Origin: Verrucomicrobiota bacterium | GTDB taxonomy: Bacteria; Verrucomicrobiota; Verrucomicrobiia; Opitutales; Seribacteraceae | Assembly: GCA_027622665.1 (NCBI GenBank) | Contig: JAQBYT010000012.1 | Coordinates: forward strand, 36,080-100,079 | DNA: 64,000 nt | Direction: 5' to 3' | Shown: positions 1-64,000 of the stretch, piece by piece | How the letters are laid out: each line of letters begins with the position of its first letter | Position numbering within the stretch: the first letter of the stretch is position 1 | Notes under the pieces: generated by a model | Database searches by the model: none | Seen by the model: the letters and a program-made list of their open reading frames with translations, nothing else | Told to the model about the DNA's origin: nothing | Made by a program: the position numbers and the translations under genes

Positions 1-750
1 CTTGTACTTGGCGATCAGCTTGTCCTTATCGGCCGAGACTTGCTCAACTTTTCCATAGACCTTTTCGAAGGACTTCCCGAGCATGGAATACAAGTTCCGA
101 GCAACGTAGGCGGGAATCTCCTCCTTGGCGACCTTGCCCTCTCCCATGACTTTGGCAAGGGCTCGGGCATATGACTTGCGCGAGGCCAAAGTCTCAATCA
201 CCGTTCGCTTGGCAGATGTATCGAACTCTCCATATCGGCCAAGCAGTATTCCCGGAGCGTCAGGGTAATCATAGGTAGCGTACGCTCGAATAACATCGAG
301 TCGGAAAGGTGAATCGAGCAAACCTTCCAGAACCGCCGGAACGTCGACGTGTTTTTGAGCCAAGAGAGACTTCAAGGCATCTCGCCGGCTATCCAGTTCC
401 GCCTTTTCGTTTCTCAGAACTTTCATGGCGTTCCTACTGGCTCCTTCATCTCCGAAAATCTGGCTCAACTGATTGACCAGCTTGAGAACGTCTTGGTTGT
501 TTTTCTTTTGAAACTTGGCCTTGAGAATTGCCCAGTCTTTTGGCGGCTTTACGTTTCTGCGCCCCGATAGACCACTAGCCATACCTTGAAGAAAATTAAT
601 TTGTACAGTTTCATTATCGATGGAAAGAACTGCTGAAACCAAGCTGTTCAGTCGATCGCTTTCTTCATCGGCCCATGCAGGGGTCGAAATTACGAACGGA
701 AGTAAGAAGGATAAAAAAAGCAGGCGAAACATTGAAAAAAAGTCTATCAT
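1..750 (-). CDS. Exported helical protein, probably a PVC-type heme-binding (c-type cytochrome) protein; runs off the left edge
   Basis: Absent from the ORF track. Open frame from ATG at 750 (MIDFFSMFRLLFLSFLLPFVISTPAWA, signal-like) to base 1 (...IETLASRKSYARALAKVMGEGKVAKEEIPAYVARNL...DKDKLIAKYK). This resembles the region preceding the CxxCH domain in PVC heme-binding proteins; the CxxCH itself is not in the window. Confidence 0.6.
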   Translation of the reverse strand, partial: MIDFFSMFRLLFLSFLLPFVISTPAWADEESDRLNSLVSAVLSIDNETVQINFLQGMASGLSGRRNVKPPKDWAILKAKFQKKNNQDVLKLVNQLSQIFGDEGASRNAMKVLRNEKAELDSRRDALKSLLAQKHVDVPAVLEGLLDSPFRLDVIRAYATYDYPDAPGILLGRYGEFDTSAKRTVIETLASRKSYARALAKVMGEGKVAKEEIPAYVARNLYSMLGKSFEKVYGKVEQVSADKDKLIAKYK

Positions 751-884
751 AATTCCACGATAAATGCTTGGATAAAAAAGCCTATTTTTATGCGATTCCT
801 GCCATCTGCCTTAAATCGCTCCGTCTGGTATTAACATAAAGGTTTCTTTCTTTGAGGGACTTGGGGCTCGAACGTATGCCGACC

Positions 885-1760
885 TCATTGACCTAGATAA
901 CAGAATGCCGGCACGCCTTGAACGCCAAGACCATCGATGACGAATACCCGACCGGCATCGGGTTCTTTCAAAGTCTTGTGGAGACCGGTGGTAACGAAAA
1001 GTCGATCGAGGTTAGGTCCGCCAAAGGAGCAGGCAGTGGTTTCGACGCAGGGCAAGTCCACCTTGTGGAGTTGATCTCCCGATCGCGGATCGAAACAAAC
1101 AACGCAACCTCCATGACAGAAGGCGATCCACAAATTCCCATTGGCATCAATGGTCATGCCGTCGGGCGAACTGCCATAGCCTTTGGCCTCGGTATCCAGG
1201 GCTACCTTAGAAGAGCCGATTTCACCTGATGCATCATCATATTCGTAGGCACGGACTTTTCGAGTAGGGGTATCAATGTAATACATTTTCGTGGCGTCCA
1301 AGCTCCAGCAGATACCATTTGAATTGGTTACCTGCTCCACTTTCCGGTGAAGAGTGCCTTGGGCATCCAGCATGTATAGAGTGGCATCCCCTGTATTCTT
1401 AGCCAGACTTATGGTTCCCGCCCAGAACCGACCGGACGGGTCGCATTTGCCGTCGTTGAAACGATTGGTAGCTCGTTTACCGGCCTCGGGATCCGCAAGA
1501 TTCATCTTATCTCCGGTGATCGGGTCGAAGGTATTGATTCCGGTGTCGCCCGCATAAAGGTAACCACCGGAAGCAAACGGCACCACGGTGCCAATACGCT
1601 CTCCGACGTCCCATACGCTTTCTTCACACGTCTCCGGGTTTAGCCGAACTAGTTTATGGTCTTCGATGTCGACGTAGAGAAGATGTTCTTGCCAAAAAAC
1701 TGGACCTTCCCCCCATTTCGAGACGCGTGTTCCAACAGTTTTAATCGTGGTGTCCGACAT
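885..1760 (-). CDS. SMP-30/gluconolactonase/LRE (regucalcin-like) family protein
   Basis: Motifs GEGPVF, RFNDGKCDPSGRFWAG, SNGICWS, PDGMTIDANGNLW, TACSFGGPNLDRLFVT. Confidence 0.93.
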   Translation of the reverse strand: MSDTTIKTVGTRVSKWGEGPVFWQEHLLYVDIEDHKLVRLNPETCEESVWDVGERIGTVVPFASGGYLYAGDTGINTFDPITGDKMNLADPEAGKRATNRFNDGKCDPSGRFWAGTISLAKNTGDATLYMLDAQGTLHRKVEQVTNSNGICWSLDATKMYYIDTPTRKVRAYEYDDASGEIGSSKVALDTEAKGYGSSPDGMTIDANGNLWIAFCHGGCVVCFDPRSGDQLHKVDLPCVETTACSFGGPNLDRLFVTTGLHKTLKEPDAGRVFVIDGLGVQGVPAFCYLGQ

Positions 1761-1849
1761 AGTATGTTTCCAATAATAAATCCAAGAGATATAGAGCCGG
1801 AGGACGGATCAGTGAATGCCATCCATGCTCGAATGAGGAAACATGTCAC

Positions 1850-2599
1850 TCAACGAGGAAAGGGCAATTGCCAAGACTTGAAGAAGAATTCCATGGCGAC
1901 GTCGTGAAGCTCTAGACCTGCGGGCAGTTCGGGCAAACCGGATTGCTTCGAACCATAAAGGGCACTGTCCACACTAAGCTCCACGCACCTCTTGTGCACG
2001 AGGGCTGCGTTATCCGGGTGGTGCACCTTATCGTTGGGTCCGGAATGATTATACAAAATGATCGGCGGTCCATCCTTCCTCAGCTTGGGATAAGTCATCA
2101 GTGGAGTGCCCATTGGTTGCTGGATAGGGAAAACGGAACGAATGCCAAGATCGTGTCCGTGTCCGACATGGCAACTAATCAAGGCTCCCGCCGAGCCTCC
2201 TGAAACAGAAATCCTCGTTTTGTCTAGGTTGTACTTCTTGGCGTTGGCTTGAAGAAATCGGACAGCCTCTGCGGCATGGTCCATGATCTTGAAGTAATCC
2301 TTGTTGGTGTGAACGAGAAACGGGTAGTTCACGCTAGCGAAAGCCACACCCTTGGAATGGTATTTCCTTAGCATTTGGCTGCGACTGAAACTTGCTTTAT
2401 CCCCCTTTTTAAACCCACCGCCATGAAAGTAAACCACCAGCGGCGCAGGTTTTTGGGAATCGACCAGCCAGAGGTCAAGGACGCTGCGATCATATTCCTT
2501 GCTGTAACGAAGATCTCTGTGAGTAGGCTCTGCTTTCAAGGCAGCCGAAAATGAGAGAAAAGCTACTAGGGAAAAGATAACAACATTGAGAGTTTTCAT
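1850..2599 (-). CDS. Exported alpha/beta hydrolase (esterase/lipase, HSL-like)
   Basis: HGGG oxyanion motif, GGSAG nucleophile elbow, D..H (DKVHHP). Start moved to ATG 2599 (MKTLNVV... signal peptide) to avoid overlap with the upstream gene. Confidence 0.85.
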   Translation of the reverse strand: MKTLNVVIFSLVAFLSFSAALKAEPTHRDLRYSKEYDRSVLDLWLVDSQKPAPLVVYFHGGGFKKGDKASFSRSQMLRKYHSKGVAFASVNYPFLVHTNKDYFKIMDHAAEAVRFLQANAKKYNLDKTRISVSGGSAGALISCHVGHGHDLGIRSVFPIQQPMGTPLMTYPKLRKDGPPIILYNHSGPNDKVHHPDNAALVHKRCVELSVDSALYGSKQSGLPELPAGLELHDVAMEFFFKSWQLPFPR

Positions 2600-2615
2600 T
2601 CTTTTATCCAATTTC

Positions 2616-3389
2616 TTAAGCACTGACTTGCTGGAGCCAGTTGCGAGCAATCAGTTCGTGACCTTGCGGCAAGGGGTGAACGCCATCCCAAATCCATTGC
2701 TCGGGAGTAACTGACTTTGCGGCGGCATCAAAAATCTCCTGTGTCCTGAGATGGACGGCTTTGTAATCGTTGACCAACTCAGCGACGATACCGCAAAGTT
2801 TGTCCACTTCTCCTCTCATCTGCTTCCAAGCATCTTCATTCTTAAGGCGCCCGGAACGCAGAACAAATGGGTCAAGGAGAACGAGTCTCAACTTCGGATT
2901 CGCCTTTCGGCTTGCATCCAGAATGAAGCGATAGTCATTCTCCCACTTTTTCAAGTCGACACCCTTGTTCCCACTGCCACCGACGTCGTTCACGCCAATA
3001 AGAATGCTGAGGAGGTCCGGTTTCATATCGATGGCGTCCTTTTGCCACCGAGCCTTGAGATTCCCTACCGTGTGCCCGCTCATACCACGGTTGAAAAACT
3101 CGAGACCTGCCTCCGCCATGTCCACTCCCAGTCTTGAAGCAATCAAGTAAACGTAACTGTGACCTAGGTAGTGGTTGCGATCATTCTGGTTCCTTCCCCA
3201 CTTCATGTCCGTGATGGAATCACCTTGAAAAAGCAAACGGCTACCGTGAGCAATTTCAGGAAGACGATAATCATATCCCCCTACTCCCGAAGGGTTCGGA
3301 GTGGCTCCTTCAAGCTTCGCACCGGCGGTCACTGCAACTGCTCCACTGCAAACCGCTCCACTCTTAAGAAAATTTCGTCGATCTATCAT
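2616..3389 (-). CDS. SGNH/GDSL hydrolase, Tat-exported
   Basis: DRRNFLK Tat motif; blocks GDSIT, NRGMSG, IGVND, DGVHP. Confidence 0.93.
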   Translation of the reverse strand: MIDRRNFLKSGAVCSGAVAVTAGAKLEGATPNPSGVGGYDYRLPEIAHGSRLLFQGDSITDMKWGRNQNDRNHYLGHSYVYLIASRLGVDMAEAGLEFFNRGMSGHTVGNLKARWQKDAIDMKPDLLSILIGVNDVGGSGNKGVDLKKWENDYRFILDASRKANPKLRLVLLDPFVLRSGRLKNEDAWKQMRGEVDKLCGIVAELVNDYKAVHLRTQEIFDAAAKSVTPEQWIWDGVHPLPQGHELIARNWLQQVSA

Positions 3390-3460
3390 TAGCTTTATTA
3401 GTCGAAATTAAATTTGCCGAAACAGGCGAAATCAAAATTTCGCGAGAAACAGGGAGAAGC

Positions 3461-4999
3461 TTACCTTTCCCACTTAACCGTGGTGAAAGTGAGCCCGGGC
3501 AGACCGTCCTTGTTGTAGAAGTTCGCGTAACTAGGGTTGTTGCTGAAGGCGTATTGAACATTCACGGGCTTGGACACCTCGGGATGACTCAATACGACCG
3601 ATTCGCCGTCGATAGTCGCCTCGGCCCATTGCCACTTGCCGTCCTCTCCCGCGATTTCGAATCCTTGCAAGGCCTTGGCGTGGCGAAAGGCAAGACCTTT
3701 GCCGACATGATCAAACAGCACTCGGACCTTCTTACCCTCGATCTTGTGCGACTTATAGACTGGACCGGAAATGGCTATCTTGTGTCCATATACCGAGCCG
3801 AGGGCGACTCGACAGGCTCGCTTACCGTAGCCCGACTTGTTCGAAGGATGGATGCCTGTTCCCAAGTCGAGGGCCGTGACCAGTGGAGCATTCTTCAGCG
3901 TGCCCATCCGAACGTGATCCAAGTGATAGGCCAAGGAGTTGGGTTTATCAAAATGATTGCCGGGCAAATTGGGGCTGAAGGCCTTCGCTCCCCGGTTAAC
4001 CGGGTTCTCGGGATCCCATGGGCAAACCCCGCCACTCGGCTTTTGGACGTGAAGAAAATGGAAGTCCCCTTGCCCCCACACCTTGCGCCAGCCAGTTATC
4101 AAGGCGTTCATCACAACGTACTGGTCGGCGACGCCGGGTATCTGTGTCTTGGACTCTCCCTGATCCCAAAGAACGCCACGTATCCCGTAAGGCACCATGT
4201 ATTCGATGTGCCGAGCATAAAGGTCACCGATCTTCGCGGGACCACGCGGTGGACGCTTCCCCGCAACTTTGGCCTTCTCCACCTTTTCCTTCCATTCCTT
4301 CATAAAGGTTTCTCGGTCCTTGACCAAATCGGATAAGGAATAACCGTTGGAGGTCTTGAAGCGCTTCGATAGCTCAGCATCGGCGGCAGCCATTTCCTCG
4401 GACAACCAACGCCCGGATGGCGTGCCGCCGACGGCCCCGACCATCAATCCCACGGGTACCTTTAGCTCCTGTTGCAAAGCATAACCAAAGGACAAGTGAA
4501 TGGCCGAGAACCTCGGCATGGTGTCCTGATCGGCGACCTTCCATGCGGAACCGGCGTAGAGACGAATTTCCTGATAGGGTCCACTGGCAATGATCTTGGC
4601 CAAGTCCTCATCTCTTTTGGCGTATCCCCCTGCCCCGCCGGCCATGTTCGACTGCCCTGAACCCACCCAAACTTCGCCCACCAGAACATTATCGAACTCA
4701 ACCTTGTTCGCCTTGCCCGAAACCGTCAGCTTGCCCGCAGGGCCCAGCTTCAAGGAATCCAACTTGGCCATCCATTTGCCATCCTTGCCTGCAGTCGCCT
4801 TCTTCGATTGCTCCCGGAAAGCCACCGTGACCGACGCACCGGCATCAGCCGTACCCCAGACCGGAACTAACTGTTCTCGCTGGAGCACCATGCCATCGCT
4901 GAACATGCGGTCGACGGTGACCGCGGCGTGAAGAAAGGGTGCCCAAAAAGCGAGCCCGAGGAAGACGAATGACGAAGCAGTTCTTTTTTTCATTTTCAA
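3461..4999 (-). CDS. Sialate O-acetylesterase (SASA/DUF303) family protein
   Basis: MVLQRE, GEVWVGSGQSNM, WDQGES, IHPSNK motifs; signal peptide. Confidence 0.9.
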   Translation of the reverse strand: MKMKKRTASSFVFLGLAFWAPFLHAAVTVDRMFSDGMVLQREQLVPVWGTADAGASVTVAFREQSKKATAGKDGKWMAKLDSLKLGPAGKLTVSGKANKVEFDNVLVGEVWVGSGQSNMAGGAGGYAKRDEDLAKIIASGPYQEIRLYAGSAWKVADQDTMPRFSAIHLSFGYALQQELKVPVGLMVGAVGGTPSGRWLSEEMAAADAELSKRFKTSNGYSLSDLVKDRETFMKEWKEKVEKAKVAGKRPPRGPAKIGDLYARHIEYMVPYGIRGVLWDQGESKTQIPGVADQYVVMNALITGWRKVWGQGDFHFLHVQKPSGGVCPWDPENPVNRGAKAFSPNLPGNHFDKPNSLAYHLDHVRMGTLKNAPLVTALDLGTGIHPSNKSGYGKRACRVALGSVYGHKIAISGPVYKSHKIEGKKVRVLFDHVGKGLAFRHAKALQGFEIAGEDGKWQWAEATIDGESVVLSHPEVSKPVNVQYAFSNNPSYANFYNKDGLPGLTFTTVKWER

Positions 5000-5068
5000 T
5001 ATTGGTTGTTACCGTAGGCAGGGAAAAGAGAGACGAGAAGAGGGAAGGAAAATCATCGTGGTAGCGGT

Positions 5069-5264
5069 CTATGGTTTCGGTTCGGATTGGGCCAGTTCCT
5101 TTGGCTTGGCCCGGTAGAGAAAGGAATCGGAGCTTAACAGGGAAATTACCAGAGCCTTGCTTTCGCTCGCCCCCGCCATTGCGTTAAGGAAAGGAAGACC
5201 AAGGGTAACGCCCGCCCCCTCTCAGAAAAGTTCGTCGCTCGAAATGCCAGGATTTGGATGCCAT
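5069..5264 (-). pseudogene. Frameshifted DUF1552 N-terminal fragment joined to a DUF1585(PSD2)-like C-terminus
   Basis: ATG 5264 gives MASKSWHFERRTFLRG. Removing one base from the C5 run (5215-5219) gives RGAGVTLGLPFLNAMAG, a typical DUF1552 Tat start lying downstream of a DUF1592 gene. The frame then continues KALVISLLSSDSFLYR...PKP*, which resembles the end of a DUF1592-family protein. Confidence 0.6.
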
Positions 5265-5276
5265 TGTTCTTTCTTT

Positions 5277-6620
5277 CTATTGTCTCTTTGAAAACGTCTC
5301 GCTTGAAACGATCTTCCCAATCAATTCCGGTACAGAGTAGTGACTTCCCTCAAAGTGGTCAACCAACTCGTTCACCAGTTCTTCATCGTGAAAATCGAGG
5401 TTTCTTGAGAGCCCGAAGGCTAGAATCCGTTCAACCAGACCTTTGGCAAAATCTCTTTTCCGATGATTGACGAGATACTCCTTTAGTTTTTCGATTCCGT
5501 CAACCTCCGCTCCATCCGGCAGGGTGGCTTTGCACTCGATCTCCAAATAACTTTTTTCGAATGAGGGTTTCTTTGCCTTTTTTTGCTCGCTCTCCTGATC
5601 CTTCGGCAGACCGGATGTTTTTGAGACAACCAAGACTTTAGTTCGCCAAAGCCCGCTTGCGTCAAAATTTTCAAAGGGTATTCCCCATGGGTCGATTTTC
5701 CGATGGCAACTCCGGCAGGCTTCGTTGTCCCGATGGGCAAAGAGCTTTTGATTAAGGGTCATCTTGTTGAACCCGGGATGCTTTCATCGAGCGGCGGAAT
5801 GTTTGCGGGCGGATCGGGAGGTGGTTCGTGAAGGATCACATCGGCAAGCCAAACGCCGCGCAGAATGGCATGAGAATTCATGCCGTCGGAATTGCCGATT
5901 AGAAATGTGCCTTGGGTCCGCAAACCACCTCGGTGAGATGTTTCATCCACAGCGACCTTTTGGAATTCTTCTCCTCTTACGCCCCTAAGCTTGTAAAAAC
6001 CAGCCAAAGTCTGGTTCACGAAAACATGATCCGCCTTCAGCAAGTTCAGTGCGGAGGAACCGCTCCGAAAGACGTCGTTAACGGCTTCGTAGGTTTCCCT
6101 ATGCATCAGTTCCTTGATCGTATCCTTGAATCGGGGTAGTAGTTACGATCAACGGCGACATTACCCAGTTGCGAGGTTAGTAACCATTGGTCGGCAAAAC
6201 GCTCCACCCATCTCCTCGATTTCTCATCTTTCAACATTCGCTTCACTTGAGATTCCAGTTCCGAGGGTTGGGTCAGCAGCCCTTCGGCAGCGGCCTTGAT
6301 CCAGGGTCCGTCGGGAACCGAACACCACAAGAAAAAAGCGAGTCGCTCAGCCAGTTTGAAGTTCGCATTTTCTTCCGCCCCGAGATTTCCCGGAAGTCCA
6401 AGATAATAAGAACTTGAGAGAACACAAGATCTCCTTGTAGGCGCTCAGCAAGGCCATGGACGGAGATTCCACTTGAGCATGACGCTGATAAACTTGATGG
6501 TACTTTTTAAGTTCCGCCCCGGTGGGCGTTCTCCGAAAGGCTTTCGTGACGAAAGAAGAAATCTTCAGGTAAACCTCTTGTTTAACTTCGGATTTCCCGA
6601 GGTCATGAGGAATCAAAGTC
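5277..6620 (-). pseudogene. DUF1592-family protein (DUF1595/DUF1592/DUF1588/DUF1585 domains), 5'-truncated with about three frameshifts
   Basis: Collinear pieces AFRRTP...EILCS / LAERLAFFLWCSVPD...FADQWL / MHRETY...HAILRGVWL...PPPDPPANIPPL / CRSCHRKIDPWG..ENFDASG.WR. Frameshifts near 6408, 6133 (C run) and 5772 (G/C run). Confidence 0.85.
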
Positions 6621-6854
6621 TTCGGCAACTGGGTCGAATCGTGCCGCGCGGGCAAACAGGCTTTGTCCAACTTCGGCGTCGCGGGCCCGTACACCGAAAC
6701 CCTTTTCATGGCCTCGATCTCCAGTCGAGTCCCGGGCCAGAAGTTGATCCGGGACAGCAAGAACGTGCGCTTCACGAACAGCGACGAGGCAAACGAGTTG
6801 GTCAAGCCGGACTGCCGCAAAGGCTGGGGGTTGCCCGAGCTGAAAGATGTGTGA
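6621..6854 (+). pseudogene. C-terminal fragment of a Gfo/Idh/MocA oxidoreductase
   Basis: FGNWVESCRAGKQALSNFGVAGPYTETLFMASISSRVPGQKL.RD...ANELVKPDCRKGW parallels the C-termini of the intact paralogs in this window (ANFSYAGPLSETVLLG...YRKGW). Confidence 0.8.
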
Positions 6855-7239
6855 TGGCGATCAACGAATGGGGGTAAGCTCGACGGGGAAACGATCAGCG
6901 AGGAAGACACCTGAAAACCAGGGTAGCCCACCATGCAGGACCCCTACGGCAACTACCGCTTACCCCGCTCCTTGTAAGCGAAAGGGTTTCCATATTCTTG
7001 AAATTCGACAGCGCGGAAAGTAGCTGCTTCTTCTCGTCCTGCATGTTAGTTTCGTAGTCACACTGCGGGTGCCGCGCAAGTGCAAGTCATGAGGGAATTA
7101 GCTTTAGTTACTCCTTGAGGTCGGAGGGTGCATGTAATCCCTATTTCTGGTTGCCTCAAAAGCATGATTTAAAGAAACTCCCGTGCATAGGTATATGTGC
7201 GTTGAATTATTGTGTTTAACAAATTGAGATGATAAGCCG

Positions 7240-9255
7240 ATGATAAAATATTTTAACGCAATGATGGTTCTGGCGATACTGCTGGGCGTCTCGGCGTTGC
7301 GCGGGGCGGAGGTGCGTTATGAATTGTCCATCACCGAGAAAATTATTTCGCCGACCGGACGGCGCGTGAAGGCGCTGGTGATCAACGATGGCATCCCCGG
7401 GCCGGTGCTGCGCTTTCGCGTGGGCGACACCGCGCGCATCCGCGTGCACAACCGGCTACCGAAGGACGAGACGCTGCTGCACTGGCACGGGCTGCTGCTG
7501 CCCAATATTCAGGACGGCGTTCCGGACTTGACCAAGCCGCCGATTCCCTCCGGGAAATTCTGGGACTACGAGTTTGAGCTGAAACACGCCGGCACGTACT
7601 GGTATCACTCGCACGTGGGCTTGCAGGAGCAGCGTGGGATTTATGGCGCCATCGTGGTGGAGCCCGCTGAGCCGCGGGGGCCGAAAGTGGACCGCGAGCA
7701 CGTGGTGGTGCTGAGCGACTGGACCGACGAGCATCCCGACAAGGTAATGCGCACGCTGCGGCGCGGCGATGAGTGGTACGCCATCCGGAAGCGCAACATG
7801 CAGTCGTTGTGGGGCGCGCATTTGGCTGGCGAGTTGAAGGAATATCTCTCGCGCGAATGGCTACGCATGCCGGCGATGGATATTTCCGACGTGGCCTACG
7901 ACAAGTTTTGGGCCAACGGCTTGGAGCGCATTCAGCTTGCCGGCACGGGCGGCGAGAAAATTAAGCTTCGGTTTATTAACGCCGGCGCGTCCACATATTT
8001 TTATGTGCACTCGGCGACGGGGCCGCTCACGGTGGTGGAGGCCGACGGCATGCCGGTGGAGCCGATTACCGTAAAGCGCCTGCTGATGGGCATGGGCGAA
8101 ACATATGACGTCATCGTCACGCTACCGGAGCGCGGCCGCTACGAGGTGCGGGCCTCGGCGCAGGATGGCTCGGGGCACGCGTCCATTTTCCTCGGGGCGG
8201 GCCCGGAGCACTTGGCACCGAATATTCCCAAGCCGAATCTTTACTCGTTGGACTGGATGCTCGCCGGACTCGATGCCGCCGATAAACCCATCGACGCGCC
8301 GGAGGAGCCGCGGCCGCTTTCGCCCTATCGCAAGCTGCGGTCCACCGTGCGCACGCATCCGCCGGCGGATTGGCCGGTGCGCGAAATCGAGCTGCGACTC
8401 ACCGGCGACATGCAGCGCTATATTTGGTCGTTCAACGGCAAGACGCTCCTGGATGAAACGACCATCCCCGTGAAACGCGGTGAGGTGTTGCGGATGAAAT
8501 TTATCAACGACACGATGATGCACCACCCGCTGCATTTGCACGGGCATTTTTTCCGGTTGCTCAACCGGCAGGATGCCTTCGCGCCGCTCAAGCACACGGT
8601 GGACGTGCCGCCGATGGGCAGGGCGGCGATTGAGTTTGAGGCGAATGAAACGGGCGACTGGTTTTTTCACTGCCATATGCTCTACCACATGAAGGCCGGC
8701 ATGACGCGGGTCATCAGCTACGTCGAGCAGGGCCCCGGGCATCGGCCCAATTTGGATTATAAAAAAATGAATCCGTGGATGTTTAATATCAAGTCAACCG
8801 TGCAGAGCAATTTCACCGAGGGCCACGCCGGTGGGATGAACGCCCGCAACAACGTGGGCGTGGATTGGGAGCGCAGCTTCGACAGCGAAGACGAGCACGA
8901 GCTGGACCTCGTGTGGAAGCGCTACCACAATCGCAACCTCACCAGCGTGTACGGCTACCGCTTCACCAACGAACACAGCGCGAAGGACCACGCTTTCGCC
9001 AGTGTGAAATACCGCCTGCCCTTCATGGTCGCCAGCACGCTCACGGTCGATTCCGAAGGCGACCTGCGCCCCGGCCTCGCCAAGGAACTCCAGCTCACCA
9101 GTCGCCTTAGCTGGGAAAACAAAATCGAGTACGACACCCACTCCAAGTGGGAATGGAACAGCGGGATCAAGTACCGGTTGAGCAAGCCATTTTCAATCAC
9201 CGGCGGCTACCACTCCGAATACGGCTTCGGTGCCGGCCTGAATTTCATCTGGTAA
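7240..9255 (+). CDS. Multicopper oxidase (CopA-like) with a C-terminal beta-strand-rich (CopB/outer-membrane-like) extension
   Basis: All four Cu-binding motifs present: HWHG, WYHSH, HPLHLHG, HCHMLYHMKAGM. Signal peptide. The last ~170 aa are aromatic and amphipathic, ending GAGLNFIW. Confidence 0.92.
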   Translation: MIKYFNAMMVLAILLGVSALRGAEVRYELSITEKIISPTGRRVKALVINDGIPGPVLRFRVGDTARIRVHNRLPKDETLLHWHGLLLPNIQDGVPDLTKPPIPSGKFWDYEFELKHAGTYWYHSHVGLQEQRGIYGAIVVEPAEPRGPKVDREHVVVLSDWTDEHPDKVMRTLRRGDEWYAIRKRNMQSLWGAHLAGELKEYLSREWLRMPAMDISDVAYDKFWANGLERIQLAGTGGEKIKLRFINAGASTYFYVHSATGPLTVVEADGMPVEPITVKRLLMGMGETYDVIVTLPERGRYEVRASAQDGSGHASIFLGAGPEHLAPNIPKPNLYSLDWMLAGLDAADKPIDAPEEPRPLSPYRKLRSTVRTHPPADWPVREIELRLTGDMQRYIWSFNGKTLLDETTIPVKRGEVLRMKFINDTMMHHPLHLHGHFFRLLNRQDAFAPLKHTVDVPPMGRAAIEFEANETGDWFFHCHMLYHMKAGMTRVISYVEQGPGHRPNLDYKKMNPWMFNIKSTVQSNFTEGHAGGMNARNNVGVDWERSFDSEDEHELDLVWKRYHNRNLTSVYGYRFTNEHSAKDHAFASVKYRLPFMVASTLTVDSEGDLRPGLAKELQLTSRLSWENKIEYDTHSKWEWNSGIKYRLSKPFSITGGYHSEYGFGAGLNFIW

Positions 9256-9282
9256 ACAAAACTCGCAACATATAGGAAAATA

Positions 9283-9528
9283 ATGAAACAAATACTACTA
9301 CTAGCCGCCGCCATCCTGCTCCTGCAGGGCTGCAATACCACCGGGACATTCACGAACGCCAAGCCTTACCCCTTGGATAACTGCATCGTGTCCGAGAACG
9401 AACTCGGCTCCATGGGCAAGCCCGTGCAAATCGTCCACGAAGGGCAGTTGATAAAATTCTGCTGCAAACCCTGCATCAAGAAATTCAAGAAAAACCCGGC
9501 CAAATATTTGGTGCGGCTGAAACAGTAG
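9283..9528 (+). CDS. Small lipoprotein with a YHS/TRASH-like metal-binding motif
   Basis: Lipobox LLQGC; YPLDNCIVS...GSMG...KFCCKPC...PAKY; 27 bp after the oxidase with a tAGGA RBS. Confidence 0.8.
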   Translation: MKQILLLAAAILLLQGCNTTGTFTNAKPYPLDNCIVSENELGSMGKPVQIVHEGQLIKFCCKPCIKKFKKNPAKYLVRLKQ

Positions 9529-9559
9529 GCGTCAACCACGTCAAAATATCCTTGGCCAC

Positions 9560-9722
9560 GTGGACGTGGACGTCGCAGAGCGCGACAATATTCTCGCCTC
9601 GGCAGTTCCCGAGGTTGCCCTTCCCCATGCCGCCGATACCGATCCCCGCGACATTCAGTTTTTCACTTGGCGGCTTCTCGGTTTTGCTGGCGCCAACGAC
9701 GTAGCTCGGCACGATCGAGAAC
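9560..9722 (-). pseudogene. N-terminal fragment of a Gfo/Idh/MocA oxidoreductase
   Basis: FSIVPSYVVG...PPSEKLNVAGIGIGGMGKGNL...ENIVALCDV (Rossmann start, compare 51794 paralog RVNVAGIGAGGKG...NIVALCD). Similarity stops at a gtggac tandem duplication near 9560-9572. Confidence 0.8.
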
Positions 9723-10271
9723 AAAGTGATCATGGGCTACACCAGCCCGGACAAGGACTTGTGCGGAGCCCGGGCGGAAATGTTCATCAAGGCGTCGCGG
9801 GCCCCCGATGCCATGCCTACGCCCATCCAAGGCAACATTCCGGGCTTGGCTTGGCCCAACTGGTAATCGATGGTGACGTTCTGGGGCGAAGTGTTGGCGC
9901 CGGAAACCCGACACATGCCAAGACACCCCCCCGTGAGTGGAATGCCCGCCTCCCGTGCATCGGCCAGATAAGCCCTGTAAGATCGTAGTCTTTGACTTCA
10001 GCGATTCCAAGGGAGCCAGGCCCTTGGGCAACTTGTGTTCGGAGAGGTCGATGGACTCGAACTTGTCACGGTCCTCGTATTTCTGAAAAGGGATGCTCTC
10101 GGGGCAGGCTTGGACGGCATCGAAACCGTTGCTCTGGATGACGAATACGAAGCGCGGGGCGCTCGTTTTGCCCTCCGCGTTGGCCAACACGCGTTGGGCC
10201 ATAAGAGGGGGAAGCATGACCCCGGATCCTAAAGTTAAACCCTTAAGTATCTCACTGCGTGAAGCTAACAT
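9723..10271 (-). pseudogene. DUF1552 family protein, frameshifted and truncated
   Basis: Eroded Tat motif (SRSEILKG), PRFVFVIQSNG, LAPLE..K...ILQGLSG...GGHS. Frameshift in the C7 run 9926-9932, after which the alternative frame reads CLG...TIDYQLG...LPWMGVG. In-frame TAG at 9737-9739. Confidence 0.75.
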
Positions 10272-10419
10272 AATTAAATTCTCTAACGACCGACTAATAG
10301 AACACCGTCAAATGTTTGGGACAATCTTTAATTAAAAATCTAACATGAAGGTTTATCCCTTCTACGGCTTCTACCCTCAACTCATCGAATCCAAGTACAA
10401 TGAAAGTTAAAGGACGCGA

Positions 10420-11607
10420 TCAAGGCAGAGGCGTATTAGCCGGCACCGCGTTTTCGGGATACTTGCCCTTGAATACCATCATTTGTTTTTCCGACTCCAT
10501 TACCACGAAAGATTCATCGACGCTACCGTCGTCACCGGTGACACGGGACAGATCAAGTTTGAGGTGTTTCGCCAGAAAAGGATAGGCTGCCATGCGCTTG
10601 GACGTCCCGTAGTCGTGGCCCTCCTCCTTGAAATGGGCGTTTCCCAGGCGATCCGTAGCACCATAGAGTCCATAGACGTGGCGAACGAATGGATACTCGT
10701 TCTCCGGAGTCTTCTGCGTCCAGTCCTTGCCGTTGGAAACGATCAACTGCGGACGAGGGGCAGCCAAGGCGGCAATCTCGGCGTTATTGGTCTTGTGAGT
10801 ATTGCTCCAGTGGATAGGCATTCCACTCTCACAAACACAGCCGCCAAAGAAATGGGCTGACACTTGACAAACTGGCACGGATACGGAAACCCTCTCATCC
10901 AAGGCCGACAATATAAAGGTCTGCGTTCCTCCACCTGAACAGCCGGTCATCCCGATCCGTTTCGGGTCGACGTTGGGGAGGCTGATAAGGAAATCGAGGG
11001 CACGCATGCTATTCCAAGTCTGCAACCGAAGGATCTCGGGAGTCTTCCGATGGTTCCAACCCACCAGCTTGGAGTCCCCATATCCAATCATGTCGTAGAG
11101 AAATACGGCGGCGCCCATCCGAGCCAGTACCGCGCAACGAGCCTGACGGGACTCCTTAAAGCGACCGCCGTGTCCATGGGGGCAGAGGATGCCGGCAAGC
11201 CTGCCCTTGAAATCAGTAGGGCGATATAGGGTTCCGGTGACGTAATGTCCGGGCGAACTCTCAATCGCCACGTTTTCCGCCATGTAACCGGGCCGAATGC
11301 GTTTACTGACAAAACGTGGATTGAGAGGCGTACGCCTGGGAAGCTTTTCCAGTTTGGCTCCGGCCAAAATACCTGCCAGTACCCGCTCCCTGCGCTTCGT
11401 CCAACTCTTTAGGTCAGGAACGGAATTGCGAATGGCGTCCAGTTCCGCTCGAGCCTCCTCGGGTTTCTGGGCATAGCCGACTCGAAGACGCGGTTTCTCC
11501 GCCGCTTCAATAGCAATGGAAAACAAGAGAAGGACGACGGAAAGAATGGAGGTGCGGTGGATAGACATGGTTCTCATGATGTTTACGAATTCATTACTGG
11601 AAATCAT
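10420..11607 (-). CDS. Exported alpha/beta hydrolase, acetylxylan-esterase-like
   Basis: [27 protein letters not shown] nucleophile, GGCVCE, APRPQL, GHDYG. The true start may be one of the next Mets (11577 or 11568). Confidence 0.85.
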
Positions 11608-11974
11608 AGACTATGATTTTGCTGACCAAGGGAACAAGTACATCCCTCTTGGCTTTCCGGTGGATCGGATGTTCCAAATATTCAGTCAAGCTTTTGGCAT
11701 CCGCCACGACGATTAGGATGCCGACGTCGAAACTGTCGTCGACAATTGAACGGTCGCTCGGAATTACTTGCCCTGCTCGAGCTTCCAAGACTCCGGGGAT
11801 ATTCCGGAAGGTTTTCGTGACCTCCACGATTCGCTCGCGGGCCTCAAGGTTACCTGAATCCTTTAGCCAGCAAAGAACAACATGGTGCAGAGCTTTATCT
11901 TTGAAAGATGAGTCTTTCTCAATGGAAACGCATCCGAATAGCAGTAAAGGAGTTAAAACTGATAAATATTTCAT
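11594..11974 (-). CDS. Dabb (stress-responsive A/B barrel) family lipoprotein
   Basis: [30 protein letters not shown]; lipobox LLFGC from ATG 11974. Confidence 0.85.
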
Positions 11975-12375
11975 GGTGAGTAAGATGTTGGAATGAAGTT
12001 TGGACAAAAGACAAGAAGGCATTAGCGAAAGACAAAGCAGGCTAAGGTTTTCCCGTTTTCTTGAGCAAGGATTCTCGTAGTGAACGGAAATTCATCTCAA
12101 TGGAAGATAATTAGAAGGCAGGCGCTAAGTTTCACATTGAATGGCGATTTGCACCGACCTCCTCACCAACCCCTTTATTCTTGCGATTAAGATGGTTGGC
12201 GACTATACAAAAAGCATTAAATTTTCTGCTGAGCAATCAGCGCAAGTAGTAAAATCCGCAAGTGCATCTCATTTCGATTCTCTCCTCATGGACCCAAAAA
12301 AATCGGATGAACCATCCCAGTGAAAAGTCTTCAAGTTTTATCATTTATCAAAGGTTTTCCGATTTCTAACTGATC

Positions 12376-15030
12376 ATGCAAGAAGAACTAGATACATTGG
12401 AGACACAGGAGTGGATCGACTCGGTCGCATCCGTCATTCGCGAGGATGGTGTTGAGCGGGCGAAATTTTTGCTGGATAAGGTTTTTGAGAAGGCGTGCCT
12501 TTCCGGAGTTGATATGCCGTCTGGTATTACAACGAATTACATAAACAGTATCCCGACTTCCGAAGAACCCGAATACCCCGGAGATACTGACATCGAACGC
12601 CGCATCCGCGCAGTCGTAAGGTGGAATGCGGTAATGATGGTTCTTCGAGCATCGGAAAAGAATCTGGAACTTGGGGGACACATAGCATCTTACCAATCGT
12701 CTTCGGCCTTCTACGAAGTTTGCTTCAACCACTTTTTTCGCGCGCCAAGCAATGGCGATTCAGGAGATTTGATTTACTACCAAGGTCACATATCCCCGGG
12801 CATTTATTCTAGAGCATTTGTGGAGGGGCGCTTAACCGAGTCCCAGCTTGACCATTTCCGTCAAGAAGTCGATGGCGGGGGTCTTTCATCCTATCCCCAC
12901 CCCAAGTTGATGCCTGATTTTTGGCAGTTCCCAACGGTATCAATGGGCTTGGCTCCGATTGCCTCGATCTATCAAGCTCGCTTTATACGTTACTTGAACA
13001 ACAGAGGCCTCAAAGACACTTCACGCCAGCGTGTATACTGTTTTGTCGGCGATGGGGAGATGGACGAACCAGAGTCCAAAGGAGGTCTAGCCTTCGCAGC
13101 CCGCGAAAAGTTGGATAATCTTTGTTTTCTAATCAATTGCAACCTGCAGCGCTTGGATGGTCCCGTGATGGGCAACGGTAAGATAATCCAAGAATTGGAG
13201 GGTCTCTATCGAGGGGCCGGCTGGCATGTGATCAAGGTAATTTGGGGAAGTAACTGGGATAAGCTTTTGGCTGAGGACAGTTCGGGGAAATTACTTCAAT
13301 TGATGAACGAAACTCTGGATGGCGATTACCAGACTTTAAAGTCAAAGAATGGCGCCTATGTTAGAGAGCACTTCTTCGGAAAGTATCCCGAGACAGCTGC
13401 TCTCGTAGCAGACATGAGCGACGACGAAATCTTTTCACTGCGCCGAGGTGGACACGAGGTTTCCAAAATCTACGCGGCTTTCAAGCAGGCTCAGGAAATT
13501 AAAGATCGTCCAACTGTGATACTAGCCAAAACGGTAAAAGGTCATTACATGGGTGGTGCCGCCGAAGGCAAAAACGTCGCCCACCAAGTAAAAAAGATGG
13601 ACCAGACCTCACTCGCTTACTTGCGAGATCGCTTGAGACTGGAGGACTTGGTTTCCGATGACGACTTGCCGAATTTGCCGTATCTTCAACTGGAAGAAGG
13701 TTCTCCCGAACACAAGTATCTGCATTCTCGCAGGAAAGAGCTTGGCGGATACGTACCGAGCAGAATCACCCGTTTTTCGGGGGAATTGCAAATGCCGGCT
13801 CTTGAGGCATTTGAATCCCTCCTCTGCGAGCAAAAAAGAGAGATCTCGACCACATTGGCCTTCGTACGGGCTCTCAACATTCTGTTGAAAAATGATGCTA
13901 TCGGCGATCGGGTCGTACCCATAGTCGCGGACGAAGCCAGAACCTTCGGAATGGAAGGTCTATTCCGTCAAATCGGCATCTACAATCCACATGGACAAAA
14001 CTACGTCCCTCAGGATCGTGACGCCGTATCTTACTACAAGGAAGACCGCACGGGGCAGGTGCTACAGGAAGGCATCAACGAAATGGGCGCTATGTCTTCG
14101 TGGGTCGCCGCGGCAACTAGCTACAGCACAAACGATCTGCCCATGGTACCCTTTTTCATATATTATTCCATGTTCGGCTTTCAGCGGGTAGGAGACATGG
14201 CTTGGTTGGCAGGAGACCAGCAGGCTCGAGGTTTTCTCTTAGGAGCTACTGCGGGGCGAACGACCCTAAATGGAGAAGGGCTCCAGCACGAGGACGGTCA
14301 CAGTCATGTTTTGGCTTCCACCGTGCCCAATTGCATAGCCTATGATCCCACCTTCTCGTACGAATTGGCCGTCATTCTTCAAGATGGCCTGAGACGCATG
14401 TACGGGCCTGACCAAGAGAATGTTTATTACTATCTGACCCTGATGAACGAAACTTATCATCAGCCGGCCATGCCCGATGGCGTAGAGGAAGGAATTCGCA
14501 GGGGAATATACAAATTACTTAGCCACGATGGTGAAAAGTCAAAGGTTCAACTCCTGGGTTCGGGGACAATTCTAAACGAGGTAATCAAGGCCGCCGAAAT
14601 CTTGAGCGAGGAATACCAAATTGCATCGGATGTTTTCAGCGTAACCTCTTTCAACGAACTCGCTCGAGACGGACAGGACGTCGCCAGATACAATATGCTG
14701 CATCCCGAGTCCGAACCCCGTTCCGCATATGTCACCGATGTCATGGGAGAAGAACCTGCCATCGCATCGACTGATTACATCAAGAATCACGCTGAACAGA
14801 TCAGACCCTACCTTCCCGGTTCCTCATACAAGGTTCTGGGGACGGATGGCTTCGGTCGTTCCGACAGTCGCTCTAACTTACGTCGTCACTTTGAGGTTAA
14901 CGCTACATACGTTGTAGTTGCCGCCCTGCACGAGTTGTCTAAGCGAGGCGATGTGGAAAAGAGTCTCGTCTCTGAAGCCATCGATAAATTTGGTATCGAC
15001 GTCGACATCACCAATCCTCTCTTCGCTTAG
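12376..15030 (+). CDS. aceE: Pyruvate dehydrogenase E1, homodimeric type
   Basis: ETQEW, GGHIAS, YQGHISPG, QFPTVSMGL, GDGEMDEPES TPP motif, NCNLQRLDGP, TTLNGEGLQH, LGTDGFGRSD. Confidence 0.98.
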   Translation: MQEELDTLETQEWIDSVASVIREDGVERAKFLLDKVFEKACLSGVDMPSGITTNYINSIPTSEEPEYPGDTDIERRIRAVVRWNAVMMVLRASEKNLELGGHIASYQSSSAFYEVCFNHFFRAPSNGDSGDLIYYQGHISPGIYSRAFVEGRLTESQLDHFRQEVDGGGLSSYPHPKLMPDFWQFPTVSMGLAPIASIYQARFIRYLNNRGLKDTSRQRVYCFVGDGEMDEPESKGGLAFAAREKLDNLCFLINCNLQRLDGPVMGNGKIIQELEGLYRGAGWHVIKVIWGSNWDKLLAEDSSGKLLQLMNETLDGDYQTLKSKNGAYVREHFFGKYPETAALVADMSDDEIFSLRRGGHEVSKIYAAFKQAQEIKDRPTVILAKTVKGHYMGGAAEGKNVAHQVKKMDQTSLAYLRDRLRLEDLVSDDDLPNLPYLQLEEGSPEHKYLHSRRKELGGYVPSRITRFSGELQMPALEAFESLLCEQKREISTTLAFVRALNILLKNDAIGDRVVPIVADEARTFGMEGLFRQIGIYNPHGQNYVPQDRDAVSYYKEDRTGQVLQEGINEMGAMSSWVAAATSYSTNDLPMVPFFIYYSMFGFQRVGDMAWLAGDQQARGFLLGATAGRTTLNGEGLQHEDGHSHVLASTVPNCIAYDPTFSYELAVILQDGLRRMYGPDQENVYYYLTLMNETYHQPAMPDGVEEGIRRGIYKLLSHDGEKSKVQLLGSGTILNEVIKAAEILSEEYQIASDVFSVTSFNELARDGQDVARYNMLHPESEPRSAYVTDVMGEEPAIASTDYIKNHAEQIRPYLPGSSYKVLGTDGFGRSDSRSNLRRHFEVNATYVVVAALHELSKRGDVEKSLVSEAIDKFGIDVDITNPLFA

Positions 15031-15042
15031 AGAGAATAAGCC

Positions 15043-16605
15043 ATGAGCAGCGAAATTCATTTGCCCGACATCGGAGCCGATCAAGCCGAGGTTACCGAGA
15101 TTTTAGTAAAGGTCGGAGACGTAGTCGAATTGGAGACTCCGTTGATTGCAATTGAGGGGGACAAGGCTGCAATGGAGGTGCCGTCTCCACTGGCGGGGAC
15201 TGTTGAAGAAATTAGGATTTCCGTAGGGGACGAAGTGTCCACGGGAGCACTGATCCTTCTTTTAGACTCTGTGGAATCCGAAACTCCTCAAACTGAAGTT
15301 AAAGAATCACCGACCGATGCTTCAAGCGTGGCACCCTCACCCGAAGATAAGGAAGTGCATCTTCCTGACATCGGAGCGGATGAAGTGGAAGTAACTCAGG
15401 TTATCGTGGCCGTTGGCGATTCAGTTGAAGCCGATGCCTCATTGATTGCGGTTGAGGGGGACAAGGCTGCAATGGAAGTACCTTCTCCTTTCGCGGGAGT
15501 CGTGAAGGAAATTAAAGTGGCCACCGGAGACATGCTGTCCACAGGTGCATTGATCATGATTTTCGAGGTCACTTCATCGGTGGCCGAACCCAAGCCCGCG
15601 CCACCTTCCGGTTCCTCCCAATCAAAGCCTCAACCGGTCGCATCCAGTCCTGTAAAGAAAAGCACAGCCATACCATCAGAGACATTTGTTGAAAACCGGG
15701 AATATGCTCACGCATCTCCAGTTGTTAGGCGGCTGGCAAGAGAGTTCGGGGTCAACTTGGCTAAAGTCAAGGGCACGGGTCGGAAAAATCGCATACTCAA
15801 GGAAGATGTTCAGGAATACGTCAAGGAAGCTCTCCGTCGTCTTGATTCCGGAGGGGGAGGATTGGATTTGCTTCCATGGCCTGAAGTGGATTTTGCCAAG
15901 TTCGGGGAAGTGGAGAAGAAGCCCCTTACGAGAATCCAAAAACTTACCGGAGCCAACCTGCACCGTAATTGGGTTCGGATTCCTCACGTCACTCAATGGG
16001 ATGAGGTGGACGTAACCGAGTTGGAAAGCCTACGGAAGAAACGGAACGTAGAAGAGGCCAAAAAGGAAACCGGTGTAAAATACACGATTCTTGTTTTTGT
16101 CATGCAAGCCGTCGCCAAGGCTCTGCAGAATCTACCTCCGATGAATTCCTCTTTATCCTTGGATGGCAAAAGTTTGATTCTCAAGAAATACGTCGACATT
16201 GGCATTGCCGTGGATACGCCCAACGGACTTGTTGTCCCTGTAGTACGGGGAGTAGACAGGAAGTCTGCCGAGGAGCTAACCCATGACCTGTTTTCTCTTT
16301 CAGCCAAGGCTCGGGACGGGAAGCTTACCAAGGAAGAGATGATGGGGTCGAGCTTCACTATTTCCAGCCTCGGTGGTCTCGGAGGTACTGCATTTACTCC
16401 CATAGTGAATGCCCCCAACGTAGGAATTCTCGGACTGTCCCGATCTGCGCAGAAACCAGTTTGGAATGGTAAATCCTTCGACCCTCGACTCATGTTGCCT
16501 CTGTCTCTTTCTTATGATCATCGAGTAATCGATGGAGCCGATGGCGTCCGCTTTCTGAATTTCCTCAAGGAAGCGTTAAGCGAAGTTGCCGACAACGGGG
16601 CTTGA
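15043..16605 (+). CDS. aceF: Dihydrolipoyllysine-residue acetyltransferase E2 with two lipoyl domains
   Basis: Two [12 protein letters not shown] lipoyl motifs, [13 protein letters not shown]3-binding domain, catalytic [12 protein letters not shown]. Confidence 0.97.
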
Positions 16606-16615
16606 GTCTGCACCC

Positions 16616-18040
16616 ATGAGTAAGGAAATCAAGACACAGGTTGCCATTCTAGGGTCGGGGCCGGCTGGTTACGCCGCCGCCTTCCGCTGCGCTGACCTTG
16701 GATTTGACACGATAATTATTGAACGTCACTCCACGCTTGGCGGAGTTTGCCTCAACGTCGGGTGCATCCCTTCCAAAGCTCTCTTGCACCTTGCCAAGGT
16801 GATCAAGGATGCGAAATCCATGGAAGAGCATGGCGTCAGCTTCGGAGAGCCCGTAATTGACATCACTAAGGTGCGGCAGTGGAAGGAACAAGTAATTGGA
16901 AAACTTACGGATGGTCTCGGAGGCATGGCCAAAATGAGGAAATGCCAAGTCCTTAACGGACAAGGTAAATTCACCGGGCCTAATCATATCCAAGTGGAAA
17001 GCGGTGACGAAACGACATCCGTGAATTTCGAGCATGCTATTTTGGCCGTGGGTTCTCGTCCCATTGAACTGCCATTTATTCCGCATGAAGATCCTCGAAT
17101 CTGGGATTCTACCGATGCCTTGGAACTGAAGGAGATTCCGAATCGACTTCTTCTCATGGGCGGAGGAGTGATTGGACTCGAAATGGGGATGGTCTATCAT
17201 GCCCTTGGCTCCAAGCTGGATGTCGTCGAAATGTTCGACCAGTTAATGCCCGCCGCCGACAAGGATGTCGCAAAAACTTTTACCGGAACAATTGCAGACG
17301 ACTATAACATAATGCTCGAAACCAAGGTGACTGCAGTCGATGCGACACCCGAATGCATCTCGGTCACCATGGAGTCGAAGGACGGCAGCAAGGAAATCCG
17401 CGATTACGATGCCGTTCTAGTGGCCATCGGTCGAACGCCAAACGGGCTATTGATCGATGCCGACAAAGCAGGTGTAGAGGTCGATGAGAAAGGCTTTCTA
17501 AAGGTAGACAAACAAATGCGGACAAACGTGCCGCACATATACGCCGTTGGCGATGTGGTGGGGCAGCCTATGCTCGCGCACAAGGGAGCCCACGAAGGTC
17601 ACGTCGCGGCCGAAGTAATCGCCGGAAAAAAACATTTTTTCGATCCCAAGGTTATCCCCTCCATAGCCTACACCGATCCCGAAGTCGCATGGGTCGGCAA
17701 AACGGAACGAGAAGCAAAAGCCGAGGGCATAGGGTACGGAAAAGCCATCTTCCCATGGGCTGCATCCGGACGCGCCTTGGCATCGGACTGCGCCGAAGGT
17801 ATGACGAAACTCATTTTTGAAAAAGAATCCAACCGCATAATAGGAGGCGCGGTAGTAGGAACGAATGCAGGCGAAGTTCTAGGGGAAATCGGATTGGCCA
17901 TTGAAATGGGATGCGATGCCGAGGATCTAGCTCTAACCATTCATGCCCACCCTACCCTACACGAATCGGTCGGACTCGCCGCAGAAATGTTCGAAGGCAC
18001 GATAACCGACCTTCCTAATCCGAAAGCAACGAAGAAATAA
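16616..18040 (+). CDS. lpdA: Dihydrolipoyl dehydrogenase E3
   Basis: GSGPAG, GGVCLNVGCIPSK redox disulfide, IHAHPTLHE; start taken at MSKEIK (16616). Confidence 0.98.
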   Translation: MSKEIKTQVAILGSGPAGYAAAFRCADLGFDTIIIERHSTLGGVCLNVGCIPSKALLHLAKVIKDAKSMEEHGVSFGEPVIDITKVRQWKEQVIGKLTDGLGGMAKMRKCQVLNGQGKFTGPNHIQVESGDETTSVNFEHAILAVGSRPIELPFIPHEDPRIWDSTDALELKEIPNRLLLMGGGVIGLEMGMVYHALGSKLDVVEMFDQLMPAADKDVAKTFTGTIADDYNIMLETKVTAVDATPECISVTMESKDGSKEIRDYDAVLVAIGRTPNGLLIDADKAGVEVDEKGFLKVDKQMRTNVPHIYAVGDVVGQPMLAHKGAHEGHVAAEVIAGKKHFFDPKVIPSIAYTDPEVAWVGKTEREAKAEGIGYGKAIFPWAASGRALASDCAEGMTKLIFEKESNRIIGGAVVGTNAGEVLGEIGLAIEMGCDAEDLALTIHAHPTLHESVGLAAEMFEGTITDLPNPKATKK

Positions 18041-18131
18041 GCTTTTTCCTGTCTAAGGCTTCTAAGCAACGGTATATCGTCTGTATTCTAATTAAGGGAT
18101 TTAAACCTTAAACAAAACCCGAAATTCGACC

Positions 18132-19529
18132 CTATAAGGCGGAATAGACGGCGGACAAGGTATCCTTGGCATCCCCGAAGAGCATATCGGTATTGTCCTT
18201 GAAGTAGAGTGGGTTTTCCACTCCGGAATATCCGGCAGCCATGCTACGCTTCAAAGCCACGACGTGCTTTGCCTTCCAAGCTTCGATGACCGGCATACCG
18301 GCAATCGGGCTACTCGAATCTTCCAAGGCGGACGGATTTACTATGTCGTTCGCGCCGACTACCAAAAGAACATCCACCTCTGGTAAATCGTCATTGATTT
18401 CATCCATCTCCAGCACGATGTCGTAGGGTACGTTGGCCTCGGCCAAGAGTACGTTCATGTGCCCGGGAAGACGTCCGGCCACGGGGTGAATAGCAAATCG
18501 CACGTTCACGTCCTGAGAACGAAGGGTCTCCGCAATATCCCTCACCACGTGTTGCGCCTGGGCCACAGCCATTCCATAACCGGGAACAATGACGACCTCT
18601 TTAGCTTCCTTGAGAGCGGCGGCCACTTCGGCGGCGGATGTTTCCGTAACCGTTCCCTGATGACCTTCGCCGCCACTTGAGGATTTCCCTGCATTCGCTC
18701 CGAACCCACCGAAAATAACGTTGGCCAAGCTTCTGTTCATGGCCTTGCACATGATGTAACTGAGAATGGCTCCACTGCTGCCGACGAGAGCGCCGGTAAT
18801 GATAAGCAAATCATTCTGCAACATAAACCCCGCCGCTACCGCGGCCCAACCGGAATAGCTGTTGAGCATCGATACGACGACGGGCATGTCCGCTCCGCCA
18901 ATGGCCATGATGAGGTGGATTCCCAAAACGAGAGAAATTGCAGTGACCACGAGCAAGGCGTGCAGCGCCGGATCCCCCGAACCATTCATAAAGGCTGAAC
19001 CATACCAAACGCATGCCACCAACATACCCACATTGAGAAGGTGACGAGCGGGCAAAAGAAGGGGCTTGCCTGAGATGGATCCTCGAAGTTTACCGAAAGC
19101 GATCACTGAACCGCTAAAAGTTATACTTCCGATAAACACACCTAAAACGACCTCGATTTCGTGAATGAGCTTTGCCGTACCTTCGTGGTCCTGATGCTCA
19201 AGGTAACTGGCGATTCCAACCAGTACGGCGGCCATTCCTACGAAACTGTGAAGGATGGCCACCAACTCGGGCATGGCCGTCATCTCGACTCGCTTCGCCA
19301 AAACGGCTCCGATCAGGCCTCCGACCAACATTAGGGGTATGAGCAACTCGAAGTTCGGGGCTGTGCTTCCTAAAAGTGTGGCGAGCGTCGCGAGGATCGC
19401 TAGAAGCATCCCGAGAATGCCATACAGGTTTCCACGTCGCGCAGTCTCCTGCTTGGAGAGCCCCCCGAGACTGAGGATGAACAATAACCCCGAAACGAGA
19501 TAAGCCGAAGTAACGAGACCGCTACTCAT
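18132..19529 (-). CDS. pntB: NAD(P) transhydrogenase subunit beta
   Basis: [59 protein letters not shown]. Confidence 0.98.
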
Positions 19530-21073
19530 TTGCGAAACATCTTCAACATGCGTTGAGTAACAAGAAAGCCACCGGCAATATTAATGGTGGCAAACAAAAT
19601 GGCTACCCCCGACAACCAAGGAAGCCAAGGATGATGAGACCCCGAGACGAACAGCATACCACCGATCACGATAATGCCACTGATGGCGTTCGTTACACTC
19701 ATCAAGGGAGTGTGAAGGGCGGGAGTAACGTTCCAAATCACCATGTAACCGATAAAACAGGAGAGTACGAAAACAGTGATTTGATGAAGAAATACCCCCT
19801 CGGTAGGACTGATCCATCCAAGGCCAAGTAAAGCCAGACAAACGAGTCCAAGCAAAACACCCGGACTAAAGAGAGACGATTTCGATTTAGCGTCGGAAGA
19901 TTGAGGCTCCACTGCTTCGTTTCTCGTTTCGACTATTGGAGCAGGCGAAGGTTCTGCTGGCTTGGGTGGCGGCCAAGTCACCTCGCCCCCCTTCGTTACG
20001 GTCGCGCCGCGAAGGATTTCGTCTTCGAAATCGATGGTGAAATTTTCAGGTCCACCAAGCAGTTGAAGAAGTTTTGTCAAATTATTGCCGTAGAGACGGC
20101 TTGACTGCGTAGGCAAACGAGAGGGTAAGTCGGAGTAACCGAGAATAGTGACCCCGTGAACTCGGTTGGCTTTGCCGGACACCGTCAGTTCGCAGTTGCC
20201 GCCACCATCGGCTGCAAGATCCACGATCACGGATCCCTCCTTCATGCTCTTCACCATTTCCTCCGTGATCAGAATGGGCGCTTTCTTGCCGGGAATCATC
20301 GCCGTTGTCACGATTATGTCGACCTCTGCCGCTTGCTCGGCGAAAAGTTTCATCTCGGCCTCGATGAACTCCTTGCTCATCACCTTGGCATAACCGCCAG
20401 AACCTGAACCATCTTCCTCGAAATCCAGTTCCAAAAACTCTGCTCCAAGGCTCTTGACCTCTTCTTTAACGGCGGGGCGGGTATCAAAAGCCCTTACGAT
20501 GGCCCCCATGTTTCGGGCTGTGCCGATAGCCGAGAGTCCCGCCACCCCAGCTCCGATCACGAGAACCTTTGCAGGGGGCACCTTGCCCGCCGCCGTAATC
20601 TGACCCGTGAAGAAACGGCCGAACTCATGAGCCGCCTCCACCATTGCGCGATAGCCCGCCACGTTCGCCATCGAGCTGAGGGCATCCATCGACTGGGCTC
20701 GAGAAATCCGTGGCACACAGTCCATGGCGATCGCGTTGACCTTCCTTTCGGCCAAGCTCTTTACTAATTCCTCGTTCTGGGCCGGCTGGATAAAACAGAT
20801 GAGGGTCGCTCCCTCTTTCAAAAGCGAAACCTCCTCTTCGGAAGGAGGTCTAATCTTCAGGACGAGATCGGCCTTCGCCCAAACCTCTGTCGCTTCGAGC
20901 AAAACACTAGCTCCCGCCTCCTCGTAGGAAACATCGGGCAAACGAGCCTCAGCCCCCGCGCTCGCCTCCACCACTACCTCGTAACCAAGCTTGCGGAATT
21001 GCTCCACATTTTCGGGAGCAACCGCCACACGACGCTCGCCAAGAAAAGTCTCTTTAGGAATTCCTATGATCAT
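19526..21073 (-). CDS. pntA: NAD(P) transhydrogenase subunit alpha (unsplit)
   Basis: [54 protein letters not shown]; 4-bp overlap with pntB. Confidence 0.98.
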
Positions 21074-21193
21074 TCAGAAAAAAGAAGTCCATCCAAGTGG
21101 CTCAAATCGGGGTTCCTGTAAAGGAAAAGTTATTGCAATTAAAAATGCTCCAGCAATTCATGAATTTTAGATTCTGACCAAACCACTGACGCA

Positions 21194-21800
21194 TTACCTT
21201 CTACGGATTATCGTATTAGTTTTTGGGCTAGCACAAACAGCATCAAGCAACTTCATCCACGAACCCATATAGTGGCCATGCTCCCAGAAGATACGACTGC
21301 TGACGAGATTGCCATCAATAACGCAAGGTTCTATCGACAGAAGTGCCGCCACACACCTCTAGATCGAATTTGCACTTGGCCACAGTAGCCATGCGACAAC
21401 CATGCGGAAAAGTCGGCCCGAGCGGGAATTCAGACGCCGTTACAGAAGCTAGCTCTGGGTGCGTTCTTCTCAAAAAACAGTGCGTTATACAGAGAAAATC
21501 CTCGTCCTCGCGAATGTACTCAGGAGCATGTCCGCCACTGAAAAAGATACCTGGATATTCTTCAGGATTAACATCCTTGAAGGCAATTTCAGCGGGCATC
21601 GCATAACCCTCCCATTACGGGGTAATGGTCCATCCCTGCTTAAGGCCTGATGCATAACCATTTGGGTATTCGCACTGCTCGGGTGCGGCCATAACGGGTT
21701 CGAGTCCGCCCTCGATGAGGCGGATGTATGGAGACATGGTGTCAATAGTCTCTGAAGCATCACCGAAAATAATAAGAACTTTTGATTTATCGCTATTGAG
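21194..21800 (-). pseudogene. DJ-1/PfpI family protein, disrupted
   Basis: Collinear pieces KVLIIFGDASETIDT..PY.RL.EGG.EPV.AAP / QMVMH / GWTITP*WEGY (in-frame TAA 21615-21617) / FFSGGHAPEYIRED / MATVAKCKFDLEVCGG / GNLVSSR...HGHYMG. Several frameshifts. Confidence 0.85.
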
Positions 21801-21883
21801 ACTTCCCTTGTGCCGAAATATAAGATGGGCAAGCATCTAATTATTTCTTGCTTGCAGTATATCACTTGGAGAAGATGCGAGGC

Positions 21884-23215
21884 ATGAATCAACCATCATC
21901 CAGACGCACCTTTCTCGGGCAAGCCGGCGGCGGCATCGCCTTTCCTTTCTTAGCAAAGAGCTCATGGGCCAAGTCACCCCCGAGCGAAACCGTGCGTCAC
22001 GCCAGCTTTGGTGGGGGCGGCATGGCCGGGGCGGACGTTGGTTCCATCTCCTCTCATCCAAACGTCACCGTGGCGGCCATCGTCGAGATCGACGCCGGAC
22101 GACGGAAACAGATACAGCAACGCTTTAGCAAAGCCACAGTCTACGCAGACTGGCGCGAAATGCTCGAGAAGGAGGCGAACAATCTCGACACGGTAAACAT
22201 CTCCGTGCCAGATCATATGCACGCCTGCATGGGAATGTCGGCGATGCAACGCGGATTACACGTTTACGGACAGAAACCGTTGACGCACGACGTTTTCGAA
22301 TCACGCGCCCTGACCGAGTATGCAAAGGAAAAGAAACTCGTTACTCAGATGGGCATCCAAATCCACTCCTCTTCACAGTATCGTACTGCCGTGCAACTGG
22401 TACACGACGGAGTAATAGGTAAGGTGAAGGAAGCTCACTCCTTCAGCAACAAGCGTTGGGGAGACTCTAACCCAAAACCGGACCGAAAGGATCCCGTTCC
22501 CGAAGGCTTCAACTGGGACAACTGGATCGGGCCTGCTCCCTACACCGACTTTCTCAAGGGTTACTATCACCCGGGCCAATGGCGCAAACGCTTGGACTAT
22601 GGCACGGGCACTTTTGGGGACATGGGCTGCCATATCTACGACCCCGTATTCAAGGCGCTCGGTCTCACCTACCCCATCTCCCTCCGCTCCGAGGGACCCA
22701 TGCCAAACGACCACAACTGGGGCTTCGACGCCAAGATCCACTACATTTTCCCGAACACCCCATATTCAGCAGGCAAAACCCTAGCCGTAACTTGGTATGA
22801 CGGTGGCGCCCGCCCACCCGCCGAGGTCACCAAACTCCTTGAGGGGAAGAAGCTGCCCGGACAAGGCTCCGTGGTAATAGGAACGAAGGGCACGATGCTC
22901 ATCCCACATGTCGGAAATCCCGAACTTTTCCCAAAAAAGGACTTTGCCGACTTCAAAATACCTAAGGTGGAAGGGATAAACCACTGGCACAGCTTCATCG
23001 ATGGCGCCCGTGGCGCAGGTCCCATGCCATCGGCCAATTTCTCCTATGCCGGCCCCTTGTCCGAAACCGTCCTGCTGGGAGGAGTTGCCACCCGTTTCCC
23101 AAAAGAAACATTGCGATGGGAGGCGGAAAAACTGTCCTTTTCCGGAAACGAAAAAGCTACGGCTCTCATCCGCAAGAAATACCGCAAAGGTTGGGAAGTC
23201 GAAGGTCTAGGCTAA
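21884..23215 (+). CDS. Gfo/Idh/MocA oxidoreductase, Tat-exported
   Basis: SRRTFL Tat motif, GGGGMA, PDHMH, YGQKPLTH, GTGTFGDMGCH, YRKGW. Confidence 0.92.
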   Translation: MNQPSSRRTFLGQAGGGIAFPFLAKSSWAKSPPSETVRHASFGGGGMAGADVGSISSHPNVTVAAIVEIDAGRRKQIQQRFSKATVYADWREMLEKEANNLDTVNISVPDHMHACMGMSAMQRGLHVYGQKPLTHDVFESRALTEYAKEKKLVTQMGIQIHSSSQYRTAVQLVHDGVIGKVKEAHSFSNKRWGDSNPKPDRKDPVPEGFNWDNWIGPAPYTDFLKGYYHPGQWRKRLDYGTGTFGDMGCHIYDPVFKALGLTYPISLRSEGPMPNDHNWGFDAKIHYIFPNTPYSAGKTLAVTWYDGGARPPAEVTKLLEGKKLPGQGSVVIGTKGTMLIPHVGNPELFPKKDFADFKIPKVEGINHWHSFIDGARGAGPMPSANFSYAGPLSETVLLGGVATRFPKETLRWEAEKLSFSGNEKATALIRKKYRKGWEVEGLG

Positions 23216-23239
23216 GACTTACCCGTAGCAAAAAAACCT

Positions 23240-24907
23240 TTAAAAGTCGCCAAAGAGACTGCTCTTGCCAGCCTTTTTCGCTCGGCAGTCCTTGCAGACG
23301 CAAGCGGACCCGTGGTCGTTTTCAGCCTTTGATTTAGGTTTGCGGGGATCGGGGCGTACTGGTTTTGATGCAACCGAGTCAAGGATGTTGGCAGGCTTTT
23401 GCGGTTGCAATGGCCGACCGGTAGTAATGCCGGGAGTCGATCCCCCGGCGACTACGGGCGTCTCAGGGGACGATGCCTTAACGGGAAGAGTTGGCTTTGC
23501 TCCAGACGACAATCCAGTCACCGAGGTAGGCTTGGGACGAAATGATGGGGTGCCAGGCTTCGAGAGCAAGGAATTGACTTCGCTAGACACCTTGTGAGCA
23601 TGGGCAAGGTAGCGGGGTCGAGCAGCCTCCGCGAAATTGGTATGGGCGATTGGCACGGATGCGAGAAACTTATCGCTTGTAGACTGCGACACGATAAGAA
23701 CTGCTGGTGCACTGGGGTGAAAACGAAGTGCCTTGAGAGCATTCCCTGATGGAACGGGAATCTTCACTTGTTGCGTACGGTCCTGCAAGGTGACCAACTT
23801 GTTGCCCTGGATGTGCAAGGGAAAAACTAAAGTCGAATTCTTCAAGGCCCAAGCAACCACCTTGGCATCGTCACCAGGTGACTCGGCTTGAGTTTGCACA
23901 GGGCGAACGGAAGGCGTTGGAGTGGAGGCAACAACGGTCGGAGAGCTAGCAACCATCGACTTGGAAGCCGATGCCAACCGCCGCTCGACGTCCGCAAGCT
24001 GTCCCTTGAGTTGGTTAAGCTCCACATCCTTACCCATCGACTCGGAAACTTGGGCTAGAAGGTCCTCTCTCTCCTTCGAAAGTTTCGCTTTCTCTGCTTT
24101 CAAAATTTCATTCTGAGACTCCAAACGAGCCTTCAGTCCTTGATAAAATTCTTCGTTTTCGGTAAGCTCATCGACTTTCTCCTGAAGCGTCGAGTCGCCT
24201 ACGGCAGTTTCCCCACCCCCACCCGTAACGAGAGAAACAGTCAAGCCTGCCAGGCTTAAAACCGCTACGAGAGTAGCCGCAATAGCAGGCCAACCAAAGG
24301 AAGATTTCTTGACCGACTGCCCCTTGAAGGCGTCCTGCATACCCTTTACCTTGCCCTGCATTTGCCGAAGAGCCTGATCCTTGGTCGAACCGGTGTGGGA
24401 AGCCTGCTTCAATTGATGCAAGGAAGCTTGTAACTCCTTGCCCATGTCGACGACCTTTCCGTTACCCTCGACAAGACGATTCGATAAAATGCTCGCTATG
24501 TTTAAGCAGAGTTGTCCACCCGCGGGACCACCTTGGCCAATGAACTCAAGCATGCGCTCGTGATCGATGCGCCACAAAATACTTTCACCCGAGGCCTGAA
24601 CGTCGGCGGAAGCGACTCCACCACTAAGAAAAGCCATTTCACCAAAGGCTTCACCCTGCCCAAGAGAAGCTATAAATTGGCTTTGCCCTTGATCGTTTCT
24701 CTTGTTAATGCCGACTTCACCCGAAATAACAAGGTAAAGGTAGTTCTGCTGCTGCCCGTCGGCGACAAGAGTTTCGTCATCGGCAAGCACCCATTCACCC
24801 GCGAACTTGAGAGCCTCCAAGTTGAATTCGTCGATATTTGCACACAAACCCTCAAGCGGCATTTCATAGCCTGCTTCTTCCACGTCTTCACGATGCAACA
24901 ATTTCAT
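23240..24907 (-). CDS. Cyclic-nucleotide-binding domain membrane protein with coiled coils and a Pro-rich tail
   Basis: N-terminal cNMP fold (LYLVISGEV...GEAFGEMAFL), one TM helix (WPAIAATLVAVLSLAGLTV), coiled coil, C-terminal HGSACVCKDC; strong GGAGGAG RBS. Confidence 0.8.
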   Translation of the reverse strand: MKLLHREDVEEAGYEMPLEGLCANIDEFNLEALKFAGEWVLADDETLVADGQQQNYLYLVISGEVGINKRNDQGQSQFIASLGQGEAFGEMAFLSGGVASADVQASGESILWRIDHERMLEFIGQGGPAGGQLCLNIASILSNRLVEGNGKVVDMGKELQASLHQLKQASHTGSTKDQALRQMQGKVKGMQDAFKGQSVKKSSFGWPAIAATLVAVLSLAGLTVSLVTGGGGETAVGDSTLQEKVDELTENEEFYQGLKARLESQNEILKAEKAKLSKEREDLLAQVSESMGKDVELNQLKGQLADVERRLASASKSMVASSPTVVASTPTPSVRPVQTQAESPGDDAKVVAWALKNSTLVFPLHIQGNKLVTLQDRTQQVKIPVPSGNALKALRFHPSAPAVLIVSQSTSDKFLASVPIAHTNFAEAARPRYLAHAHKVSSEVNSLLSKPGTPSFRPKPTSVTGLSSGAKPTLPVKASSPETPVVAGGSTPGITTGRPLQPQKPANILDSVASKPVRPDPRKPKSKAENDHGSACVCKDCRAKKAGKSSLFGDF

Positions 24908-25074
24908 GGATGCTCTCCTCCGATTTATTTGCTAGCTTTCAGCTCTGTCAAAAAACATAAAACCGAACCAAGTCTGTCTTGGCAAGAGCCTTGTAAAAAA
25001 GTCTAGGAACACGTTTGAGGCAATATTGCTTCGATAAATAAGGCAGAGCCGTGCTCCGCTAAAATCGAGAAGGT

Positions 25075-25620
25075 TTAGTCCTCCGACGCTTCGCGACGCA
25101 GTTGGGCTTCGATTTCAATTTTAGCTGCGTACTCGGCCAAGGCTCGAATTACGTATTCTACCGCTTCCACCGCCTGAGGAAAAGACTTCCGGCGCTCGAT
25201 CACGTCCCAGGGAGGATACTCATAGGTGGAGAACAGATAACGAACGAAATTGCCGATGCGAAGACGAAGATAAAATTCAGTTATGAATTGCCTGATAAAA
25301 CGTATCGGTTGCGTGGCAAAAGAAACTTTGTAGCCCAGAAAATGGGTAACCACATCAATGCACTTTTTCTTATGGGGAAAAGCCTCCAGTATTCTATCAT
25401 CGCCAAGAACAATCCGTAGGAAATGGTCATCGAACTGGAAATCCACCTCGGTTGAGCCTTCGAACTTTGATTCAATTCTCCTGACAGCTTGTAGAAAGGG
25501 GCGAAAACTGGAATGAGGCTTGTTGACAGGCCCAGAGCGAGCCTTCTCTTCCTGCTCACGACGAAGTAACTCTTCACGAGCTGAAGCCACTTCACTGTTA
25601 AAGAATTCTTCAATGTTCAT
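25075..25620 (-). CDS. Hypothetical protein
   Basis: 181-aa ATG ORF filling the gap between recognisable genes; no motif recognised. Confidence 0.55.
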   Translation of the reverse strand: MNIEEFFNSEVASAREELLRREQEEKARSGPVNKPHSSFRPFLQAVRRIESKFEGSTEVDFQFDDHFLRIVLGDDRILEAFPHKKKCIDVVTHFLGYKVSFATQPIRFIRQFITEFYLRLRIGNFVRYLFSTYEYPPWDVIERRKSFPQAVEAVEYVIRALAEYAAKIEIEAQLRREASED

Positions 25621-25935
25621 TTAAGTCAAAAAAACGGAATGGCAGATCAAGGCACGGGAACCGACAAAAGAAAAAAAACTGGGCGGCCACGGAAACAAGC
25701 TGGATATACTATACTATAGAAGCAAATAGTCACATCTTATATTAGCCAAATGTACCGAAATCATGCATTTTTTTTTACAAGATTCCCATTCCCCATTATC
25801 TAACAATCACTTATGAGATTTATTTTTTTTAGGAATGTAAATTACAAAACGAGAAAGCAGAGTCATTCATAATAGTTTCGAACCTGAATTCAGATGCCAA
25901 CAAAAGACCGGGACTCCCTCTATTGATGAACGAAA

Positions 25936-28900
25936 CTAGAGGTAATTCGAAGAGGGAATCATGGTGAAAACAATATTCAGGGTGATTTTTTCCGCAGATA
26001 GACCCGTTAGGACAGAAAGAGCCTTCCGGTAAAACTCGAGCTGTTTGCGATGTCGCTCTGCGCCCACCTCGAAATCGGCATCGCTCGTCATGTCTCTGTC
26101 AGTCTTGTAGTCGATGATTTCGGCAGACAACCATCGACCGGAAGCATCTTGCCTAAGAACCACTCGATCGAAGGTGCCGTTTACCAATTCGCCCTCCGAC
26201 AGTAGACTGAAAGTTTGCTCACGCCAGACCACGCTGGCACCCTCGGGCTTGGCGAAGAGAGCACGGGTATCCTTGTTTTCCAATACTTTGCGAATATGCT
26301 CGAATGCAGTTTCCGAAGCTTTCTCCCTAATTTCCAATAAGGACCCTTCAACGGCAGGATCGTCTTCCAACCACTCGATTCTTTCAAAGAGCTCATGGAC
26401 TTCAGTTCCAAGATCCGTGGCTCTGGCTCGCTTCTTTCCGAAGAGAGATTCGCCGAGTATAACTTTATCGTGCTTCGAAGGATTCGTAGGGGATACTAAT
26501 GAAGTAACGGTGGAAAGCGAATCATCAACCTGCAGGAAAGACGAAAGGGCATCTGAAGATTCGGAACTTTGCGAACCATGTTCGGCAAACCATCCGGGCG
26601 AACCTCTCGAGTGGCGAAGCTCCATCTCGTCTGTCGAAAGGGGTAGTATGGATTCAACGTGTTCGCGGTCCTCTTCGGAAACGGTGGAGAGGGACTGGTT
26701 CAACAACTCAACGTAGTTAACGGGCGGATCTTTTTTTTCGACCGGGCACTTGGAAAGTAAGTAAAGGCCCTGTCGAGGACGCGTCATCCCAACGTAAAGT
26801 TTGCAAAGGTTTTCAAAAACGGCTTCGCCTCGATCGGCAGCTATTATTCCGGCCAACGTCGAGTCGGCTCCTGAGAAAAGCGAATTGGGCCAATCAAGCG
26901 TCCACTCCACTCCCTCTCCGTCTGCCGAACTCTTGACGTATAGATCCAGAGGGGATCCTTGTGGACCTCGACGCAAAGCATCGAGAGCATTTCCGTCCAA
27001 CTCGGGAAGAATGACCATATCGAAAGTCAAGCCCTTGGACTTGTGTATAGTCATCACACGAACGCTTGTTTCGGAAGCGCCAGCCGAGGATTCGCTGCCC
27101 TTGGCAAACTCAATGAAGGCATCTACGTCTCGCGAACCCGTCTCATCGAAACACCGGGCAAGATCCTCAAAATGACGTAAACGCAGCAAGCAAAATGTCC
27201 GAGCGGTTTCCTCGACCTCCTTCAAGGCTCGTCCACCCCACTCCTTCAATACAGCTGCAAATCCTTCGACGTAAACTTGTTGAAGAACCCTTATCAAGGC
27301 GGAATTCAATTCATGGGGTTCACCACTGGGCGCGAGCAGTCGACCAAAAGGCGTCATCCGCAAATGGCCTCGCGAAAACCCATCCTCGGGATGAACCGCT
27401 GCCCGCAACAAGGACAGCAAGGCGACGGAAAACGGATTATCCGAACCCGGGTTGGCACCGACCTCGTTCTCCACCGGCACCTCGGGCAGTTCCAGACGGA
27501 GAAGGTCCACCAGTTCCCGGGCAGTACTTCGACGCTGAGTCAGCACGGCGCAGGATAGACCTCGGGCGACGGGATCAATTCCCCGTATCAGCGCAACCAG
27601 AGCCTGCTTGCGCTCGTCATCTTCGTTCGATGTCCACCAAGCCACGTGACCTTGCAAGTTCTCCGTCAATTCGGAAGGCTTGTGAGGATCCCAAACGCCC
27701 TCCCAGCGAGGACAGGAAAGAGTCGTTGAGGACAGCTTGCCGAAAACGTCGTTTACCGTGTCCAGTACGTCGCAACCTGATCGCCATGACTTGCTCAAGC
27801 TACGATTCTCAAGTCGAGCCCCGTAGCGTGTCTTGAGTACCTCAAAAAGACGCGAGTCGCCCCCGCGCCAGCCATAGATCGCTTGCTTTACATCGCCCAC
27901 GCAGAAAAAGGCCCGGCCATCATCGGGGTCGTTGATGGCTTCCTCGACCAAGTTCCGCAACACTCTCCACTGAGCGGGCGAGGTGTCCTGAAACTCATCC
28001 AGCAACCAGTGTCGGTATTCGCCATCCAAGCGAAACTCGACCTCCATTTTCGCAAGCGGATCGTCGTGTCGACCTAGTAACAGCGGCAAGTCGGCGAAGG
28101 TCAACCCGCCTCGAGATCGCACCTGTTTGTCGAACACCGAGTCGGCCACGGAAAGGGCTCTGTAAGCCCCTTGTGTCCGAAGCATCCGCCGCTCGAACTC
28201 TCGTCTAAGAATGGATTGAACGACTCGCGAAAGTGGTTCGCAAAAAAATTCCGCCAAGGCGAAATCAGTGCTGCCGTGCTTGATCTCGTAACCCTCACCC
28301 GGTCTCGAAGGCCCCAAGCCCGTGATCACTCGCTTGAGGAGCGCGGAAGCACCCTTAAAACCAACAGCGGGACTCCATTTTTCCAGCGCATCAAAGGCGG
28401 TAAGCCACTTATCCAAATCCCCTTCCTTAAAGGCGGGTTCCGAAAAGGCGTTGCCCGAAATCAGACCGCGACAGGCTGCAAGGTCCGCAGCAGGATCATA
28501 CCCCTCATCCAAATCCAGCCAAGGCGCCCCTCCGGGCCATATCGCGCCCGAGCGACCCCACCGCTCCTCCTCTGGGCAAAGATTACGAAGAATCCTAAAG
28601 TGCTTGGATACCTTCATCATCCAATCGGCGAACTGGCGGTCGTCCGAACCTTCGCGAGCCTGCCTGTAGGCCGAACCCAGACAATCACGAAGAGGTCCCG
28701 ACTCTCGCCCCTGCCGAAAAAGCATTTCCAAGGCCCGCCCCAATTCAATTTGCAGGGAGCTCTCGTCGAGGATGGAAAAATCTCCGCTCAAACCATGTTC
28801 CAGCGGGAAACGGGACAAGATCCTGTGAAAAAAGGAATCCAGCGTCCCGAGAGTCAACTTGTGCATGACTCTGAGCAACTCCGCCAGCTTCAGACGATAG

Positions 28901-29160
28901 TCACCGCCCGATACGCTCACTTCCAGTCGTGTGTTTAACCGGCCGCGGGCCTTGTCGTCGGATGCGGCTTCCGCCAGCTTTTGGAGAATCGCGTCGAAAA
29001 ACTCGCCAGCCGCCTTACGGGAAAAAGTGAGGGCCACGATACTTTCCGGTTTCTCCCCCGCCAGCAGCAAGCCGAGGTAACGATCCGTCAATTGAAATGT
29101 TTTGCCGCTGCCCGCGGAAGCCGTGATCAACTCGCGTCTGGGGCCCCGACCACTCATCAC
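25936..29160 (-). CDS. addA: UvrD-family helicase with a C-terminal RecB-family nuclease (AddA-like)
   Basis: ASAGSGKT, LTFSRKAA, LLDEFQDTS, VGDVKQAIYGWRG, MTIHKSKGL, YVGMTR, GTFDRVV...IIDYKT. Confidence 0.9.
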   Translation of the reverse strand: MMSGRGPRRELITASAGSGKTFQLTDRYLGLLLAGEKPESIVALTFSRKAAGEFFDAILQKLAEAASDDKARGRLNTRLEVSVSGGDYRLKLAELLRVMHKLTLGTLDSFFHRILSRFPLEHGLSGDFSILDESSLQIELGRALEMLFRQGRESGPLRDCLGSAYRQAREGSDDRQFADWMMKVSKHFRILRNLCPEEERWGRSGAIWPGGAPWLDLDEGYDPAADLAACRGLISGNAFSEPAFKEGDLDKWLTAFDALEKWSPAVGFKGASALLKRVITGLGPSRPGEGYEIKHGSTDFALAEFFCEPLSRVVQSILRREFERRMLRTQGAYRALSVADSVFDKQVRSRGGLTFADLPLLLGRHDDPLAKMEVEFRLDGEYRHWLLDEFQDTSPAQWRVLRNLVEEAINDPDDGRAFFCVGDVKQAIYGWRGGDSRLFEVLKTRYGARLENRSLSKSWRSGCDVLDTVNDVFGKLSSTTLSCPRWEGVWDPHKPSELTENLQGHVAWWTSNEDDERKQALVALIRGIDPVARGLSCAVLTQRRSTARELVDLLRLELPEVPVENEVGANPGSDNPFSVALLSLLRAAVHPEDGFSRGHLRMTPFGRLLAPSGEPHELNSALIRVLQQVYVEGFAAVLKEWGGRALKEVEETARTFCLLRLRHFEDLARCFDETGSRDVDAFIEFAKGSESSAGASETSVRVMTIHKSKGLTFDMVILPELDGNALDALRRGPQGSPLDLYVKSSADGEGVEWTLDWPNSLFSGADSTLAGIIAADRGEAVFENLCKLYVGMTRPRQGLYLLSKCPVEKKDPPVNYVELLNQSLSTVSEEDREHVESILPLSTDEMELRHSRGSPGWFAEHGSQSSESSDALSSFLQVDDSLSTVTSLVSPTNPSKHDKVILGESLFGKKRARATDLGTEVHELFERIEWLEDDPAVEGSLLEIREKASETAFEHIRKVLENKDTRALFAKPEGASVVWREQTFSLLSEGELVNGTFDRVVLRQDASGRWLSAEIIDYKTDRDMTSDADFEVGAERHRKQLEFYRKALSVLTGLSAEKITLNIVFTMIPSSNYL

Positions 29161-31982
29161 GCCCCCTCCCCTTCTTCGCCGAGCGGGATCGTGGCCAAAG
29201 TCGAGTCGTGGAAGAAAAGATCCTTGAAGTCATCGTATGTGACTTTTCTCCGTGGGGTGCAGGAAAGCCCCGACTGCAGGTCCGCGATCACGCCCTTGGC
29301 GCAGGCCATGGCGCTCGCCATCAACTCCTCGTCCAGTTCCTCCCAAACCGTGACGCCGACGGTTTCGGACGACAAATTAAAATACCCCACCGTCACCTCC
29401 TTGTCCGCTAACCCAAGGTCGTCCTCGTCCTGTGCCCACCATCGGTACAGGGGCAGTTGCAGTCCCGTCCAGCGCTTCTCCAGAGGTTTTCCCCTCTTGT
29501 CCAGTCCCATGAACCTGGCGTACTCGGGAAACTGCTCGGGTTCGCGACCGGCGGAACCCCAATGGGCCTCGGCAGGCGAGTTCAAGGAAGTCTTGTAGTC
29601 CAGCACGCGAATGGAGCCATCGGCTTCATGCATGTCCACCCGATCCACCTTGCCACCCACGAAAATGCCATCTAGTTCCTTGCTAAACAGATCCTCCGCT
29701 CGAATGGGAATCCAGCCCGCCCGGCGTTCCTTGGCCTGCTGATCGGCCGCCTGCGAAAGTCGAAGCCATGCGGATTCCTTCTGCTGCAAAAGGGGCAACC
29801 CGGGATTGACCCCATAGCTTTTGGCGAAGACCTGGTTCAAGGCGCCCTTCAGAAAACTGCGGATAAGATCGGCGTCGTCGGATTGCCTCACCTCCTCGTC
29901 GCGGCCTAAAACTTCAAGCACGTTGTGCACCAGAGAACCGAAATCCATGCTGTCGCCCTCGCTCTTTAGAGGGTCGAATGAATCCATCTCCAGAAACCGC
30001 TTGAGATGAAAACGGTACGGGCAATCAAGGAAACTCGAAAATGCCGTCACCGAAATCTTCTCGGGACGCACGACGGGCCCGGGGTCCAGCCTCCAGGCGA
30101 AGCGCCAAGCCGGGCTTTCCTCCTCGTTGGCGGGTTCGGCGAATAGCTTTTTCACCCGAGAGGGCAAGGCGTCCTCATCACTTTCGTCGCAGAGAAAAAG
30201 CAAGCGCGAAGGTTTCAGCGGATCGCCACCGGAGCGCCATTTGCCGAGCAGGAAATCCACTCGTCCCCCACCCTCTCTCGAGGCCACGATCCACTGCAGC
30301 AAGTAGGCGTCGCGGGCGAAACGCACATCACTCGTCCACAGTCCCAGTTCTCTTCGCAAGTTCTCGGGCAGGAAGGTATCGCCGGGCACGGTCTCGGGCA
30401 CGCAACCCTCGTTGAACCCCACCAAGATCAACCGGGGGGCATCCTCCCATGGCAACTCGAGCCAGCCCTGCATGGGCAAGGAACCGGGTTCAACATCGCG
30501 GGAAATCCGCTCCCCTCGCAACAGTTCCAGAAGGAGGGAAAAAGTCTCTTCGCCCGTCCGTTCGCCCAAGGAATCCAACTCATCCAAGCTTTCCATAAAC
30601 GGCTTCGACAAGGAAATGAAGGAGGCATCCGCGAGGTTATCCTCGCGGAACTCGCGCTTGGCCGTGGCCTCCAGCAAAAAGCCTCGCAACGTTTCGGCAA
30701 AGCTCGGGCCCTTCAACTTTTCCGCCAGCTCGGAAAGCCTCCGCAACACCTCGCGCAACTCGTCCCTCGCCAGATTCATCGCATCCGCCAAGGTAACTGG
30801 TATTCGCTTACTACCAAGCTCATCCAAGCCGCAAAGCAATTCTCGGGCATCCATTCCCACGCCCTCGCTTTCGAGCCAGCTGCGCGTATCGGGAAACCGC
30901 AATACGATGGCAGCCTGCCGAAAGGAGGAATCGACCACCAACCCGGCCAAAGCGGCCAGCAAGGCGTAAAAGGGAGACCCGGTTGCGGAATCCCCCTCGG
31001 GATCGGACAACGCAAAAGGAAGCTCGCTCTCCTCGGCCGCCCGTTGCAGGTAGGGCTTGGCCTCCGCATCCACTACGCCCAGCGACACCCGCCCGCCGGG
31101 TTCGTTCCCGTAAGGCGCCAAGACCTGCATCACCGCCTTGGCTTGGGAACGCTCGTCCCGCAGAAGGTGCAATCGGTCGTCCGTCACGGGTCCGGGACGC
31201 TTCTCCCAAGCCGACCGCAAGGGTCTCCCCCACTCATCAAAAAGATCTCCCGGAGCCTCCCCCTCGGGCCCGAAGGAAAGGACCTCCACCGGCACTCCCA
31301 TGGCGACCACTTTCTCCAAGGCGATTCTCCCCAGCTCAGGAAAACCCGGAACACCCGGCAATAGCACTCTCTTCACCTCGGGCGGCAACTCAGGGTTATT
31401 GGCCGCCTCCCGGTTGGCGTCGAGAGGATCGCACAGGCCGGCGGCGCTCAGGGATTCTCGATAACGCCGCTCGAGCCTCGCCAAATCCTGCCAGCGATCA
31501 CCCTCCCCCCACTGCAGGGCGAGACCTCCGCTTGCCACCGAACCGCAATCGAAATCACCCTCGGAAAGCGACTTGCGCAACCCGTGCAAAGCCTTCCCCA
31601 CGGCACGCCCCCAAGCCGCATCGGGATTGTCGGGAGCCTTCGGGAACAAGGCCAAGTAATCATCGGTATCTATCCCCGACAGCACCTCCGACCAATGCAG
31701 CAGGCAAGCCAAGTCCGAAGCTACGGGAATCTCCCCCGGAATAGGTCGAAACAGAAAGGCCGGCGTCACGAAACGAGGTGGCAACACTCCCTGCCCGCGT
31801 TCGGCTGCCCGGCGAGCCAAGGCCAGCGTCAAGCGGCGCCCCGCACCCTTCGTCTGGCCCAGTACCAGAAGGTCCCCGAGGTCGAGCGGGCCCTTGCCCT
31901 CCCAGCCCTCGCACAAGAAATCCGCAACCGCCTCCGGGGCGGACCGGTTCCATGCCGACAACCTATGCGTTTTTCCCTCCAT
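29157..31982 (-). CDS. addB: PD-(D/E)XK nuclease family protein (AddB-like)
   Basis: Inactivated-helicase-like N-terminus, GWLELPW, GFNEG.VP, SVTAFSSFLDCPYRF, GKVDRVD...VLDYKT, QLPLY; overlaps the addA start. Confidence 0.85.
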   Translation of the reverse strand: MEGKTHRLSAWNRSAPEAVADFLCEGWEGKGPLDLGDLLVLGQTKGAGRRLTLALARRAAERGQGVLPPRFVTPAFLFRPIPGEIPVASDLACLLHWSEVLSGIDTDDYLALFPKAPDNPDAAWGRAVGKALHGLRKSLSEGDFDCGSVASGGLALQWGEGDRWQDLARLERRYRESLSAAGLCDPLDANREAANNPELPPEVKRVLLPGVPGFPELGRIALEKVVAMGVPVEVLSFGPEGEAPGDLFDEWGRPLRSAWEKRPGPVTDDRLHLLRDERSQAKAVMQVLAPYGNEPGGRVSLGVVDAEAKPYLQRAAEESELPFALSDPEGDSATGSPFYALLAALAGLVVDSSFRQAAIVLRFPDTRSWLESEGVGMDARELLCGLDELGSKRIPVTLADAMNLARDELREVLRRLSELAEKLKGPSFAETLRGFLLEATAKREFREDNLADASFISLSKPFMESLDELDSLGERTGEETFSLLLELLRGERISRDVEPGSLPMQGWLELPWEDAPRLILVGFNEGCVPETVPGDTFLPENLRRELGLWTSDVRFARDAYLLQWIVASREGGGRVDFLLGKWRSGGDPLKPSRLLFLCDESDEDALPSRVKKLFAEPANEEESPAWRFAWRLDPGPVVRPEKISVTAFSSFLDCPYRFHLKRFLEMDSFDPLKSEGDSMDFGSLVHNVLEVLGRDEEVRQSDDADLIRSFLKGALNQVFAKSYGVNPGLPLLQQKESAWLRLSQAADQQAKERRAGWIPIRAEDLFSKELDGIFVGGKVDRVDMHEADGSIRVLDYKTSLNSPAEAHWGSAGREPEQFPEYARFMGLDKRGKPLEKRWTGLQLPLYRWWAQDEDDLGLADKEVTVGYFNLSSETVGVTVWEELDEELMASAMACAKGVIADLQSGLSCTPRRKVTYDDFKDLFFHDSTLATIPLGEEGEGA

Positions 31983-32162
31983 TCTCGTAACTCATTCCAT
32001 ATCGAGGAACAAGCCCGAAACCCGCAACCTTTTTTCCCCGCAAGCGACTAAAAGTTACTTATTGTTGTTCTTTCTATTAATCGTGAGGGGCTGGAATGCT
32101 CATCGGCAGTTGTTACACGCCGAGCACGCATGATTTCCGTTAATTTACTTCGCGGTACCGCC

Positions 32163-32387
32163 GGATTGCCGCGTCGGGGCTTTGCCCCTCCTCGCAATGA
32201 CAACACAGGAGCTTGGGGCGGGGGCTTCGCTTGCTTGGCTTTGCCCTGTCATTGCGAGGAAGGTATCGAAGAAAACTGACGTGGCAATCCAGTCTGATGC
32301 GTTATGCGGGATGCCGGGGCGATGCGGTGGTTGACTGCGCGACCGCTGGATCGCCGCGTCGGGGCATTGCCCCTCCTCGCGAGGACA
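32163..32387. repeat. Cluster of three alternating REP-like palindromic units
   Basis: Unit 1 at 32163-32202 (ggattgccgcgtcggggctttgcccctcctcgcaatgaca). Inverted unit at 32247-32290 (tgtcattgcgagga...gacgtggcaatcc). Unit 3 at 32348-32387 (ggatcgccgcgtcggggcattgcccctcctcgcgaggaca). Units 1 and 3 contain an internal GGGGC-n-GCCCC hairpin. Confidence 0.85.
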
Positions 32388-32454
32388 AGGTGTATGGCGT
32401 AAAAAGCCGCCGGGGGCTCCGCAAGAGGCGATTCCGGGTTTCGGAGCGTGTTTG

Positions 32455-34527
32455 CTATTGTCCGGCTCGGAGGAGTTTTTCGTACTGTGTGCCGAGGAGG
32501 GCGGTGTTGAAGGCGGCGTAATCGCGTCGAAGGGCCGACTGCAGGGCAGCGTAGTATTGCTCGGAGTGGAAAAAGCAGGCGGCAACTTCGAAGTCGATGA
32601 GCTCAACGTCGTCCTCGCGTACGGTGGGCATCCGGAGGAGTCGTCCTCGGGTGAAGCTCTTTAGTTGGAGTATGTTTTTCTCGGTATTGAGCTCTATGGT
32701 CTTTTTCATGAGGACGGCAAATTTGAGACGCTCGAGATCATCGCGGTTTCGGAGGATTATGACTCTGCGGACCTCTCCCTTCGGTCCCGGTTGGTTGAGT
32801 TCCCAGAGGAGGCGGCGCCAAGTCGCCTTGTCGGGGCAGTCGACGATAGCCATCTCGGGCACGGGTTCCTCCAGCAACTCGCTGGCGGAGGCTCTGTCTC
32901 GGCGGAACTGGTAGCGAAGGGCAAAGGCCTTGCCCGTTTTCTTGTTCGAGAGGACGAAGGGAGCGACCTCTTGGAGGTGCTCGGAGAGAAAGCGCACGCG
33001 AAAGCCCGTGCCGAGATCCTCGTCCTTGCGAAAGAATATCAATTTTCGAGCATCGAGTTTTTCGGCGGCCTCGCGATGCTTGAGAACCTCGTATATTTGG
33101 CGTCGCACGAGAGCATCCTCACCGGGAACGGCGCGATCGGCGAACCGGTTGTAGGGATAGGCCTCGGCAAGGCGAACGTCGTCGGTGACGATGCGATCGG
33201 CGATGGCCTGAAGCTTGAGTAAACCTCGGTTTTCAGTGAGGTAGCGAAGGTCGAAAGTGTCCTCGTCGCGAATGCGGTAGGCATCGCGAAAGAGACGGTG
33301 ATCGAAGCTGTCGAAAAGATCCTCGTCCTTGGGCATGCTCTTGTTGACGAGGTTTTCCTCGGGAAGAACGGAGGGGGTTATGACGATGATTACCTCGCGC
33401 TTGAGACCGGTCTTGGACTTGCTGCGAAAGAGTGCGCCCAAGATTGGTATTTTGCCTAGTATGGGCACACTGTGCACGGTTTCTGCGGAATCCTTGGCGA
33501 TTAGGCCGCCGATAATGAACGGCGTATCGTTGGCGATTCGGGCGTAGGTCTTGACCTCCCGAATCGAAAGCGTGGGAGCGGTGGCGAGGAGATTGCCGTC
33601 TTTATCCTTGACTTCATTGTTCTCGCCGGGGACGCGAGCGGAGACGGAAGCGTTTATCTGGATGGAAACCTCGGATCCGTCCTCGTTGATGCGCGGCCTG
33701 ACGGCCAGCTCGATGCCCGCGGTGACTTCGCGAAAATCAACAGCGCTTATGAAATCCTTGGCGAACTTGGTGGTGGCAATGGGAATTTTCTCAGAGACGT
33801 TTATGTAGGCCATGCGGTTGTCGAGCGTGAGCACGCTGGGTCGAGACAGAACCTCGGCGGAGCCTTCCTTAACTAAGGCCTGCAGGCGGAAGTTGAACTC
33901 ACGAAAGGCGTTCGTAACACTGAAATCGAGCTGCGGAACATTTTTTGCGGACGGCACGAGTTCCCTGATTTTCCCGATTGTCAGGGGAGCCTTGCCGAGA
34001 TGACGGCTTACGAAATTACCATCGCCGGCGTTTCCGGTCAGATCCCACTGCACGCCTAGCTCCTTGAGGGCAGTGGACGAAATTTCCAGGACCATGGCCT
34101 CGATCATAATCTTGCGGGCGGGAATGTCGATCTGCTCGCGAACGACGCGAACGATGCGCCCGAACTGGGACGGTTCGGATGAATCGTAAAAGACCATGAG
34201 CTCGCTCAGAGGGTCCGTCTCGGTTCGCGGAAAAGTGCCGGACGAGGCTGGAACTATCTCGTGGAACTTTGTCTCGGGAAGGGCGACGACGACGGGTAGC
34301 TTCTTCGGGTCTACCGCGGCAGTGACCGATCCGATGGTGATTCCGTAGAGCTTGAGAAGCTGAGTGCATCGAGTGGGGTCGACATAGCTGAGACGAAGTC
34401 GCCGAGAGACCATCTCGATGGGATCGTCATCCGCCGTTTTTTGGGCAAAAGCGGTGCCGCACGTCGACAGAGCCAAAGCAATGACGGTGAAAAAGACCGA
34501 GCGGTGAATTAACGTGTTGCGATTCAT
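32455..34527 (-). CDS. Secretin (type II/III secretion, PilQ/GspD family) with a ~300-aa C-terminal extension
   Basis: IDIPARKIMIEAMVLE...LGVQW, VLSRPSVLTLDN..A.I, GIELAVRPRIN, IIGGLI, VPILGKIPILGALFRS, EVIIVITP; signal peptide. Confidence 0.9.
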   Translation of the reverse strand: MNRNTLIHRSVFFTVIALALSTCGTAFAQKTADDDPIEMVSRRLRLSYVDPTRCTQLLKLYGITIGSVTAAVDPKKLPVVVALPETKFHEIVPASSGTFPRTETDPLSELMVFYDSSEPSQFGRIVRVVREQIDIPARKIMIEAMVLEISSTALKELGVQWDLTGNAGDGNFVSRHLGKAPLTIGKIRELVPSAKNVPQLDFSVTNAFREFNFRLQALVKEGSAEVLSRPSVLTLDNRMAYINVSEKIPIATTKFAKDFISAVDFREVTAGIELAVRPRINEDGSEVSIQINASVSARVPGENNEVKDKDGNLLATAPTLSIREVKTYARIANDTPFIIGGLIAKDSAETVHSVPILGKIPILGALFRSKSKTGLKREVIIVITPSVLPEENLVNKSMPKDEDLFDSFDHRLFRDAYRIRDEDTFDLRYLTENRGLLKLQAIADRIVTDDVRLAEAYPYNRFADRAVPGEDALVRRQIYEVLKHREAAEKLDARKLIFFRKDEDLGTGFRVRFLSEHLQEVAPFVLSNKKTGKAFALRYQFRRDRASASELLEEPVPEMAIVDCPDKATWRRLLWELNQPGPKGEVRRVIILRNRDDLERLKFAVLMKKTIELNTEKNILQLKSFTRGRLLRMPTVREDDVELIDFEVAACFFHSEQYYAALQSALRRDYAAFNTALLGTQYEKLLRAGQ

Positions 34528-36101
34528 CCGGTTTCCTGTGGCGTTTGGTTGTTTGTAGGGGGCGACTCGGGTTCGTTGGTCGGAAAAAGATCGGTAAAGA
34601 AGGTCTGTATGGCCTTGGTGACTCCGGCGGACTTCTTCTTGCGTGGGGCCGCCTGATGAAGCTTTGAGGCGGCCTTTTTGCTATTGTGTATGCGTTCCTC
34701 GCTGAGGGCCACATTGCGGTTGAGCATGACGAGAAAATCACCTTTTCGGCGGGCTATTTCCATGACGGGTTCCTTGGCAATCTCGAAGACTACGCAATCG
34801 GTTATCGCAGCGAGGGTGGACGAGCGACTCTTACCCGTGAGGAGCGAATCTTCCCCGAAATGACGACCCGACTCTATCTGCTCCACCTTGGCCTTGCCCT
34901 CCAACCCCGACAGGGTGACGAAAGAGGAAAGCAAACCCTCGGCAAGCAAGTACAAGGAGTTTCCTTCAGCGCCTTGGCGATAAAGCACTTCTCCGGCTTC
35001 CAGATCGTGGCGTGTCATCGAGCCAACGAGTATGCTTCGTTCGACTTCGTCCAGGTTGCGAAAAAGCTCCGATCGGTCTAAAATCAGACGACGATCTCCC
35101 CCGTCCTCCAAGTTCAACTGACGTCGTTCGGAACCTCGCGAAAGGAAAACCTCCTCCTTGGAAGTGGAGGGCGTGACGCCGGCTCGAGAGAGGTGCTCGA
35201 TGATGCTCTTGTTTACGATGTGACGCGACTCGTTGGGCGAAATGTTTACGGGCAGGATGAAAAACCGCACCTCGTAGCGTTGACCGTCGAGGGTGGCCTC
35301 GTCGAGGCGCACCTCGGGTTCGGGATCCTCGAGTATGCGTTCACCATCGGTCAAGGCCCGAACGCCCGACATGAGGATGCGTATGGCTCGGTTGGGCGGG
35401 ATGGAGTAATCGATCACGAAATCCAAATCGATTCGGAAGTGAGGCTTGGGCTGCATGTAATTGGTGAGTATCGTTTCTCCTAGGCGACTATTTGGAATGA
35501 CCACCATGTTGTTGCTCGTGGTACGCAGACGCGTGGTGCGCCAGTTTATCTCGATAACTTGGCCCACGATGTGGGTCTCCACCCTATTTTGGTGGAGCAT
35601 GACCCAGTCTCCAATGCTGAAGGCGCGTTCCACGTGCATGGCCAAGCCTATGAAAACGTCCAGTATGACGTTTCGAAGGGCGAAACCGATGACTACGCTC
35701 AAGATTCCCGAGGTGGCCCAAATGCCGGTTACGGAACGATCGAACACGGTAGCGAGCACACCCACTCCCGTAAAAAAGAAAATGATTATGCCCGTGACGT
35801 CCTTGGGCAACCTCGGCACCCGGCGACCAGTAAGGTTGGGTATCAGACCGTCCCAGAAAAAGGTGGTGATTCCCCGCTGCACCAGAAACGCTCCCGACAC
35901 CCACATGCCGATCTGCACCCCGTAGACAAAAGTGTTGCGGGCAATGATCGAGGCGTTGCCAAGGAATCGACTGACTAGCTCCTCGTGAGAAAGCAGAGCA
36001 GTCAAGAAGGCGATGAACACTAAGAGCGGAAACCACATCCTCCCCAAGGATCTTGATCCGAAGAACAACCGCTTCTTAGGTTCCGAAGTTGCGGCGCTCA
36101 T
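34524..36101 (-). CDS. MscS-family mechanosensitive channel with a C-terminal cyclic-nucleotide-binding domain
   Basis: N-terminal TM helices, VIGFALRN, FSIGDWV, GQVIEINWRTTRL..VIPNS; cNMP domain YRQGAEGNSLYLLAEG...FGEDSLLTGKSRSST. Confidence 0.92.
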   Translation of the reverse strand: MSAATSEPKKRLFFGSRSLGRMWFPLLVFIAFLTALLSHEELVSRFLGNASIIARNTFVYGVQIGMWVSGAFLVQRGITTFFWDGLIPNLTGRRVPRLPKDVTGIIIFFFTGVGVLATVFDRSVTGIWATSGILSVVIGFALRNVILDVFIGLAMHVERAFSIGDWVMLHQNRVETHIVGQVIEINWRTTRLRTTSNNMVVIPNSRLGETILTNYMQPKPHFRIDLDFVIDYSIPPNRAIRILMSGVRALTDGERILEDPEPEVRLDEATLDGQRYEVRFFILPVNISPNESRHIVNKSIIEHLSRAGVTPSTSKEEVFLSRGSERRQLNLEDGGDRRLILDRSELFRNLDEVERSILVGSMTRHDLEAGEVLYRQGAEGNSLYLLAEGLLSSFVTLSGLEGKAKVEQIESGRHFGEDSLLTGKSRSSTLAAITDCVVFEIAKEPVMEIARRKGDFLVMLNRNVALSEERIHNSKKAASKLHQAAPRKKKSAGVTKAIQTFFTDLFPTNEPESPPTNNQTPQETG

Positions 36102-36358
36102 GATGAATCTCCACCTTTCCCATTCTCCTTGGCTCCGAAGGCAGACGGTTCGTAATCCTTCAACCAGCGCGCCATCATGGCGAATTTCGGTATGGGTACC
36201 TCTTCGCCATCGTGTTTGATGACCTCGAGAATTGCCCCGAGGCTTTGGTTTACGAATTGGTTGAAATTGTAAGCCTCCCCCAAGGAGGAGCAGACCTCCC
36301 TGATTTCATCAAAGGTCTCTTCGGGTACTCGTATGGTTACTGTTTTGCCCTTGGCCAC
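36098..36358 (-). CDS. Small protein, putative ribbon-helix-helix DNA-binding protein
   Basis: GTG start; KTVTIRVPEETFDEIRE...NFNQFVNQSL fits the RHH beta-strand/helix/helix pattern; stop overlaps the MscS start (ATGA). Confidence 0.6.
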   Translation of the reverse strand: MAKGKTVTIRVPEETFDEIREVCSSLGEAYNFNQFVNQSLGAILEVIKHDGEEVPIPKFAMMARWLKDYEPSAFGAKENGKGGDSS

Positions 36359-36371
36359 TACTTAAAAACAC

Positions 36372-36549
36372 CAAGTTACCCAAGCTGCAATACACTGCAA
36401 GCTTTTTTATCTGTCCAAACCCTTTTGCAAGCTTATATATTGTTATCAATTGCATTCTATTGCACACAAACGGCAAGACCTATAAAAAAAGTTTCACTTT
36501 TATGGGCTAAAACCGGCTTGCGAAGCTATGTATAATAAGTATTTATACT
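36372..36549. promoter_or_regulatory. AT-rich divergent promoter region with TGCAAGCTT direct repeats
   Basis: TGCAAGCTT at 36396-36404 and 36426-36434, caagtt/caagct at 36372 and 36381, perfect TATAAT at 36531-36536 upstream of the DUF1501 gene. Confidence 0.5.
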
Positions 36550-36598
36550 GGAAGCTTTTAGAGAACCATTCTCGTTACACACAATCTCCGTAAAATTC

Positions 36599-37939
36599 AT
36601 GAAGAAATCAGCACTATCGGGCATTCAAGGTAAATGCGGCGACCTCCCAAGCCATTTTTCTCGCAGGGAGTTCATGCACGTCGGCCTTATCGGCGGGCTT
36701 GGCTTGAGTCTACCCGAGTTTTTGAGAATGAAGGCTCACGGAGCCCAGAAGTTCTACGAGTCGAAGGAGGGAGTGGCCAAATCCGTAATTCACATCTTCC
36801 TTCCGGGCGGCATGGCCCATCAAGAGTCTTGGGATCCCAAGCCGTACGCACCCTTGGAGTACCGAGGTCCCCTCAAAAGCATTCCAACAAAGATTACGGG
36901 CGAACGTTTCGGTGAATATTTCAAGGAATCTGCAAAAATCGCCGACAAAATCACGGTCTGCCGATCCATGAGTCATGGCGAGGCCGCCCACGAACGCGGC
37001 ACGCACAACATGTTTACGGGATACAAGCCGAGCCCGGCCTTGCAATTCCCCAGCATGGGATCGGTCGTCTCCCACGAATTCGGTTCCCGCAAGAACTTGC
37101 CACCATACGTTTGCGTGCCCAAGGTACCCAACGAGTTCGCAAATAGCGGATACCTGAGTTCATCCTATGGTCCTTTCGGCCTTGGCGGCGACCCCGCATC
37201 CGACAATTTTTCAGTCCGCGATCTCGCCTTGCCCGACGGCATTTCGGAAAATCGCTTTCTGAAGCGTCGAAGCATGCTGGACACCGTGGACGACCATTTC
37301 CGCCGCATGGAGAAGTCCGACGCCCTCAATGCGATGGACAAGTTTTATCAGGACGCTTACTCTCTGATCAGCTCGAAGGAAGCCCGAGAGGCTTTCGACA
37401 TAAACAAGGAAGATGCCAAGTTGCGTGACCAATACGGTCGTAATGCTGCCGGGCAACGTATGCTGCTTGCTAGGCGCCTTGTAGAATCGGGGGTACGGTT
37501 CGTTTCCCTGACCTACGGTGGCTGGGATCATCACGCGAATATCAAAACTGCTTTCGAGAAACAAGGCCCGGAATTGGACAAGGCTTTTGCCACCTTAATC
37601 ACGGACTTGGATCAACGCGGTTTACTTGATAGTACGCTTGTAATGATGTCTTCCGAATTCGGACGTACGCCAAAGATCAACAAAACCGACGGACGCGACC
37701 ATTGGCCGCGCGTATTCAGCGTTGCTCTTGCCGGCGGCGGCATCACCCGTGGTCAAATCTACGGTTCTTCCGATGCCTTCGCCACCGCACCCGAAGAGAA
37801 CCCGCTCTCCGTGGAAGACCTTGCCACCACCGTGTACGACCGTTTGGGCATCGTTGCCGACAAGGAATTGATGGCGCCGGGCGATCGACCTATAGAAATT
37901 GTCGATGGCGGCAAAGTGGTAAAGCAGTTGATCGCCTAG
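36599..37939 (+). CDS. DUF1501 domain-containing protein (Tat)
   Basis: SRREF Tat motif, AKSVIHIFLPGG.AH.ESWDPKP, LLARRLVESGVRFV, GGWDHH, SEFGRTPKIN..GRDHW. Confidence 0.95.
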   Translation: MKKSALSGIQGKCGDLPSHFSRREFMHVGLIGGLGLSLPEFLRMKAHGAQKFYESKEGVAKSVIHIFLPGGMAHQESWDPKPYAPLEYRGPLKSIPTKITGERFGEYFKESAKIADKITVCRSMSHGEAAHERGTHNMFTGYKPSPALQFPSMGSVVSHEFGSRKNLPPYVCVPKVPNEFANSGYLSSSYGPFGLGGDPASDNFSVRDLALPDGISENRFLKRRSMLDTVDDHFRRMEKSDALNAMDKFYQDAYSLISSKEAREAFDINKEDAKLRDQYGRNAAGQRMLLARRLVESGVRFVSLTYGGWDHHANIKTAFEKQGPELDKAFATLITDLDQRGLLDSTLVMMSSEFGRTPKINKTDGRDHWPRVFSVALAGGGITRGQIYGSSDAFATAPEENPLSVEDLATTVYDRLGIVADKELMAPGDRPIEIVDGGKVVKQLIA

Positions 37940-38038
37940 TTCTCTGCCCCGCAAATTTCGGACTGGGAAAGTATGCTTGCTCTCTGCCGGCATAAAGTGA
38001 GGCAGAGAAGCATTGCATAATAATATAGTTAAAACGCG

Positions 38039-40501
38039 ATGATTATGAATCTTATCAAAAACAATTGCCTAGGTGCGAGCGCACTTCTCCTGCTCGCCGT
38101 AATCATTCAAGCGGCTACGCCGAAAATAACCAATGTGCTGCCGCGAGGTGGACAAAGAGGATCTTCAGTCGAAGTAATCATTACCGGAAGTTATCTCAGC
38201 GACACGGAAGAAATATTTTTCCACTCCGAAGGAATAAAGACTGAAAAGATTACCCCCGTAAATGACACCCAATTCAAGGCCACCTTGGCAATAAGTCCCG
38301 AAGCCAAACTGGGCCAGCATGAGATGCGATTGCGAACCGCCTCGGGGCTCAGCACCATGAAGACTTTTTGGGTCGGACCTTTTCCAAACGTTGCCGAAAT
38401 CGAGCCGAACTCCGAGTTTGAGGCTGCCCAAAAAGTCTCGATGAACTCAACTATCAACGGAGTGATTTTGAACGAAGACGTCGATTATTACGAAGTCGAA
38501 GTGAAAAAAGGACAGCAACTCTCCGCTGAGGTCGAAGCCATCCGCCTTTCGGGAGCCCTCTTCGATCCCTACGTCGCGATCTTGGATGCGCGACGCTTCG
38601 AGTTGGCTGCCAATGACGATTCATTGCTTCTCCTACAAGACAGCGTGGCCAGTGTCATCGCTCCTGAAGATGGTACTTACCGCATAGAGATTAGGGACAG
38701 CTCTTACCGTGGGGCCGGCAATTACTACTATCGTCTTCACCTCGGTCACTTTCCCAGACCTCTTATAAGCTTCCCCGCAGGAGGGAAAGCCGGAGAAAAG
38801 CTGGAAGTGACTTTAATGGGAGATCCAAAGGGCCCCATGAAAAAGATCATCCAACTGCCGGGAAAGGCTGATCCCGACTTCGGCTACTTTTCCGAAAGCA
38901 ACGGAGCTTCGGCTCCATCACCCAACAAGATAAGAGTTAGCGATTTCCCGAGTATCCGTGAAGTCGAGCCCAACAACAACTGGAAACAAGCCACCGCGAC
39001 CGAGTTGCCCCTTCCCCTCGCTTTCGACGGCATAATCTCGGAAGACGGCGACCAAGACTACTTTAAGTTCAAAGCGAAGAAAGGCCAAAAGTTCAATGTC
39101 AGGGTACATGCTCGCTCGGTCTCTTCTCCTCTAGACCCAGTTCTCGGCATTCGCGACGCAACGGGGAAATCCCTGAAAGGAAACGACGACGCAAACAATG
39201 GACCCGACAGCCTGATCACCTTTACCTTTCCCGCGGATGGAGAATATTTCGTTGACGTCTACGACCACCTTAGAAAAGGGGGACCTCAACACGTTTATCG
39301 GATTGAAACGGAAGCCTTCAACCCGGAAGTGGTAGCCTCAATCCCTTACCTAAGCCAACGCGACTCGCAGTCTCGCCAAATGATTCCCGTACCACGTGGC
39401 AATCGTGTGGCGAGCATTATGAACGTAACCCGACGCAACTTCTCGGGGGAGTTGGAATTCCTCGCCAATAACCTACCGCCCGGAATAGTCATGCATGCCC
39501 CGAAAGTCCCCTCTAATCTGACGCAGGTTCCAATCGTGTTCGAGGCCACGGATAATGCTCCGCTTACCAAGTCCCTCGTTGACCTTCGCGTTCGTCATAC
39601 GGATCCCGAAAAGAAAATTGAAGGTGGCTTTCAGCAAAAACTAGACCTCGTGTACGGTCCGCCCAACAACCGCACCTACTATGTGAGCACCCTCGACCGC
39701 TTAGCAGTTGCCGCTACGAAAAAAGCACCGTTCTCCATAAAGCTTTTAAAGCCTGAAACTCCGATCATGCAATCGGGATCCATGTCCTTGAAGGTGGTGG
39801 CCGTCCGCGACGCAAATTTCACTGCCGCCATAAACGTCCGACTTCTCACTCGCCCTCCGGGCATCGGAGCAAGCAGCTCCGTTAACATCGACGCAGGTAA
39901 GACCGAAGCGAACTACCCTATCACCGCCAATGGGGGAGCAGAGATCGGGACTTGGCAAATCGCCATGCTCGCCGACGCCAAAACATCCCACGGCGAAGTG
40001 CTCACTTCTTCGGATCTCGTTGATCTCGTAATCGAACCACCGTATCTCAAAGTAAAAATAAACATGGGCGCCATCGAACGCGGAAAGGAAGGAGAGATCA
40101 TCTGTGACTTGGAACAACTCCGATCCTTCGAGAACGAAGCGACGATAACTCTGCATGGTCTTCCGGCAAAGGTGACGACTACTCCGCAAAAACTAGACAA
40201 GAACTCCACACAGGTCGTTTTTCCTGTATCCAGCGACCCCACTTCCCAGGCAGGTCTCAGCAAGAATCTTTTCTGTTTCGTGAAGGTGCCCTTGGGCGAG
40301 CACTTGCTGAATCACAGCGTTGGCCAAGGTGGACAGCTTCGCATGGATAACCCGCCACCTGCTCCGAAGAAACCTGCAGCAGTCAAGCCGAAGACCGTGA
40401 TAGTGGCGAAGCCCCAAAAGCCAAAAGCCAAAAAGCCACTCAGCCGATTGGAAAAACTTCGACTAGCCGCCAAGGAATCAGCAGAGGCAGGAACTAAATA
40501 A
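38039..40501 (+). CDS. Exported PPC (pre-peptidase C-terminal) repeat protein
   Basis: PRGGQRG start, two E.EPN(N/S) repeats with D.DYY/DQDYF and ANDD/GNDD motifs. No protease catalytic motif recognised. Confidence 0.85.
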   Translation: MIMNLIKNNCLGASALLLLAVIIQAATPKITNVLPRGGQRGSSVEVIITGSYLSDTEEIFFHSEGIKTEKITPVNDTQFKATLAISPEAKLGQHEMRLRTASGLSTMKTFWVGPFPNVAEIEPNSEFEAAQKVSMNSTINGVILNEDVDYYEVEVKKGQQLSAEVEAIRLSGALFDPYVAILDARRFELAANDDSLLLLQDSVASVIAPEDGTYRIEIRDSSYRGAGNYYYRLHLGHFPRPLISFPAGGKAGEKLEVTLMGDPKGPMKKIIQLPGKADPDFGYFSESNGASAPSPNKIRVSDFPSIREVEPNNNWKQATATELPLPLAFDGIISEDGDQDYFKFKAKKGQKFNVRVHARSVSSPLDPVLGIRDATGKSLKGNDDANNGPDSLITFTFPADGEYFVDVYDHLRKGGPQHVYRIETEAFNPEVVASIPYLSQRDSQSRQMIPVPRGNRVASIMNVTRRNFSGELEFLANNLPPGIVMHAPKVPSNLTQVPIVFEATDNAPLTKSLVDLRVRHTDPEKKIEGGFQQKLDLVYGPPNNRTYYVSTLDRLAVAATKKAPFSIKLLKPETPIMQSGSMSLKVVAVRDANFTAAINVRLLTRPPGIGASSSVNIDAGKTEANYPITANGGAEIGTWQIAMLADAKTSHGEVLTSSDLVDLVIEPPYLKVKINMGAIERGKEGEIICDLEQLRSFENEATITLHGLPAKVTTTPQKLDKNSTQVVFPVSSDPTSQAGLSKNLFCFVKVPLGEHLLNHSVGQGGQLRMDNPPPAPKKPAAVKPKTVIVAKPQKPKAKKPLSRLEKLRLAAKESAEAGTK

Positions 40502-40522
40502 GGCACCCAGGAAAAAACTTTT

Positions 40523-43501
40523 ATGAAGCACGCTTTTTTCGCTCTTCTCTTCCTCGCAGGTCAACTTCACGCCGAAGACGCCACCAAAGCAGTGGTTGCG
40601 CCTAAACCGGAATCCAAGCCGTCGGCAACCGATGTCTCTGAAAAACCTAAACCTCCAGCCGACGTGGCCCCCGCCGCCAAGCCATCCCCAGCGAAAGAAC
40701 AACCGAAGCCAGTTGCACCTCCGACACCTACGCCCGAACCTCCCGTGGTTGTAGCTCCGCCTTCTCCTCCCCTACCGGTCGCACCCGATTTCCACAAGGA
40801 AGTCCGCGGCATTCTGGAAGTTTCCTGCATTCGTTGTCATGGTCCTGAGAAACAGAAGGGCGAATTACGACTCGATTCCATCGCCAACGCCATGAAAGAG
40901 GGAGAATCCGGTGCTGCTATTGTTTTAGGTGATACATCCAAAAGTCTTCTCGTTGAGCGAATCAACCTACCGGACGCAGACGAAGACGTGATGCCACCTA
41001 AATCACCCCACCTCACTTCAGCCGAAAAGGAAATACTGAATCGCTGGATCAAAACCGGAGCTAACTGGACTGATGGAGTCACACTTTCTTCCCTAACGCC
41101 TAAACAGCTCCTCACGCGCCAAGCCGCAGCAAAGAAGCCTATCGTCGAACTGTCCGTCTACCCTCCTCAAGTGAACTTGGAGACAAAGAAAGACTTCCAC
41201 AAGGTAGTGGTCGTCGCCAAATATGCCGATGATGTCACTCGCGACGTAACTTCGGAAGCTTCCTTCACCCTGAGTGGTCCCAAGGTCGCCTCTCTCACCG
41301 GACAAACGCTAAAGCCGCTGACCGACGGCAATGCCACCTTAGTCGTTACGCACCGCGACAAGAGAATTGAAGTTCCCCTGCGAGTCAAGGGAGCGAGCGC
41401 TTCCCGCCAGGTTAGCTTCAGACTAGACGTCATGCCTGTCTTCATGCGGGCCGGTTGTAACACCGGATCCTGTCATGGGTCGGCTCGAGGTCAGGATGGG
41501 TTTATGCTTTCCCTCTTCGGTTACGACCCCGAGGGTGATCACTACAGGATTACTCGTGAATTGGGAACCCGGCGCGTAAACCTTGCCATACCAGAAGCTA
41601 GCATGCTGGTGGAAAAACCGATTGAAGCCGTCCCGCACACTGGAGGGAAATGTTTCGAAAAGGATAGTGGCCACTGGAACACATTGGTCCAGTGGCTTCG
41701 AGACGGCGCACTCAACGACCCCAAGGACATCGCCAAGCCCATAAGCGTTGAAATTCTCCCAAAAAACGGATTAATGGAAGGTGCGGGGGCGACTCAGAGG
41801 ATGACTGTCATCGCCCGCTACTCTGATGGCACCGATCGGGACATCACTCCCCTCACAGTCTTTCAATCGAACAATGAATTATCCGCTGCCATCGACGAAC
41901 ATGGCTTGGTTACAGCAGGGAAACGAGGCGAGGCTTTTATTACAGCCCGCTTCAACGTCTTCACCGTCGGGGCCCAATTCGTAGTCATTCCCGACAACCT
42001 GAAATACGAACGCCCGAAACTGGCGGAAAACAACTATGTAGACAAACTAGTCCACGACAAGTTGCATAAGCTTCGCATAGAACCTTCCGCGCTATGCTCC
42101 GACGAGGTGTTCCTTCGACGGGTTTCACTGGACGTAACGGGCAGCTTGCCATCTACCGAAACTTACAAGAAGTTCATGGACGACAAGTCGCCAGAGAAAA
42201 GGGCAAAACTTGTAGACGAGTTTCTGGAACGCAAAGATTTCACCGAAATGTGGGTCATGAAGTTTGCCGAATTGCTCCAGATTCGCACGGACGACAACAA
42301 CGGAATGAGCTACAAGTCGACACTGCTCTATTTCAACTGGCTGAAGGATCGCATCGCCAACAATGTGCCGATGAACCAAATCGTACGTGAACTACTTTCT
42401 GCCACAGGAGGCACTTTCGTAAACCCATCCACGAATTTTTACCAAATCGAACGCGATACCCTGAAAATGTCGGAAAACGTGGCTCAAGTCTTCATGGGCA
42501 TGCGCATCCAGTGCGCTCAATGTCACAACCACCCCTTCGACCGCTGGACACAGAACGATTATTATTCTTTCGCATCGTTCTTTTCCCAAGTAGGTCGCAA
42601 GCAAGCCGCCGACCCTCGCGAGTCGATCATTTATAATCGTCGAAGCGGCGAAACAAACCACCCCGTCCTCAAGAAACCAATGCCGCCGAAGTTTCTTGGC
42701 GGAAAAACACCTGAAATTAAATCCGGACAGGATCGCCGAGTGATCCTGTCCGAGTGGATCGCCTCACCGGAAAATCCCTTTTTCGCACGCAATCTAGCAA
42801 ACCTAGTTTGGGCTCACTTCTTCGGACAAGGCATCATTGATCCGGTCGATGACGTTCGAGTGACAAATCCTGCATCCAATCCCGAACTGCTCGATGAACT
42901 TTCAAGACGTTTCACTGAATACAATTACGATTTCAAGAAACTGGTACGGGATGTCTGTAATTCTCGAACCTACCAACTGTCTTCACAATCGAATGAGACG
43001 AATGAAGGCGATACCCGCAATTTCGCTCGAGCAAAGCTACGGCGCATGCGTGCAGAAATCCTCTTGGACGCAATCTCGGAAGTCACCAATACCAAGAACA
43101 AGTTCCAAGGACTACCCCTTGGTGCCCGGGCTGTGCAAATTGCCGATGGACGCGTATCCAACTACTTCCTGACCACCTTCGGTCGGGCAACCCGCGAAAC
43201 CGTCTGCTCCTGCGAAGTGAAGATGGAACCGAACCTGTCGCAAGCCCTCCACCTCCTGAATGGCGATGTCGCCAATAAACGAATCGTACAGGGGAACATC
43301 GTTAAGACGATGATGGACAAGGGAACGAATCCAAAGGAAATACTTGAGGATCTTTATGTTCGTTGCCTCTCCCGAATGCCTAGAGAATCGGAAAGCGCCA
43401 ATTTGCTGGCAGCGATCAACGGTGACGAAGATAAGAAATCAGCCCTCGAAGACGCTTTTTGGGCTCTGCTCAATTCGAAGGAATTCATCTTCAACCATTA
43501 G
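40523..43501 (+). CDS. Planctomycete cytochrome c + Ig-like + DUF1549/DUF1553 protein
   Basis: Pro-rich linker, CIRCHG (PSCyt1-like), GCNTGSCHG, Ig-like repeats (YADDVTRDVT / YSDGTDRDIT), FLRRVSLD..G.LP, CAQCHNHPFDRW, NPFFARN, CSCE, WALLNSKEFIFNH. Confidence 0.92.
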   Translation: MKHAFFALLFLAGQLHAEDATKAVVAPKPESKPSATDVSEKPKPPADVAPAAKPSPAKEQPKPVAPPTPTPEPPVVVAPPSPPLPVAPDFHKEVRGILEVSCIRCHGPEKQKGELRLDSIANAMKEGESGAAIVLGDTSKSLLVERINLPDADEDVMPPKSPHLTSAEKEILNRWIKTGANWTDGVTLSSLTPKQLLTRQAAAKKPIVELSVYPPQVNLETKKDFHKVVVVAKYADDVTRDVTSEASFTLSGPKVASLTGQTLKPLTDGNATLVVTHRDKRIEVPLRVKGASASRQVSFRLDVMPVFMRAGCNTGSCHGSARGQDGFMLSLFGYDPEGDHYRITRELGTRRVNLAIPEASMLVEKPIEAVPHTGGKCFEKDSGHWNTLVQWLRDGALNDPKDIAKPISVEILPKNGLMEGAGATQRMTVIARYSDGTDRDITPLTVFQSNNELSAAIDEHGLVTAGKRGEAFITARFNVFTVGAQFVVIPDNLKYERPKLAENNYVDKLVHDKLHKLRIEPSALCSDEVFLRRVSLDVTGSLPSTETYKKFMDDKSPEKRAKLVDEFLERKDFTEMWVMKFAELLQIRTDDNNGMSYKSTLLYFNWLKDRIANNVPMNQIVRELLSATGGTFVNPSTNFYQIERDTLKMSENVAQVFMGMRIQCAQCHNHPFDRWTQNDYYSFASFFSQVGRKQAADPRESIIYNRRSGETNHPVLKKPMPPKFLGGKTPEIKSGQDRRVILSEWIASPENPFFARNLANLVWAHFFGQGIIDPVDDVRVTNPASNPELLDELSRRFTEYNYDFKKLVRDVCNSRTYQLSSQSNETNEGDTRNFARAKLRRMRAEILLDAISEVTNTKNKFQGLPLGARAVQIADGRVSNYFLTTFGRATRETVCSCEVKMEPNLSQALHLLNGDVANKRIVQGNIVKTMMDKGTNPKEILEDLYVRCLSRMPRESESANLLAAINGDEDKKSALEDAFWALLNSKEFIFNH

Positions 43502-43580
43502 TCTTTGGACTTTAGCGTTAATATTTCGGGCTTAGACAGAAGCCGCTTAAAAGAACTCGTAAAATGTAAAGCCTTTAGGA

Positions 43581-46484
43581 ATGAACTATAAATTTATTGC
43601 TACCGTCAGTCTGTCCTTTTCAGCTTTTTTTCAAGGAGTTTACGGCACCCCTGAAAAACCGAATTTCCAAGATGACATCTACCCCCTCTTCGAACAGTCC
43701 TGCAATTCCTGCCACAACCCCGACAAGGCTAAAGGCGGTCTAGATCTAACCAGTATGCCTGGCATTTTGTCGGGCGGAAGTAGTGGGGATTCCGTAGTGC
43801 CCGGTGACGGAGCAAACAGCTATCTTTACAAACTCGTGGCTCGTTTGGAAAAACCATACATGCCCCGTGAGAAGGAAAAGTTGCCGCAACCACAAATAGA
43901 CACCATCAAAAAGTGGATCGACCTCGGTCTCTTGCCCACGGCTACCGGCAAAGCTATCAAGAGGAAGAAATCTACGCTCAATCTTGCACTCGGCGAAGTA
44001 CCCACCGGAAAACCGGACGGACCACCACCCATGCCCCTGCACCTTTCTCTTGAGCCCGCCGTAACCACCCCTCGTCCCGCGGCAATTTCGGCTATGGCAA
44101 CCAACCCGTGGTCGCCTCTCGTCGCCCTTTCCGGACAAAAGCAAGTCATCCTGTACCACAGCGACTCACGAGAAATGCTGGGCATTCTCCCCTACCCCGA
44201 AGGTTTCGTCGAGTCCCTCGTATTCAGCCGAAACGGATTGTTATTGCTCGCCGGGGGTGGGCAAGGTGGAAAATCCGGACGAATGGTTGCATGGGACGTA
44301 AAAACAGGGCAACGCCTCCTCGCCTTGGGCGAGGAATACGACACCATTCTCGCCTCGGACGTATCCGCTGACCAATCGCTCATCGCCCTTGGCGGACCCG
44401 CCAAAAGAGTAAAGGTCTACGATTTGGCCTCCGGCGAAATTCTTCACAACCTAAAGAAGCACTCCGAATGGGTAACGGCCTTGTCCTTCAGTCCGGACGG
44501 GGTGCTCCTCGCAACCGGAGATCGCAATGGCGGACTACACGTATGGGAGGCCCAAAGCGGCAACCTCTTCTACACTCTGGATGGTCACAAGAAAGCCATT
44601 ACCGGACTCTCTTGGCGAGCCGACTCGAACCTACTGGCATCGGCTTCGGAGGAAGGAAGTATTCGCACTTGGGAAATGTTCAACGGCAAACAAGTCCTTA
44701 CTTGGGCGGCTCATGGAGGAGGAGTCCTATCCGTCGACTTCGATAAGAAAGGAAACCTAGTCACTGCCGGTCGAGACAAGACCGTAAAACTCTGGAACCC
44801 AAGCGGCGCTGCCATTCGGACCATCTCCGGCTTCCCCGAAATGGTCATGGAAGCTCGCTATTCCCACGATGGATCGCGCATCATTGCCGGAGACTGGACT
44901 GGCGCCGTTTCCGTCTGGAACGCAGCAGACGGTAAAAAACAAGGCGACCTCTCGGCAAGCCCTCCCACGATTGCATCACGTATCGCCTCCGCCCTCAAGC
45001 TGGTAGACGAACGCAATGCCGCCACCGCCACAGCAAAAGCCAAGCACGCTCCCCTCGCCCAAGCTCTCGCCGCCGCGAACGCAAAATTAGCCGCCGCGAA
45101 GAAAACAGTTGCTAGCGCAGCAGCCGCTCATAAAGCAGCGGAAACCAAATTGACCGCTGCAAAAGCTGCTCTAGCTCAAGCTACTTCAGCACGCGATAAA
45201 GCCAAAACGGACAAGGATATCCGGCAAGCTAATCGCGACAAAACCGCCAAGCAACTCGCCGATGCTCAAGCCGCTCAAAAGGCCCACAAGACTCAAGGCG
45301 ACGACTGGGCCAAGAGAAGCAATTTTCGCTCCGAGCAAGTCAGCCTTCTTCGAGAAACCCATCGAAAGGCCAAGGAAGCCCTCGCGGGCATACCCGAAGA
45401 CATTAGCCTAAGTAACGCAGTGGCAAAGCAAGAGCAAGCTCTGGAGGCGATGGATAACGCATTCGTCCAAGCTCGGGATAAAACTGCTGATCACTTGGCC
45501 AATGCCGAAACCTTCGCAAAACAGGCCACCGCTCACGCACCGGCTCTCACTGCCGCCCAAAACGCCCTCCAGGCTGCCGAAACGGCTCTTGCCACTCATG
45601 AAAAAACCCGCATCGAGAAAGACTCGGCAATAAAGGCTGCAGCAGCCGATCAAACCGCCAAGCTTGCAGCCAATAAGGCAGCCGATTCAGCCTTTGCTCA
45701 ACAAACCAAGGAACAGGCGACGGCAGCGGAAACCGAAAAGGCCCCGGCCCAAAACCTGCGAGATGCGGAAGCCGTTCTAGCTTCCGCAGTCAACTCGGCA
45801 AGCAAGTGGAAGGCAGAAACCATAAACGTCGAACGGCATCTTGAACTTGGTAAACTCGACGATCTTCAAAACGAGCTCAACGGCTTAGCCGCAATCGCAG
45901 CAGAGGCACAGTCTTTTCACGCCGCCGCGCTGGCATCTCTGGAGGCAGCCCGAAAGGCTCTCGTCGAAGTTCCCGTCAAGATCAAGGCAAAGGAACAAAT
46001 CTTGGCAAAGCAACAATCGACCATGGAAACCGAAATCAAAAACCTCGACAAAGCCCGCAAAGATTCGACCGAAAAAGAAGGTTTCCTGAATCAGGTACAA
46101 ACCCTCGCTACCGCCACAAAGGCAAAAGCCGCCGCTGAAGCCGCTAATGCGGAACTCGCAGCAGCCAATGCAAAGTTCGGCGAAGCCCTCGCCCTGCTTC
46201 GTAAAGACCTCACCAATTCCAATTCGGCAACTACCTCACAAGAAAGCAAACTCAAGGGAGCCCAAACAACTGTCATCCAAGCCGAAGCCGATTTGGAACA
46301 GATTAAAAAACTTACCCAAGATGCACCCAGGGTGGTCGAGGAGAAACTTAAGGTCAGCAAACAAACAGAAGCTAAGCTCGGAGAAACCACTGGCGTGCTA
46401 GACACCTTTAAAGTTCAAGTTACAGCTCAACAGTCCAAAGCCGATTCCCTTTTCAAGAAGTACCTCGAATCTCTGCCGAAGTAA
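43581..46484 (+). CDS. Planctomycete cytochrome c + WD40 propeller + long Ala/Lys-rich coiled-coil protein
   Basis: CNSCHNPDKAKGGLDL...MP...KWI; WD40 repeats (HSEWVTALSFSPDG, GHKKAITGLSW, AGRDKTVKLW); ~500-aa heptad-like tail. Confidence 0.9.
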   Translation: MNYKFIATVSLSFSAFFQGVYGTPEKPNFQDDIYPLFEQSCNSCHNPDKAKGGLDLTSMPGILSGGSSGDSVVPGDGANSYLYKLVARLEKPYMPREKEKLPQPQIDTIKKWIDLGLLPTATGKAIKRKKSTLNLALGEVPTGKPDGPPPMPLHLSLEPAVTTPRPAAISAMATNPWSPLVALSGQKQVILYHSDSREMLGILPYPEGFVESLVFSRNGLLLLAGGGQGGKSGRMVAWDVKTGQRLLALGEEYDTILASDVSADQSLIALGGPAKRVKVYDLASGEILHNLKKHSEWVTALSFSPDGVLLATGDRNGGLHVWEAQSGNLFYTLDGHKKAITGLSWRADSNLLASASEEGSIRTWEMFNGKQVLTWAAHGGGVLSVDFDKKGNLVTAGRDKTVKLWNPSGAAIRTISGFPEMVMEARYSHDGSRIIAGDWTGAVSVWNAADGKKQGDLSASPPTIASRIASALKLVDERNAATATAKAKHAPLAQALAAANAKLAAAKKTVASAAAAHKAAETKLTAAKAALAQATSARDKAKTDKDIRQANRDKTAKQLADAQAAQKAHKTQGDDWAKRSNFRSEQVSLLRETHRKAKEALAGIPEDISLSNAVAKQEQALEAMDNAFVQARDKTADHLANAETFAKQATAHAPALTAAQNALQAAETALATHEKTRIEKDSAIKAAAADQTAKLAANKAADSAFAQQTKEQATAAETEKAPAQNLRDAEAVLASAVNSASKWKAETINVERHLELGKLDDLQNELNGLAAIAAEAQSFHAAALASLEAARKALVEVPVKIKAKEQILAKQQSTMETEIKNLDKARKDSTEKEGFLNQVQTLATATKAKAAAEAANAELAAANAKFGEALALLRKDLTNSNSATTSQESKLKGAQTTVIQAEADLEQIKKLTQDAPRVVEEKLKVSKQTEAKLGETTGVLDTFKVQVTAQQSKADSLFKKYLESLPK

Positions 46485-46538
46485 AACAGTCGCACTGCTT
46501 AGCTTTCTGAAAATCCGAGGGAGCTTACCTAGCAACAG

Positions 46539-48479
46539 CTATCCGCCGAGCTTGGCTTCGAGCTTTTTCATTTCTCGGCCAATGATACTGTCGGGACCGA
46601 GATCCAGGACATCTCGCTTCTTGAGATAGTCTATGGCGTTGCGGGCCTGGTCTCTCTGCCTCGCTCCTGCAAGGGTTTCGACATATGGTCGAACGAGCTT
46701 GTAGAAGAGTTCGCCGCCAGCGGTTTTTTCGAAGTCTCGAACAAAACGCTCATACTGTTTCTCAGCTCCCGCCCAATCCTTCGCCTCTACCAGTTTCATA
46801 AGCTGTTCGGTGGCAGCCTGAATGGCGAGGTCGAAACGCTTGCCTCGATTCTGGCTCACAATCAAAGCACGAATTTTTGCCGCCTGTCGCGGATTCCCCA
46901 TTGCGTCATAGGCATCAGCCAGTTTTTTCTGACCCTCGATCTTCAAGTCCACGGTATTCCCGAAAGCGTTTACCCACGCATCCCAGAAGTTACGTAATTC
47001 GCGAGGATCCTTTATATGGTCCTCCACCCATTCCGCTTCCAAAGTCCATACATCGACAAAACCGGGGTGAAGGGTACGAGCGCGCTGAAGGGATTCACGG
47101 AAAAACGGTTGATCGGGATTGGCCAAGGCCCATTCGAAGTAATCGACCGACTTCCCTCTAAAACCAGTAAGGTTTTTCTCCCCTCGAGCGAGAGCTCCCA
47201 ACTCGTCGTCCGTTATTTTTTTCCACAACTGGGGATCGATTGCATTGCCTACCGGGTAGTTCTGGTTTTCATAACGGCCACAATCGGTTTCCCAACGCCC
47301 GGGCCCCTTGAGGAAGCCGAACCAAGCGTGACCACCGCCACTACCCTGCCCAACGAAAGTCAACGTGGGAATGCCCTTGGCCTTGCCACTCATAGAACTG
47401 AAATAGGCTTGGTCGACGCAAATGCCTCCCCGTTCACTAATGGAAGCAAGCGTGTAGGGACCGTTTGGCCAACTGAACACGCCCGCAGATAGGCGACGCT
47501 TATCATACTGAATCGACTTGAAAGCCTTATCGAAGGTGGAACGCCGCAGCTTTACGTTTAGGCGAGCCCACTCCAGTTCGCTCTTCGGAAGCAAGTGGTC
47601 TACTACGAACTTCAATTCGGAAACCTGAAGCTGAGCAGGATCGTATTCCAGCTTGTGCGATTGGGCGGCGGCAACAAATTCGGCAAAACGAGAGGAGACC
47701 TTAGCCGAATCAACGGGGACATCTTTGTCGGGAACTTGGTGATGAGGCCAATCACGAGGGAATGGCTGATCGAAAACAACCGCATAAGCCGATGCCAAGG
47801 CCGTATAACCTCCAATAAGAGTGGGATGACCAGCCCCAATGGACAGGAAAAGCTCAAGGGCTTTCGGCTGGTTGTCCGCGGGGTGGAGAGCCTTGAGAAA
47901 AACATCCCTAACCACCTCGTTTTTGCCTATGGAGACAAAGGTAGTCTGGACATTGGAATCAGCTTGCAACAGTCGGCTCTTGGAAAAAATGCTTAGCCAA
48001 CGCCAATGGCTAAACCAAGTGAAGAAGTCTCGACCCTCGCGGGCGGAACGTTCCTGGCGATTACCCCATATGGTCTGCAGTTCCTTCAAGATTATCGGAG
48101 CTTGTTCCTCCCATGCTTGCGGGGTCGAATATCGCTGCCACCACGCATCGCGAACTGCCGGGCTCCATATCGGCAGGCTTGCCCCGCGGCCGGCACGGGG
48201 CGAAACAGGCGAGCTCGGACGAGTCAAACGACCTGCCACCTGCCTTACGTAAGCTTGGTCGACGGAGGACAACAAGTTCAGCGGGAAAACAAACTTCTGC
48301 TTGTCACTTCGTTCTATGGTGACTTTTTCACCATCAAACCCAAGCATTCGGGCCTGCAGTTTAGCTCCATTGGCACTAGTCCAAGTTCTGTACTGTTGCT
48401 GCGCCGACAACAGTCCCGCACAAAAAAGAAAAACGGCAAGAGTTAAAAAAGATCGAAAGAAAAAGAAGGGTGCTCGCAT
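46539..48479 (-). CDS. Exported SHD1-domain protein with a transglutaminase-like Cys-His core
   Basis: YRTWTSANG...LS..DQAYV (SHD1-like); GGICVDQAYF...KAKGIP...GGHAWFG...WETD; start taken at MRAPFF. Confidence 0.7.
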   Translation of the reverse strand: MRAPFFFFRSFLTLAVFLFCAGLLSAQQQYRTWTSANGAKLQARMLGFDGEKVTIERSDKQKFVFPLNLLSSVDQAYVRQVAGRLTRPSSPVSPRAGRGASLPIWSPAVRDAWWQRYSTPQAWEEQAPIILKELQTIWGNRQERSAREGRDFFTWFSHWRWLSIFSKSRLLQADSNVQTTFVSIGKNEVVRDVFLKALHPADNQPKALELFLSIGAGHPTLIGGYTALASAYAVVFDQPFPRDWPHHQVPDKDVPVDSAKVSSRFAEFVAAAQSHKLEYDPAQLQVSELKFVVDHLLPKSELEWARLNVKLRRSTFDKAFKSIQYDKRRLSAGVFSWPNGPYTLASISERGGICVDQAYFSSMSGKAKGIPTLTFVGQGSGGGHAWFGFLKGPGRWETDCGRYENQNYPVGNAIDPQLWKKITDDELGALARGEKNLTGFRGKSVDYFEWALANPDQPFFRESLQRARTLHPGFVDVWTLEAEWVEDHIKDPRELRNFWDAWVNAFGNTVDLKIEGQKKLADAYDAMGNPRQAAKIRALIVSQNRGKRFDLAIQAATEQLMKLVEAKDWAGAEKQYERFVRDFEKTAGGELFYKLVRPYVETLAGARQRDQARNAIDYLKKRDVLDLGPDSIIGREMKKLEAKLGG

Positions 48480-48656
48480 GTTATTCAAAGGGAACACTCT
48501 ACGCGCTGGTTCATTATTATTCATTTTTGCAAAACTGTGCTTGGGTAACAGAAATGTATTTTAGCAAAATACATATACAAGCGCTATTATAATAATCCAA
48601 GTATGTTGTAATCAGCTGATATCTTCTACCGGAGAACGGGGTAACGCGTCATCCGA

Positions 48657-50435
48657 CTACAAGGTTCTCAGGTAAGCAACCAGTCCTGCAAGTTGACGAG
48701 AGGTGAGACCGCCGCCATCGGGATGACCGGCGGAATCGAGAACTTCCACAAGAGATCCGGCAGAACCGTCGTGAAAGAAGTGGTCACGCTGACTTACGCC
48801 GTGCAAGGTAGGTGGATTGAACTTCCTTTGCCCCGACTCGTCTTCAAGCCCCACGTCGTATTCGTCGGGTGAAGTGAGCAAGGGCGCTCGATGGCATTCG
48901 TTGCAACCTAGCTTGGTGAAAAGGAGTTTCCCTCGCAATGCGTTCGGGTTGTGAGGTTCCTCACGAGCCTCGGAAAGCGGTGGGGGCAGCGGTAATGTAA
49001 AAAGATAAGCAACGAGGGCTTCCTCATCCAAATGAGTAGCCAAACCCACCTTCCGGTCGCCATTACGCAAGGTGGTGGCTAAGCTTTGACGAACTTGGGT
49101 AGTGAGTGAACCTTGGAGACCGCTCCATGTCCAGGGGCCCGTCTCCGCGGTGCCGAGCAGAGAAGGGATACGTTTGGGTGTGCCAAAGGAATGATCGTCA
49201 AAATTGTCGTTGAGTTGACCGCTGGTGTGTCCACCGGTGTGGCAACTGTTACAACTGTACCAGCCGTCGAGGGAAAGGTTTGAATCGTAGAAGAGCGCTT
49301 CGCCCCGTTGGAGCAGACCGGGTTCAGGGGTAGGACCGAGGGAAACGGAACCGACGAGAGATCGCTTCTCGACGTCAATGATCCGGATAGCCTCGCCATA
49401 TGGATCGGCAAAATAAGCAAGTTTTTCATCGAGACTGAGAACCCCCGACGTCATTCGACTGCCAACTGGAAATCGGGTCCAAGCTGCGTCCAGCGATGTT
49501 CCTATCCCGATTTCGCCGTTGCCGCGAATCGCGAGAATGATAACGCCGGCTTTAGTAAATAGAATTGTGCCGGGTTCACCCGCGCCCTTTCCGTTAGTGC
49601 CAACGGGATAAAAAGTACGGCGGAAGAAAGGACTTTCCCTTTTACGCGAGCCATCAAACAGTTCATCGAATTTCACGCCCGTTAGACCGTTTTTCATGAC
49701 GGTTCCCCAAAACACGCGAGGCTTCAAGGTGGGGGCGAAAGGATTAAGGATTTGATGAGAAAACAAAAGCTGTTCCCCCTTTGGCCCTTTGGATATTCCT
49801 CCGACGTTATGACCGGGTAACCTGCGAGTACCGAGCAAGCGTAAATCCGGCAGACTCAGTATGGCGACTTTGTCGGCGAAAGCGTCGCAAACGACCAATC
49901 TTTCCCCCGCGTCGTCCATCCACTGCAGACGAGGAGGAAAAGGTAGATCGGCAACACGCTCCCGCCGCAGGGTTCGACGATCCGGATCAAAGCGGAAGAG
50001 GCTCACCCGTCGAGACCACAGAGACGTCACGGTCATAAAAGCCCCCGACTTTGCCACCTCGACGCCAACCGGTGAATGTGGAGCAGGAACTCGCCGACGG
50101 ACGATGAGTTGACCTGCGCTGCCTTTGGTTTCGAGCAAGATGAGTTCGCTCGCTTCCTCATCCGTAGCAACCAAGTACGGTCCTCCCGGGATAGCCCTTA
50201 GATCGCTCACCCCAAGCCCGACCTCTCTTTCGAAAATTACTTCGCGTTGGGAAAGATTGATTAGGGAAACGGATCCGGAATCGCGGTTGCCGACGGCAAG
50301 CATTCCGTTTTCCGTCAAGGCAAGAGCGACAGGTCTACGAAACTTCTTATCCGGTTCATAGGCATGTAAAGACATACCGCCGATACTCAAAAGCAAAGCT
50401 AGGAGCGAGGGGAGCCTTTTCACCGTCAGATTCAC
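48657..50435 (-). CDS. YVTN-like beta-propeller fused to a di-heme cytochrome c peroxidase-like domain
   Basis: Propeller repeats; GEALFYD..LS...SCNSCH, KRIPSLLG..ETGPWTWSG, GCNECH, PTLHGV...FFHDG. Confidence 0.85.
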   Translation of the reverse strand: MNLTVKRLPSLLALLLSIGGMSLHAYEPDKKFRRPVALALTENGMLAVGNRDSGSVSLINLSQREVIFEREVGLGVSDLRAIPGGPYLVATDEEASELILLETKGSAGQLIVRRRVPAPHSPVGVEVAKSGAFMTVTSLWSRRVSLFRFDPDRRTLRRERVADLPFPPRLQWMDDAGERLVVCDAFADKVAILSLPDLRLLGTRRLPGHNVGGISKGPKGEQLLFSHQILNPFAPTLKPRVFWGTVMKNGLTGVKFDELFDGSRKRESPFFRRTFYPVGTNGKGAGEPGTILFTKAGVIILAIRGNGEIGIGTSLDAAWTRFPVGSRMTSGVLSLDEKLAYFADPYGEAIRIIDVEKRSLVGSVSLGPTPEPGLLQRGEALFYDSNLSLDGWYSCNSCHTGGHTSGQLNDNFDDHSFGTPKRIPSLLGTAETGPWTWSGLQGSLTTQVRQSLATTLRNGDRKVGLATHLDEEALVAYLFTLPLPPPLSEAREEPHNPNALRGKLLFTKLGCNECHRAPLLTSPDEYDVGLEDESGQRKFNPPTLHGVSQRDHFFHDGSAGSLVEVLDSAGHPDGGGLTSRQLAGLVAYLRTL

Positions 50436-50468
50436 CCGAACGGTTAATCAACCGAAGTACGACGGTCC

Positions 50469-51794
50469 TTACAGGCTCCAGCCTTTACGGTATTCACGGC
50501 GGACGTACTGCTCGGCTTCGGCTACGCTGGGCTTCATGGCGGGCCCGTCCCAATCGATTTTCTTTCCCGTGCGAACAGCGAGATTGCCAAGGAGCACCGT
50601 CTCGGTAAAAGGTCCCGAATGGGCAAAATGGGAGAGCGGCGTAGGACCGCCCTTGATGCCCGCCAGCCATTCGTAATCCTCGTCCTTAGTACGGGGTACG
50701 GTTTTGGAAGTATCATTCTCAATTTGGGCGACTTCATCCCCATCGCGTCCTGTGACCAGGAATTTGGTACGACCACGATTGAAGTAAAGCTTGCCCTTAT
50801 CGCCAACAAGAAGAGAACCGTATCCCTTAAGGTTTACACCCTCGGTCACATCTGCATCGGGTAGGTTGGCCTGTTTGTTTTTGCGACCATCATACCAGAC
50901 GAGCTTTACGGGTGGGTTGTCACCTCGTTTTGGAAATTGATAAGTTATAGTAGACCAGTTGGGAGCAGATTCCTTGGTGTTGCCGCCTTGCTTCGCCTCT
51001 ACTGAGTCAGGATACTTGAGATCCAAGGACCAGTACGCCATGTCCATGATGTGACAGGCCATATCGCCAAGGGCACCCGTGCCAAAGTCCCACCAACCGC
51101 GCCACTTGAAGGGCAGATAGGCGGAATTGTATTCACGTTCAGGAGCAGGCCCGAGCCAAAGGTCCCAGTCGAGACCCGCGGGCAAGTCCTGCTTGGCGGG
51201 TCTGTTGCTCATCCCTTGCGGCCATATCGGCCGATTGGTCCAAACATGAGCCTCACTCACCTTGCCGATGATACCGGCCCGAACAAGTTCCACTGCGCGA
51301 CGGATAGGCTCACCCGCGTGAGCTTGGTTGCCCATCTGAGTGATAAGTTTGCCCTCGGCGGCAGCCTCCGTCAGCATACGGGCTTCATAAATGGAATGAG
51401 TGAGAGGTTTCTGACAGTACACGTGCTTGCCTAGTTTCATAGCGGCCATGGCTGCCAAAGCATGAACGTGGTCGGGCGTACTGACGGTGACGGCATCGAT
51501 GTCCTTCTGCTTTTCCAGCATTACCCTGAAATCCTTGTAACGCTTGGCCTTGGGGAATTTCTTATAAGTCCCGGCAGCCCGATTATCGTCCGTATCGCAA
51601 AGTGCGACGATGTTGGCCCCATGGCCGGCGGAACCCGAAACATCGCTCGCGCCTTTGCCACCGGCGCCAATGCCGGCTACGTTCACCCTGTCATTCGCAC
51701 CCCAAACATGAGAGGGGACAAACTGAAAGGCGAATGCCGTGGAGGCGGAAGCCCCGAGGAATTGCCTACGAGAATAACGATAGGTTTTCTTCAT
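50469..51794 (-). CDS. Gfo/Idh/MocA oxidoreductase, Tat-exported
   Basis: SRRQFLG, GIGAGGKG, STPDHVH, YCQKPLTH, GTGALGDMACH, YRKGW; start at MKKTY (51794). Confidence 0.93.
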   Translation of the reverse strand: MKKTYRYSRRQFLGASASTAFAFQFVPSHVWGANDRVNVAGIGAGGKGASDVSGSAGHGANIVALCDTDDNRAAGTYKKFPKAKRYKDFRVMLEKQKDIDAVTVSTPDHVHALAAMAAMKLGKHVYCQKPLTHSIYEARMLTEAAAEGKLITQMGNQAHAGEPIRRAVELVRAGIIGKVSEAHVWTNRPIWPQGMSNRPAKQDLPAGLDWDLWLGPAPEREYNSAYLPFKWRGWWDFGTGALGDMACHIMDMAYWSLDLKYPDSVEAKQGGNTKESAPNWSTITYQFPKRGDNPPVKLVWYDGRKNKQANLPDADVTEGVNLKGYGSLLVGDKGKLYFNRGRTKFLVTGRDGDEVAQIENDTSKTVPRTKDEDYEWLAGIKGGPTPLSHFAHSGPFTETVLLGNLAVRTGKKIDWDGPAMKPSVAEAEQYVRREYRKGWSL

Positions 51795-51925
51795 GAATCT
51801 CACCTTGAGAGAAACCACTCCGGATGCAACGAGAATGATGGCGAATATGGTGTAATCCAAGGAACAATCGGTAGAAACCAGTTACGGGAGCTTGACTCCA
51901 GCCCTCAAGGGGAAATAGTTGCGAT

Positions 51926-54217
51926 ATGCTAAGACCATTCGAGACTTTTCGTTGCCTGAGTTTGGTTGGATTCCTGACCTTTACTTGGGCATGCCTCTCT
52001 TTGGGTACAATATTCGCCAAAGAGTCTAACGCGACGGAACCGTTTCCCATAGACGCCGAAAAACGCGAGGCCGATGCCTTCGAAAAATTGGCAACGAGAG
52101 TGAAACCCTCCATCGCGTTGATTGAAAGCGTGGACAGAATAGGACGTGATGGCGGGCGAGGAACGGGATTCGTTGTCAGAAGTGACGGGGTGGTCGCGAC
52201 TAATTTTCACGTAATTGGAGAGCATCGAGACTTTCGCGTTCGATTCGCCAACGGAAAAAGCTACGAACCTCAGGCGATACTTGCCGTAGATAGGGAGCGC
52301 GACCTGGCCCTAGTGAAAATCGATGCCGAAGACCTACCGGTCTTGGCACTTGGCGATTCCGACGAGCTGAAACTCGGGCAAGGCATTCTATCTCTCGGCA
52401 ATCCTCTGGGTTATGCCTACAGCGTGAGTCGAGGCGTGGTCGCCGCGTTACGAGAACTCGAACCCGGCGACGGGAAACCCATGGTTCAAGTGGCCATTCC
52501 CATCGAACCCGGAAGCAGTGGCAGTCCCGCCCTCGACCTAAAGGGCAACGTCATCGCCGTCCTCGCCATAAAGTCGGGCGGCGCCATGGGATTCGGCGTT
52601 CCCGTAAACGCGCTCAAGCAACTGCTTGCGAACACCAATCCCGTATCAATCAAACACTGGCTCACGATAGGGGCTCTCGATGAGGACGAATGGGAATCGA
52701 TTCTTGGGGGAAACTGGCGACAACGAGCAGGGAAAATCATGGCTTCGGGAATGGGCAGTGGTTTCGGGGGAAGAATGCTGTGCCTATCCAAGGGAAAAGT
52801 GCCGACAGTTCCCTATGAGATGGAAATAGAGGTCAAGCTGGAGGACGAAAGCGGTGCCGCCGGACTGGTTTTCCATGGAGACGGTGGCGAAATCCACTAT
52901 GGGTTCTACCCCACCAACGGCTCACTTCGCCTAACCCGTTTCGATGGTCCCACGGTCTTCAACTGGACCATTCTCCAAACCGTTCAGAGCCAAGCCTACA
53001 AACCGGGCGAATGGAACCGTATCCGAGTGAGTCTCGGGGAAGAGGGGAAATTGGCTTGCTCGGTAAACGGCAGTATTGTCATTGATCTAGTGGACAAGGG
53101 TTTGACCAAGGGCCGAGTCGGACTATGCAAGTTTCGCCAACCAGGGGCAGAATTCCGAAGATTTCGCATCGCTAAAAGTCTTCCCGAAAGCGAGATACCC
53201 GAGGGGCTTGCCAAGCGCGTAAAACATATCGTCCGTAATTTGGAAAATGATGAAAAGCTTGGCAGCAACGACTTGAAATCTCTGGTGTCTATTGGGAAAC
53301 CCGCGTCGAAAGTGTTACTGCAAAAAGCTGATGCGCTTGAGAAAGCTGCCTTCCGCGTTCGGATGTTGGCCAAGGAAGTCCGCGAGCGGGCAGTCATCGA
53401 AGAACTAGCCTCCTCTATTAAACACGAGGACGAAAAGTCAGTAGACCTCTTTCGTTGCGCCCTGCTCATCGCGCGCCTCGACAACGAGGATTTCGATCCC
53501 GAAATTTACCTCCGGCGGATTGAGCGAATCGCCCTAAAAGTTAAAAAGAGCTTTCCCGAAGAGGCATCCGGTGACCAAAAATTGAAAATATTGGTTCGCC
53601 ACCTGTTCGACGAGCTAGGTTTTCACGGAAGTACTCTGGACTACTATCACAAGTCCAACAGTTACCTCAATGAAGTCATGGACGACCGCGAGGGCTTGCC
53701 CATAACGCTTTCCGTCGTCTTGATCGAGTTAGCCGAAAGACTCGACCTTCCCGTCACCGGGTTAGGAATACCTGGACACTTTCTCGCCATGTATCGAGAA
53801 GACAAAGACCTGAAAAAGCCCGAGGTGAAGACCAAGGAAATTCTTATAGACGCCTTTGCCGGAAAATTCGTTACGCGCGAGGAAGCTTCGGAATTAAGTG
53901 GGGTGCGGCTCACGGAGGAGGACTTCAAACCTGCCAGCAAACGTTCGATCATCACGCGAATACTACGGAACCTAATCAGTGTATCCGAACGCGAACGCGA
54001 CTCAGCTTCACGTATTCGCTACCTTGACGCCACCCTCGCCATCGAACCGAAAGACACTTACCTAAGAGCCATGCGGGCGATGGTTCACTACGGGGAGGCG
54101 CGCTTTCAAGAAGCACTCACCGACATCGATTTCCTAATCGAGAATAACCCCGATGGCCCCGAAATGGAACCCCTGCGAGAGATTCGCGACCGATTGAGGT
54201 CTCAGGCAAAAGAATGA
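51926..54217 (+). CDS. Trypsin-like serine protease fused to DUF1080-like, SirB1/transglutaminase-like and TPR domains
   Basis: Triad ATNFHV / RDLALV / PGSSGSP; AAGLVFH...GEWNRI...GRVGL; LGFHGS..DYY..NSYLNEV..REGLPITLS...PGHFL; C-terminal TPR-like helices. Confidence 0.85.
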   Translation: MLRPFETFRCLSLVGFLTFTWACLSLGTIFAKESNATEPFPIDAEKREADAFEKLATRVKPSIALIESVDRIGRDGGRGTGFVVRSDGVVATNFHVIGEHRDFRVRFANGKSYEPQAILAVDRERDLALVKIDAEDLPVLALGDSDELKLGQGILSLGNPLGYAYSVSRGVVAALRELEPGDGKPMVQVAIPIEPGSSGSPALDLKGNVIAVLAIKSGGAMGFGVPVNALKQLLANTNPVSIKHWLTIGALDEDEWESILGGNWRQRAGKIMASGMGSGFGGRMLCLSKGKVPTVPYEMEIEVKLEDESGAAGLVFHGDGGEIHYGFYPTNGSLRLTRFDGPTVFNWTILQTVQSQAYKPGEWNRIRVSLGEEGKLACSVNGSIVIDLVDKGLTKGRVGLCKFRQPGAEFRRFRIAKSLPESEIPEGLAKRVKHIVRNLENDEKLGSNDLKSLVSIGKPASKVLLQKADALEKAAFRVRMLAKEVRERAVIEELASSIKHEDEKSVDLFRCALLIARLDNEDFDPEIYLRRIERIALKVKKSFPEEASGDQKLKILVRHLFDELGFHGSTLDYYHKSNSYLNEVMDDREGLPITLSVVLIELAERLDLPVTGLGIPGHFLAMYREDKDLKKPEVKTKEILIDAFAGKFVTREEASELSGVRLTEEDFKPASKRSIITRILRNLISVSERERDSASRIRYLDATLAIEPKDTYLRAMRAMVHYGEARFQEALTDIDFLIENNPDGPEMEPLREIRDRLRSQAKE

Positions 54218-54218
54218 T

Positions 54219-54782
54219 CTACTCGACGTTGTCCGCGTCGCTCTCTTCACCTTCTTCGCCGTCCGGACCGAGAGAGTAGATTCGGGCACCGGACCTACCG
54301 TCTTCTCGAGGAAACTCGTAAACGTATTCGTTACCCCAAGGATCCCTAAAAGCGACGTCCTTTCCCAAGACTTGGGCAAACCAAACGAGCAGTGCCTGTT
54401 TGTCCCCATGGCTAGCTTTAGGAATAGTGGCAGGATCAAAATCCGGTAATTCGTATTCAATTAAATTTGGATTCAAAGTAGGTTTGTACGGCGGAATCTG
54501 TAAATTTCCCTTCTCATTGTGAAACCCAGCCAAGGACAAAAACAGGCATTCGCCCTGTGTGCATATTCCCTCCGGGCAACGAGGATAATCACCGTAACAA
54601 GCCTTGTAATCGACGACCGAGGCTCTCAGAAGCTCAACATCTACCTTAGCTCTCTTCCGAGCTTGGTTATCCATAACGTAGGAAGTCGCCCCAAACATAA
54701 TCCCGATCAAGATTCCGATAATCAAAACAACCACCAGCAACTCCATTAAAGTGAAGCCCTTTCGTCTCTCTTTAGTCTTCAT
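54219..54782 (-). CDS. Prepilin-type (GspG-like) pseudopilin
   Basis: RRKG|FTLMELLVVVLIIGIL class III signal; DPWGNEYVY and IYSLGPDG motifs. Confidence 0.85.
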   Translation of the reverse strand: MKTKERRKGFTLMELLVVVLIIGILIGIMFGATSYVMDNQARKRAKVDVELLRASVVDYKACYGDYPRCPEGICTQGECLFLSLAGFHNEKGNLQIPPYKPTLNPNLIEYELPDFDPATIPKASHGDKQALLVWFAQVLGKDVAFRDPWGNEYVYEFPREDGRSGARIYSLGPDGEEGEESDADNVE

Positions 54783-55335
54783 TGGATAAAGATTCCGCAG
54801 AGAAACCCAGCTTAAGGAGAACCACTCGCATCTCGGTTAGGTCATCGTCAGCAAGAGCCAACTTCTTGTATTTAGCGTCTAGTTCCACCGCTTTCAAAAG
54901 GTAACGAAGAGCCTTCTCCACATCACCCTTTTGGCAAGAGTAACAAGCTAGGTTGTACTTAATGCAAGCGTCACGAATATGTCTTTTTTCTGCATCAAGA
55001 AGAACCTCGTGAGCAGCCTCGAGAGATTCGCTGCGACGCAAAGCATAGGCTTCGGCAATCCACCATTCCGAAGTATCCGGGTATTGGTGGCGAAGTATAC
55101 GAGCAGTTTTCAGCATGGAACTCCAATCCTCCGCATCTTGCCGAACGGCCAAGTTCATAGTGAGAACATTCCGTCCCAGTCGATCCTCGGGAGAAATTTT
55201 CGACAATTCTTCTTCCGCGTCCTCGTACATCTCGAGGATGCGAAAACCATTGGCTCGTTGCATGCGAACCTTGGTACCAATGGGAGAACATGTGTCATTA
55301 CCGTGGTTATTGGCTTGGTCAAATTCTTCAATCAT
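54772..55335 (-). CDS. TPR repeat protein
   Basis: YNLACYSCQKGDVEKALRYL.KAVELD..Y..LA..D.DL terminal TPR motif; start taken at MIEEF (55335). Confidence 0.8.
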   Translation of the reverse strand: MIEEFDQANNHGNDTCSPIGTKVRMQRANGFRILEMYEDAEEELSKISPEDRLGRNVLTMNLAVRQDAEDWSSMLKTARILRHQYPDTSEWWIAEAYALRRSESLEAAHEVLLDAEKRHIRDACIKYNLACYSCQKGDVEKALRYLLKAVELDAKYKKLALADDDLTEMRVVLLKLGFSAESLSNED

Positions 55336-55441
55336 ATCTTTCGTTCTTATTAATGCAAAACAACACCCTCGGGCAAGGAGTAAGACGAACTCTTCTCTTC
55401 GCTTTGACACCAGCAACAGTGTGCGCCTGAATATTGAATCT

Positions 55442-56692
55442 ATGAAAGCGGAGTTGCAATGCAGGTTAACAGTAATGATCATGACCACAATGATCGCCGG
55501 TTGCGAAAGACGAACTGAAACGCCACCGAAATCGTTAGTTCTCGAAAACGCTCAAAAAGCCAGCGACACATCCGAAGCAAACGCAACAGGTCACAGCGAT
55601 TCAAACACTTCAACCTTAAGCCCGGAGGAACAAAAGCAAGCCCTCTACGGGATTCTAGCTCATCTGGATGAAGCCAAGGAACGAGCGGGTATCGATGAGG
55701 AAACGCTACCCACTTTCGGCTCCGTAAACTATGCAAATGGCGGTAAATACATCGGGGGCTTCAAGAACGGGAAACGGCATGGTCTCGGTTCCTTCGTATA
55801 CGCAAACGGAGACCGATTTCGAGGCCATTACGTGGAAGGGAAACGCGAAGGCTACGGCACCTATGAGTTCACTTCCGGGGAACGATATGAAGGCTATTTC
55901 CATAACGGCAAGTATCACCACTGGGGCCTGTACTTTTTTAAGAACGGCGACAAATACTTCGGGCAATACCGGCACGGCACGCGAAACGGAACAGGCACTC
56001 TATCCAAGAAAAACGGTGAACGCTACGAGGGGGATTTTTCCGATGGCAAACGACAGGGGTTCGGTTCTTGCGTATTCGCGGACGGGTCTCGCTACTCGGG
56101 AACATGGAAAAACAACGAAGCCGAGGGCTGGGGCACTTACGTAATTGCTCCAAAGTCAACAACGGGGAACAACCCAAACAAGTTCCAGACTAGCGGAAAG
56201 GAAACTCAAACCTCTATCGGTCCTTCGGGCGAATCGCTGACGAGTGAATTCCCCGGACAGACCAATCCCATCCCGACCCTGAAAGATTCGTCCGACGTCG
56301 CCGCGAGAGGCTCCCTTAGCCTTGAAGATATCGGCGTATCGCCCGATTCCACAGGCCCTAATCTTCCTCAGTCCATGGACAACAAAACGGATAGTTTGAA
56401 AGACGACTCCACCGATGGCTTTCTAGACTTCGACAACGGAGACAGATATGCCGGCCAAATGCTCAAGGGACTACCGCATGGACAAGGAGCCTACCTTTTT
56501 GCAAACGGAGAACGGTACCTAGGCGACTTCCGCAAGGGTGCTTACAATGGGCAAGGCTTATTTGCCTTCAGTGATGGGTCTCGTTACCTCGGACAATGGA
56601 AGAACGGGTTATTCCATGGAATCGGTATTCTCTACGGTCGGAGCGGGAAAGTTAAGGAAGAGGGAGAATGGGTTGAAGGGCAGCTTGAATAG
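55442..56692 (+). CDS. MORN-repeat lipoprotein
   Basis: Two blocks of YxGxFxxGxxxGxG repeats separated by a Ser/Thr/Pro/Asp linker; lipobox-like MIAGC; start moved to ATG 55442. Confidence 0.88.
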   Translation: MKAELQCRLTVMIMTTMIAGCERRTETPPKSLVLENAQKASDTSEANATGHSDSNTSTLSPEEQKQALYGILAHLDEAKERAGIDEETLPTFGSVNYANGGKYIGGFKNGKRHGLGSFVYANGDRFRGHYVEGKREGYGTYEFTSGERYEGYFHNGKYHHWGLYFFKNGDKYFGQYRHGTRNGTGTLSKKNGERYEGDFSDGKRQGFGSCVFADGSRYSGTWKNNEAEGWGTYVIAPKSTTGNNPNKFQTSGKETQTSIGPSGESLTSEFPGQTNPIPTLKDSSDVAARGSLSLEDIGVSPDSTGPNLPQSMDNKTDSLKDDSTDGFLDFDNGDRYAGQMLKGLPHGQGAYLFANGERYLGDFRKGAYNGQGLFAFSDGSRYLGQWKNGLFHGIGILYGRSGKVKEEGEWVEGQLE

Positions 56693-57834
56693 GTTTTAAA
56701 AATAGACGCTGCAGAAGGTTTCGGTTTAATTCTCTGGCTTGGGTAGCCAAGGCTATATTGCTCTCGAAACGGATCTGCTCTTTGGCTTGCTTTATCTATA
56801 GCCCACCACCAGTTATTGGTCCCGCGGTAATCCCAAGACACCTGCATGGAATTAGCTCCTTCGGGGTTGTTGACGGACAGCTCAACACTCTCATCGTAAG
56901 CATTTGGTGAAGAGCCGTCCTTCTTCAAAATTGTGCTCTGGGAACCACCGTCAAATGAGACGACCACTTTGCCGACATGAGGCTCATTTCTCCAACTGGA
57001 ATAGAACTTGAGCTTCACCTGTCCGGCTTCCGCTCCGGATATATCGATAGACGGAGTGCGTAAACCAGCGTCGAACTGGATTCCAGCATAACCATCGTCA
57101 TCAAATTCGTCAGAGTCCGCAACAGCTATTACCCCAGTACCTTTAGTGAAAAGGTTTCTGCTCTGACCTCCATCTCCTACCACTTCAGTTGCGGTATTTT
57201 GCCATGATTGGGGATCCATAAAAGTCCAACCGTCAAACTCAGGAATAGGAGTACCTCCGCCACCACCATGACCGGCAGCCTTGTTCATGCTCCATTGACT
57301 GGGAGGTGATGCTGTCCAATCCGTACCATCGCCGGACATTACAATCTCCTCCATCGAAGAAACAAAAGGGTTCAAGGCAAGGGTATCGAAGTTTTCTGAA
57401 AAGAACGAACTTCCATTGCTTCGAAACAAATCCTGACCGTTGAACTGCTCCTTTCCCATCTCATTCGCCAAGTTTCTTAACTCATTGAACTCCAAGTCCA
57501 GATTCTTTCGGTCCGAGCTAGTAAGTATCGGGTCAGTGGCTTTGACCGCAAGTTCCCCCATTCGATTAAATACAGACATCGCTACAGTGAGAGCTGCTCT
57601 TTGACCATGCGAAAAAGAAACCGCATTTTGCAGAGAATTGATCTGCGCTTGCTTTGACTTCACCTGGGAACCCAAACGAGAGGCGTAAACATGCTGACCG
57701 CCATCTCCACTATCGAGAACCTTCTCCGCACCTTCTCCCTGCAACGCCCGACCAACTGACCTCTGCAACCCAGCCAAGGCTCGACTCGTAGCAGAGGCGA
57801 GGCTTCCAAAAACTGGTGCGGTGGGTGAAAGCAT
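56632..57834 (-). CDS. Flagellin-like protein with an inserted non-flagellin domain; C-terminus apparently disrupted
   Basis: N-terminal flagellin D0/D1 pattern (INSLQNAVSF...RMGELAVKATD...SSDRKNLDLEFNEL...FNGQDLF). Central FSENFD...EFDGWTF...SSWR...NNWWWAID domain. Flagellin-like C-terminus KQAKEQIRFESNIALATQARELNRNLLQRLF lies in another frame at ~56700-56792. Confidence 0.75.
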   Translation of the reverse strand: MLSPTAPVFGSLASATSRALAGLQRSVGRALQGEGAEKVLDSGDGGQHVYASRLGSQVKSKQAQINSLQNAVSFSHGQRAALTVAMSVFNRMGELAVKATDPILTSSDRKNLDLEFNELRNLANEMGKEQFNGQDLFRSNGSSFFSENFDTLALNPFVSSMEEIVMSGDGTDWTASPPSQWSMNKAAGHGGGGGTPIPEFDGWTFMDPQSWQNTATEVVGDGGQSRNLFTKGTGVIAVADSDEFDDDGYAGIQFDAGLRTPSIDISGAEAGQVKLKFYSSWRNEPHVGKVVVSFDGGSQSTILKKDGSSPNAYDESVELSVNNPEGANSMQVSWDYRGTNNWWWAIDKASQRADPFREQYSLGYPSQRIKPKPSAASIFKTYSSCPSTHSPSSLTFPLRP

Positions 57835-57972
57835 GAAAGTATCGGTGAAGATACCGGGGGTCCACTTCCATGCGGGATCTCGGATGACGTGAAATTTCGA
57901 AACGCCTCCGTGCGTACGTATAAATTTCCGCGCAGGTAAACTATTCTCGTCAAGTGCCTGACCAAAAATAAT

Positions 57973-58899
57973 TCACTTTTTTTTATTCCACAAAAAAGCC
58001 AAAAAACTACCCAATATGCAGTGAGTAACGGCACTCAAAGCACAAGGCGTAACCGCCATTGGCAGATTCCCGAAATGCTTGATAGCCAAGGCAGATCCAA
58101 GACCTGAATTCTGCATGCCGACCTCAATCGAGGCCGTCCGGCAAACCGAAGCATCAAACCCCGCAAGTTTCGCAAAAAGGTAACCGAGCGAAAAACCTCC
58201 TATGTGCAAAAGAGCAACGGCCGCGGTCAAAATTCCAATATTGTCTAAAATTCTATCCCTATTGGCAGCCATCACGAAACCCACGATCAGAATGATAAAG
58301 AGAACGGACACGAAAGGTGAATAAACGGACACTTGCTTGGCGGCCTTGGAAAAGAATCGATTGAGGATCACACCCGTGGATATGGGCAAAATAACAACGA
58401 GGAAAATGCTCTTCAGCATCGCCCAAGCGTCAACAGGCACGTACTGCCCCGCGTAGAACTCGGTGAGCAAGGGCGTTAGGACCACTGCCAACAAAGTGGA
58501 AATCGCCGTCATGCTGACTGACAAAGCGACGTCCGCCCGAGCAAGAAACACCACCACGTTTGAGGCCGTTCCACCCGGACAACAAGACACCAGGATCAAT
58601 CCCACCGCCAAACCCTTGGGAAGGCCAAAAAGGTAGCCGATTCCCCATCCGAGAACGGGCATGATTAGGAACTGAAGAACGACCCCGACCCCAATCGCCT
58701 TCGGATACTTCAACACTCGTAGAAAATCATCTACAGAAAGGGTCAAACCCATCCCCAGTAAGATCACACCCAAGCCGATGGTAATGGCATCTTTGCCAAA
58801 CCAGAGAAAGGCCGGAGGCCACCACAAGGCAATTAGGGCAACCAGCACCGACCAAACCGGAAAAAGGTTGGTACCCACACGAAAACAATTTGCAAGCAT
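57973..58899 (-). CDS. Bile acid:sodium symporter (BASS) family transporter
   Basis: GMGLTL..DF, QFLIMP, LVSCCPGGTASNV, SIEVGMQNSGLG. Confidence 0.93.
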   Translation of the reverse strand: MLANCFRVGTNLFPVWSVLVALIALWWPPAFLWFGKDAITIGLGVILLGMGLTLSVDDFLRVLKYPKAIGVGVVLQFLIMPVLGWGIGYLFGLPKGLAVGLILVSCCPGGTASNVVVFLARADVALSVSMTAISTLLAVVLTPLLTEFYAGQYVPVDAWAMLKSIFLVVILPISTGVILNRFFSKAAKQVSVYSPFVSVLFIILIVGFVMAANRDRILDNIGILTAAVALLHIGGFSLGYLFAKLAGFDASVCRTASIEVGMQNSGLGSALAIKHFGNLPMAVTPCALSAVTHCILGSFLAFLWNKKK

Positions 58900-59009
58900 G
58901 GAAATCAAGAGACCTTGCCACCATCTCCATGGCAAGGAAAAGTCGACCACGGAAACCCGAATTGACTTTACTTCGGGCCTATGGGAAAGAAAGATGAGTA
59001 ATCAACACC

Positions 59010-62000
59010 TTGTCTTTCCCAGCTTTGAAATTGCCGATCCTTTTACCATTCTTCCTCGTCTGCTTGTCGGGCGATGAACGAGTCGGGCAATGGCGTTTCG
59101 ACTCCTCGACGTTACAGGAGAAAACGCTTAAACCTACGGTGGGGTCGTGGATGGGAAAGATTTTGGGGTCCGCCTCGCTCTCAAAAGAAAAGCCTTTGGC
59201 GCTGGAAGCTTTCAAAGAGTTTCGAGGGATCATCCTCTCCGAAGACATCGAGAAGGCCAATCTCCCCGCCAAGGATATGAGTGTAACCGCTTGGGTGAGG
59301 GTGGACAAACCAATCGAATGGGGTGGCATTCTGGGAGCCATTCAGGACAACGGTTCTTTCGAGCGAGGATGGCTTCTAGGATATGGAAAAGAGTCATTCT
59401 ACTTCGCGATTGCCTCGGAAAGGAAGAAAACGCTCACCTACCTAAAAACCGTCCTGCCCTATTCACCCGGATACTGGTACCACCTTACGGGAACCTACGA
59501 CGGCAAAGTCCAACGCATCTATCTGGACGGAAAGCTTGCCGCTGAATCGAAGGTCCAAAACGGGCCCATCCTATATCCGCCAAAAGGGCGTTTCGCGTTA
59601 GGCGCCTACCTCGACGAAGATGAACACTATCCGTTCGAGGGTCGTCTGGAACAAGTCACTTTATGGGATCGCTCGCTGAAACCAAAAGAAATCGAGGACT
59701 TGTTCAACGAGCGAAAAAAACTCTTCCCCTCGATCGAAGCCCTCGCAAGCCCGAACGCAACCGAGGATTGGCCTACTTTTCTGCATGACAACGAACAGTC
59801 GGGAAAAGGCGCAGCGAGTATCAAAGGGGAACTGTCGCTCCGCTGGACACACCGACTCCGCATGCCGCCGAAACCTGCATGGCCCCCTCCCGCCAAGCAG
59901 GATTTCTGGCATAAAAAGTACAACCTGAAACCTAGGGTAATCTTTGATCGCGCCTTCCATATCGTCGGGGCTGGCGACCGTCTCTACTTGTCATCCTCGG
60001 CCGACGACCAAGCTCGCTGCCTTTCTTTGACCGACGGTAAAGAATTGTGGAGTCACTTTGCCGAGGCTCCCATCCGCCTCGCACCCACCGTGACCGGCGA
60101 ACAAATCCTCTGCGGAGGGGACGATGGTTACGTTCGTTGCCTTGCCGCCTCCGACGGCAAGCTCCTGTGGAAGTCTCGACCCGCTGAATTAGGACATCGT
60201 CGCATCCCCGGCAACGAGCGAATCATCCATCAGCACCCCATTCGGACGGGAATTCTCGTAGACGGCCAAACTGCATATTTCGGAGCCGGTATCTTCCCCA
60301 CTCAAGGAACCTTTCTCTTTTCTCTCGATATCCGCAACGGGCGCATCTTGGATCGAGAATCGCTAAGCATTTCGCCGCAAGGCTACCTCTCTCGTAAAAA
60401 CGGAAAACTATTCGCCCCCACCGGACGCGACCCAGCGGGCGCCTTCTTGGGGCACTTGGCTCGAAGAGGAAAACCCGCGACCATCCCGGCTAAGTCGATA
60501 CCCGAAAAATATCCCCATGCATTCATTGAGGCGGGCGACTTGAAGTTCGCAGGCGGAAAGGATGAAGTGGCTGTCTTTCGCAGTGACGGTTCCCTTGCCC
60601 AAACTCTTCCCGTCACGGGCAAGGCTCACTCGCTAGCGGTGATTCGAGGGAAACTTATAGTGAGTACGGACATCGGTGTCGTCCACTGCTTTTCAGTGGG
60701 CGAAAAAGAACCGATCCACGTTAAGCCGGCAGACCTGTCCTCCTTCCCGAAAAACGATTCACTCGCAAAAAAAGCCCTTACCGCGACAAAAGCGACCAAA
60801 GGCTACTGCCTAGTAATCGGGACCAAGGATGCTGCCCTCGCCGCTTCGATCGCGCGATTGTCCGACCTGCGAGTAATCGTCTCCGCGAGCAAAGCGGAAG
60901 AAGCCGAAAAGCTAAGGCCCGACCTCGCAGCCGCAGGCCTCTACGGCAACGAAATCGTGGTCCATGAACGCAATGAATTCCCCACCCTGCCCTACGCCGA
61001 TCATATCTTCAACCTGATCCTCTGCCCAAATCCTCAGGGAATCCCCGAAGACGAACTTCTCCGACTTCTTCGACCACGTGACGGAGTGGCTCTTCTTGGC
61101 CCGAAACTGGAGAAGCAACTCTCCAAGCCGCCGGTAGAAGGTGGCGGCGAATGGACCCACCTCTACGCCGAACCCGGCAACACCGCATGCAGCCAAGACC
61201 AGGGCGTAGGCGGCGATCTTTCTATCCAATGGTTCGGCAGGCCCGGCCCGGAACGCTTGCTCGACCGTCATCATCGCTCAGTATCCCCTCTTTGGAAGAA
61301 CGGCTTCCTCTTCGTCCCCGGCAACGAACGAGTCTTCGGGGTCGACGCCTACAACGGGGCCGTCCTTTGGGAAACGGAGATTCCCGAGTCTCGCCGCATC
61401 GCCATCATGCGCGACTCAGGCTCCATGGCCGTGGACGACGATTACCTTTACGTCGCAAGCGGACCCGAATGCCTCGCCTTGGATGTTCTCACCGGAAAAG
61501 TCGGCCGACGCCTTTCCATCCCCAATGATGCCTTCCCCGAAAACCACGAATGGGGGTACGTCGCCAAAGTGGGAGGCTTGCTATTGGGCTCCGCCGTAAA
61601 GAAAGGAGGCATCCGCCGTGACTACGGCCACAAGGGCATCCGCGAAACCTACTGGGACAACCGCCCTCCCGTATGTAGCGACAGCCTATTCGCCACGGAT
61701 ACCCGCGCCGGCAAACCGGCTTGGACTTATCGTCCCGCGGGTGGGGGCGTCATCGTGAACTCAAGCATCGCCGCCGGTTCCGAAGGATTACACTTCGTCG
61801 AAAGCGCAACCCCCGCGAAAGAAGGCCGCGTTCCCTACGACAAGATTTTGGGCGAAGGCAAAGGCTATCTGGTAACCCTCGACGTCGCATCCGGAAAAAC
61901 GATTCGGCGCACTCCATTGCCCGCCAAGAAAGCCGTGCAAAACCTATATATAGTTACCGCAAAAGGCGTCCTTGCCGTAGTCAACTCGCGAAACGATAAG

Positions 62001-62453
62001 ACCGTGCGATACGACGTTCGCGCCTACGACGCAAGCAACGGAAAGCTACTCTGGGAACAGTCGCAGGACAACCGCCTCAAGCTGAACGGGGACCACGGGG
62101 AGCAAGACCGACACCCCGTCGTCCTCAACGACGAACTATACGTCGAACCCATGATCTACAACCTCCGCACGGGCATACCGGTGGAAGGCAGGAAATTATC
62201 GAGAGGCGGAGGTTGCGGTTCCCTATCCGCTTCCGCCAATGCTCTCTACTTTCGCTCTCAAAACCCCACGGCCTACATTCCATCCACCGGAAAATTCAAA
62301 AAAATCACCACTGTCAGTCGACCCGGGTGCTGGATAAACGCGATCCCCGCCGGCGGCTTACTCCTCATACCCGAAGCAAGCTCAGGTTGCACCTGCGCCT
62401 TCCCCATCCAGTGTTCCCTCGCCTTTGCTCCTCGCAAAAAACTGAAGCCATGA
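59010..62453 (+). CDS. LamG + PQQ-like beta-propeller + methyltransferase-like fold + second propeller
   Basis: WYHLTGTYDG...IYLDG (LamG); DWPTF.HD; DGKELW/DGKLLW repeats; KGYCLVIG...LPYADHIFNL...RLLRP; EWTHLYAEPGNT; C-terminal GGCG, RPGCW, GCTC. Exact start uncertain. Confidence 0.85.
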   Translation: MSFPALKLPILLPFFLVCLSGDERVGQWRFDSSTLQEKTLKPTVGSWMGKILGSASLSKEKPLALEAFKEFRGIILSEDIEKANLPAKDMSVTAWVRVDKPIEWGGILGAIQDNGSFERGWLLGYGKESFYFAIASERKKTLTYLKTVLPYSPGYWYHLTGTYDGKVQRIYLDGKLAAESKVQNGPILYPPKGRFALGAYLDEDEHYPFEGRLEQVTLWDRSLKPKEIEDLFNERKKLFPSIEALASPNATEDWPTFLHDNEQSGKGAASIKGELSLRWTHRLRMPPKPAWPPPAKQDFWHKKYNLKPRVIFDRAFHIVGAGDRLYLSSSADDQARCLSLTDGKELWSHFAEAPIRLAPTVTGEQILCGGDDGYVRCLAASDGKLLWKSRPAELGHRRIPGNERIIHQHPIRTGILVDGQTAYFGAGIFPTQGTFLFSLDIRNGRILDRESLSISPQGYLSRKNGKLFAPTGRDPAGAFLGHLARRGKPATIPAKSIPEKYPHAFIEAGDLKFAGGKDEVAVFRSDGSLAQTLPVTGKAHSLAVIRGKLIVSTDIGVVHCFSVGEKEPIHVKPADLSSFPKNDSLAKKALTATKATKGYCLVIGTKDAALAASIARLSDLRVIVSASKAEEAEKLRPDLAAAGLYGNEIVVHERNEFPTLPYADHIFNLILCPNPQGIPEDELLRLLRPRDGVALLGPKLEKQLSKPPVEGGGEWTHLYAEPGNTACSQDQGVGGDLSIQWFGRPGPERLLDRHHRSVSPLWKNGFLFVPGNERVFGVDAYNGAVLWETEIPESRRIAIMRDSGSMAVDDDYLYVASGPECLALDVLTGKVGRRLSIPNDAFPENHEWGYVAKVGGLLLGSAVKKGGIRRDYGHKGIRETYWDNRPPVCSDSLFATDTRAGKPAWTYRPAGGGVIVNSSIAAGSEGLHFVESATPAKEGRVPYDKILGEGKGYLVTLDVASGKTIRRTPLPAKKAVQNLYIVTAKGVLAVVNSRNDKTVRYDVRAYDASNGKLLWEQSQDNRLKLNGDHGEQDRHPVVLNDELYVEPMIYNLRTGIPVEGRKLSRGGGCGSLSASANALYFRSQNPTAYIPSTGKFKKITTVSRPGCWINAIPAGGLLLIPEASSGCTCAFPIQCSLAFAPRKKLKP

Positions 62454-62605
62454 AACCTGCGCGCAAACTCAAGATCACCATCGTCCTTTCCATCTCCATC
62501 CTCCTCAACGTATTTTTACTCTGGGAGTTGAAACGTTCCAACGATTACTCGAAAGCACTCGAGCAACAGGTAAAGAAACTACAAGTCGAGATAAACGGAG
62601 GGTGA
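62450..62605 (+). CDS. Small single-TM protein with a coiled-coil tail
   Basis: ATGA overlap with the upstream stop; MKPARKLKITIVLSISILLNVFLLW...ALEQQVKKLQ. Confidence 0.6.
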   Translation: MKPARKLKITIVLSISILLNVFLLWELKRSNDYSKALEQQVKKLQVEINGG

Positions 62606-62643
62606 CGAATCCGCCCGGGGCAAGCGGGCAAAGACTTACCCAT

Positions 62644-63120
62644 TCAGGGTGCCTTTACGATACCGCCGTTGTTCCAACTGGAGTTGCCGTCCGGGCAATC
62701 CGTAGACGAAGCCTGACTGTCCCAAGGATAACCGTCCGAGGTTCCGTCGATGCCTGAGATCGACATGATGGTCCAAAGATCGTCGTACCCCTTCCGGCTA
62801 AGGGTAAAAGCCGTGGTGGTTATGCCGTCGGGCATCTTCCCGTCCTTGGGACCGTCGTAACGATCCTCGCTCACGTAACGGTATGTGCCGCTCGCTCCGA
62901 CAGGATAGCCCTCGGAGGGCCAAGCGGAAACGTCCACCTCGTAAACTCGACTACAAGTAACGAAGGTCCCGTTTACCTCGGGATCGTAAATATCCACGGA
63001 AGCGGACTGCGATCCGGCTTCGGAAGAATCGGAACCGCCTCCCGACTCATCCGAAGGGCCACAGGAGGCTAATAGAAACAGAAAAGAGAGTAAAAGAAGA
63101 GGCGTCTGGGCTTTGGTCAT
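62644..63120 (-). CDS. Hypothetical lipoprotein
   Basis: MTKAQTPLLLLSFLFLLASC lipobox, Ser/Gly linker, globular domain with two Cys. Confidence 0.7.
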   Translation of the reverse strand: MTKAQTPLLLLSFLFLLASCGPSDESGGGSDSSEAGSQSASVDIYDPEVNGTFVTCSRVYEVDVSAWPSEGYPVGASGTYRYVSEDRYDGPKDGKMPDGITTTAFTLSRKGYDDLWTIMSISGIDGTSDGYPWDSQASSTDCPDGNSSWNNGGIVKAP

Positions 63121-63494
63121 GACTTTGTAAGGGTGAACGATGGAAACAAACATTCCTCGACCATACCCTTGGCCAAGACCTTGGCAACCCTACACCTTGC
63201 ACCTTCGCGAGCTCCCGCTGAAGCGGAACTACGGTCCCGTGAGGAAGTTTCCTGTTCCGCAGTCTCGGTTTCCTCGGACTGTTCAGACTGTGAAAGAACG
63301 TTGCCTTCGCTATCCTCCTCCGCTTCTGCAACCGAATCATCGGTTGCCTCGGTCTCGGTGGGCTTCTCCTCCGGTTGCTCCTCAACCCGTTCCAAAAAGG
63401 AATTGGCTAATTCGGCTTCGGTGGTGATGCCTGCGCTGGTGTCTGCTCCCGAATCTATACCCGGAGCCTCGGTAGTAATTGTTTCCTGATCCAT
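63117..63494 (-). CDS. Acidic low-complexity protein, possibly a truncated fragment
   Basis: ATG ORF with a very Glu/Thr-rich first ~85 aa followed by an abrupt compositional change. Confidence 0.4.
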   Translation of the reverse strand: MDQETITTEAPGIDSGADTSAGITTEAELANSFLERVEEQPEEKPTETEATDDSVAEAEEDSEGNVLSQSEQSEETETAEQETSSRDRSSASAGAREGARCRVAKVLAKGMVEECLFPSFTLTKS

Positions 63495-63643
63495 ATCTGC
63501 GTTTGAATAAGTTCGCGCTCTCCTGCGGTGTTACCCACCAACGTCCTTATTATAACGCAAAGAGCGGCGAATTTAGACCTAAATCGCAAAAGTGTGCAAA
63601 AACTCCTCTTGACCCAAGCGTCGAAAGAGCAGAAAATTAACCG

Positions 63644-64000
63644 ATGAAGAAGTTTTTGATATCCCTTGCTCTCGGAATCATTCTCTCGCCCTGCGGACAG
63701 CCGCTACCGGCCGCGCCAGTACCCTATTCGGGCAAAGTCGCCATCAACGGTCTCAACTTCCAGGGCGACGCCCGGTTCACCTTCGCCCTACGGGACGCCG
63801 ACGGCACCGTGCATTGGCGAAACGGCGCCGACGCCAACGCCAGCATCACGTTGAACGTCGATAGAGGCCTGTATGTTTGCCTGCTAGGCGGAAATACGAT
63901 GAACGATTTCCCGCCAAACTTATTCCTCGAAAATTCCCAGCTTTTTCTTGTCGTTCACTTTTACCGCCACGATACCAAAAAGTGGTTACGTATGCTCCCC
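63644..64000 (+). CDS. Secreted protein, N-terminal part (runs off the right edge)
   Basis: Absent from the ORF track. Open frame from ATG 63644: MKKFLISLALGIILSPCGQPLPAAPVPYSGKVAINGLNFQGDARFTFAL...HWRNG...VDRGLY..LLGG. Confidence 0.7.
   Translation, partial: MKKFLISLALGIILSPCGQPLPAAPVPYSGKVAINGLNFQGDARFTFALRDADGTVHWRNGADANASITLNVDRGLYVCLLGGNTMNDFPPNLFLENSQLFLVVHFYRHDTKKWLRMLP

Follow-up and report, generated by a model that had tools for sequence, protein, structure and literature searches.

Secretins of one subfamily, patchily distributed in the PVC bacteria and marked by a C-terminal domain of about 300 residues, are encoded beside or fused to inner-membrane transporters of four unrelated, interchangeable classes. 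In the window analysed here, a 64,000-nt stretch of Verrucomicrobiota DNA, the partner is an MscS channel with a cNMP-binding domain, and the adjacency of channel and secretin genes is more than chance. Our working model, which we consider evenly balanced between right and wrong, is that the two proteins form a self-contained pathway that takes small solutes across both membranes, channel and secretin acting in series, with the channel controlled by cAMP and the operon repressed by a small RHH-like protein. We found no description of such a system in the literature searched; passages of PMC6668835 describe secretins as pores that serve type IV filament machines, type III secretion or filamentous phages. 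A secretin subfamily that is linked to solute transporters and has changed between four unrelated classes of these would represent a new design of envelope transport.

The operon consists of three genes (Table 1) joined by ATGA overlaps at 36098-36101 (RHH-like/channel) and 34524-34527 (channel/secretin). The coupling by these overlaps, proposed in an earlier note on this DNA, is confirmed by the open reading frame coordinates. The same note described the operon as devoid of secretion machinery, and inspection of open reading frames and Pfam matches likewise revealed no gene for an ATPase, platform protein, pilotin or pilin in the operon or its flanks, where addAB-type helicase/nuclease genes and a divergently oriented DUF1501 operon are found. 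Close homologues carry marine Opitutales names. Scans of the locus for promoters and terminators stayed at chance level. Metatranscriptome contigs (three records) span both gene junctions, at low depth and with the adjoining helicase gene partly covered, and may be of DNA origin.

Table 1. Genes, protein domains and the candidate operator of the operon, in window coordinates.
Feature	Position	Strand	Details
Candidate operator, degenerate palindrome copy TTGCAGTGTAT	36390..36400	minus	2 mismatches to TTGCA-N-TGCAA; 42 nt upstream of the RHH-like start
RHH-like gene	36098..36358	minus	86 aa; GTG start
MscS-cNMP channel gene	34524..36101	minus	525 aa
cNMP-binding domain	34746..35006	minus	residues 366-452; PF00027, 57.6 bits; phosphate-binding FGE...R
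Secretin gene	32455..34527	minus	690 aa
Predicted signal peptide	34444..34527	minus	residues 1-28; AFA/Q; no clear lipobox; hydrophobic stretch 11-25
Single N3-like periplasmic domain	34123..34413	minus	residues 39-135; predicted structure
Pfam secretin domain	33364..33879	minus	residues 217-388; gate hairpins and PILGKIPILGALF loop; PF00263, 134.5 bits (cut-off 27.5)
Family-defining C-terminal domain	32458..33357	minus	residues 391-690; model pLDDT 94.3

Among 251 Opitutales searched, the secretin gene lies directly downstream of the channel in all 12 genomes with a channel orthologue of at least 50% identity, and this order is kept down to about 47% secretin identity with differing flanking genes. 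More distant cNMP-MscS genes were not next to a secretin in any of the four cases examined. Taking the family as a whole, a transporter is adjacent or fused to the secretin at 108 of 116 informative genome loci, a count in which many loci are kin (80 of 125 loci are the best 80 of 494 matches to one Planctomycetota query) and which excludes divergent non-PVC members such as P0190, P0253 and P0258. An MsbA-like ABC exporter is the commonest partner in this sample (70 loci), followed by MscS-cNMP (20), plain MscS (16) and NTT-HEAT (2). A fresh sample drawn without regard to similarity gave a partner, transporter or channel, at 11 of its 14 loci. The pairing put forward in the earlier note recurs in other genomes, where homologous secretins are linked to MscS-cNMP genes; its view of the channel as the secretin's partner holds for the conserved arrangement seen here, but three further types can stand in for MscS-cNMP elsewhere in the family. 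Eight informative loci are partnerless by the rule of our script. On visual check, the secretin of L268 has NTT-HEAT and cNBD genes upstream at a distance of one gene, and at L058 a gene with a cNMP domain lies downstream, so that six loci remain (L087, L132, L233, L260, L265 and L267). The arrangement upstream of the secretin at L268, also present at L269, is that of the NTT-HEAT + cNBD operons of PMC5381601, a paper in which the word 'secretin' is absent; both loci belong to a paralogous branch and not to the locus of our operon. Secretins of a shorter-tailed sister subfamily have a CHAT protease gene and a HEAT lipoprotein gene alongside and no transporter (CHAT in 5 of 6 scanned; 13 loci).

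The phylogeny informs us on how these partnerships arose. MscS-linked secretins fall into three separate clades among the ABC-linked ones, which indicates that the partner was swapped repeatedly; a single clade is rejected for all of them (AU p 8e-58) and also for those linked to cNMP-MscS (p 1.1e-4). Plain MscS partners form a separate subfamily. Gene order flips as well, with the channel upstream or downstream and the ABC exporter upstream, downstream or fused. All 29 proteins longer than 1208 aa that bear the C-terminal domain are ABC-secretin fusions, and no MscS-secretin fusion was found; one Acidobacteriota protein joins a cNMP domain to a secretin. Because every one of the 28 ABC fusions parsed contains an internal signal-peptide-like stretch (9 skipped and 13 further fusions lie outside this count), the halves are probably cut apart.

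The dedicated ABC partner has Walker A, the DE of Walker B (in 89 of 97) and, in most cases, the H-loop, and carries an S-R-G-E/Q signature in 92 of 97. The ABC signature probably tolerates change at its third position, and a reading of this variant as a dead ATPase site was rejected since the serine and the fourth-position glycine are kept. No such partner was found in the source genome or in any of five MscS-type genomes, where the best matches reach 30-35% identity versus 39-57% for linked ones, nor was an MscS-cNMP orthologue found in three ABC-type genomes of family f10. In its ABC form the family resembles tripartite efflux and type I secretion systems (ABC, membrane fusion protein and TolC) in that its loci code for an ABC exporter of the type IV fold together with a channel of the outer membrane. 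It differs from them in that a secretin replaces TolC, no adaptor gene is adjacent and the ABC exporter can be replaced by a passive channel; among 192 loci, the nearest membrane fusion protein match is 3.9 kb away (L139) and a single TolC-like match lies 540 nt from the secretin (L159). This form occurs in named cultured Phycisphaerae, which makes the family testable.

The secretin itself combines a familiar core with unfamiliar ends. Its fold, N3 plus barrel, is that of the secretin superfamily (model pLDDT 84.5, Foldseek E 1e-13), with VIA Z 11.1-12.7 for the secretin domain against pIV, GspD, PilQ, InvG and RcpA, and the N3-like domain aligns with the periplasmic domain of EscC (3gr5; VIA-align Z 8.3, rmsd 2.0, 65 residues aligned). 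In the model, about 10 residues separate the predicted cleavage site, whose AFA/Q motif recurs in the secretin of L044, from N3 at residue 39, which leaves no room for N0, N1 or N2. The last ~300 residues have no Pfam match, and 299 cluster representatives are related to this C-terminal domain at E <= 0.001; no relative was confirmed in viral contigs (IMG/VR), BFVD or plasmids. Foldseek found no fold match for it in PDB or BFVD, and no VIA row reached Z 5. The top VIA rows are LysM-type (Z 4.5-4.7, rmsd 2.1-2.2), including 5k2l with 49 of 49 residues aligned (rmsd 2.1, Z 4.6), in a Z range that the tool describes as common. In the predicted structure, residues ~413-434 and 604-636 meet in a LysM-like arrangement around an insertion of ~170 residues, an unproven likeness: in sequence comparison 11 of 133 control segment pairs reached an equally high score, the hhalign probability was below 20% and no LysM profile (PF01476) matched at the secretin gene. 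GGDEF-like rows (Z 3.3-4.3, rmsd 4.5-5.1) were not accepted as a sign of a cyclase, and STAND NTPase clusters of the ESM Atlas (0.88-0.92, low recognition) were rejected in view of the missing P-loop motif.

The channel matches PF00924 (54.7 bits), PF21082 (24.2 bits) and PF00027 above their cut-offs, which places it in the MscS family and gives it the domain make-up of bCNG channels, an MscS core with a C-terminal cNMP-binding domain (Caldwell 2010, Malcolm 2012, via PMC13591265); the likeness is one of domain make-up. Its sequence matches in PDB are YnaI/MscS and the regulatory domains of PKA and PKG. The motif alignment places FGE-x8-R at residues 416-427, and G-E and R are kept in nearly all aligned secretin-linked homologues. 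The source genome encodes three class III cyclase domains, and the channel is predicted to be controlled by cAMP. According to the 2026 review PMC13591265, bCNG channels are described mostly from cyanobacteria, their role is unknown, no structures show what the nucleotide does, and overexpressed bCNG channels gave E. coli no protection from osmotic downshock; 'secretin' and 'outer membrane' are words absent from it. The linkage described here offers a handle on the role of these channels.

In the model that we propose, the secretin would form a ring in the outer membrane and place its C-terminal domain in the periplasm, where the domain may tether the ring to peptidoglycan, a task that TsaP or AMIN domains perform for PilQ. 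Solute would cross the periplasm freely rather than through a sealed duct, because the channel is predicted to expose no more than a loop of ~15 residues, N3 is the secretin's sole N domain and the operon lacks a gene for an adaptor. For the ABC and MscS forms, release would be likelier than uptake, although a channel would follow the gradient. As substrates, nucleotides or cyclic nucleotides are the leading candidates, given the NTT, cNBD and phosphodiesterase neighbours; osmolytes or K+/glutamate come second, and a role in osmolyte release is weakened because overexpressed bCNG channels failed to protect E. coli (PMC13591265). The four partner types share no obvious substrate, which counts against the solute route.

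A wider version of the idea, possible although we would not bet on it, is that PVC bacteria pair a stand-alone, wall-anchored outer-membrane gate with any carrier, be it an ABC pump, a cNMP-gated MscS, a plain MscS with a ligand-gated K+ channel or a nucleotide antiporter, and that nucleotides or cyclic nucleotides are released or taken up as an outside signal. If so, secretins would have a further use besides pili, type II and III secretion and phage extrusion, and bCNG-type channels would gain a physiological role. Secretins also induce inner-membrane stress (the Psp response), and a tentative alternative holds that the partners share no cargo at all: each would sense or relieve secretin-tied envelope stress such as tension, ion leak or energy state, or aid assembly, under cAMP control. 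Unrelated transporter classes fit a common signal more easily than a common cargo, cNMP-binding domains recur in four contexts within the family's loci while a fifth has a class I phosphodiesterase lipoprotein, and plain-MscS loci often add a fusion of TAXI-binding protein and RCK channel (14 loci). However, the ABC partner retains its motifs as a working pump would, and an energy-spending exporter fused one-to-one to a pore better fits the movement of cargo.

The secretin might instead serve as an alternative outer-membrane pore for a type II secretion system or type IV pilus encoded elsewhere, its neighbour being merely co-regulated. GspD is indeed the best NCBIfam match, yet it stays below the cut-off (TIGR02517, 174.7 bits versus 351.35), and the likeness to GspD/PulD/XcpQ/ExeD (PDB 5wq7, 6hcg, 5wln, 6i1x) lies in N3, the barrel fold, gate hairpins and amphipathic loop. 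Unlike GspD, our secretin lacks N0-N2 ahead of N3 and carries the ~300-aa domain apparently in place of the short S domain, with structural alignments running to about residue 421-424; its neighbours are solute transporters, the operon has no gsp genes, be they for ATPase, platform or pseudopilin, and no pilotin gene was recognised nearby. PilQ with TsaP (PDB 6ve2; bioRxiv 2020.05.29.123786) is likewise a secretin ring with a peptidoglycan-binding aid, and other subfamily members carry AMIN or SPOR domains. In contrast to PilQ, our secretin lacks AMIN, N0, the domain that binds PilP (bioRxiv 2020.05.29.123786), and a pilMNOP context, scores 132.5 bits versus 284.35 against TIGR02515, and has its LysM-like module, if real, within its own C-terminus, split by an insertion. 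The secretins of filamentous phage (pIV, PDB 7ofh) and Tad (RcpA, 8odn) are likewise compact and include the top structural match (Z 12.7, rmsd 5.5, 211 residues aligned), which GspD equals, but no phage or tad genes lie near the operon.

Machines that could borrow the pore do exist, as the source genome encodes a full T2SS-like locus and homologues of PilB, PilC, PilT and PilMNO; in long members of the family an additional N-terminal domain gives weak STN/N0-like matches (score 0.83, a lead only). Pilin-like genes occur near four loci: within 3 kb they were found at 3 of 192, including L087, whose partnerless secretin has one 256 nt downstream on its own strand, and at L088 a prepilin-motif gene follows the secretin. 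Against this, both type IV filament loci of the source genome, the pilMNO-linked one on contig C55, have their own secretin, to which ours is 21-25% identical, so that it does not appear to be the displaced GspD or PilQ that the earlier note considered as a refutation. With the source genome's proteins as queries, no match to GspE/F/K/L or PilC/M/T lay within 3 kb at 192 loci or at 14 further ones, and ABC exporter fusions would be unexpected under mere co-regulation. We judge service in trans improbable.

It seems to us very improbable that the channel, as a heptamer, docks beneath a 14-mer secretin ring to give a single duct through the envelope, the C-terminal or extra N-domain serving as built-in adaptor. 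Fixed ratios are implied by the translational coupling and by the ABC fusions, a 7:14 match is known for TsaP-PilQ (bioRxiv 2020.05.29.123786), and no adaptor gene is adjacent, hence any bridge would have to come from the secretin; but the channel's short predicted periplasmic loops, the lone N3, the probable cleavage of the fusions and the four docking surfaces that four unrelated partners would require all speak against it. Inherited gene order devoid of functional meaning, for which the kinship of many loci and the six partnerless ones could be cited, is largely refuted by the independent recruitment of two MscS subfamilies, by the flipping order and by a pair that persists while flanking genes change.

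The first gene of the operon is an accessory, local addition outside the conserved core. It precedes the channel at 34 of 61 loci, is missing from 18 with room to show it, and was encountered solely in two families of Opitutales and in metagenome contigs related to them, so its place in the module, as the earlier note drew it, holds here but not for the core. The label RHH-like is fair but unproven: the sole profile match, to the YlcI/YnfO model NF041551, is below cut-off (24.2 bits versus 30, E 2.6e-5), Arc is matched weakly by 1 of 13 members (E 0.21), and PDB gave no RHH match. The 13 homologues share 27 invariant columns and a nearly invariant KTVTIRV. Elsewhere in the source genome, the two exact operator-like sites both lie inside open reading frames, and a wider regulon was not accepted. 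An exact TTGCA-N-TGCAA palindrome occurs in 20 of 25 distinct regions upstream of the RHH-like homologues (0.1 expected), and in none of 19 loci without the gene even at one mismatch. The suggested autoregulation gains support from this co-occurrence, and the RHH-like protein is likely to repress the operon, with such sequence elements as candidate operators.

Among 251 Opitutales genomes, 16 carry the full C-terminal domain of the secretin and 12 a channel orthologue with at least 50% identity. The neighbourhood survey proposed in the earlier note found the secretin gene directly after the channel in all 12, truncated by a contig end in two and frameshifted in one, and all four of the more distant cNMP-MscS genes examined had no adjoining secretin. 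In 80 metagenome contigs the channel-secretin pair occurred 52 times, an ABC partner 13 times and plain MscS twice, the upstream end being too near to decide the partner in the remaining 13. The operon is a real and conserved feature. Its three open reading frames and both ATGA overlaps were reproduced in the window sequence, and Pfam matches agree with the identities proposed for the second gene (MscS family with a cNMP-binding domain) and the third (secretin, extended at its C-terminus by about 300 residues without a Pfam match). The label RHH-like for the first gene is reasonable but tentative, an RHH-type model matching with a score below the cut-off. Close homologues are named as Opitutales, and the RNA and DNA datasets with matches are marine.

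The alternative that the secretin is the displaced GspD or PilQ of a machine encoded elsewhere was examined in the window's own genome (93.5% complete), in which PF00263 matched four times and four T2SSE ATPases are encoded. Judging gene roles by order and motifs, one secretin (contig C47) lies inside a full gspG-to-gspF-like cluster and another (C55) behind pilM/N/O-like genes; a further match (C24) is partial, with 260 aa. Because the C47 and C55 loci own secretins, to which the window's is 21-25% identical, the latter is an additional secretin, not a displaced one. Queries from the same genome (GspE/F/G/K/L, PilB/C/M/T, five MFPs and six TolC proteins), which divergent components could escape, were run against 192 loci (2.5 Mb, with at least 3 kb on both sides in 94) and matched in 8. 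One of these matches, TolC-like, was 540 nt distant; in the other seven loci the distance was at least 3.9 kb. In 3 of the 192, pilin-like genes were found no more than 3 kb from the secretin, and 14 further loci gave zero matches. By the tests run, the protein is a secretin, yet neither GspD, PilQ nor a tripartite pump component.

A model built from 94 sequences (pLDDT 84.5) predicts a signal peptide, one N3-like domain, the barrel and a separate C-terminal domain, with structural matches confined to residues 35-390. Modelled by itself (pLDDT 94.3), the C-terminal domain gave zero matches in Foldseek searches of PDB and BFVD. The best VIA rows were LysM-type domains (Z 4.5-4.7, rmsd 2.1-2.2), aligned through two segments about 170 residues apart, the second containing the invariant N614 and G628. 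Since 11 of 133 controls scored equally high in a LysM sequence test, so that controls were not beaten, peptidoglycan anchoring is a lead only; SPOR or AMIN domains in single family members point in the same direction.

A search with the C-terminal domain gave 299 representatives at 50% clustering. ABC-secretin fusions made up 18 of 42 scanned representatives, picked from 150 listed with long ones favoured, and 29 of 29 proteins above 1208 aa from a separate search. All 28 parsed fusions have an internal hydrophobic signal-like stretch, so fusion probably secures co-expression rather than one continuous chain. Of 125 genome loci, 70 have an ABC exporter as the partner, 20 MscS-cNMP, 16 plain MscS and 2 NTT-HEAT; 8 informative loci lack a partner by the script rule and 9 are too short. 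These proportions are biased, because 80 of the loci are the top-ranked ones among 494 hits to one Planctomycetota query. Fourteen loci came from evenly sampled genomes, with hits in 9 of 151 for one class and 10 of 151 for one order; their partners were ABC in 5, MscS-cNMP in 4 and NTT-HEAT/cNBD in 2, and 3 had none. The family is patchy: with scoring limited to some of the candidates in each genome, it turned up in 10 of 401 sampled genomes of Verrucomicrobiota and 6 of 301 of Planctomycetota; the sister subfamily (see table) matched in 13 of 301 Planctomycetota genomes.

Coordinates of the operon and of features observed around the secretin family
Feature	Location	Observation
Three-gene operon, minus strand	window 32455..36358	RHH-like, MscS-cNMP channel, secretin
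Intergenic repeat	window 32131-32452	downstream of secretin; 117 BLAST pieces in genome, many at contig ends
Frameshifted secretin	L045:10007-12234	genome G023; shift around residue 100-113, from decay or misassembly
Channel paralogue	L252:7150-8079	309 aa, 40% identical, no cNMP domain; contig C65 of window's genome (G000), also G023 and G101
Unlinked 1124-aa protein	L250:2071-5445	long N-terminal region joined to MscS-cNMP module; genomes G052, G018
Sel1/TPR protein gene	L262:10044-11459; L172, L177, L180-L183, L185	directly after secretin in RHH-less marine lineage
Second paralogue	L048:415-6295; L060, L029, L053	marine Opitutales; NTT/TLC transporter, secretin, phosphodiesterase lipoprotein
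Sister secretin subfamily	L234-L245, e.g. L235:3398-10791	Planctomycetota; keeps only the tail's first 40-60 residues; flanked by genes for large TPR-CHAT protease and HEAT-repeat lipoprotein
TAXI-RCK/TrkA fusion	L109:12429-14663; L122:4670-6952	TAXI-family binding protein, three predicted membrane segments, RCK/TrkA domain
Lipoprotein-like gene	L257:4614-4967; L258, L259	conserved, 113-117 aa, overlapping secretin stop; three ABC-type loci

Partner swaps were independent. In an unrooted tree, which gives no order of the 4 to 5 changes, the secretins linked to MscS occupy three positions among those linked to ABC. With groups set by partner ahead of tree building, tree tests rejected a single clade both when all 16 MscS-linked rows were taken together and when the group was limited to the 8 linked to cNMP-MscS. 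The linked MscS-cNMP channels cluster (support 86) together with the cNMP-less paralogue of the window's genome, a possible mixed-ring partner; plain MscS partners are another subfamily. The linked ABC proteins form one recognisable group, with S-R-G-E/Q in 92 of 97 versus LSGGQ in all five unlinked ABCs of the same loci. For the five proteins scanned, none of the 25 best NCBIfam matches of each reached its cut-off, and the group was not found in the window's genome or five MscS-type genomes, which are incomplete. Among neighbouring genes, the lipoprotein-like protein of the ABC-type loci could be a pilotin and the Sel1/TPR protein an assembly factor. The TAXI-RCK fusion, found close to the plain-MscS form at 14 loci and usually with an SdiA-regulated family gene, is a candidate ligand-gated K+ channel.

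Porin-plus-transporter operons encode an outer-membrane pore alongside an inner-membrane carrier. From genomic context only, we infer a like function for the secretin-partner module, a predicted outer-membrane pore encoded with an inner-membrane carrier. The window's channel is one of several cyclic-nucleotide parts associated with the family. NTT-HEAT is followed by a cNBD gene in L268 and L269, P0258 fuses a cNBD to a secretin via a signal-like stretch, L058 has a cNMP-domain gene downstream of the secretin, and L048, L053 and L029 encode, near the secretin, a lipoprotein with a class I 3'5'-cyclic nucleotide phosphodiesterase domain. A literature search of titles and abstract openings, covering mainly open-access papers, found no secretin described together with an MscS or NTT protein or with a fused ABC exporter, though such genes could be listed in the supplements of PMC6668835 and PMC5381601; 'ABC transporter' and 'mechanosensitive' are absent from the PMC6668835 passages covered.

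Among 61 channel-upstream loci, 34 have the RHH-like gene and 18 lack it despite enough sequence to show it. Of 25 distinct upstream regions, 20 contain a perfect copy of the palindrome TTGCA-N-TGCAA (0.1 expected, the motif being derived from the same regions), which is kept where the divergent neighbour gene differs. Allowing one mismatch, none of 19 RHH-less loci contains it, and among 46 loci of other types a single one does. The copy in the window deviates from it at two positions. This pattern suggests that the RHH-like protein may repress its own operon. The intergenic repeat downstream of the secretin looks REP- or MITE-like.
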